Position numbers and translations under genes: made by a program
Shown here: positions 1-64,000 of the stretch, one piece after another
Position numbering within the stretch: the first letter of the stretch is position 1
Layout of the letters: the number at the start of each line of letters is the position of its first letter
The notes under the pieces: generated by a model
Database searches by the model: none
What the model was told of the DNA's origin: nothing
Seen by the model: only the letters and a program-made list of their open reading frames with translations
From: Vicugna vicugna
Taxonomy: Eukaryota
Reading direction: 5' to 3'
DNA: 64,000 nt
Assembly: GCA_013265495.1 (NCBI GenBank)
Contig: MU058198.1
Location: forward strand, 7,393,779 to 7,457,778

Positions 1-700
1 GATTTTAAAAATTAAAAATAAAGCCTTTTATTCAGTACAGTTGATGTTTCACAGCAGATGTTTTAAAAGCTCAGTAATTAGTGATACTGATGAGGGAGGG
101 GCAAACAGGCACACTTTATATCCTGTTGGTGGCACAAGAAATTGGTACAGCACCTTTGGAGGGCAATATTTAGGAGTGTCAATGGGAATCTTAAACGCAC
201 ATACTCTTTGACCCAGCATTTTTCTTTCACTTTAAGAATTTACCTTATAGATTTTCTTGTACAACTCAAGATATATACATGATTGTTCATCACAGTATGG
301 TACAAAGTTAGCTATACATCATGTCATATGCACACAATTGACTGTTTGGCAGCTATTTCAAAATGAGATAAATCTGTGTGTATCGACCTGAAAAGATGTT
401 CACATATATTAAGTGTAAAACAGCAAGATGTAGAAGAATATACACGATATAATGTCATTTGTAGATATCAAAGCCACATACTCATGGAAAACTTCAGAGG
501 AAATGCAAGTAACTGTTAACGCTGGTTACTTCTGGGGAGTAGAATTAAGAAGGTGAAGGAAAGACATACTTTTTGGTTTATACTTCAGAATACTGGATTT
601 TATGTTTGACAAAGAGCAAACATTTATTACGACTATTAAAAAACTATTTAAAAAGTTTAAAACACAATGTCAGTTGTATCTCAATAAAGCTGGGGAGAAA
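1..700 (+). mobile_element. Ancient L1 (L1ME-like) 3' fragment
   Basis: AAATTGGTACAGCACCTTTGGAGGGCAAT...CTTTGACCCAGCA... ending TATCTCAATAAAGCTG, as in degenerate L1 3' ends. Confidence 0.55.
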
Positions 701-3109
701 TTCATAAATTAAAAAGGAGCAATGTAGGATCACTGCGAAAAAAGTTTTTAAAGTAAGTCAAGAAGAACAAAAAGAAGAAAAGATCACAGTTTTTGCCTTC
801 TCATCATCAATAAAATTTTGTCTTCTTTTTTGTTTGCTTGTTTAGATTTAATTATCTTTATGAAATGGAATTGTATTATACATGTTCTTAGTTTTTTTCA
901 CATTTATCATGTTAATAATATATACCTACAGCATCATTTGTTTCCAAAACCATAAATAATGGTACTTTTTTCTGATTATACAAGTGTGATTCACAAAGAA
1001 GGGATTTCTATAACTGTGTTGCTAAATAAGAAATGACAAGTTGTAGAACAATAGTATAGTATCCTCTCATCTTTGTTAAAAAAAAAACACGTGTGTGTGT
1101 GTGTGTAAAGCTCTAAAAAACAGTTGATGAGAATAGTCATTAAACTGTTTAGAGTAGTTATGTGTGGGAGGTTGGATTGAGGTGGTTTGGATTTTTATAA
1201 CAGTGCTTTTATAATAATGATACATGCATGTGATCAAACATTTTTTAAAAATTCAGACAAGCTTACAAAAATTGAAATTATCCCCAAATCCTACCACCCG
1301 GAGATAATCCCAGTCAACATACTGGTGCACAATCTCATACTTCCTTCTCTGCCCACAAAAGGATATTCATCCTCTCAATTTATAAATTGTAATTATACAA
1401 AATACATCACTCTGCACCCTGCTCTTTTCAGTATATTCCATGTCCGTACCTCATTCTAGTGATTGCACATTATGCCATATAACAGCTACAACTGTAATTT
1501 AATCAAGCAATCCCTTGATGTTGAATTTTAAAAAATCTTTTAAATTGTAAAATATAACACACATTAGAACATATAAAACATATGTACTTCTTAAAGAGTA
1601 ATTATAAGCAAACTTTTGTGTTACCTGTATCCTAGAAACATTTTAAAATTGTTTTTAAGTTAAAATAAAAGTAAGACGAACACCTGTACCATCTCCTAGA
1701 ATTAACAAACACACATTCTGGTTTTTTATAGTTATTTATTTATTTATTTACAAGAAAACAAAATAGGATATATTTTATTCTATTCACCTTTTTTTAGAAT
1801 CCAGTACTTTATGTTCACTCTTCTGTGAATACTTTAATGAACCAAACTCAGTATTGACCTCAGCCCAGTAGTTTCCTTTTGAGGTTTCAACGATCTTAGC
1901 GTCGGCCAGCGGGAGCCCCTTTGCCAAGGTTCTTGTGTCTTTCCAACAAGAATACATTAATCTTTGAAAACTTCCTTGCCTCCTGGCTCAACAAGATGTT
2001 ATAGGCTCACCTTGTACCTTTTAGCCCTAGACACAGACTGCCTCCTCTGTAACTAGCCCTAGTTCCTTTTAGAGATCATAATGTGGGTGCTAAGGTGCAT
2101 TGTTGGGGCGCAGAATTGTTAAATAAAATGCAACTTTACAGATAAAGGCGAGGTCCTCTTTGTTCTGCAAGATGGTAATATTATCACTTTTACATTTTCC
2201 TGACTATTCATTGAGGGTGACCATCTTTTCAATATATGTTTTTGGCCATTTGAGTTCCCTTGTCTTCCAACTATTTCTTAATAGACTTGTCTATTTTTCT
2301 TTTGTTGAACCTTTATGTCATGCCCCAAATTTTTTTGCTTTTATAAGCAATGTTGTGATGGACATCTTTGTCCATGCATATTTGCTCATTCTGACCGATT
2401 CCTTAAGTAAATTTCTAAAAGTGTAGTTTCTGGAGAAAGAATAGTTTTTAAATTTAATATTTTTTCTTTTTTAAGAGGTCTTTTAAAAATCCTAGTAAAA
2501 AAAATTGTGCATATTTACATTACCTCCCAGAGAGGAGAGAGGTATTCTAGTAGCTCACCACCCTCTCCCAAGCCTCCTGGGACCTCAATCACTGTAAAAC
2601 TGACTTCCTGAGGCTCCTCTTGGAGGTCCCCCAGGAAGAGTTATTTAAAAAAACCTGGCAACTTTACCCCCAGGTTCCCGTTCTACTTAAAAATTTTGTT
2701 CTCCATCACCTCTCACCTGAGCTACCAGCAATTGCCTTCTAATCACACCCCTACTGTCCCTTCTCAAAACTGGCTTCTACCCAAAGCCCTTCTGCTCCAC
2801 TTAGAATTAAATCTAAACTCCTTAGCTTGGCCTTCAAAACTGTGCTAGATCCAAGTCTGACCCTCCTCTCCAGGCTCATCCTACTGTTCCCCCGTCCCCT
2901 GCAGCCTCCTGGGGCCTCCTGGTGGTTTCTTGTCAGAATAAGCTGGGCAGCCTCTTTGTACTTATTCACTTTGCTTAGAATGTTCTTCCTCCAAAGCGTT
3001 CTGTCCAAATGTCACCACACTGGAGAGGCCTTACCAGATCACTTCATGCACCTGTCCCCAACCCTACTTTTTCATAACACATATTACCCATAATTTTTTT
3101 CTATGTGAA

Positions 3110-3243
3110 TTTTTTGTTTGGGTTCTTTTGGGGGGGGGTAATTTGGTTTGTTTATTTATTTTTAGAGGAGGTTCTGGCGATTGAACCCAGGACCTCGGGC
3201 ATCCGAAGCATGCACTTTACCACTTGAGCTATACCCTCCCCCC
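3110..3243 (-). mobile_element. tRNA-Ala-derived SINE (Vic-1-like) inserted into an L2-like remnant
   Basis: GGGGGGGTAATTTGGTTTGTTTATTTATT...GAGGTTCTGGCGATTGAACCCAGGACC...ACCACTTGAGCTATACCCTCCC. Confidence 0.85.
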
Positions 3244-5734
3244 GTCATTATTTTATACTTTACTTGCTTATATATATTTTTTTGTCTTCCTCCATCAGGA
3301 ATGTCAGCTCAATAAAAGCTAGAACGTTGATTTTTTTACTGGCTTGTTTTTCCAGTATTATCTCCCTGGTGCCTAGAATAATGCTGAGCACTTCATAGAC
3401 CTGGATTTGATAGACTGTGTTCCCCAGCAGTTAAGGGCACACATGTGAGTCAGGCTCTCTGGGTTCGAGTTCCTGCTCTGCGGCTTTCCAGCTATGTCAC
3501 TTGGGACGAGTTACTTAACCATCTTTTGTTTTTACCATCTGTAAAATGGGGATGATAATCTACTCAGTAGGGTCATGGTGAGAATTAAGTGAATTCATTT
3601 GTTTAAAAATACAGGTTGGTGCTTATTGGCTTAGTGTTTGTCACGGTTATAATTTTTGAGTGACTCTCATACATAGGGCCATTGCCATCATGCACACATG
3701 TAGACATCAACCAACCTCTATCCATTGACATTGTGTGTGCCTGTCACTCCCCCAGACAGCGGGTGTAGACAGGAACACTGAAGTGGACAAGACAGATGTG
3801 GCCCCTCTCTTGCCAGGAGCCTTAGAAACTTGAGTAGTTGTTCCCAGTGTTAAACCACAGAGGCAAAAAAAAAAAAAGGACACAGAACGTTACAGGAGAT
3901 ATAATGGAGTCTGAGGACCTGAGGAGGACTCTGGAGGCAGTTATGTGGCCCTGAAGGTTTGACTGGGACGAAAGGAAAGAGACCCACTCTCATGTGTGAG
4001 AAAGCCCAGAGTGCAGAAAAAGCCTGTCTGTGAAGTGACACAAGTGGGAAGCCCAGCGAGGCTGGAGTGTGGAGGCTGGGAGAGACTAGGCTGGAGAATT
4101 TGGTAAGGGCCACCATGCAGGGCTTTGGGGACCTCAGAAAGGAGTTTCATGATTCCCATGAAAAGACTTAGAGTGACTCCGCCAGTTTTGCAGGTAGAAA
4201 AGTTTTCCCTGGCTGTCATGCAGAGAAATCTTCAGGTCTCTGGTCAGCTGCCACCTACCCAGAGAATAAAATGGTCTAAAATGGCATCTCCCTCCATCTC
4301 TATCCATCTCCACCTGCTTTACTACACTGTGAGTCCCTGACATTGTATCAGACTCTCTCCTGCTTGTTCTCTGTTTACCTTTGTTGGAAAGGAAACCCTG
4401 AAGGAGCTGTGACTTTAGGGAGGGAAGAGACTGGCCACAGGGAGACCACTAAGGAGGCTGGTGCAGATGGCCCAAGCTCTAGAATTTTTCCTTGCCAGGA
4501 GGGTTAGGAGCAGCTTTCCGGCTGGTAGAGAGCAGGAGGCTAGAAGACTTGACTCAGCTGGAAGCTTCATTTGCATATCACTTTACATAAGACTGAGAAA
4601 ACAGCCATTGTCCATATCAAAGAATGGGGTGGGAAGGCAGTTAGAGATAATGGTAGTGGGGAGGGGGATTAAAGTCCCAGCAGTCCCAACAAGCCGGTTC
4701 TTGGTACTGTCACTGATTATAAGTCAAGGGCTAAGAATCTTTTGTGGGATTGGAGAGAAATGGATAGAATGGAGAAATATTTAAGATGTAAAAGACTTGG
4801 TGGCTGTCTGTGGGGCACAAGGGAAAAGGAAGGTGATATATCTTTCTTCCTAGTTTGAGCAACTGGGTGGATGGTGGTGCACCTCAAAGCAGATTTTGTG
4901 GATCAGATCATGAGTTCAGTTTTAGATATATGAGTCAAGGTGCCTGGGATGCCTGCAGGAGAAATCCAGGAGCTAGTCAGATGGGAACCCAAGTTCCAAG
5001 CTGGGGATAGTCCTTTAGAGTAGTTGGCTTAAGAGATGGTAACTGGAATGCACAGTGAAATTATGACAAATTACTAGAGCCTTAGAAATTAATGCCTTTT
5101 TCTTCTGAAATCTCTTTAGGCAATTTACCAGAAATGCTTACCATGCAAATGCTTTCAGATTGCAACCTGGCTTTCCCACCTCACCTAGACTGTTCTATAA
5201 CCTCCAGATACTTCAAGCAATGAAGTATCTGTGAATGAACTGTGAGGGAGGGGTCCTGAAGCTTCAGGCGTCATGAGCTTCTGGGTATCTGCCTCTGCCC
5301 TTGAGAATGTGTTGGATGGGAGAAGGCAATTGAGGGAAGAATGCTGAGGAACTCCTCCAATTGAATTGAGGTGTCCAGGAGAAGTGGCCTGTAAGGAAGA
5401 CTGAGAAGGAGCGTCCAGGGAGGTGGGAGGTAGGACGTAGGAGGAGACTGAGAAAGGCTAGCTCCACAGAACGCAAGAGGAATGGATGTTTAGAGGACTG
5501 TTAACACTAGCAATCAACTGTCCTCCAAGTTCTGCTAATTCTACCTCTGCAGTCTCTCTCTCCATCTCCACTGCCATCTGCTGGCCAGTAGCCCCCATTA
5601 CAACCAAGTAACTGCTCTGGCTTCACTAGTTCCAGACTTACAGCTATCTTTACAGCCATCCCATTTATCCTGTTATATCACTCTTTGGAAACTGGAAGCT
5701 GAATCATGCCAATCCCTGCTCAACGACTTTTTTT

Positions 5735-6810
5735 ATGATTTTTTTTAACTGAAGTATATTCAGTTTACAATGTTGTGTCAATTTCTGGTGTATAGCATAA
5801 TGTTTCAGTCATACATGTACATACATGGATTCCTTGTCTTTTTTTTTCATTATAGGTTACTACAAAATATTGAATATAGTTCCCTGTGCCATTCAGTAGG
5901 ACCTTGTTGTTTATCTATTTTATATATACTAGTTAGTATCTGCAAGTCCCAGACTCCCAATTTATCCCTCCCCCTTGAAACCATAAGTTTGTTTTGTCTG
6001 TATGTCTGTTTCTATTTTGTAAATATGTTCATTTGTGTCATTTTTTAAAGATTCCATGTATAAGTGATATCATATGGTATTTGTCTTTCTCTTTCTGGCT
6101 TATTTCACTTAGTATTATGATCTCTAGGTCCATCCATATTGCTGCAAATGGCATTATTTCATTCTTTTTTATGGCTGAGTAATATTCCATTATATATAAT
6201 ATATTATATATTAGTATATATATAAATACTACATCTTCTTTATCAATTTATCTGCTGGTGGACCTTCAGTTTGCTTCTATGTCTTGGCTATTGTAAATAG
6301 TACTGCTATGAATACTGGAGTGCATGTTATCTTTTCCAATTAGAATTTTCATCTTTTCCAGATATATGCTCAGGAATGGAATTGCTGGATCATATGGTAA
6401 CTATAATTTTAGTTTTTTAAAGAAACTCCATACTGTTTTCCATAGTGGCTAAGCCAATTTTCATTCCCACCAGCAGTGTAGGAGGCTTGCCTATTCTCCA
6501 TACCCTCTCCAGCATTATTTGTGGACTTTTTGATGATGGCCATTCTGACTGGTGTGCGGTGATACTTCATTGTAGTTTTGATTTACAGTTCTCTAATAAT
6601 TAGCAAAGTTGAGCATCTTTTCATGTGCCTGTTGGCCATCTGGAAGTCTTCTTTGGGAAAATGTCTATATAGATCTTCTGCCTTTTTTGCGGGGGGGGGC
6701 TGTTTCTTGATATTGAGCTGTATGAGCTCTTTGTGTATTTTGGAAATTAATCCCTTGTCAGTTACATTGTTTGCAAATATTTTCTCCCACTCTATAGGTT
6801 GTCTTTCAAA
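5735..6810 (-). mobile_element. L1 3' fragment (artiodactyl-type 3' UTR plus end of ORF2)
   Basis: Poly-T, then TACAATGTTGTGTCAATTTCTGGTGTATAGCA, TCCATCCATATTGCTGCAAATGGC, ATTGCTGGATCATATGGTA, CATTCCCACCAGCAGTGTA: typical antisense L1 3' end. Boundaries approximate. Confidence 0.85.
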
Positions 6811-7019
6811 GCAATTTTACAACAGCAACTCTATCCCCACTCTGCAGATGAGGAGAGTAAGGCTCAGAGAGGTGGATGACGTGCTCAAGGTTATGTTGCA
6901 AGGAATTAGCAGCGCAAGGCTAGGTCCAACCCATTCAGGCTCTGGCCTGGCCTCATCTTCTGAGGGAGATGAAGGACAAGGATCTAAAAAGGTGAGCATC
7001 ATTCACTTTTTGTAATTAA

Positions 7020-8760
7020 GATTTTGTTTCTTTAGAGCAGTTTTAGGTTCACAGCATTGAGGGAAAGATACAGCAATTTCCTATAGAGCCTCCCCCATTC
7101 TCAACATCCCCCATAAAAGTGGTACATTTGTTATAGCTGATGAACCTACATTGACACTTATTATCACCAAAGTCCCTGGTTTACATCATGACTCACTCTT
7201 GGTGTTGTACATTTTATGGTTTTGGACAAATGTATAATGACATGTATCCACAATTATAGTAACATACAGAGTATTTTCTGCCCTAAAAATCCTCTGTGCT
7301 CCTATTCGTACCATCTCTCCACCCCCAATCCCTTGGCAACCACTGATCTTTTTACTGTCTCCATATTGTTGCCTTTTCTAGAAGGTCATATAGTTGAAAT
7401 CATACAGTATTTGGTCTTTTCAGATTGGCTTTTTTTCAGTTAGTAATATGCATTTAAGATTCTTCCAAGTCTTTTCATGGCTTGATAGCTCATTTTTAGT
7501 GCTGAGTAATAGCCCATTGTCTGAAAGTACCAGAGCTTATTTATCCATTCATTTGCTGAAGGGTATTTTGCTTCCAAGTTCTGGCAATTATAAATAAAAC
7601 TGCTCTAAACTCCCAGATGCAGGTTTTGTGTGGACATAAACTTTCAGCTCCTTTGGGAGTTTAACGGATGTGATTACTGGTTCGTATGGTAAGAGTATGT
7701 TTACATTTGTAAGAAACCACCAAATTGTCTTCCAAAGTGGCTGTACCATTTTGCATTCCCACCAGCAGTTCATGAGCGGTTCCCATTGCTTCACATCCTT
7801 GTCAGCATTTGATGTCAGCATTCTAGATCTGGGGCATTCTAATAGATGTGAGGTGGTATCTCATTGTTGTTTTAATTCACAGTTCCCTGATGACATACGA
7901 TGTGGATGGAGCATCTTTTTATATGCTTATTTGCCATGTGTATATCTTTTCTGGTGAGTTGTCTGTTAAGGTCTTTGGCCCATTTTTTTAATCGAGTTGT
8001 TTTCTTACTTTTGAGTTTTAAGAGTTCTTTGTATATTTTGTGTAACAGTCCTTTATCAGATATGTCTTTTGCAAATATTTTCCCTCAGTCTGTGGCTTGT
8101 CTTCTCATTCCCTTGACATTGTCTTTCACAGAGCAGTTTTTCATTTCAATGAAGTCCAGCTTATTCTTTCTTTCATGTATCATGCTTTTGTTGTTGCATC
8201 TAAAAAGTCATCAATGCCATAAACAAGGTGTTATCTTCTAGGTGTTTTATAGTTTTGTGCTTTGTATTTAGTTTGTGATCCATTTTGAATTAATTTTTAT
8301 GAAATGTGTAAGATTTGTGTCTAGATTAATTTTTTTTTGCATGTAGATGTCCACTTGTTCCAGCATCATTTGTTGAAAAGACTATCGTTGTTCTATTGTA
8401 TTGCATTTACTCCTTTGTCAAAGGTCAGTAGACTATATTTATGTGGATCTATTTCTTGGCTCTCTATTCTGTTCCACTCTTCTGTCTGTTCTTTTGCCAA
8501 TACCACACTGTCTTGATTATCGCAGCTTTACAGTAAGACTTGAAGTCAGGTATTGTCAGTCTTTTAACTTTGTTCTCCTTCCATACTGTGTTGGGTCAAT
8601 ACTTCAACACTATTCTGGGTCTTTTGCCTCTCCATACAAGCTTTAGAATCTGCTTGTTGATATCCACAAAATAACTCGTTGGGATTTTGATCGGGATTCT
8701 ACTGAATCTATAGATCAAGTTGGGAAGAACTGACATCTTGACAATATTGAGTCTTCACCA
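7020..8760 (-). mobile_element. Older L1 (L1M-type) fragment
   Basis: Antisense L1 3' UTR/ORF2 phrases (TTCCAAAGTGGCTGTACCATTTTGCATTCCCACCAGCA; CCAGCATCATTTGTTGAAAAGACT; TGAATCTATAGATCAAGTTGGGAAG), heavily degenerate. Confidence 0.8.
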
Positions 8761-9379
8761 TTCACTTTCATTTAACCAAAATTCCATTTGTCAAATGAAA
8801 CAATCCTTCACAGGGTTGTTTGAAATGTTTTTCATTCATGATCTAGAGAGTACTGTGAGCCCTGTGACAATGTTCCTGCTCTCAGGAAGTTTATATTTAG
8901 TGGGAAGGGGGCAGAAAATAAACAAACATGCAAATAAATTAATAATTTCAGGTAAGTGCTGTGAAAAAAACACATGTGGTAAGAGAGTGATAGGCAGTGA
9001 AGGGCTATTTAATGTCAGGGAACTTCTCTAAGGCAACATTTGAACTAAGACCTTCGTGAAAAGGGAGAGATGGCCATGATAAAAATTTTCAGACAGAGGG
9101 AACAACAGAGATGAAGGCTCTGGAAACAGAAATGAAATTGATGAACAGTTTCGAGAAGGGCATGGTAGCTATAAATATAGTGAACAAGGGCTAAATGAAG
9201 TTTTAAAAAAATGTAGAGAGACATCATATCCTGTAGGGCTATTTTATTTTTAAAATGTTAAGTGTAAAACACATGTTGTGAGGTACACAAAGTGTACACA
9301 TTTTAAGTACACTGTTCAGTGAATGTTTACATCTGTATACACCGTGGATGCAACCGCATCCAAATCAAGGTATACAAGA

Positions 9380-9712
9380 GGAGTCAGCAAACTTTTTTTG
9401 TAAAGTGCCAGATAGAAAACAGTTTCACGCTCTGTGGCCTATGGCCTCTGTTCCAACTATTCACCTCTGCTACTGTAGCAGGAAAGCAGCCATAGTTGCT
9501 ATGTAAATGAACAGATATGGTTGGATTCCCTTAAATCTTTAGTTTTGGACAATGAAATCTGAATTACATGTAATTTTAACATATCACAAAATACTTTTCT
9601 TCTTTTGATTTTCCTCAACCATTTGAAAATGTAAAAACCATTCTTAGCTTGCCGGCTATACAAAAACAGGTGGTGGGCGTGACTTGACCTTTGGGCTGTA
9701 GTTTACCAACTA
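9380..9712. mobile_element. MER58-like hAT DNA transposon remnant nested in an old L1
   Basis: Ends GAGTCAGCAAACTTTTT...GCCAGATAG and GGGCTGTAGTTTACCAAC; internal CAACTATTCACCTCTGC...AAAGCAGCCATAG. Confidence 0.7.
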
Positions 9713-11429
9713 CGGTAGTTTACTGATATGACACATCTCTAGCATCCCTCTTGTGCCTCTTTCCAGTTACAATTCTTCTCCCTCAGTGGTTACTCTGATT
9801 TTTATCACCATCAATTAATTCTACCTGCTCTTGAACTTTATATAATTAGAATCATATGCATATACTCTTGTGTCTGGCTTCTTCAGCACAACATAACATC
9901 TATCCTATGGGGATTTTAAGCCATGATATATAATTTTCATCTAAGAAGACTAGGATGCCATTTGGGGATCTTAAGTGAGAGCAACATGATCTGATTTATA
10001 CGAAATTGTCATTCTGATTGCCAAGTGGAGAATGGAGTAAAGGGAAACAGGAGTGGAAATGGAAGGCCCAGTAGGAGTAATTCAAGCCAAGAGATGATGG
10101 TGGCCAGACCAGGGTTGTAGTCATGGAAATGGAAGACAGATTTTTGGATTTATCGTGATTTTGAGCTCACGTATCCAACACCAGTTATTTTTGTTTTTAA
10201 TAAGGTGTTATAATACAAATAGCTCACACTAATAAATTTCCTGAATTATCTGAGACTGGCACTGTGAATTGCCATGTATAAACCATGTCCCTACCCTAAG
10301 GGGTTAAGAATAGTTCTTGGGGTGGGGTGGACAGACCATGAGTTCAGATACAATGCAATCAGTGCTTTATGAAGTTCGGGAGGGTACGGTAGCCAGGAGG
10401 GGTATTAAACCAGCCCGAGGATGGTCAAGAAAGATCACCTGGGGCTTGTGGCTCTTGAGCTAAATTCTGAATGAAAAATTGCTGAAAAAGGATGAAAAGG
10501 TATATGGAAAGGCCAAGAGATGTGAGATCTTTTGGGAGCTGAGGGTGGCTGGTTCTGTGATGAGGTCTCAGAAATATGTAAGCTTGGCCTGGAAAAAAGA
10601 CTCTGAACTGGACCTAAATGGATGGGCATTTATCCACGTTTTCAATCAAACAATCCATCCCAGTTGCTTCTATCTAGGTGAGAAGCAAACTCAGCCTGTG
10701 GCTGAATCTGACGTATCTGGGCCCACATTCCTGTAGGGAAACCACAGGAATAGTAGTTTGACCAGTAACTATTCCTTTTGAGAGAGACATATGGCCTCTT
10801 GTTCCTCACATTCCTCATCTGCCCCTCTTTGCTTTATTTACATTACCTTCCTGGTCCTTCTACGTTTTAGAGTTTCCAACCCCTCTAAGAAAAACAGGAC
10901 TTCAACAACATAGAATCATCAACTCTTTGAATAGACGAGTGAAGAGCTAAACTGAGTGGATGAAGAACACCTTTATGAGAGCTTTATCAGGGCTTCCTAA
11001 CCTGGCTCCTAGGGTGGGCTTTATGTGGTAAATTTTGTGTGTGTATATTCTTGTGACTTAGACTGCCTGGCTATGAACTTCATCTTTGGGTTGTCACTGG
11101 TTATTCTATAAGCCCCAAAACATTTGTAAAATGGAGCACCGCTGGGATTAAGAGATAATCAATGCACAAAACGGCCTCAGTATAAGGTATCTGTTGTTAT
11201 TATTATTATTCTGTCCCGAGGTGAGGGTATCAGATTCTCAAAAGGGTTCTTAAACTAGAAGTTGGCGAACAGAGGGCATAAGCGCTTAGGAGCTATTGGG
11301 AATACCACCCTTGCGTAAAATGAAGCAGCTCTACATAAGAAGACTGCCTGGCAATCCAGAGACCCAGGCTCCACTGGTATCTTACTTAAAGTAGAAATTG
11401 CTTCAGCTCTCTGGGTGCGAGGGGTGGAC

Positions 11430-12620
11430 TGGTCCGAGTTGGCAGCTGCAATGCAGCCCCAGCGGCAGGTTCAGTGGTGGAGGATAAAGACGCTCTGCCG
11501 CGGGACAAGCGCGCAACCTCCAGGGAGACTACATTTCCCAGTTTGCCTTGCGCTTCAGGCAGCGCCCTACGCTAGCACGCGAGCCTCCTCGCTACCCCAA
11601 CCTCCAGTACTGTCTCTCGCGAGAGGACGGGCCGCGCCGGCGGTAACGATAGTGAGTTGTGGTGGTGGCGGTGGTGTTGGTGGTGGCGGCCGAGACGGCG
11701 GCGGCCATTTTGGTGAGGCCTCGGAAGCGGCGGCGGCGGTTCGCTGCGAGTAGCGTCTCCCATTTTTCCCACCCGCCGCCTGCATCTCCGTGGCGTGAGA
11801 GGAAGCAGTGGAAGCAAGGCGGTGGCAGTAGCCGTGGGCCCCAGGGGAATTTAAAGGCCGCGAAGGCGGCAGCCAAGAGGGGGCCCTCCCCCCTCCTCGG
11901 CGGGAGGGGGGGTGGTGCGCACGCCCCCGAGGACGCAGGTAAGGAGAGGGAGACAAGATGGCGGACGTCCCGCAGTTCCCCCTCCCCTGACTGGTGACTG
12001 CGCGCGCATCTTTCCGCCATCGCCTCCCCTCCCACCTTCCCGGGGTGCTGCGCGCGCACCTTCGGCCGGGGCCCCGGGGCCGGTGCGCGAGGCTGTCGGC
12101 GCGCGCCCATAGAGACAGGTTGAGGGGGACCAGGCCGGCCGGCACTGGACCCGGGCGCGTCTCTTCTCCCCTCCCGCCTGTCTGCGCACGCGTGCCTGAG
12201 CGAGCAAGCGAGCCCTGAGAGAACGGACCCAGGTGCGCTCCTGCCCGCCCACCAACCCCAGCCCCCCCCAAAGGGGCGCGCGGGAAGAGGAAGGGGGGCG
12301 TGGGACGAGTAGTCGGGGCGCGCGCCCACCGTATCCATTCAGGAGCCAGGACCTGGCGGCACGAGCCCTCCCTTGTCTCAGCCTTTCGCGGTCTGCTGGG
12401 GTTGGGGGGAGCTCCCTAACGGGCAGGGATGAGAGGCTTTCCAGCCCTGCGACCCTTGTGTGCGTGGGTTTGGGTTCTGGCGGGAGCCCCCGGGCGGTGC
12501 GCGCAGCCGGCTCTCTCCGCCTCCAGGCGCGCACGCGCGGGCCCCTCCCCCAATCTGTCGCACAAGTTGGGTGGGGTGGGAGTCCAGGAGGGGGCGGGGC
12601 TACCTTAGGGCTAGTGGCAA
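11430..12620 (+). promoter_or_regulatory. SRCAP: SRCAP CpG-island promoter with a non-coding first exon (donor CAG|GTAAGG at 11938; second candidate donor CAG|GTGCGC at 12232)
   Basis: Very GC- and CpG-dense. Motifs: ZNF143/SBS ACTACATTTCCCAGTTTGCCTTGCG 11528-11552; palindrome TCTCGCGAGA (BANP-type) 11615-11624; YY1-like GGCCATTTT 11703-11711 and AAGATGGCGG 11955-11964; NRF1-like TGCGCGCGCA 11999-12008 and 12049-12058. The exact TSS cannot be determined. Confidence 0.85.
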
Positions 12621-13386
12621 CCTCGGGCAGAGGTCAGGGGTCACGCTGGGTCAGGCTGTTGGGACAGGTTGGGAGACAGTGATAAAGCGTGAGGTCAAGA
12701 GTTTAAGCTTCTCGGATTCTGGTTAGCTCGAGTCCAGTGAGTCTGTTGTGGAGGAGGGAGTTAATCAAAGGCTGCACCGTGGTTAAGGAATTTCCTTAAA
12801 CACTGGGGAAACACTTCCGGGCCTTGTGTGGGTTTACTCTGCCTATTTCCGGGGTATAGTTCTTTGCTGTTCGGCCTTCCTCACATCTGACTGCTCCTCT
12901 AAAGCCTCCTGCTGTAGTTCTTGTTTGGGGAAGTGTCTCATGGTGCAGGTATACGAGTCGTAGGGCCCAGTCCTGAGGAAGGGTAGATTATCATATGTTC
13001 ACACCTCACTGGAAAGGAGAGCAGGCAGCCAGCACCTTCTGAGCTTCTGAATGTGACAGCTTTTTTGGCTTTGTTATTTGCTCTCCATTCAGTGGTTGGA
13101 ACCTTTTACACTTAAGCTTTTTAAACTTTTTTTTTTCTTGGCTTCACTTCTTTGCTTCTCCCCCTCCCAGCCAGAATCTCATGGGAATTCTGTTTTTACA
13201 AAACATGATTTGCTTTTGTTTTTCCAAAATGTGAGCTTTTCCTACTATGATAATTTTATTCAGCCTTTTAACTGATTTGGGTATATTTGAAAGCCTCAAA
13301 AGTTGGTGTGGAGAAGGTTTTGATGGGTATTGTTAAATGTGGATTGGTTCCTCACTGCTGTTTTCCTCCCCTACTTTTTGTTTTAG

Positions 13387-13460
13387 GCGTGATTCCCCTC
13401 AGTACGGCGGCACCGTGGAAGTACAGACTTTCACAGGGGGTGTGGTCTCAGCTCACACAG
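13387..13460 (+). other. SRCAP: SRCAP 5' leader exon 2 (74 nt)
   Basis: Polypyrimidine tract plus TTTTAG acceptor and CAG|GTGAGG donor. The next exon starts at 14026, 209 nt before the ATG. The 74/209 layout matches the human gene as I recall it. Confidence 0.8.
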
Positions 13461-14234
13461 GTGAGGGCTCAGATACCATTTCTTGTTGATGTTAATGGGA
13501 GGGAAGTTTGAGATAATGATAGTGGTGCAACAGTGGAACTGGGACTATGGATACACAGATCTGATCATTTCGGCTCTCTCAAGGAGAGCAGCATTTTTCC
13601 GGGGTTTTGGCATCAGACTATCAAGATTTAAGACCTCCTTCTAGTTCTTTACTGTGTAACCTTATGCAGGTCATTTGGTCTCTTTGTGTTCTTAATTATT
13701 AACTTATGAAATATAAGAAACATTAGAATATAAGCTCCATTTAGGTCAGTGGTCTTTTCTGCATGGCTCCTTCCTCAACATGTAGAGGGAACTAAGTAAG
13801 CGTTTATTATGGTACAAAGAGGATCTGGTTTATAAGGTAGGTGTGAGGATTATAGAACACATCAAGTATGTACTCAGTAAAGTACCTGACACATAGTAGG
13901 TGCTCAAGAAATGTAAGCTATAATCATTGTGTTTATGTATCTTTATTCTTTAATGTTACTCCTGATTTTTGAAAGATTCTTTAATCTTTCTAAATCCTAT
14001 TTCTACTCTTTTTATCCTACTTTAGGTGCTCCAGAGGCCGGTGGACCTGAGCGGAGGCTGGGACGCCCTAGTGGGCCCCGGGCCCTGGAAGGCGGGTCCC
14101 GGTGGCCGGTGGCCCAGAATGAGGCCAGCTCCCAGCATGCCCTGCAGCCGGACGCCAGCCCCTCGGCCAGCAGCAGTGGTGACAACAACCCAGTCATTCT
14201 TCAGGCATCCAAAGAGGAGCCTGGGAGTGGGACC

Positions 14235-17200
14235 ATGCAGAGCAGCCCCTCCCCTGCTCACCCTCAGCTCCCAATCTTGCAAACACAGGTTTGAAAGTGG
14301 GGAAGGTTCCTTCTCTGCTTTTACTTTGTGGGTTGCTGACTCTGAGGCAGAAGAAATGTGGCAGGTCTTGGCCATATTTTCATAAATAGCCTGGGTAGCT
14401 GAGTTTGGAGAATCTTTAATGCTCATGTCAGGCCTGTTGGATACTAATATTCTGCTTAACATTAGTATATCGTTGATCTCTAAGAGTATGGAAACTCCTC
14501 ATTGCCTGAAAAAGGTTGAATTAACCCGGTTGGAAATGGAGTTTGGGACAAAAGCCTTCTAAGACTGTGTGCTTTGAGAACTGGAACAAGATTAGCATTA
14601 TGGATGGTGTGTAATGTTTATTTTCTCATACCAAGGGAGTGCAGGAGGTAGGGAAAGAAATCATGACTTTTGAAACTGGACAGACCTAGATTTGTGAACA
14701 GTAGACTTTTGATGGTTATAGTAGGTTTGATATTTGTAATTCTGAAAAACAAGGGAATTCTGTGACATATAGTCTTTGGTCATTTAGCTGAGGTAGGAAT
14801 TTGAATGGCATACTGTGAAGCTTGTGTGCCAGAGTGAATTTCATGAGTTCCCTTACGGTCCACATTTAAGTAGAACTTTGTTCTGTACTTTTTATTGCTT
14901 GTGCAGTACCTTGTAATACGTGGGTGTTTAAGAACAGTGACCAATCCTCTCCTTTTCTTCCCGCTTTCAGTAAAGGAAACTACCAAGACTTTTTGTTTGT
15001 TTGTTTTTAATGGAGGTACTGGGGATTGAATCCAGGACCTTGTGCATGCTAAGCATGTACTCTGCCACTGAGCTCTTCCTCCCTGCTAAGAATGGTGATG
15101 AACATAAAGAGGTTTAGGTGATCTAGGACTTTTTTGATGTGATTTGGATTTGGTGGAGGCTTAAATTTACTTGCATAGATGAATCTGCCATACTGGCTGT
15201 GAAAAGGAAGGAAAAATAGGGAATTGTTTATATGAGTGAAATGATTGAGGTCCTGAAAGGATCATTAAAATTTGAAGTCATACGCTATAGTAGTAGTCTT
15301 GAATTTGAGAACTATGTAAATGTCAGGCTACAATTCCTCTTGCATGCCAAGTGTTTACTGGAAACATGGCTTTGCCTCCTTGAGCACCTTATTAAAACTT
15401 ATTAAATCCCAAGTGCTGTGTTTATAAAAATGAGGTTGATACCTTACTCCAGAGTTTTTTCTTGTGAAGACTGAATAAAATAATATGCTTAAATCCCCTG
15501 GTAGAGTGCTGCTAAGAATTCATTTTATCTGTCATTTCCCTCTTTTCTAGATGGTGTCGGACGGCATGACAGGCAGCAATCCTGTGTCCCCTGCCTCATC
15601 CAGTTCCCCAGCCTCTAGTGGGGCAGGTGGCATCTCCCCGCAGCATATAGCTCAAGATTCCTCTTTGGATGGACCTCCAGGGCCCCCAGATGGTGCCACA
15701 GTGCCCCTGGAGGGGTTTAACCTACCCCAGGCTGCTGACCTGGCTAACAAGGGCCCAAAGTGGGAGAAGAGCCATGCTGAGATTGCAGAGCAAGCCAAAC
15801 ATGTATGTATTAGAAAGACCTGTGAGGCTTCTTGGGATTCTTTTTCCCTGAACTCGTATGTCTCATGGGTATTTTACATTTCTTTCCTTATCATTGATTT
15901 AGAATATAGGCTCTGCCTTGACGTACATGCTCTTGAACAAGTTGCTTGAACTCTGAGCCTCATTTTCTTTTCTGTAGAATAGGGATGGTATAATAGTGTA
16001 TAGACTGTTAAAAGGTTTAAATTAAAGGAGAAAATAGATATGAAAGTACTTTGTAAGCTATGAGGCTCTTAAGAGTTACTGGTGTCTACTTCTCATTTGC
16101 TACTTACAGTCTCTGTTACACTTACTAGAAGTGTGTTCCCTGGGCAAGCAACATCAGCATTATCTGGAAACTTATTAGAAATGCAGATTCTTTGTATCCT
16201 TTTTTACCTACCCATTTAAAACTCTAAGGATGCGGCCCAGCACTTTGTCTGAAAAAGCACTCCAGATGATTCTGATGCATGCTCAAATTTGAGAGCCATT
16301 GATCTAATAACTATGTCTTTTCTTGATGCTTCCTTCACCATCAGGCCATATAGTTCCCTCTCTCATCTGTGACTGTTAGTTCTTCTGATTTAGTGTTTGT
16401 CAGGAGAGGACAAGGGTAATGAGGGCAGTTGTCCTGAGTTTTTAAGTCACTTCTGTTAAATATAAATTTCAAGAGCTTTTATTTTTCTTCTTATGAGATA
16501 TAATCAATATAAAGACAGTGATATCTTTTGTTTTGTTTGTTTTTAGTGGGGAGGTAATTAGGTTTATTTATTTATTACTACTATTTTTATTTAATGGAGG
16601 TACTGGGGATCAAACCCATGACCTCATGCATGCTAAACTAAGCATGTGCTCTGCCACTGAGCTATACTCTCCCCCTAGACGATGTTACCTTTTTGTTATA
16701 CTGTTAATCTTTTTGTATATAATTTCAGTATTTTCTACAGGAAAAATACATTTTTATAAAAGTAGAACTTTTTGAAAACAAACAAGATTGTATAGATTGG
16801 ACTTTATAGCATATTTTTAAGCATGAACATACTTTTGTGTAAGTAGAATTCTACAGCAGTTAAGATCCCTTGTATCTAGAGTCCCTAAGGAAGCAATGCT
16901 CTCCCTGCTTCTCTGGGAAACTCCCTTTGGGATATATTTTCCAAAGTTTTGCCTACATTCATAGGGTATAGAGTGTGAAATAATGGAAAGAGCATTAAAT
17001 CTGGTACCTGGAGTCATTGGGCCAATTTTTAAGTCCCAGCCCTGTCACTTCCTATCTGTGTAATCTCAGATAAATCACTTAATATCCTGGATCTTTTTTT
17101 TTTCCCACTCACCTAAAGGGAGTATAATACTAGCTTGCAGGGTTAGGATGTGAACTCAAGACACGCATAAAACACGCCGTCCAATCAGTGCCTATACCTA

Positions 17201-20200
17201 CATAGCAGAACTCAGGAATTCAGCCCTGATCACGAGGTGGGGGTGTATGTCCAGTAACTTGAATGACCTGGCTCTCCCTTGCTAGGAAGCTGAGATTGAG
17301 ACCCGGATTGCTGAGCTGCGAAAGGAGGGTTTCTGGTCACTGAAGAGGCTACCTAAAGTGCCCGAGCCTCCCCGCCCCAAGGGCCACTGGGACTATCTGT
17401 GTGAGGAGATGCAGTGGCTCTCTGCCGACTTTGCTCAGGAGCGCCGTTGGAAACGAGGTGTGGCCCGTAAGGTATGTCCTCTACTGGGTCTGATACTTTC
17501 CATTTCTTTTTCAGATTTGGTTTTCTTTGATGGGTGGGTTGGATGGAAGAGAACAGATCATAACAGTAAGATGCTAGTTAATTAATGCCCATAGTCTCAA
17601 GAGGCAAGCTCTGACTTCCCAGCTTTCTTGGTCTTGACTGTTCTCTTTGCTTTTGACTTGGGGAGGGGCTGAGGGTCTGGCCTTCAAGTGTTTCCATGCT
17701 GGTTCCTTGTTCCCACAGGTGGTGCGTATGGTGATCCGGCACCACGAGGAGCAGCGGCAGAAAGAGGAACGGGCCCGAAGGGAGGAGCAAGCCAAGCTGC
17801 GCCGAATCGCCTCCACCATGGCCAAGGATGTTAGGCAGTTCTGGAGCAACGTGGAAAAGGTAGGCAACGGGGATTGGGAAAGGGAAATGCCTTTAGTTTG
17901 GTAAGTGGATAGATAGCATGGTGGCAGGAATGATCAAAACTTCTCTTTCAGAGAGTAAGTATTATAATTTCAAGCAACTCTAATGACATTTTTGTTATAT
18001 GTTGGACCTTTCTAGCTATGAGGAAGGAAAAAGTACAGTGGAAAAATAAGGGCTTTCTCTTTGGGGATTGTTAATAGGACTTCTTGACCCCTCTAGGCCA
18101 TCTGTCCTTTGCAGTAAGCATGTGTTTTCTAAAACACGTCTGTACCCTTTATCTACTTAAGTACCATGAAAGTTCTCATTAATTGAATTGTTCCCATATA
18201 TTAAATTGTAATTGTTTCTTAGATGTTAACCTGGTTTCTGTCTGTATTCTCATTCTTACCTCTTAATAGTTCTTTGTTTCTCTTTCCTACTTCAAAAATT
18301 CTTTTGTACATCTGTGGCCATTTACACATGCTCTTCAGCTGTTAGGAATGTCTTTCTCCTCATTTCCACTTAGGGAACATCAACTTAATCTTTAAGGTTC
18401 TGCTCCAGGTACATTTGTAAATCTTTCCCGCTGCCTGAGGCTAAGCTGGCTCTCCTTTCCCCTGTGTTCTCTTTCTGCTTTCCTCAGAGGCACTCTAAAA
18501 GGTCATTTAGCTCTTCCCTCTTGAAAATCTAGTCCTGCTGGCATAGAGGAGACTTCCCTAAATGTTGAGTAAGAGTACATGGAAAAAAGATTATTTTGGT
18601 AACCTGTCCATTTCATGCTTGTGACAGGTGGTGCAATTTAAGCAACAGTCTCGGCTTGAGGAAAAGCGGAAAAAAGCTCTGGACTTGCACCTGGACTTCA
18701 TTGTGGGGCAAACTGAAAAGTACTCAGATCTTCTGTCTCAGAGCCTCAACCAGCCATTAGCCTCCAGCAAAGCTGGTTCCTCCCCTTGCCTTGGCTCTTC
18801 CTCAGCTGCCTCTAGTCCTCCACCCCCAGTTTCCCGGATGGATGATGAAGGTGTGTGTCCTCTTTGGCTCTGTTACTCTTCCTCATGTACCCTTTCCAGA
18901 GCTGAAAACCCACCCTGTGGCTTGCAGGGCCCCGTGGACTTTGTGACCTTGTTCTCCTGCTATAGATGGGGACTTCCAACCCCAAGAGGAGGAGGAAGAG
19001 GATGATGAGGAAACGATTGAGGTTGAAGAACAGCAGGAAGGCAATGATGCAGAGACCCAGAGGCGTGAGATTGAGCTGCTTCGACGTGAGGGAGAATTGC
19101 CACTGGAAGAGCTGCTCCGTTCCCTCCCCCCTCAGCTGCTAGGAGGGCCTTCCAGCCCCTTGAGACCCCCCTCATCTCGCGATAGTGACACCCGAGATGG
19201 GCCTGAAGAAGGTGGTGAAGAAGAGCCGTCTCAGGTGTTGAAGGTATGGGCAGAAGGGATAGAGGGTGAGTTCAGAGAGGGAGCAGAGGAGGAGCTTCTA
19301 GGACTAAGTTCTGGTCTATGAGGCTGGTTGTGGCTTTCAGGATTTCTCCCTGGTCTGAGCAGTTAGGTTTTCATTTGGGGATGGATTGGAGAGAATCCGA
19401 GTTTGGGGCAAGTTACAGTCTGAGCTAGGCAGACATTCTGATGCCTAGAAGAGTGTACTGTACTCTACTCTTTGAATTAATGAGTAACCTTGAAAAAAAA
19501 TAGTTATTTACTTTTGGCCCTTGTCACTTACGTGAAATGGCCCTAATACTCCCTTGCTAGTTTGTAGGTTTGGACCTGGAGTGGTAATCTTGAAGTCTCT
19601 CTTGGACCTAAGATGTCTGTTTCTCCATGTGTCTGAGTGCGTGGGGTTGGTGTTGGGGGGGTGTGATTCTTTTCTAGCACTTTCACAGGTCCTCCCCCAG
19701 GCAGTGGGGCAAGGATTTGGTAGCTGGTGCTGAAATTGAAAACCTTTGATTACATCCTTGCCCTGGAACTGTGCCAGTGGCAACTGTCATTCAGTGGGAC
19801 AGAGAGACTGTTCTGTGATTTCTAATTTAATGTTGTGCCATTCTCCTGCTGCTCTAACTTTAGCCTTTCTCCTTTTTCATCCTTTGCGATACAGGTAAAG
19901 CCCCCACCCTCCTCTGTCACACAGCACAACAAACAGCATTGGCATCCAGATGAGGAAGATGAAGAGTTTACCGCCAATGAGGATGAAGGTTAGGCCTGTA
20001 CTTTATGCTGTTGCCTCTTACCCCTTGAATTGTGTGTACCTAATGTTTCAGCCTTTCTCACCTCTTTCACTTGGACTGTATCCTGACCTGTATTCCCATT
20101 TGTCTTCCTTCATTCTCTTTCCTAGCGGAGGATGAAGAGGATACCATAGCAGCTGAGGAGCAGTTGGAAGGGGATGTGGATCATGCCATGGAGCTGAGCG

Positions 20201-23200
20201 AGTTGGCACGAGAAGGTGACACTCACCACGCGTTTTACTGAGCATCCGCTCGTTATCTCTGTGCAAAGTGCCAGAGATAAAAGAGATGGATAAGACACTT
20301 TTATCTTTCCTGGAGGACCTCTAGGTCTAATGTGACAAAGCCAGATATATAAATGAATAATTACAAGTAGAATATTATGGTTATGATGGAAGTTTAAACA
20401 AAGTGATGTGAGAGCTCAGTGGAGGGAAGAGCTTTTGGAAGAGGATACTGGCCATGTTTTACTTGACCTTATAGGGGAGGTTCATTAGATTGATAACTGT
20501 CCCTCCTAATGGAAGGCAGCTCTGTCCATGATTGTAGCCCATGTTATGGGGCTTGGCCTTAGTAGCTGGTGCTGAAAGTAAACTCTTTTGCCTCCCCTCA
20601 GACCTAGGCTTAGCAGTGTCTGCAGAGACTGAGGTGGAATAAACTGGCACCACTCAGACCTCTCCTCCTTCCTTCTCCTTGAGGCCTAAGGCTTACCTTT
20701 CATTTCTCATCCAGGTGAGCTGTCTATGGAGGAGCTACTACAGCAGTATGCCGGAGCCTATGCCTCTGATGCCTCTGCCCCAGGTTCTGGGAGTAGTGAA
20801 GAGGACGATGAAGATGAAGTTGAGGCTAATAGCTCTGACTGTGAACCAGAGGGGGCTGCAGAAGCTGAAGAGGCTCCTCAAGAGGATAGTACCAGTCAGT
20901 CAGGTGAATGTGTGGTCATGAGGCAGGAACTGGGGAGGGCGGGCACTGAAAGCAGGTATGGTGAACACTAAGCCTTGCTCTTGTGCTTTAGACTCTGTTG
21001 AGGAGCAGAGTGAGGATGAGGAAGATGAGCAGTCAGAGGAGGAAGAAACAAGCGGAAGTTCAGAATCAGAGGAATCTGAGTCTGAGGAGTCTGAGGAGTC
21101 TGAGTCACAGAGCCAAGCAGATGAGGAAGAGGAGGAGGAAGATGATGACTTTGGGGTGGAGTACTTGCTTGCCCGGGATGAAGAACAGAGTGAGGCAGAT
21201 GGGGGCAGTGGACCTCCCACCCCAGGGCCCACCACCACTCTAGGCCCTAAGAAAGAAATTACTGATATCGCTGCAGCAGCTGAAAGTCTCCAGCCCAAGG
21301 GTTACACCTTGGCTACTACCCAGGTATTTTCAGGCCCTAGCATCTGCTTTCTCGTATCTTGACTTTTCTGTTTCTCAGTGACGTATGCCTCAGTTACATG
21401 TGATACTTCTCTTCCTCCGTGCCAGGTGAAGACACCCATCCCCCTGCTTCTGCGGGGCCAGCTCCGGGAGTACCAACACATTGGGCTGGACTGGCTGGTT
21501 ACTATGTATGAGAAGAAACTTAATGGCATTCTTGCTGATGAAATGGGATTAGGCAAGACGATCCAGACCATCTCCCTGCTTGCCCACTTGGCCTGTGAGA
21601 AAGGTAGCTAAGCAAGGCTCTTCCTTTTGTGTCCTCTTGGCTAATTCCTTGGGAAGCTTGTTTAGTGGTGACTTCAGCTGTAGCATAATGAAACAGTCTT
21701 TTGCTGCTAATTAGCTCATTGACTCTGATCAGTAACTATGTAGAGGGATCAATATAGGTGCTAGAATTCTTAGGAAGGGCCATTAGGACAAAATGGTCAT
21801 GGTAATTAATATGTGAGGAACCAGAACCCCAAAGTTACTAATTCCTTACCACCTCTCATCTTTTTAAAAATTCCTCTGTCCTAAATATTTCTGAATCTTA
21901 CTTTATTATTTAAAGTTGAGGATTATTTGACATAGAACATTGAAGTTTCAGATGTACAACATAATTCAGTATTTGTAAATATATTGCAAAATGACCAGCA
22001 CAATAAGAGTAGTAAATACCTGTCACCATACATAGTTACAAAACATTTGGTTTTTTTCTTGTAACAAGAACTTTTAAGATCTACTCTCCCAGCAACTTTC
22101 AAATATGCAATACAGTATTATTAACTATAGTCACCATGTTGTACATCTTTCATTCTTTTGCTAAACAGGTAACTGGGGTCCCCATTTGATCATTGTCCCC
22201 ACCAGTGTGATGTTGAACTGGGAGATGGAGCTGAAACGTTGGTGCCCCAGCTTTAAAATTCTCACATACTATGGAGCACAGAAAGAGAGGAAGCTCAAGC
22301 GGCAGGTTTGTCCCCCCATGTAATCACTCCCCTCCCCAATTGATGCTTCCTGTACTTTAAGGTCCTTTCTTCAAACGAATTCCTTTCCCTTCCCTCTTTG
22401 TTGCCCTTTCTGCTCCTGGGACTTTCCTCTTTCCTCCCAACCTGATTTCTGTCCTTTGAAGACCTTAGGTTGTCTTCTTTTTGTCTTGTCTTGTCTTGTC
22501 TTGTCTTGTCTTGTCTTGTCTTGTCTTCTCTTCTCTTCTCTTCTCTTCTCTTCTCTTCTCTTCTCTTCTCACCCCATTGTCTGCTTTCTCCTGATACTGC
22601 AGGGCTGGACCAAGCCCAATGCCTTCCATGTGTGTATCACATCTTACAAGCTGGTGCTGCAGGACCACCAGGCCTTCCGCCGCAAGAACTGGCGCTATCT
22701 TATTCTGGATGAGGCTCAGAACATCAAGAATTTCAAATCACAGCGCTGGCAGTCATTGCTCAACTTCAACAGGTAAAGATGGAGATGGGAATTCATGGGA
22801 GGGTTAACTTGGCTTGAAGAGTTGGAAGGTTGGGACTTTGCTGACCATCTTCCCTCTCTTTGCAGCCAGAGACGCCTGCTCCTGACAGGAACACCTTTGC
22901 AGAATAGCCTCATGGAACTGTGGTCCTTGATGCACTTTTTGATGCCCCATGTCTTCCAGTCTCATCGCGAGTTCAAAGAATGGTTCTCTAACCCCCTAAC
23001 TGGCATGATTGAGGGCAGCCAAGAGTACAATGAAGGTCTAGTCAAACGTCTCCACAAGGTAGGGACTGTAACAGTTTGTCAAGAGTGTTGGGAATGGTGG
23101 GGAACTAAGGGCAATACCCAGAAAACCCTTAGGGAGAGAGAAGTCAGTGCTAGGCTGAATTTATCCAATTGTCAAGCTGCGGTGTTCCAGTGACTAACCC

Positions 23201-26200
23201 ACTGCCAGATTGAGTGACCTCATCGTCACCATTCTGCTAGTTTTCTTTAATGGTGACATTTCTGTTCTTACTCTCTGAGTAGAATGATACTGCTGATCAG
23301 TTCCTGGCTTGGATTTCTCTTTACCTGACTTTCACAGCTTCATATTTTTGGTGTGTTCTCTCCTTCCTCTTTCTTCCTTCCTTCCTTTCTTTCTTTTCTC
23401 TTCCTTCCTTCCTTCTTTCTTTCTTTCTTTGTTTTCATTGTCGTCGTCATCATCTTTTTCTTTTTTTTTCTTTTTTTTCCTTTTTTGGTCTTCTGTGGCT
23501 CCTCTTTGCTCGTCCAGCGTCCAGCTTTTAAATAACACCTCTCAGCGTTCTGATTTTTTTTTTGTCTCCCAATTTACATATCTCATAGGCATACTCATTC
23601 ATAATTCCTTGACTCTCAACCTGTATTTAAATTTCTGATGATGTCTTACATTAAAAGTTCCTCTTGAACTCACTCTGTTCTGAGGCAAACATCTCAAGCA
23701 TTATAACCTATTATTTCTAGTCCATTTTGGTCAATCATGCTATTGTTTTGATAAATCAGACTGGAAACCAGGAAGTTTTCCTTAAGTATACGTCTTCTGT
23801 TTTAAAATTTTTAAATGTTTTAAATTGTTTTTCATTCTCGTTGAGATAAGATTGACATACCGCATTGTATAAGTTTCAGGTGTACAACATAATGATTTGT
23901 CTCTCATGCATCATGAAATGATTACCACAATAGGTTTAGTGAAACTGTAACTCTTCCTCCATTTTATCTTCTTTCACTTTTTTTTTTTTTACATTTTTAT
24001 TGATTCATAATCATTTTACAGTGTTGTGTCAAATTTCTTTCACTTTTTCCGAGTGAACTTGATCATTATGTCCTATCAGGTTTTACTTTTTTTGTGTGTG
24101 TGTGATTTAATGTAACTTTTATTTGATAAGATATAATCCCTATGGTGGGGAAGGGATAGATTAGGAGTTCAGCATTAACAGACACAAATTACTATATATA
24201 AACTAGATAAACAACAAGGACTTACTGCATAGCACAGGGATTCAATTTCAATTTCTTGTAATGAGCCATAATGGAAAAGAAACTGAAATGTATATAAGTA
24301 TGTACATGTATAACTGAATCGCTTTGCTGTACACCTGAAACTAACATTGTAAACCGACTATACTTCAATAAAAAATTAGGATAAAAAGATATAGCTATAA
24401 TCCCTGTAAATAATTAATTATTGCTCACATTCTTCATTGATGTTTCAAAATATTCTGACTTCTTTACATTTCTTTTTTTTTTTTTTTACATTTTTTATTG
24501 ATTCATAATCATTTTACAGTGTTGTGTCAAATTCCAGTGTTCAGCACAATTTTTCAGTCATTCATGGACATATACACACTCATTGTCACATTTTTTTCTC
24601 TGTGATTTATCATAACATTTTGTGTATATTTCCCTGTGCTATACAGTGTAATCTTGTTTATCTATTCTACAATTTTGAAATCCCAGTCTATCCCTTCCCA
24701 CCCTCTACCCCCCCCAAGGTTTTACTTCTTGAGAGCTCAGATTTGCCTTTTGTTTTCTATGCTGCTGTCAGTGCCACAAATTTTGTTCTTAGCTCCTCAT
24801 GTGAATTTATTCTCATAATCTTGTAAATTTACAGTGACTCCTTAAAATGTAATTTGACTCATCCTTTCTGCATAGCTAGTTGTTCTGACCTGAGTGCTTT
24901 CTTTTATCACTTCTTATTGTTGTGGTATCATCATCTTTCTATCTGTCTCTTTCATTATAGCCAATTTCTTGAGAGGAGGGCTTGCACTTGACTCATCTTT
25001 GTGTGATTGGTTCCTGGCATGCTGCATGGCTCCATGAGTGTTTACTGATGAGCTAAGCCAGCGCTCTGCTGGCCATCAGGCCAAGATCCAGCTAGAGGGC
25101 CTAGGCTGGGGCTCAGTGCCCACTGTTCTCCTGTCAGCCTCCTGCTTATTTGCTTTTAGGTTTTGCGGCCTTTTTTGCTGCGCCGAGTTAAGGTGGATGT
25201 TGAGAAGCAGATGCCTAAAAAGTATGAGCATGTTATCCGCTGCCGGCTCTCCAAGCGCCAGCGCTGTCTCTATGATGACTTCATGGCACAGACCACGTAA
25301 GGGAGGACTGAGGGTGGGCCTGGGACCCTAGACTGGAGCAGAGGTGATTATCAAGATGCCCCATTTATTTCTCCTTTCTCCCAGAACTAAGGAGACACTG
25401 GCCACTGGCCATTTCATGAGCGTCATCAACATTTTGATGCAGCTTCGAAAAGTCTGCAATCATCCAAACCTGTTTGACCCTCGACCTGTTACCTCCCCCT
25501 TCATCACTCCAGGCATCTGTTTCAGCACCGCCTCTCTGGTGCTAAGGGCCACTGATGTCCACCCTCTCCAGGTAAGCAGTTGTCCCCAAAGTTACTAGCC
25601 CTGCCTCAACCTTGCACCTCTTTTCTTTAGGCCGGAGTCTGACCTTTTGCATCCTTACTTCTGTCACCTCAGCATTATTCTAGTTTCATTGTTTTCTAAC
25701 TGTGTCACTTTGGGCAAGCTAATTATTAATCTCTAATCCTAAGTTAGCTTGCCCTTCAAAACAGGGAGTATGAGGCCTGTTCTGCAGTATGCTTGTGAAC
25801 ATGGTGTTAATATTTTTAGAAGTACTTGGTATATTAATAATACTTAAATATTTTGTTTTTCTACTCCTTCCCTCTTTTTGGCCATCTCCCCCTCAGAGTT
25901 TTGTTCTTATTATTGTAAAACACACAAAACAAATTTTACCACTTTAACCGTTCTTAAGTGTATGATACAGTGGCATTAAATACACTTACATTGTTATGCA
26001 ACCCTCACTACTATCCATTTTTAGAAATGTTTTCATCTTTCTAAACTGAAACTCCATACCCATCAAATAACAACTCCCCATTCTCCTCCTATCCCTAGCA
26101 CTTGGCAGCCACTATTCTACTTTCTGTCTCTCTAAATTTGCTATTCTAGATACTTCATATAAGTGGAATCATACAGTATTTGTCCTTTTGTGACTAGCAT

Positions 26201-29200
26201 ATTTCACTTAGAATGTCTTCAAGGTTCATCCATATACTAGCATGTGCCAAAATTTCCTTTTTTCTTTTTTTTTGAAGTTGAAAAATATTCTCTTGTGCAC
26301 ATTTGTGCATACATGTATACGTATACGTGCTTGTGTACGTATACACATATACGTATATATACACACCACATTTTGTTTATTCATCTATCCATCGGTGGAC
26401 ACTGGGGTTACTTCCACCTTTTGGCTATTGTGAATAATGCTACTATGAGCCTAGGTGTACAGACATATGTTAAAGTCCCTGCTTTCAATTCTTTTGAGTA
26501 TATACCCAGAAATGGAATTGCCAGATCATAAGGTAATTCTATTTTTAATTTTTTGAGGTGCTGCCGTACTGGTTTTCCATAGCGGCTGCACTATTTTACA
26601 CTCCTACGAGCAGTTTGCAAAGGTTCTGATTTCTCCACATCATGGCCAGTATCTGTTTTCTGTTTTTTGATAATAGCTACCTTAATGGGTGTGAGGTGGT
26701 ATTTCATTGGTTTTGATTTCCTTAATGATTAGTGATGTTGAGCATATTTTTGCTCTTTGTATATTTTCTCTGGAGAAATGTCTATTCAAGATGTTTGCAG
26801 ATTTTTTAATTGCATCGTTAGGTTTTTCTGTTCAGTTGTTGGAATTCTTCATGTGTTCTGGATGTGAACCTCTTATCAGATACGTGATTTGCAAATAATT
26901 TGGTCCCATTCTGTGGGTTGCTTTTTTACTCTTTTGGTAGTGTCCTTTGAATATAGTCCTAACTTACAAATTTTTTCTTTTGTTGTCTGTGCTTTTGGTG
27001 TCATATTCAAGAAATCATTGCCACATTGACCCTTTTGACACCATGCTTTTGTGTTCCTTCTTATGTCAGAGGATAGACATGGGTCGGTTTGATCTCATTG
27101 GCCTGGAGGGTCGTGTCTCTAGATACGAGGCTGACACATTTCTACCCCAGCACCGCATTTCCCGCCGGGTTCTACTAGAGGTGGCTACTGCTCCTGATCC
27201 CCCACCCCGGCCCAAGCCAGTCAAGATGAAGGTCAACAGGTACCAGGGCTGAAGAACAGGGGGTGGGTTCCTAGAAAAAGTGGCTGCAGCTGGCTGGGGA
27301 GAATTGGGGTGGAAAGGAAGACGATGGAGGCTATGCTTGAGTGTTTATATGGGATGGATACAAAATATTTGGAGGGACTGGGAAGACAGTAACTAGAAGA
27401 TGGTCCTGGGAGAGGCCCACAGTTGTGTTACTGATTTTTTTTTTCCCCTCCTTCCTCTGCTTGGTGCTTTTCGGTTATTTCGGATTTCTTTCCCTCTTTA
27501 TCCTTTGGGTCTTCCCTTTCCCTCCTTTGCTTTGATAATCTCTGTTTTTCTACCTCATCTTCCTTATTTTTTCTTTTCCTACTCCTTAATCTTCCTCCCT
27601 ACCCATCCCCTTGTTTTTTCCTCATAGGATGTTGCAGCCAGTGCCCAAGCAAGAAGGCCGGACAGTGGTGGTGGTGAACAGTCCACGGACCCCCCTGGGC
27701 CCTGTCCCAGTCCGACCCCCTCCAGGCCCTGAGCTCTCAGTCCAGCCCACCCCTGGCCCAACCCCCCCAGTGCTGCCAGCACCGCTGATGGTGTCGGCCA
27801 CACCTGCCGGCCCCCCACTTATTCCAGCATCCCGGCCTCCTGGCCCTGTTCTTTTGCCCCCACTGCAGCCAAACAGTGGGCCTCTCCCCCAGGGTGAGTT
27901 GCAAGGGAGCCAGGATGCTGGGGGGGTACTTTAGGCAGGTTGCTTGGATTGGGGGAGAAGTAATGAAATTAGTGTTTGAGGAGCTGGGGTGGAGACGGGT
28001 GCGATCTTTGATGGGCTAGAAGGGATTAAGTATGGAGGCTTTCTGAGCAGGCTAAGGCTTTAGTCAGGGTTTATGTGACTGGTGCTTGCTTTGTATTTAC
28101 AGTGTTGCCATCCCCTCTGGGGGTCCTGAGTGGGACCTCACGGCCTCCCACACCAACCCTGTCCTTGAAGCCGGCCCCACCTGCCCCTGTTCGCTTGAGC
28201 CCTGCCCCACCCCCAGGCTCCTCCAGCCTGTTGAAGCCCCTGACAGTGCCACCAGGCTATGCCTTCCCTTCCGCTGCCGCCACCACCACCTCTACCACCG
28301 CAGCTATTGCTCCCACCACGGCAGTACCAGCACCTACTCCTGCACCACAGCGCCTCATCCTGTCTCCCGATATGCAAGCTCGCCTGCCCTGTAAGTTCCC
28401 AGGGCTCTGTGAGGGTGAAGGACTTGAGGGAGGAAAGGCTTATATGCGATGGAGCTGTAAAAGAGCTTGGGACCATGAGATTATTGAATTCTAGGTAGCT
28501 AGCTTATATTAGGTATTTTGTCAGACTTTGGTAACTCATAATCAGGTAAGAGCCCTCAAGTAGTTCACAGTCTGTAGTGGGGGAGATGACACATAGATGA
28601 GTAAATAGTTGTATGCCTAGCAGTAGAAAATTGGGAGTAAGAGGCAGTGTAGAGGAGGGGATTGGTGATTAGCTCGGTATGGTGGCAAGCTATTAGAGGA
28701 TGTAAAGAAGATTGCAAAGCAAACAAGTGGGATCGGAAGGAGTAGCATGTCAAAAGCTCAAAGGCTGTATGTAGATGGAGGCTGAGCTTGTTAGAACTTA
28801 GTAAATTGAGGGGAAGAGTTAGAGAAGCTGGACGCTTGTGCGTCTTGTAGGTCTGTGAAGTGACGTTAAGCTGAGTGATCCTCATGTACATTAAGCCCCT
28901 TCTTTATTCATAGCAGGCGAAGTGGTCAGCATCGGGCAGTTGGCCTCACTGGCACAACGTCCAGTGGCTAGTGCAGGGGGAAGCAAACCTCTCACCTTCC
29001 AAATCCAGGGCAACAAGCTGACTTTGACTGGTGCCCAGGTGCGCCAGCTTGCTGTGGGGCAACCCCGCCCGCTGCAAAGTAGGTAAAACCCATCCCCTGT
29101 CCTGCCTATTTCCTCCTCTTCCTTGTGCCTTTGTTTTTGTGGCTCTCTTCAGATGTCAGCCTTTATGTTTCTTTCCCTAGCTTTTGGTGGGTGGGTCCAA

Positions 29201-32200
29201 GGGGAATGGTTGGTGGGGCGTCTTTAGATCAATATAGGGATGAGACCATTCTAGAGAAGCTATTCCCTCTGTTCTTCCTCTCTTCTCTTGCCCTTGCCTC
29301 TGCCCTCCTCCGGCTGATAGCTGCTTCTCTCTCTCTTTCTCTCTTCCCTTAACCCAGGGAATGTGGTGCACCTGGTGTCAGCAGGGGGGCAGCACCACCT
29401 CATCAGCCAGCCTGCCCATGTGGCCCTCATCCAGGCCGTGGCCCCGACCCCTGGCCCCACCCCTGTTTCTGTGCTGCCTTCTTCGACCCCCAGCACCACC
29501 CCTGCCCCCACTGGCCTCAGCCTTCCGCTTGCTGCTAACCAGGGTGAGGCTCCTGGCCTTCCTACTTACTTTGCCCTTGCTGGCCTTGGTCCTTACAGGC
29601 ATGCCCTGGGCTACTATCTGTCCAGCCTTCCCTCAGTGTTGTTTTCCCTTGCCAGTATCTGATATCTGTCTGCTACCCTCTCCTGCCCCTGGACTTCTTC
29701 CATTCTTTGGGTCTCTTGTTTCTTTTCTACCTTCCCCTCAATGTAGCTTCCTCTTGCAGTGCCACCAACCATGGTGAATAATACAGGCGTGGTGAAGATT
29801 GTAGTGAGACAGGCCCCTCGGGATGGACTGACTCCAGTTCCTCCATTGGCCCCAGCACCCCGGCCTCCGAGCTCTGGGCTTCCAGCTGTGTTAACTCCAC
29901 GCCCCACATTAACCCCTGGCCGGCTACCCACACCTACTCTGGGGGCTGCCCGGGCCCCCATACCCACGTCCACTCTGGTGAGGCCCCTTCTCAAGCTTGT
30001 CCACAGTCCTTCGCCAGAAGTCAGTGGTGAGTCCAAATGGCTGAGGCCAAAAGTTTTTGCTGGGAATAGGGTGGTCCAGAGGGTTTCTTAATCATAACAG
30101 ATCCCTTCATCATCAGCATACTGAACGCGTTGCATTGGGTCTCCAAAATGGGCTGCTGAGCCCTTGCCTCACTCCAAGATGCATTAGTTGGAACCTTGGA
30201 AGGAAAGGAAATGTTAAATTGTCAGATTCTTTGACTCTATGAGCTCATAGTCTGGGAGTGAAGGTCTTCTGGGGCACAGGTGAAGATTGGGACTATGGGA
30301 AGGGGTGGGGTGGGTAGGGTAATAGAAGGAGCAAGAAAAGAATTCTTGGGCTAACTTATCCTCTCTCTCCACAGCTTCAGCACCCGGAGCTGCTCCTTTG
30401 ACCATCTCTTCTCCTCTCCCTGTGTCATCCTCACTCCCTGGGCCAGCTTCTTCTCCATTGCCAGTTCTCAACTCCTCTCCCCTTGCTAGTCCTGTGTCCT
30501 CTACAGTCTCAGTTCCAGTGTCGTCTTCACTCCCCATTTCCGTCTCCACAGCGCTTCCTGCCACAGCCTCAGCTCCACTCACCATCCCCATCTCAGCCCC
30601 CTTGCCAGTTTCGGCTTCAGGCCCAGCTCTGTTGACCAATGTGACTCCAGCACTGGCACCTGTTGTCTCAGCGGCTCCTGGTCCTCCCTCTTTGGCACCT
30701 GTTGGCGCTTCCCCATCAGCGTCAGCCTTGACTCTAGGTTTGGCCACAACTCCATCCTTGTCCCCGTCTCAGGCACCTGGTCACCCTCTGTTATTGGCTC
30801 CAGCCTCTTCACATGTTTCGGGGTTGAACTCAGCCATGGCCCCAGCATGTTCACCCGTCCTGGTGCCAGCTTCTGCTCTGGCCAGTCCTTTTCCGGCAAC
30901 ACCAAATCCAGCTCCAGCTCAGGCTTCCCTTCTGGCTCCAGCACCTACTGCATCTCAGGCTCTAGCCACCTCTCTGGCTCCCATGGTGGCTCCACCGACA
31001 GCAATCCTGGCTCCTTCTCCAGCTCCTTCTCTGGCTCCTCTTCCAGTCCTGGCTCCATCACCAGGTCCTACTCCTATCCTGGCTCCATCACAGACTTCAG
31101 TTCCAGTTCTGGCTTCATCATCTACTCCAGGAACTTCCTTAGCCTCAACTTCTTCACTGTTGCCAGCCCCAAGTCCTGCATTGGCTCCATCATCAGCTCA
31201 GACCATGGTGCCAGTCTCGGTTCCGTCACCTCTCCCGAGTCCATCTTCTGCGCAGACACTGGCTTTACCCCCAGCTTTAGCATCCACACTCGGTGGCTCA
31301 TCTCCATCTCAGACACTCTCTTTGGGAACTGGGAACCCCCAGGGGCCCTTTCCAGCTCAGACATTGTCATTGACTCCAGCATCATCCCTAGTACCAGCTC
31401 CAGCCCAGACACTGTCTTTGGCACCAGGACCACCACTGGGTCCATCTCAGACGCTGTCTCTGGCTCCAGCACCCCCTCTGGCTCCAGTTTCTCCAATGGG
31501 CCCGGCCCCAGCTCACACGCTGACTTTGGCTCCGGTATCATCATCTGCTTCACTCCTGGCCCCAGCTTCAGTGCAAACATTGACCTTAAGCCCGGCCCCA
31601 GTTCCAGTGCCTACCTTGGGCTCAGCTGCAGCTCAGACTCTGGCACTGGCCCCAGTCGCAACACAGGCCCCAGCTTCCCAGGCATCTTCCCTTGTGGTTT
31701 CAACATCTGGTGCCGCTCCTTTGCCTGTCACCATGGTATCCCGGCTGCCTGTTGGCAAGGATGAACCTGAGACACTGACATTACGCTCTGGTCCCCCCAG
31801 CCCTCCCTCCACTGCTACCTCGTTCAGTGGTCCCCGACCTCGACGCCAGCCCCCACCACCACCTCGTTCCCCTTTCTATCTGGTAAGTTTTACTCCCTCA
31901 AAGGAGAGGAAACAAGAAGTTGAGTTTCTTTGGAGTGTTGATAGAGTGGATGGAACAAAGTAATGTCACTTTTATCTTGGTAAATTATGAAGTCTAGTTT
32001 TGTGCACCTAATACTTGAATGCCATTGGACAAGACCCTTCTCTTCCCTGGGCCCTTACTCTTACTTACAAAATGGAAATAATCATGTTCTACCTTTCTCA
32101 GAAGAGTAAGTGAAGACATAATGTACTTTTAAAACTATTAGTCACTGTTGTGTTCAAGGTTTTCTTGTTACATTTGGCCTCTTTGGTTCTTGCTTACTCT

Positions 32201-35200
32201 TTTGAGTTAGTGTCGTCACCTAATTGCCCCATTTTACACATGAAACTAACCTAGTAAATGATGTTACAAAGGTTACACAACTTGGAAGAACACAGATTGC
32301 TGACTCCATTGCTTTCTCTTTCCCAAAAGAGACAGTCCTCTGGGACAGGAAGATATTTCTCAGTTGCTGAAACCGTCACCATCATCAAGCATTTGAACTT
32401 CTAAGTGAGAAGTGACACCACAGAATACAGTTACCTAAAGATCATAAGCCTCTGACTTTGATAGTCATTTCTTGTAGTTTTTTACTTTCATGGTGGATAA
32501 GTAGTCAATAAAAAGAATTCTGTTCCCTGTCCTTTCATGAGCTTTCTGGTAGCCATTTTTTTCTGTCATACATAGTTGCCATATATGTTTGGTTAAGTTA
32601 AAGTTACAACTCAGAGTAAATAACCCAGGAGGTACTAAGAAGAAAGAGCTTGTGAGTTCCTCCAGGTCCTCTTACCTTTTTCTCACTCTGGTAATAGAGC
32701 TGCTGCTTATCTTTTGCTTCAGCCTCAGCTCCCCACCCTCCATCAGTGCCACTGATTCCACTTTTGATCTGGCTTTTTGGAAGTAGAGAGAAGAGAGCCT
32801 AGTCCCTAGCCCAAGGGTGCAACCCCATGGTCTGTGCTGAATTTTCATTACTCTGCAAGTAGGTAATGGCTTCTTCACACTATTTTTTCTTTTAAACACT
32901 TTGAGATATGTGTAAATCACATACCATGCAGTTTACCCACTTAAACTGTACAATTCAATGTCTTTTAGTATATTCATAGAGTTGGGGAACCATGACCACA
33001 TTTAACTTTAGGACATTTTCATGGCCCTAGAAAGAAATCCCATACCCATAGCTGTCATCCCTGAACCTTTCCATTCCTCTCAGCTCTAGGTAACCACTAA
33101 TCTGCTTTTTATCTCTGTAGATTTACCTACTGTGGAGTCATAACATGTAGTCTTTGGTGACTGGCTTCTTCCACTTAGCTTAATATATTTGAGGTTCATC
33201 CATGTTATGCTGTAACATATATATGTATTGGTGCTTCATTTCTTTTTATTGTTGAATAATACTCCATTGTATGCATATTACCACTTTTTATATATTCACC
33301 AGTTGATTGGGCGACATTTGGATTGTTTTTATTTTTTGAATGTTATAAATAATGCTGCTATGAACATTTATGTATAAGATTCTGTGTCTTTCATATGTTT
33401 GCAGTTACATTAGATATAAACTTAGGAGTAAAATTGCTGGGTTACAGTAACTGTATTTAACCATTTGAGGAACTGCCGAACTGTTTTCCAAAGTAGCTGT
33501 ACCTTTTGCATTCACACTAGCAGCTTAAAAGGATTCCAGGTTCTCTACATAGTTGCCAAAAACTTGTTGTCTTTTTGATTATAGCCATCCTGATGGGTGT
33601 AAAGTGATATCTTGTGGTTTTGATTTGCATTTTGCTGGTGGCTAATGATGTTGAGCATCTTTTCAGTGGTTGTTGGCCATTTGTGTATCTTTGAAGAAAT
33701 ACCTGTTCAGATCCTTTGCCCTTTTTAATTGGGTTATTTTATTTTATTCCTTTAGATGCTCTGGATACAAGTCCTAGTTCAGATATATGATTTGCAAATA
33801 TTTTCTCTTTTGCTACTACTTTTGAGAGCTGGCCTTAATGATTATTCCCTCTGCTATGATGTTTTCTTTCCTCACTTAGATTACCAGGAGCCAAGAGGTC
33901 AAGCTTAAGGTGGCAGTCAAGAAGGGAGACTTGGGACACTGCTTTTTTTCAGGACCAACTTCTGGGGTCCAGTCTCCATTATTTGTTCATTCTAATAACA
34001 TATTTATTGAGACTACTTTTTGCTATTAGATACTGAGCTAGATATGGGGTGATTACAGTGAGCAAGATCATACATGGTTCATGTTATATGGGGCTTAAGG
34101 TAGAAGAGATTAATCAAAGAATCATACAAATGTAAAACTACAAGTGTGGTAAGTGTAACAAGAAGTGGCTTTATAGCCTGTGAAATTGGAATCACAGCTA
34201 TGGGAAAGGATTGGGTCAAAGTCATACAGATTTCCTGTCAGCGAGGGCACTCCCCTTTCTTCTCTCAGGGTAATGGTATTTAGTTGTCTGGTTAGCTGTT
34301 CCCATCTCGCCCCATTCCAGCCTGGCCCAAGGCAGAAACCCGCTGTGGATTTGATTAACCTCTCTGTATCCTGATCGGTAATTTGAGGAGGGATTTTAAT
34401 TATTGTTTTGGTTCTACTACGGAAAGGTAAACTAACTTGGATATTCTGGAGTTAAGTGTTATGTGGGAAAATTCTCATAAATTATCCATTCTGTAAGCTT
34501 GTTGAATATGTACATCTTAATTTTGAATATTTAAGCATCTGCTTTGGCAGATCAGTTTCCTCTTGCAGAGAACTTATCTAATTTAACATCGTGAAAGGAA
34601 TAAGTCTCATTGAAACCTTGGAAAACAAAAAGCATAGTGTATTTTTGAATCTTAAGTTTCCATAGATTGTGTTTAATTTGGGGAGGAACTGCCTGGTTTT
34701 CTGTGAGGACGCTGATTACTTTTTCTGTGTTTTTCTCCTCTCTTCCTAAGGACTCTCTGGAGGAAAAGCGGAAGCGGCAGCGGTCTGAACGCCTGGAACG
34801 GATTTTCCAACTTAGTGAGGCTCATGGGGCCCTGGCACCTGTGTATGGGACTGAAGTCCTGGATTTCTGTACCCTGCCCCAACCTGTTGCCAGCCCCATC
34901 GGCCCTCGTTCTCCTGGCCCCAACCACCCCACCTTTTGGACTTATACCGAGGCTGCCCGCCAGGCTGTACTGTTTCCCCAGCAACGACTAGACCAGCTGT
35001 CAGAAATCATTGAGAGGTTGGCAGGGCTAAGTGCTAATGGGAAGTGGGTCTTGGGGCCTCTGAGTTGATGTAGCGGTTAGGACTGATGAAGGTGCTAACT
35101 TCTGGGGCCTTTCCGAGTTCCATATTTTATACTGCTTACCTTCTTTTTACAGGTTCATCTTTGTCATGCCTCCTGTGGAGGCACCTCCCCCTTCCTTGCA

Positions 35201-38200
35201 TGCCTGCCATCCACCTCCTTGGCTGGCTCCACGTCAGGCATCCTTCCAGGAGCAATTGGCCTGTGAGCTCTGGCCCCGGGCTCGTCCTTTGCACCGTATT
35301 GTGTGTAACATGCGCACCCAGTTTCCTGACTTGAGGCTCATCCAGTATGATTGTGGTGAGTTCATTGGCTAGTGAGGATCCCCTTGACCATTTTTTTGTC
35401 TTAGTATCAAGACTACTATATCAGAGGGATGCTGTACATGAAGTCTCTGGATTTCATGAAACATTAGGCAGTTTTTTAGGTTATGCTTATGGGTAGGCCT
35501 TATGATGAGTTTTCTTGGCATTCATGAATTTGACTTTGATGAAAGTTGAAAATGTGTGCTAACTCATTTATTCAGTGATTATTTTGTGAGCATCTGTTAT
35601 ATTTTGCTATTCATTTGGGACACAATAGCAAATGAGATAGCACAGCATGAAGTTTTAAGATTTACAGGGAAAGGTGTATGGTGGTACAAGACTACAGTAA
35701 ATACAGTAGATTTTGTTTTGGGAAAAGGCAAAGATTCTTGTCTTTTGGTTAGAATCTTATTGGTTAGAATGAATTTGGCCACAAGAAACAAAACTAACCA
35801 ATAGTGGCTGTACCACAAGAGCACTTATTGTTTACTTAATGAGAAATGCTGAGAATGGTGGTATATGGCAGGTTAAGTGGATTAGTGGCATCTTCATGGA
35901 CCCAGGACTTTGCCTGCTATCCTTAGCTTTTATCTTTTTATTCTCATAGTTATTTCTTCATGGTCTTCAGATGCCTGCTGTAACTCCAGGGAGTACACCA
36001 GTGTTCAAAGCAGGAATCAAGGGGTTGAGACAGAACACTCCTAGCAAGTCTTTATTTTTTCTGAGAAAAGAAAACCCTTCAGTTGACTGATTCAGAACTC
36101 CTTGGCTCAAATTGGGCTTTATGCCCATCTTTAGAACAATCACTGAAAGGGTAATGGCAAAGAGAAACTGTGGTTTATTTAGTCCAGTAATGATTCATCA
36201 TCTAGGGTTGGTTTGGGGTATGTCTTCCCTGGGATCAAGAGATCTCTGCCAGGTGTCTACAGTGTTAATCAGGTTCTGTTAACCAAGAATGGCTGTTGGA
36301 CAGTAGTGATTAGTTTCTGCCACAAACCTGCACAGATATTTCTATTGTAACATGTTTAGAGATTGCTTATATGTTAGAATATAAAAAAGTCAGCAGGATT
36401 TTTATTAGTATGTGCTCAATAAATAATTCAGTCAAAAATAATTTTGTAACATTTGAAACCATTCGGAATAGATGAATAAAAAGTCAGCAGGATTTTTAGT
36501 ATGTGCTCAATAAATAATTCAGTCAAAAATAATTTTGTAACATTTGAAACCATTCGGAATAGATGAATTGAAAGTTTTTGTTAAAAGTGTTGAAACTGAC
36601 TTACTCAGAAATGTTATAGAAGTTATTTCTGTGTTTAATGGGAGGTTAGACTAGCTAATCTCATGAGATCCTGCCTATATGGTTCTGTTCTCAGTGACCG
36701 TCAGTCCCTGTCTATAAGTCATGACATTGTTGGATTTGTTGGTGTCTATCTTATATATCTGTTCTGTGTTTCAGCTGGTATAACTCAGTGTAGTACTTAA
36801 AGATCTCTTGCTTATACACCATTGAGGATTTCTCTTTTTCCCCTGGAGGGTCTGTGTTACTCTACTCCTAGTTAGACTGAAAGAAGTCAGAGCCAAGACA
36901 GGAGTAGACTGAAGAGGGGAACCCTTAAGGGAAGAAAATATATAAAAAATATTTTTGATCCCCTGGGTAATTTGAAACCCTAGCCTAAAAGCTTTATCTT
37001 TCACTATACAGCCTTCCAGTGCTGAATGTTCTGCCCATTCCAGCTTACAGCTAGTTCCCTGTACCCCTTCATATCTCTTCAGGAAAATTGCAAACATTGG
37101 CAGTGCTATTGCGACAGCTTAAGGCAGAGGGCCACCGGGTACTCATATTCACCCAGATGACCCGAATGCTGGATGTCTTGGAGCAGTTTCTCACCTACCA
37201 TGGCCACCTCTACTTGCGTCTGGATGGGTCTACTAGAGTTGAACAGAGACAGGTAACCCAGGCATCTGCGGCCCTTAGAGGCTCACTTCGGGTTCTGTCT
37301 CCTTTTTCTAGGCCTCAGAGTCCCAGGAGGGGCCCCACTAAGCCTTGATCTGTTTTTGGGGATATGTCTCCCAATACTATCTTTTTTTCCCTTTTCCTCT
37401 AGGCCTTGATGGAACGATTCAATGCAGACAAACGCATATTCTGCTTCATCCTTTCAACTCGAAGTGGGGGTGTGGGCGTGAACCTGACGGGGGCAGACAC
37501 TGTTGTTTTTTATGACAGCGACTGGAATCCTACCATGGATGCTCAGGCCCAGGATCGCTGTCACCGAATTGGCCAGACTCGAGATGTCCACATATATAGG
37601 TATTGCCTAGTCTCCCCTCACCTTGCTTTCCTTTTGCTGATAGGATTTTTATTGATGTATTTTGCTGTTTACATGTGGCCTTCATCACCCTCTAGGCTTA
37701 TCAGTGAACGGACAGTGGAGGAGAACATCCTAAAAAAGGCAAATCAGAAGAGAATGTTGGGAGACATGGCTATTGAGGGAGGCAACTTCACCACAGCCTA
37801 TTTTAAACAGGTACTAAGATCTTCCACCCTATGCAGGAGAGAACTGCATCTGTAGGAGGTACTACTGCTTATTAAAAAGGATGCTTTGACCTCCACAGAC
37901 TTGCCTCTTCAGCCACTGGTATTTCTGGTACTTCTAAGAGCTATCAGCCTTAGAGCAGTAGACATGGGACCAGCATTCCATTGGCTCTGACACTTTTCTT
38001 GTGTTCTTTCCAAAGCAGACCATCCGAGAGCTGTTTGATATGCCTCTGGAGGAGCCATCTGGCTCATCTGTACCCTCTGCCCCTGAAGATGAAGAAGAGA
38101 CTGTGGCCAGCAAGCAGACCCAGATCCTAGAGCAGGTGAAAAAACCAGTGGGCAGTCTCTAGAGTCCCTAGAGCTAATGGTTGTCTGATGAGCTTGTCCC

Positions 38201-41200
38201 AGGGGAAAGAACTGTTTCTGCTGATTCTGAGATTATAGTTGGCCTTCGATAGCTGTGAGGAGATTGCTTATTGGTTCACATGATTTCATAGATAGAAAAC
38301 AGGATTTGGAGTCCTCAGTTCCAGGTTTGAGTTCCAACAGTGCTTTTTAATAATTGTGTTTGTTAAGCCAAGTCCATTTAATCTTTTGAGCCTTGCTTTT
38401 TTTTTTTTTTTAAGAGCCTTGCTTTTCACTTTTCTGAAGTACTAAATGAGAAGGAAGGAAGTGAGGATTAAATGGCGTAGTGAATGTAAGAAGTGCTTCG
38501 TATATGGTGTAAAAGTCATTTTCCAAACACTGATGCATACTAGAATCATTTGGAAGGCTTTGAAAAAGGTTGATTCCCGAGCCCCATCTCAAAATCTACT
38601 AAATCATTTTTGAGAAATGAGGTCTGGGCATTTGTATTTTTTCAGAAGTAGATAGAGGTTTAGGAACTACAGGTGTGGATTATCATGGAGAAGCTTTTTC
38701 TTACTAAGTGCCTTTCTCTCATTGCTGAGCATGCTCCAGGCTATTTCCCTCAGTGACTTTGGTTTGAGCTCCCTGGATATTCATCTCAGAGGAATAATCA
38801 GATGTGGTTAGTCTGTTGTCGTGAAGCACTCAGTGCAAAAAAGAATTGTGAATTTTTTTCGTGCTTAGGACTTTCTGGGACTGCTTTTTAAAGAGTTCTA
38901 AGGCTGACTTGAATGGAAAAGAAGTGGAAATAGAGGTCTCTGAAATAGTTGTTTTTGTCCCTGGTGGAACTCCTGGTTGAACCTATTCCATTTTATGGGG
39001 ACGGGACCACTGCATTGCTTTGGTAATTTGGGGGGCTTAGAAGAGAGTTGAGTTCTGATGTAAACCTGGTTTGGTGTAGACTCGGCCTCAAACATTTACC
39101 AGAATCAAATCACAGGATATAAAGTTCTTTAATTCATATGGTCTCTTTCTCCATACCCTCATAGGCATTGTGCCGGGCAGAGGATGAAGAGGATATCCGT
39201 GCGGCCACCCAGGCCAAGGCTGAACAGGTGGCTGAGCTTGCAGAATTCAATGAGAATGATGGGTTTCCTGCTGGTGAGGGAGAGGAGGCTGGTCGACCTG
39301 GGGCTGAAGATGAGGAGATGTCCCGGGCTGAACAGGAAATTGCTGCCCTTGTGGAACAGGTCAGTGTTGGCTCCACTGGATCTCAGCCTCACCCTCATTC
39401 CTCTGGACTCTGTGACCCTTCTTCTGTCTTCCCTGGTGAAAATAATCAAGGATGATGGGCGCTGGGCACCAGGTCCCTATGTTTATCACCACTACTCTTC
39501 CCCATAGCTGACCCCCATTGAACGCTATGCCATGAAATTCCTGGAAGCCTCACTGGAGGAGGTGAGCCGAGAGGAGCTCAAGCAGGCAGAAGTGAGTATT
39601 TCGCGGGAGTGGGGATAGAAGTGAAAAGTGGCTGCTTTCCACCACTCCCCGCCCTGCTTGCCTCCCTCTGACCACTCCTTGGGCTCTGTTGTTGGTAGGA
39701 GCAAGTGGAAGCTGCCCGCAAGGACCTGGACCAAGCCAAGGAGGAGGTGTTCCGCCTACCCCAAGAGGAGGAGGAGGGGCCAGGGGCTGGGGATGAGGTT
39801 TCCTGTGGGACTGGTGGAGGCAGCCACCGGCGCAGTAAGAAGGCCAAGGCCCCTGAAAGGCCAGGGACTCGCGTCAGTGAGCGTCTTCGTGGAGCCCGGG
39901 CTGAGACTCAAGGGGCAAACCACACTCCTGTCACATCCACCCATCATACCCGCAGCACCTCCACACCCACCCGCTACAGCCCTGCCAGGGAGCGAGTTTC
40001 CCGGCCAGCACCTAGGCCTCGACCCACTCCAGCTCCAGCTCCTGCTGCAATTCCTGCCCCAATCCCTGTCCCAGTTTCTGCCCCGATCCCCATTTCAGCC
40101 CCAAATCCAGTAACCATGCTTCCTGTCCATATCTTGCCTTCTCCCCCTCTTCCACCTGCACAGATTCCACCCTCTTGTTCTTCTGCCTGTACCCCTCCTG
40201 CTGCTTGTACCCCTCCACCAGCTCATACTCCACCTCCAGCCCAAACTTCTCTCTTAACTCCTTCCTCCCCTCTCCTGCTTGGTCTACCTTCTGTGCCCGT
40301 TTCCCCACCAGTCACCAACCTCCCCTTGGGCTTGGGGCCTGAGGCTGAACTATGTGCACAAGCAGTGGCATCTACTGAGTCCCTGGAGCTGGCTGATAAG
40401 GCCAGCTCCGAGACTTCCCCAGTTACTCTTGTGCCCCCTAAGGATCTGTTACCAGTTGCTGTTGAGATCCTGCCTATGTCAGAGAAGAACCTTTCTCTCA
40501 CCTCTTCTGCACCTAGCCCAACCCTGGCGGCTGGCAGCGTCCCCAACGGTCAAGAGCAGGAAGTGCCCGAGCCTGCCGAGGCGACCATTCTCTCAGTGCT
40601 GCCTGATGGTGAGGAGGTGCCCGCGTGTCTGAGTGAGAGCCATAGGCTGGAGCTCCCACCTTCAGCAGCATCTGATGAGCTACTTCAGGAGCCACTGGAG
40701 GCTGACAAGAACTCAGAAGAGCTGGTGGAGGCCCAGACCCCAACCTCTACCCCAGAGAAACCACAGGAACTTATTTCAGCTGAACAAGCTGAGGTCACAG
40801 CCCCATCAACCTCATCCTCAGCCACCTCCACACCTGAGGGTCCTTCGCCTGCCCGGCCCCCTCGGCGTCGTACCAGTGCCGATGTAGAAATTAGGGGTCA
40901 GGGGGCTGGTAGGCCAGGGCAGTCTCCAGGTCCCAAAGTGCTTCGCAAGCTGCCAGGACGGCTAGTGACTGTGGTAGAGGAAAAGGAACTGGTGCGGCGG
41001 CGACGACAGCAGCGGGGAACTGCCAGCACCCTAGTGCCTGGAGTCTCTGAGACTGGTGCCAGCCCAGGAAGTCCGTCTGCCCGCAGCATGTCGGGGCCAG
41101 AATCCTCACCTCCCACCAGTGGTCCCTGTGAAGCTGCTCCCCCATCCACACTGCCCACCCCAACCCAGCAGCCCTTCATAGCTCGTCGTCACATTGAGCT

Positions 41201-42398
41201 GGGGGTGACTGGTGGGGGCAGCCCAGAAAATGGAGAAGGGGCACTACTTGCCATCACCCCTCCTGCTGTGAAACGTCGGAGGGGGAGGCCCCCCAAGAAG
41301 AACAGGTCTCCAGCAGATGCTGGGCGAGGGGTGGATGAGGCACCTTCATCCACTTCTAAGGGAAAAACCAATGGGACTGACCCAGTCCCTGGGGCTGAGA
41401 CCCTTATTGTTGCGGAGCCTGTGCTGGCACCCCAGCTTATTCCTGGGCCCCAGCCTCTTGGACCCCAGCCAATTCATAGACCCGAGCCCATCATCCTATC
41501 ACCTGTGGAGAAAAGAAGGCGTGGGCGGCCCCCTAAGGCCCGAGATTTGCCCATTCCTGGGACCATTTCCTCTCCAGGGGATGGCAACCTAGAGAGCCGG
41601 ACACAGCCACTCCCGCTACCACCACCCCTGCCACCACTCCCACCACTCCTAACCTGTCCCACTGCTACTGTCGCCAACACTGTCACCACTCTCACCATTT
41701 CAACATCCCCACCCAAGCGGAAGCGGGGCCGACCTCCCAAGAATCCTCCATCACCTCGGCCCAGCCAGCTCCCTCTCTTGGACCGTGACAGTTCTTCTGG
41801 CCTCGAAAGCTATGGATCGGGGAAGCAGCGGCAACCCCAGGGCCAGGGGGAGAGTGAGGGTAGTTCCTCTGATGAGGATGGAAGCCGCCCCCTCACCCGC
41901 CTGGCCCGTTTACGGCTTGAAGCAGAGGGAATGCGGGGACGGAAGAGTGAAGGGTCCATGGTGGTGGCTGTAATTCAGGATGACCTGGATTTAGCAGATA
42001 GTGGGCCAGGCGGGTTAGAATTGACACCTCCTGTGGTCTCATTAGCTCCAAAACTGCGCTCAACCCGGCTGCGTCCAGGGTCTCTAGTCCCCCCACTAGA
42101 GACTGAGAAGGTGCCTCGCAAACGGGCAGGGGCCTCAGTTGGCGGTGGTCCTGGGCTGGCAAAGCGAAGCCGCCTGCAACCTCCAAGTCCCCTGGGGCCT
42201 GAGGGTTCAGTAGAGGAGTCAGAGGCTGAAGCCTCAGGTGAGGAGGAGGAAGGGGATGGGACACCACGCCGCCGGCCTGGCCCCCGCCGGCTTGGTGGGG
42301 TCACCAACCAAGGGGACCAGCGCATCTTGCGCAGCAGTGCCCCTCCCCACTTGGCTGGCCCTGCCATTAGTCACAGAGGCCGCAAGGCCAAGACGTGA
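14235..42398 (+). CDS. SRCAP: SRCAP, Snf2-related CBP activator protein (SWR1-type H2A.Z-exchange ATPase), 3246 aa, 32 coding exons
   Basis: Coding exons: 14235-14288, 15551-15802, 17286-17471, 17719-17859, 18628-18850, 18966-19243, 19895-19988, 20126-20215, 20715-20903, 20992-21323, 21426-21603, 22169-22305, 22603-22772, 22866-23058, 25160-25296, 25385-25571, 27070-27239, 27628-27893, 28103-28390, 28914-29078, 29358-29543, 29760-30026, 30375-31882, 34751-35016, 35153-35355, 37083-37252, 37403-37599, 37696-37810, 38016-38135, 39165-39359, 39508-39591, 39699-42398. All introns are GT-AG, phases are consistent, and the total is 9741 nt. Starts [13 protein letters not shown]. Contains the HSA domain ([16 protein letters not shown]), Snf2 motifs ([50 protein letters not shown]), a long Pro/Ser/Ala insertion splitting the ATPase, and three AT-hooks (RGRPP). 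Ends HRGRKAKT*. Confidence 0.98.
14990..15085 (-). mobile_element. tRNA-Ala-derived SINE (short form)
   Basis: TTTTTAATGGAGGTACTGGGGATTGAATCCAGGACCTTGTGCATGCTAAGCATGTACTCTGCCACTGAGCT. Confidence 0.85.
16128..16300. mobile_element. MER5A-like DNA transposon remnant
   Basis: GCAACATCAGCATTATCTGGAAACTTATTAGAAATGCAGATTC...CTCCAGATGATTCTGATGCATGCTCAAATTTGAGAGCCATTG. Confidence 0.7.
16525..16676 (-). mobile_element. tRNA-Ala-derived SINE (Vic-1-like)
   Basis: GGGGAGGTAATTAGGTTTATTTATT...GGAGGTACTGGGGATCAAACCC...CCACTGAGCTATACTCTCCCCC; same family as the 48163 and 55440 copies. Confidence 0.85.
19675..19804 (+). ncRNA. SNORA30: H/ACA box snoRNA SNORA30 (SNORA30/SNORA37 family), intronic in SRCAP
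   Basis: TAGCACTTTCACAGGTCCTCCCCCAGGCAGTGGGGCAAGGATTTGGTAGCTGGTGCTG...GGGACAGAG resembles SNORA30, which SRCAP hosts in human. Terminal stem TAGCAC/GTGCTG. Pocket strands TTTCACA and TGGTAGCT are complementary to 28S rRNA AGCUACCA-UC-UGUGGGA (sequence recalled). ACA box at 19799-19801, 3 nt from the end. Confidence 0.9.
20517..20644 (+). ncRNA. Putative degenerate SNORA30 paralogue (H/ACA-like or pseudogene)
   Basis: Shares GTAGCTGGTGCTGAAA with SNORA30. H box AAAGTA at 20575-20580, AUA variant box at 20639-20641, similar length (128 vs 130 nt), 70 nt upstream of a 3' splice site. Confidence 0.5.
22481..22570 (+). repeat. Compound pentanucleotide microsatellite (TTGTC)9(TTCTC)9
   Basis: Perfect units counted directly; ends 32 nt before the SRCAP exon starting at 22603. 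Confidence 0.95.
23360..23490 (+). repeat. Pyrimidine-rich low-complexity tract (TTCC/TTTC/Tn)
   Basis: Degenerate CCTT/TTTC runs and poly-T read directly. Confidence 0.8.
23969..24727. mobile_element. Cluster of L1 3'-end insertions in SRCAP intron 16
   Basis: Tiny antisense L1 end 23983-24034 with TSD; sense L1 3' end about 24141-24378; antisense L1 3' end 24471-24715 whose terminal ~45 nt are nearly identical to the tiny copy. Confidence 0.8.
25900..27025 (-). mobile_element. L1 (L1MB-like) fragment in SRCAP intron 18
   Basis: CATATAAGTGGAATCATACAGTATTTGTCCTTTTGTGACT; TTTGGCTATTGTGAATAATGCT; TATATACCCAGAAATGGAATTGC. Confidence 0.8.
32880..33810 (-). mobile_element. L1 (L1MB-like) fragment in SRCAP intron 25
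   Basis: GGTTCATCCATGTT, AATAATGCTGCTATGAACATT, TTTTCCAAAGTAGCTGTACC, TAATGATGTTGAGCATCTTTTCA. Confidence 0.75.
36384..36568 (+). repeat. Tandem duplication, 94 + 91 nt
   Basis: AAAAAGTCAGCAGGATTTTT(ATT)AGTATGTGCTCAATAAATAATTCAGTCAAAAATAATTTTGTAACATTTGAAACCATTCGGAATAGATGAAT occurs twice head-to-tail (36384-36477, 36478-36568), differing only by a 3-nt indel. Confidence 0.95.
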
Positions 42399-42782
42399 GT
42401 GGGCTGCCCCTCCACCTAGACTTTCCGCCATGGCCCCTCTCCCTCCACGACCAGGCCTGACTCTGTTAACCACTACTTGAAGTCTTTCGAGAGGGAGAAA
42501 TTCTCCAGGGAGACAGGGGCCTTCTCCCTTCTTTCCACCAAAGTAGGGGGTAGGCAACCGGTTGTCATGGAAACGGGGCTCTTCACATATCCCCCTTCCC
42601 TTCCACCCCACATGGCTGGGCAGTGTTAAGGGTGGCAAGATAGTCTCTGTCCCCACCCCCCTTGTACTTGATCCCCCAGCTATCTTTTACAGCCCCCCAC
42701 CCTTAGGGGAAGGGGGAGGGGCTTCTCTCTACAATGAGTTTTCTTTTTCTTTTTTTTTCTTTTTTTTTTAAGAAGAAAAAAT

Positions 42783-42788
42783 AATAAA
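42783..42788 (+). terminator. SRCAP: SRCAP polyadenylation signal
   Basis: AATAAA about 385 nt after the stop, preceded by a U-rich tract and followed by GU-rich sequence. Confidence 0.8.
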
Positions 42789-43138
42789 CTTAGTTTCTGT
42801 ATGAGCATCCGCGTAAGGAGGCTTCTGATTTTCTGGTCTGGTGGAGGGTTGGGTGGGAACTTGGGCATCGTTTTTCTCCTCTTTCTTGCTCTTTCCAAGA
42901 CCTTAGTACCTGATCTCTAACCCAGAGTTATGTATCTTTGAGGCAGAAATCTCCACCCAAGAAGAGAAGAGAATGGCAAGTCTGATCTCCTGGTAGGGTA
43001 CCTTTCCCTGAAGTGTCAATTTTAAGTCCTTCAGACTCACATTTTTCTCTCCTCCCTTCTAGTCCCTTGGTTCCTGGACTTTCCTTCAGAGCTATCTGAT
43101 GCCTCAGACTTTTTGTTGCTTTTATCCCTCTTTCTCAG

Positions 43139-43403
43139 GTGCTTTCACTCCCTTTCCAGAAGGCAGGCATCCTACCTCCTGTTGCTCCATCCTTTGCCTT
43201 CCCTTGCTTTTCTCCATCTAGCCAAACTGGTTTGAGTCAGCCCCACCCCCTTCCGAGCTCCTGGGGCTCTTCAGATGGTGGCTGGCCACCCAACCCCACC
43301 CTTGGGCTTGGCTTGGAGCCCTGAGTCAGCTCCATCTCCACCCAAGCCAAATCAAACCTGAGGCTGGAGCCGAAACTCACAGTCCTTCAAGACCTATAGC
43401 CAG
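43139..43403 (+). other. TMEM265: Upstream non-coding exon of TMEM265 / SRCAP-TMEM265 read-through exon
   Basis: Consensus donor CAG|GTAAGT at 43403 and strong acceptor TTTTATCCCTCTTTCTCAG|G at 43138. Confidence 0.6.
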
Positions 43404-44421
43404 GTAAGTCCCTGTTCATTTTTACATTGTCTCTGATCTCGGTTCCCTAGATCCTCTCCTCGTTTTTTCCCCCTGGTGACTGTATCTGTCTTTACCTCAT
43501 CTGAGTTCTTTCCTCACATCCTTTCTCCTACAGCTTTGTGTGGCATATATCATTCTTTGGTTGTCTTGCCCCTTGTATTTCCCCTTTTGTAGCCTTTGTT
43601 ACTTGTGTTCAGAGAACTGCAAATGGTTCCATTTTGTTTAGAATGTAGGGGAATAGAAGTGAAGGTAGAAAAGTGGCTTGATGCCAGAGCTCTGAGAATT
43701 AGAGAGATGAGAAATGATTAACTACAGCATCATTATGCCAGTTTCTGTGTGAGTTATGAGGTCATTTGGAGTCCAGAGTGTTAATTTGATTGTGTATAGC
43801 ATGGGTTAAAATTGAGAGAGGAGGTGGTAGGGAGTCAACATAGAAAGGGAGACTGATTTGGGGAGGTGAGATCTTTCTAATGTTCAGTTTCTTCATCTAT
43901 AAAAGCTTAGGTGAGTGGTTTTTCCCCTATCCCAAAACCGTTTTCATAGGAAATTGCTCCTTTGCTTGAAGTGGGGTACAGGGCCTAAGGTGCCATTCTC
44001 TGACCCCCTTCTTAATATTTGAGAGCAGCCTCTCAGGTACTTCGGGGAATTTTAGGGCCTTTTGAAAAACAGTTTAAAATCATTGACTTGGTTAGTCTCA
44101 GATTCCTAGTACTTTTTGGTATTCTGTTTTTCTCTACTGCTTCTCAGGGTGCACCTGTCATTTTGTTTCTCCCCACTTGTCAAAACAGCAATACAGATAA
44201 TGCTGTGTTCACACTAGCTTGCCTTTAAAGACTCAGAATCTTAGGCTGAGGAGAAAGGATTCCAGCTGCATGTTTCCTCTTGGTCTGTGAGTCACTTGGG
44301 GAATTCCCAGTGAGGCAACCTTTCTGAGAGTTGGTATAGGCCATGAGGACGTGATCAGAGAGGGGTAGAGTCTGAGCAAGGCAAACCAAGGGCTCAGTTG
44401 TTGGGCTTATAAGTGTCTTGA

Positions 44422-46068
<1,647 letters not shown>

Positions 46069-48162
46069 CCCTGGGTGGCCTCTGCTGAGAGTTAGCCGAC
46101 ACCTCCTGGATCCTGCAGTGCGACATTGCTAGGGTCCAGTGCCAACAGTGGTACTTCCTGGCTGGAAGGATGGTGCTTCTCTCAAAGGACTTTGGAAGAG
46201 CTCTTTAGCCCTTATAAAAGGAGGCGGCAGCTGAGACTGATGAGGGGAGGTCAGCCTGCTCTGTTCTTTCAGTGCCCACCATCCCCTATTCCCCACAACC
46301 TACCCCATCCTCGGGGCCTCCAGGAGGTGGGGTTGAAGACCAGGCCTGATTTTATTAGTATTTGTTTTGTAATAAAACTCTTTTTTAGTGGTGAAATGCT
46401 CTTGTTTAATTGTTCTTCTTTTGCTTTTCCCTGGGCCCTTGGTGAGAGCCAGGCTAGACATCTGACTAATGGCAGAAGTCTGCATCTCCCCTTACCTAGG
46501 AGCTCCAAGAGGAGGAAAGGATTTTTCCCCCCTTTTTCCTTCTTCTGGAAGTTTCCCTTCTTGGAAAGATCCAAGTTTCTCCCTTACATGTCAACAGAGA
46601 CCCTGAGGCCAGAGAGGAAGAGTCATAGCAGCAGCTACTGTTTATTGAGTACTTACTATGTTCCAGGCTGTGTTCTAAGCATTTTATAATTTCTTCACTT
46701 CTTCAGGCCTCAAAATCACTCAATAGTAGGTACAATTGTTCTCATTTTATAGTTGAGGAAATAGGCACAGATTACCGAAAGTGACACAGCTAGTAAGTGG
46801 CAGAGCTGGAATTCAATCCAGACAGTTTAGTTCCAGAGTCAGAAGAGTGGTGAAAGGTTTGGATAACAGCAACCCTGTATGTGGAGGTTTGTATGATTAT
46901 AATAAGTCTTCATATCCTTTCTCTTGAGCCTCATGATAATATTTTAAACATTTTTTAAAAATTTTTGTGAGGTGTATCACACATAAAGGAAAATAGCCAG
47001 AACAAATGCAAAGCTCAATAAGTTAACACAAAGAAAACATCTGAAAAACCACTATTCAGTCAAGAAATTGAACACTGCCAGCACTCCAAATCCTCCTTTA
47101 TACCCCTCCCACTCACTACTTCCTTTCTTCCCACAGGTATTTACTTGTGTTACCCACAGATATTCAGACCTCTGACAATGTAGTTTAGTTTTGCCTGCAT
47201 TTGAACACTATATAAATTGAATCACATGTATTCATTGTGTGTCTTGCTTCTTTTACTTAATATTGTGAGATACATCAATATTTGGTGTAGCCGTAGTTTT
47301 CATTTACTGTATAGTATTCCATTATATGACTATATTACAATGTACCCATTTTCTGTTAGTGGACTTTTGCAATGTTCCTGTTTTGGGATATTACGAGTCA
47401 TGCTGCTTTGGACATTCTAGTACATGTCTCCTGGAGTACATGTGGTCTGGGATGGAGTTTTTGGGTTACTTTACCATAATGCAGAGATCAGCAGAGCACC
47501 TAAAGAAATTAGAGATGTTGCACACTGAAGAGATTAAAGGGGAAGGAGAGGCACATGATGATCTTCAGTGTTTCAAAGTGCTGCAGGAAGGAAAAGTGAA
47601 GAGAACCCATCATTGGTCCCAGAGGTTAGAATTACAACAATGTGTAGAAGCCATACATACAGTAGTGCTTCTGAACCTTGGCTTCACTGTGGAACCTCCT
47701 GGAGCCTTAAAAAGCCTGAGCCTTACCCCCCAGAAATCCTGATTTAATTGGTGTGAGGATAACTCATTTTAGATAGATTTTCTACAAAAACTTTTTTAAA
47801 GCTAAAATTTTATTAATTAGCAGTTTCAGTTTACTAGAAGAGAATATCCCATCCCCTCAAAACTGATTACATTAGCTCTTGCTATTTTTTAACTCTACTT
47901 TGAAAAAATTTCAAATCTATAGAACAGTAGAATAGTACAGCGAACTCGTGTACTCTTCACCTAGATTTATAGTCTAACATTTCACCACATCTGCTTTTTT
48001 ATCTTTCTAAGTATATAATCTAACCATTTGAGGGTAAGTTGAATGCCCTTCATCTCTAAAGACTTCATAATCTATATCCTAAGAACAAGGGTATTCTCTC
48101 GCATAACTACAGTATAACTATTTAATTCAGAGACGTTAACATCAATACAATATTATATTCTA

Positions 48163-48299
48163 TATATATTTTGTGTGTGGTGGGGGGAGGTAATTAGGTT
48201 TGTTTATTTATTTATTTTTTAAGGAGGTACTGGGGATTGAACCCAGGACCCTCAGGCATGCTAAGCATGCTCTCTACCACTTGAGCTGTACCCTACCCC
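48163..48299 (-). mobile_element. tRNA-Ala-derived SINE (Vic-1-like) with 17-bp TSD
   Basis: GGAGGTACTGGGGATTGAACCCAGGACC...CATGCTAAGCATGCTCTCTACCACTTGAGCTGTACCC. TSD TACAATATTATATTCTA at 48146-48162 and 48300-48316. Confidence 0.9.
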
Positions 48300-50539
48300 T
48301 ACAATATTATATTCTAATACATAGTTCATATTCAAACTTGCCAGTTGTCCCAATAATGTCCTTTATAGCAAATTCTGCTTTAGGGTCCAGTGTAGGAACA
48401 CTCATTATATTTAATTTGTTGTATCTCTAGTCTTCAACATTTTTTTAATGTGTGCCAAATACTGTATCTTATTACATGTAATATTTTCATACACTCTAAT
48501 GAGGTAGGTAGTATAATCCCATTTTACAGCTTTTACATTTCAAAAGTTTCAAGAAGCATATCCAGTGTCTCATAATAAGCAGCAGGGGTCGCATTCAAAC
48601 CTAGGTTGGTTGGTTGGTTTAATAATACAAAGCACATGTTCTTCACAGTTGACTCTCTTCATTATTACCCTGCTTTTTCAAATAATTCTCCCCTCAAGAC
48701 TTGGTTTTCTCATTTATAAAATGAGCTCAGTAACCACAGCGCCTTTCATTGAAACCCCCAGGAAGGCAAACGGGTTTAAATTTTTTAGGAACTTCCCAGG
48801 GATCTGTAGGGTTAGAGGTGATTATCACTGAAATGTGGTGCTTTGTACTTAGAAAATGTCAGGAGGTGTTTGTAAGGATGAGTTCAGTGAGTTCAGGCCA
48901 TAGTCTTCAACTTTTAATAGGTCCTCATCCATTCTTTTTTTTTTTTTTTTTTTTTTTTTGTCTTTCATGGCGTTTTGAGGTGAGGCCAGTTTGTAGAATA
49001 TCTCTCAATTTGAGTTCTTATGATTGGATTCAGATTATGCGTTTTTGACAGAAATATTACATAAGTTGTATGTCCTCAATACATCACATCAAGAGGCATA
49101 TGCAAATTTGTCCTTTTATTGGTAACATTGGCAACTTAGTTTTAAGGTAGTATCTGTCAGATTTCTGCAAGGCAAAGATATCTTTTTTCCTTTATAATAA
49201 AAAGTCATCTGTATAAATATCCTGTTCCCCAGCAAGTACTTACCAATAATTTTAATGCCTATTTTGCCCAAGTCAATTATTGTGAGGCTTACAAAATGCT
49301 GATGTTTTAACTTTATCATTCTTTCTACATTTATTAGTTGGCATTCTACTATAAAGATGGTCTTTTTCTCCATTTATTTACAATTTTTAGTGTCAGTATG
49401 GTCTCAGATTATTTTTGAATTCAGTTTGTTATATCCATTACTGTCATTAGTCTTCTTAAGTTGTTTTGCTGAGGTATAATTTACCTACAGTAAAGTATAC
49501 AGATCTTAAGTGTGCTGATGATGAATATTTTTACATGAACACCTGTGTAATCACCACCTAGATGAACAGAACATTTCTGACATCAGAAGACTCCCTCATG
49601 GCCTTCTCAGTCTCATTATTTGTTTTGTCTCTGACTTCAACCCGGTTCATGTGTCTAAGTCTTCATCTTTTTCACTTTCTGGCACACATTATTCTAGGCT
49701 CATCTTGTACTTTATCTGTTCCAGCCTGGGAATTGGCCATTTCTCTCAAGGAGCCCTGGTTCCTGATTCCTCTTGTTGAGGACGTTACTTTGAAATCAGT
49801 ATCTAGACACTAGCTGTGCTCATTCTACTGGGATGTTATTGCTTTTAGGCCCTTTCAGAGGTTAAAGCTAGAAAATATCTAGTTTCATCTATTTAAAATT
49901 TATTCTTAAAATCACAACTCTAATTTCAATCAATCATAAGTTTCTTCCTCTCCTTTTCCCATTCCAAATTTCGTATTTTCACAGTAAGAACCTTGGCTGT
50001 GAACTGCATCAATATGTTTATTGCTTTGCTCAATTTCAAATTAATCCCATTGTATTACCAAACAAGCCTAAGTAAAGTTCAAGATTTCTTTGCAATTATT
50101 TTGTCTTTAAGTTGGTGATATAAAGTCAAAGTACTCCATTAAAAAGTTACCTGGATTCGTTTTTCCCCTTTTATATGGATGGTTGCGATTCCAAAGTGAC
50201 ATTTCTAAGACAATTGTAAGAAGATTAAATGAATTCATTCTATGCCTCATTCGCTGGAACATAGCCTCCACAAGGGTATAAAGGCTTTTTTCTTTTTTCA
50301 TTGCTGTTGGTGTAACGCTTAGACGCTCAACAAATATTTGTTGAATGAGTAAGTGAATGCCAGGGTTGAACTGTGCACTGAGAAGATTTATGAAGTAAGT
50401 CGCTCCTGCCAGAATCGCACAATCTGATAGGCTAGAACAGAATGTGACACTTCTCAAGGCTTTTGGAAGGGGATGGTGGAAGATCGGGAAAATGTGTAAC
50501 CCTAGATGGTGAGCACTTGGGCTCTGGAGGTATTCAAAA

Positions 50540-51546
50540 TTCGGAGCAGCCATCGGACGAAAAAGCCTCTTCTGGCCGACCGGCTGCGGCTCGTCCAAAA
50601 TCGCACCAAGTGGCCAAGTCCAGGTCCAAGCTGCGTGCTCCGAATGTTTTAAGAGCTGGAGTCTGCCCCTCAAGGCAGGCGTTTTGGACCAGGATGCCAA
50701 TACTTTTAAAAGCCGAGTTCAGATAAAGATTCTGGGAGACCGAGGGGCCACGCGCAAGTCCCAGAGTCGGAGACGCAGCGAGTATCGCGTCCCAGCAACT
50801 CGGCAGTCAAGCTTCCTGGTAAACCTAACTTCCGGGTCCCTTTTCAGGCCTCCAATCCCACTGGTTAGCAAGCTCCGCCTTCTTCTGGCCCCAGCAGATT
50901 CCGTGCTCTGATTGGCCGTACCTGAAGCCCCGCCCTAACGACGCAACCCTAGGTAACTCCGAGCTCCAACTCCGGCTCCAGCCTCAGGAATCTCGGCTTC
51001 CTATTGGACTACCAGTTTCCAATCGGAAGGGTTTTTGAACCTGAGTCTTCGGGTGGCGCTGGCCATTGGGGGACAGAATGGGGGCGAGGCCTGAGGTCGC
51101 CGCCTGCACCGCCTAGGGATAAGCAAGGAACTAGAAGCGAACCCCACAACAGAGCAAGCCTCCCGTCGAGTCTGGCTTCTGTCCCCGCCTCCGCAGGTCA
51201 GCCAGCGCGAGACCCCGCGCCCCCTCCCAGCGGCCGCCCAAGTGCGCCTGCGCAGCAACAGCCGTCCGCCCGAGTGCCCCTTCCCTTCTTCCTCCGCACC
51301 CTTTCCCTTCCCCTCCTCCGCCCCCTTTCCCTGCCTTGCCACCCGATCCCGACCCCTAAGGCCCTTTCGTGGGGTCTCCCCTGCCCCGATCCTTCCCACA
51401 CCCCGTCCCCATTCCCCAGGATCCTGGCTCCCCAGCAGCAAGGGCTGCGCCTCCGCCAGCCGCGATGTGCGTCTTCTCAGAGCCTGTGGACCTCCCTGCC
51501 CTCACTGCCCTCGGTTTCCTCCACACAGGCCCCCAGCTCCTTCAGA

Positions 51547-51560
<14 letters not shown>
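50540..51560 (+). promoter_or_regulatory. PHKG2: PHKG2 CpG-island promoter and non-coding exon 1 (likely donor CAG|GTCAGC at 51196)
   Basis: CpG-rich. ETS ACTTCCGG 50828-50835; CCAAT boxes at 50852, 50911 (reverse), 51003 (reverse), 51019 and 51065 (reverse); GC box CCCCGCCC 50928-50935. Exon 2 acceptor at 51528 is 18 nt before the ATG. Confidence 0.8.
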
Positions 51561-61484
<9,924 letters not shown>

Positions 61485-61732
61485 CACTTCAGCCCTGAGG
61501 AATCCCAAGAAGCAGAACCCTCCAGGAGGAGGATTTTTATCATTCCAGCCGCTCTGGGCTCTGACCTTGGGCCTCCATGCCTGGCCAGGCCCAGCATGGA
61601 TCACAGTATCATAGAGACCAGCCCTGTACACCGTCCCCGGCTGGCCAGGGCTTTGAGATCAGAGCTGAGGTGGGAGAGAGCCACCCAGAGTGCCACACCT
61701 GGCCTTGTCAGTGCTGCCTGTGCCACGTCCGC

Positions 61733-61738
61733 AATAAA
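61733..61738 (+). terminator. PHKG2: PHKG2 proximal polyadenylation signal
   Basis: AATAAA about 250 nt after the TAG stop. Confidence 0.7.
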
Positions 61739-61852
61739 ATCTGCTGCACACCAGGGAAGGCCAGTGCCCTGTATCTGGTGTCTGCCTTCAGCAGGGAAGC
61801 CCAGAAGGTGCTCTGGAGTTGGGGGGTAGGGGGTGCTGCTCTGGCCCAGGCC

Positions 61853-61858
61853 TTTATT
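61853..61858 (-). terminator. CFAP119: CFAP119 polyadenylation signal
   Basis: TTTATT on + (AATAAA on -), 17 nt past the stop codon. Confidence 0.75.
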
Positions 61859-61875
61859 GGGGAAAACGCTGGGGG

Positions 61876-64000
<2,125 letters not shown>

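Follow-up and report, generated by a model that had tools for sequence, protein, structure and literature searches.

A probable conserved, GUG-initiated N-terminal extension of the H2A.Z-depositing remodeller SRCAP

Organization of the SRCAP 5′ end

We found the 5′ end of SRCAP, which codes for the catalytic subunit of an H2A.Z-depositing remodeller and is a human disease gene for Floating-Harbor syndrome and a related neurodevelopmental disorder, in the window, i.e., the whole 64,000-nucleotide stretch of Vicugna vicugna DNA analyzed here (contig MU058198.1), to which all positions below refer. The reading frame continues upstream of the annotated start, and this candidate extension together with the first 102 canonical residues is identical to the gene models of Camelus ferus and C. 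dromedarius. The leader and the beginning of the coding region display the following features:

11832..11938, + strand: 3′ part of leader exon 1, open from the TAG at 11829 up to the donor at 11938
13387..13460, + strand: leader exon 2 (74 nt) with its splice sites, the donor matching the consensus at 8/9 positions
13406..13420, + strand: Kozak context and GTG (13415-13417), the proposed start, with C at −4, A at −3, G at +4 and A at +5
13415..13460, + strand: extension codons 1-15 and the first base of codon 16, in exon 2
14026..14288, + strand: exon 3, joined by the 13460^14026 junction
14026..14234, + strand: extension codons 16-85, in exon 3, predicted to be disordered
14046..14063, + strand: motif PERRLG, invariant in 13/13 aligned sequences including two distant orthologues
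14115..14144, + strand: motif QNEA-S-QHAL, invariant including the distant orthologues; both out-of-frame AUGs, with their A at −3, are embedded in its codons
14119..14121, + strand: out-of-frame AUG 1, with A at −3 and A at +4
14137..14139, + strand: out-of-frame AUG 2, with A at −3 and C at +4, sharing its frame with AUG 1
14235..14237, + strand: annotated AUG (MQSS...), with A at −3 and C at +4; residue 1 of human SRCAP in the PDB
15567..15569, + strand: TGA in exon 4 at which the overlapping ORF terminates; shares bases with the ATG of canonical Met24 (15566)

The initial annotation had proposed that a GUG in strong context adds 85 residues to SRCAP, and the layout that it described is borne out. 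The context of the GTG, with its A at −3 and G at +4, is near-perfect, matching 7/9 of the upstream positions of the Kozak consensus in addition to G at +4. Splicing at 13460^14026 would place it in frame with the ATG at 14235 over 255 nt (85 codons) that contain no stop, and the translation is identical to the one originally given. When the donor at 11938 is used, the frame is open for 130 codons upstream of the annotated ATG, as claimed, its 5′ limit being the TAG at 11829. We likewise recovered no AUG ahead of the GUG in the candidate leader exons (none in 11600-11938 or exon 2), and no in-frame upstream AUG occurs across 11600-11938, exon 2 and exon 3; in-frame ATGs do exist in the intron. 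The 3′ part of exon 1 contains neither an ATG nor an in-frame near-cognate codon of the common kinds, and the GTG at 13415 is both the earliest common near-cognate codon of its frame and the one in the best context there. The two out-of-frame AUGs said to lie between the GUG and the annotated AUG are the ATGs at 14119 and 14137, which open a single 62-codon frame running over the annotated AUG to the TGA at 15567-15569. Both splices have counterparts elsewhere: the exon 1-2 junction is crossed by transcript-type ORFs of another mammal (P0094 and P0096), and a junction of the 13460^14026 type by transcript-type ORFs of other mammals. Exons 2 and 3 are each present in one copy in their own genome, where no retrocopy was found.

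Further features were observed around exon 1 and in intron 3. Motifs at 11704 and 11955, which we take to be YY1-like sites, flank the exon 1 donor in a CpG island, and additional donor-like sites (7/9) lie at 11651, 11993 and 12232. An ATG at ~11451-11477 gives, by eye, the first nine residues of the C. dromedarius model P0048, whose first exon, with its ATG upstream of the CpG island core, is probably a prediction that supplies an AUG to an open frame. The sole Rfam match, tRNA-like with 39.7 bits, lies in intron 3 (15011-15082, − strand) and is most likely a tRNA-derived SINE.

Chance expectation in a GC-rich leader

The leader has a GC content of 68%, and an open frame of at least 85 codons arises in 18-23% of 5000 dinucleotide shuffles of it. 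An open frame with a strong-context near-cognate codon is seen in 8% of the shuffles, and 1% contain a Kozak match of 7/9 or better, in frame and with G at +4. Openness alone is therefore within chance (p ~0.2), so that the sequence of one genome is only mildly unusual, with the quality of the context mildly beyond chance; it is the cross-species comparison, and not single-genome openness, that makes this a case of interest. These figures bear on a rival explanation that we consider unlikely but by no means negligible, namely that the leader is conserved yet essentially non-coding, under regulatory constraint exerted chiefly through two repressing upstream AUGs, with GUG initiation as minor noise: the openness of the frame by itself is compatible with such a leader, whereas the Kozak match (p ~0.01) is less readily so.

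Conservation among placental mammals

Protein searches (4 matches among 351 candidates, 10 among 79 and 8 from a search of representatives) together with cluster look-ups yielded 100 proteins in total, 53 of which contain the central motif. Three of the eight representatives matches (P0058, P0059 and P0063) turned out to be repetitive and unrelated, and were excluded. The motif-bearing proteins comprise human-identical, rat, deer-mouse, bat, seal, anteater and camel types; a quick tree, in which short rows are misplaced, served only to place unnamed proteins near named ones. All 53 proteins covering the segment keep the frame unbroken, with no stop or frameshift, in searches that can return open frames only and never frameshifted orthologues. 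Twenty-four of them begin at the GUG position and 16 read T-V-E-V-Q through it; the rest begin two codons after the GUG (3) or at codon 44 (4), or are unspliced genomic ORFs (6). The later starts count against the GUG reading. The context is likewise retained, since T-V-E, which corresponds to A at −3, GTN and G at +4, is present in 16/16 read-through proteins. Two of the refuting observations named in the initial annotation, stops or frameshifts in the segment and loss of the GTG context, were not encountered among these proteins. Judged from these proteins (the 24 starts and the 16/16 T-V-E), both the GUG codon and its context are kept in placentals.

Forty-three of the proteins provide 19 distinct extension sequences, all of 84-85 codons with the frame intact, which differ from the camel sequence at 0-12 sites, as against 0-10 in the first 102 canonical residues; indels in the placental extensions are of single codons only. 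P0021 matches human SRCAP of the PDB over 258/258 downstream residues and carries the full extension, while the deposited sequence of 21 PDB entries begins at the annotated Met. Other extension-bearing ORFs are identical over 102/102 residues to rat, Peromyscus and Myotis SRCAP and have their called start 85 codons earlier than the NCBI models of these species, which begin at MQS; the called start is therefore unlikely to be an ATG. In addition, the residue read as M in P0055 is V in its cluster mate P0094, pointing to GTG as the start codon at this position. We infer that the starts written as M are GTG codons, which the ORF caller appears to accept. The NCBI models of camels, seal, Fukomys, Miniopterus and Tamandua cross the segment but start at differing upstream Met residues, a pattern that would be typical of a missed non-AUG start. 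Two of these predictions, P0006 and P0019, are the seal and Fukomys models of the SRCAP N-terminus, both reading through the extension; the seal model carries the name 'WAS/WASL-interacting protein family member 1-like', and that of Fukomys is fused to ~440 residues from another gene, presumably fibrosin-like.

Conservation does not stop at the GUG: the 45 codons upstream of it are conserved too (e.g., 43/45 in seal, by eye), which is a point in favor of a conserved non-coding leader, and P0094 has a whole-codon deletion in this upstream part. Alternatively, the extension might be translated from an AUG carried by a different mRNA form, with either a 5′-extended exon 2 or an unannotated cassette exon at ~13171-13230. 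The relevant features are:

13128-13230: candidate cassette exon region, with a long pyrimidine tract, tandem AG acceptors at 13169 and 13173 and a 7/9 donor at 13230
13337..13339, + strand: in-frame ATG in the tail of intron 1, weak (T at −3 and T at +4), directly after a TAA and 26 codons before the GTG

The ATG at 13337 is in frame and open, the Miniopterus and Tamandua RefSeq models start at a matching M-W, and an ATG at 13181 or 13205 in the predicted cassette exon would splice in frame with the extension. Yet the former ATG, usable only if exon 2 is extended 5′, combines T at −3 and T at +4 with a location immediately ahead of the branch-point and pyrimidine tract; no retrieved Logan ORF begins at it, as against 24 that begin at the GUG position; P0094 and P0096 read in from exon 1; and the cassette exon is itself a predicted candidate. 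An AUG start on a different transcript is accordingly a quite improbable account of the open frame.

Distant orthologues and invariant motifs

Two more divergent types of unspliced exon-3 ORFs, P0061/P0064 and P0062, show 56% identity over the best stretch and 59% with each other. They cover exon 3 only, in which the frame, the acceptor phase and the donor position are retained as read from the protein, and end in an MQT/MQS-type sequence at the donor. Since the canonical part of exon 3 is nearly invariant among placentals, these ORFs probably come from non-placental vertebrates. Their gaps are whole codons (one, and ~5-6), and they leave 19 invariant residues in the extension and 10 in the canonical exon-3 part. 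The Met of MQS (M86 of the extended protein) is invariant in 13/13 aligned sequences, the distant orthologues included. A profile search for spliced non-mammalian forms returned, from 8000 scored candidates, only three known mammalian proteins. In a metagenome scan for orthologous DNA, none of 587 pattern matches by protein was confirmed, and a 20-base exon 2 pattern gave no match.

The constraint on the extension peptide appears to be moderate and concentrated in PERRLG and QNEA-S-QHAL. The two motifs differ in what they imply. The invariant Q-N-E and Q-H-A codons are exactly those that form the two upstream AUGs with A at −3; as the most invariant motif thus carries both AUGs, part of the conservation may be regulatory, and for this motif regulatory constraint, as invoked for a non-coding leader, explains the invariance as well as peptide constraint does. 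PERRLG, however, lies upstream of both AUGs, which therefore do not account for its conservation. It is accompanied there by three further invariant residues, and every indel spans whole codons, one such being the single-codon gap that the distant orthologues have upstream of the AUGs, all of which argues against a purely non-coding leader.

Protein-level tests of selection on the extension

Protein-based proxies for selection gave mixed signals. Variable sites are about as frequent in the extension (29/85) as in the canonical N-terminus (31/102; p=0.64). DNA-level simulations at the divergence of the distant orthologues, in gap-free blocks, contain a stop in 72-76% of cases. In substitution tests on gap-free blocks, with the simulations that stayed open as the comparison, the substitutions of P0061 are more conservative than simulated, its score being reached by 4/145, 4/154 and 2/121 (about 2-3%), while for P0062 the same gap-free test is not significant (27/188, 22/194 and 20/152 reach the score, i.e., 11-14%). 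Among placentals the changes in the extension fall on codon positions 1 and 2 in the ratio 16:18, which equals the neutral ratio, versus 27:11 in the canonical part (p=0.054). The placental substitutions in the extension thus look relaxed, and this neutral-like spectrum is what a conserved non-coding leader would lead one to expect.

RNA structure is unsupported as a cause of the conservation: among 60-nt windows that start up to 180 nt after the GTG, none has a folding z better than −1.6, only 1/19 windows, ~200 nt after the GTG, has z below −2, and Rfam recognizes no family in the leader. The lack of such a fold or family within this range counts against the non-coding reading. At the protein level, AlphaFold gives the extension and the first ~88 canonical residues pLDDT below 50 and no fold, neither query found a usable match in the ESM Atlas, and Pfam recognizes nothing in the distant ORFs or in either of two frames of exon 3. 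The likeliest role of the peptide, which we propose with low confidence, would be that of a flexible tail with two short motifs that bind partners or affect localization.

The +1 frame is likewise open over the leader and the beginning of the coding region, as in POLG/POLGARF, where two open frames run over the leader and the coding start; for SRCAP this is seen in one genome. Hence, the selected product could in principle be the +1 frame, started at the ACG at 13404 or at the two AUGs, though we rate such dual coding as very improbable. This frame is open through the whole leader, and in this one genome the ACG at 13404 has A at −3 and G at +4. Moreover, in canonical codons 1-24 (14235-15569; codons 86-109 of the extended frame), 7/7 substitutions are at first positions and would be silent in the +1 frame, albeit small numbers. 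However, 7-11% of synonymous reshuffles across the 109 codons also leave the +1 frame open, the +1 reading of exon 3 is among those lacking a Pfam match, and in codons 47-85 only 10/20 changes, as deduced from proteins, sit at the +1 wobble position, compared with an assumption of 80% (p=0.003). Unlike what POLGARF would suggest, then, the SRCAP substitution pattern does not favor the +1 frame.

Comparison with known non-AUG starts

The proposed arrangement has several counterparts. In Ivanov et al. 2011 (PMC3105428), conserved non-AUG extensions of human genes, e.g., that of the GUG-started HDGF, have a stop-free in-frame leader as does SRCAP, and such extensions share with it a near-cognate codon that is conserved and lies in good context, as well as out-of-frame AUGs ahead of the annotated start. 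The latter follow the non-AUG start in 21/42 of the conserved cases of that study, which also states that they can make the non-AUG start dominant; HDGF, unlike SRCAP, is without an intervening AUG. A further likeness is offered by the GUG of EIF4G2 (DAP5) and the CUG of R3HCC1, after which out-of-frame AUGs shield the in-frame AUG that comes next; the GUG of EIF4G2 works at ~30% of an AUG (PMC9789052). In this sole-start type, however, the downstream AUG is dispensable or variable, whereas M86 of SRCAP is the invariant residue described above. The conservation of the downstream Met even in the distant orthologues, with A at −3, makes two forms likelier than a sole start. The GTG extensions of SFPQ and FXR2, GENCODE-annotated (PMC11317171), are mammal-wide and belong to nuclear or RNA-binding proteins, like that of SRCAP; they differ in having Ribo-seq or peptide support, that of SRCAP being a prediction from sequence conservation.

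The SRCAP extension is apparently unreported within the literature searched. Full-text searches of openly available papers found nothing on non-AUG, near-cognate or GUG initiation of SRCAP; the sole match pairing SRCAP with non-AUG concerns C9orf72, and none of those listed for SRCAP with N-terminal extension or uORF is about its initiation. SRCAP is not in the 177-gene PhyloCSF list (addendum table of PMC9789052), nor does it appear in the main text and the supplementary files searched of that paper, including its PhyloCSF and Ribo-seq sets; that study retained top-ranked extensions only, and none that overlapped annotated coding exons. SRCAP is further absent from a proteomic set of 192 regions, from those parts of the PMC11317171 supplement and text that were searched, and from the supplementary files searched of PMC6886504 and PMC4245810, and is not named in the main text of PMC3105428. 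The PMC5749180 files searched lack SRCAP altogether and are hence uninformative. Absence from the published sets searched would fit an essentially non-coding leader.

A model for SRCAP initiation and its implications

Taken as a whole, we consider it probable that SRCAP has a conserved GUG-initiated N-terminal extension of 85 residues. The candidacy of the GUG as an SRCAP start, which the initial annotation had advanced as potentially significant, is supported by conservation, from which initiation itself and the proportion of SRCAP that starts at the GUG are extrapolated. We posit that ribosomes scanning exons 1-2 would meet no AUG (as seen for the splice path used) and that a fraction of them would initiate at the GUG in its near-optimal context, C at −4, A at −3 and G at +4 each being reported to boost non-AUG initiation efficiency (PMC5778536). 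The product would be SRCAP with a disordered extension of 85 residues (~8.6 kDa). Ribosomes leaking past the GUG would reach the two AUGs with A at −3 of the overlapping 62-codon frame and be largely lost to the short form; the layout is as observed above, and the effect on ribosomes is what the rules of leaky scanning predict. Both the long and the annotated form would be produced, the former possibly in large proportion, and start-codon stringency may set the total output of SRCAP. If one assumes, rather than measures, initiation at the GUG by 10-30% of ribosomes and capture of 70-90% at each AUG, the annotated AUG would receive ~1-8% of them. A stronger version, in which the GUG is the main SRCAP start in amniotes or more widely and the annotated AUG is mostly shielded by the overlapping ORF, is possible but doubtful.

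The class of mechanism is known, and what is new is the gene, SRCAP. The conserved 85-residue front end, if real, would mean changes to the reference protein, to expression constructs and to how variants in the 5′ leader are read, and would make the amount of a dosage-sensitive remodeller depend on start-codon selection. Were the GUG the main start, the protein of 3230 residues on which structures and clinical numbering are based would be without its true N-terminus, variants currently assigned to the 5′ UTR would turn into start-loss, nonsense or frameshift alleles, and SRCAP dosage would be tuned by the stringency of start-codon selection.
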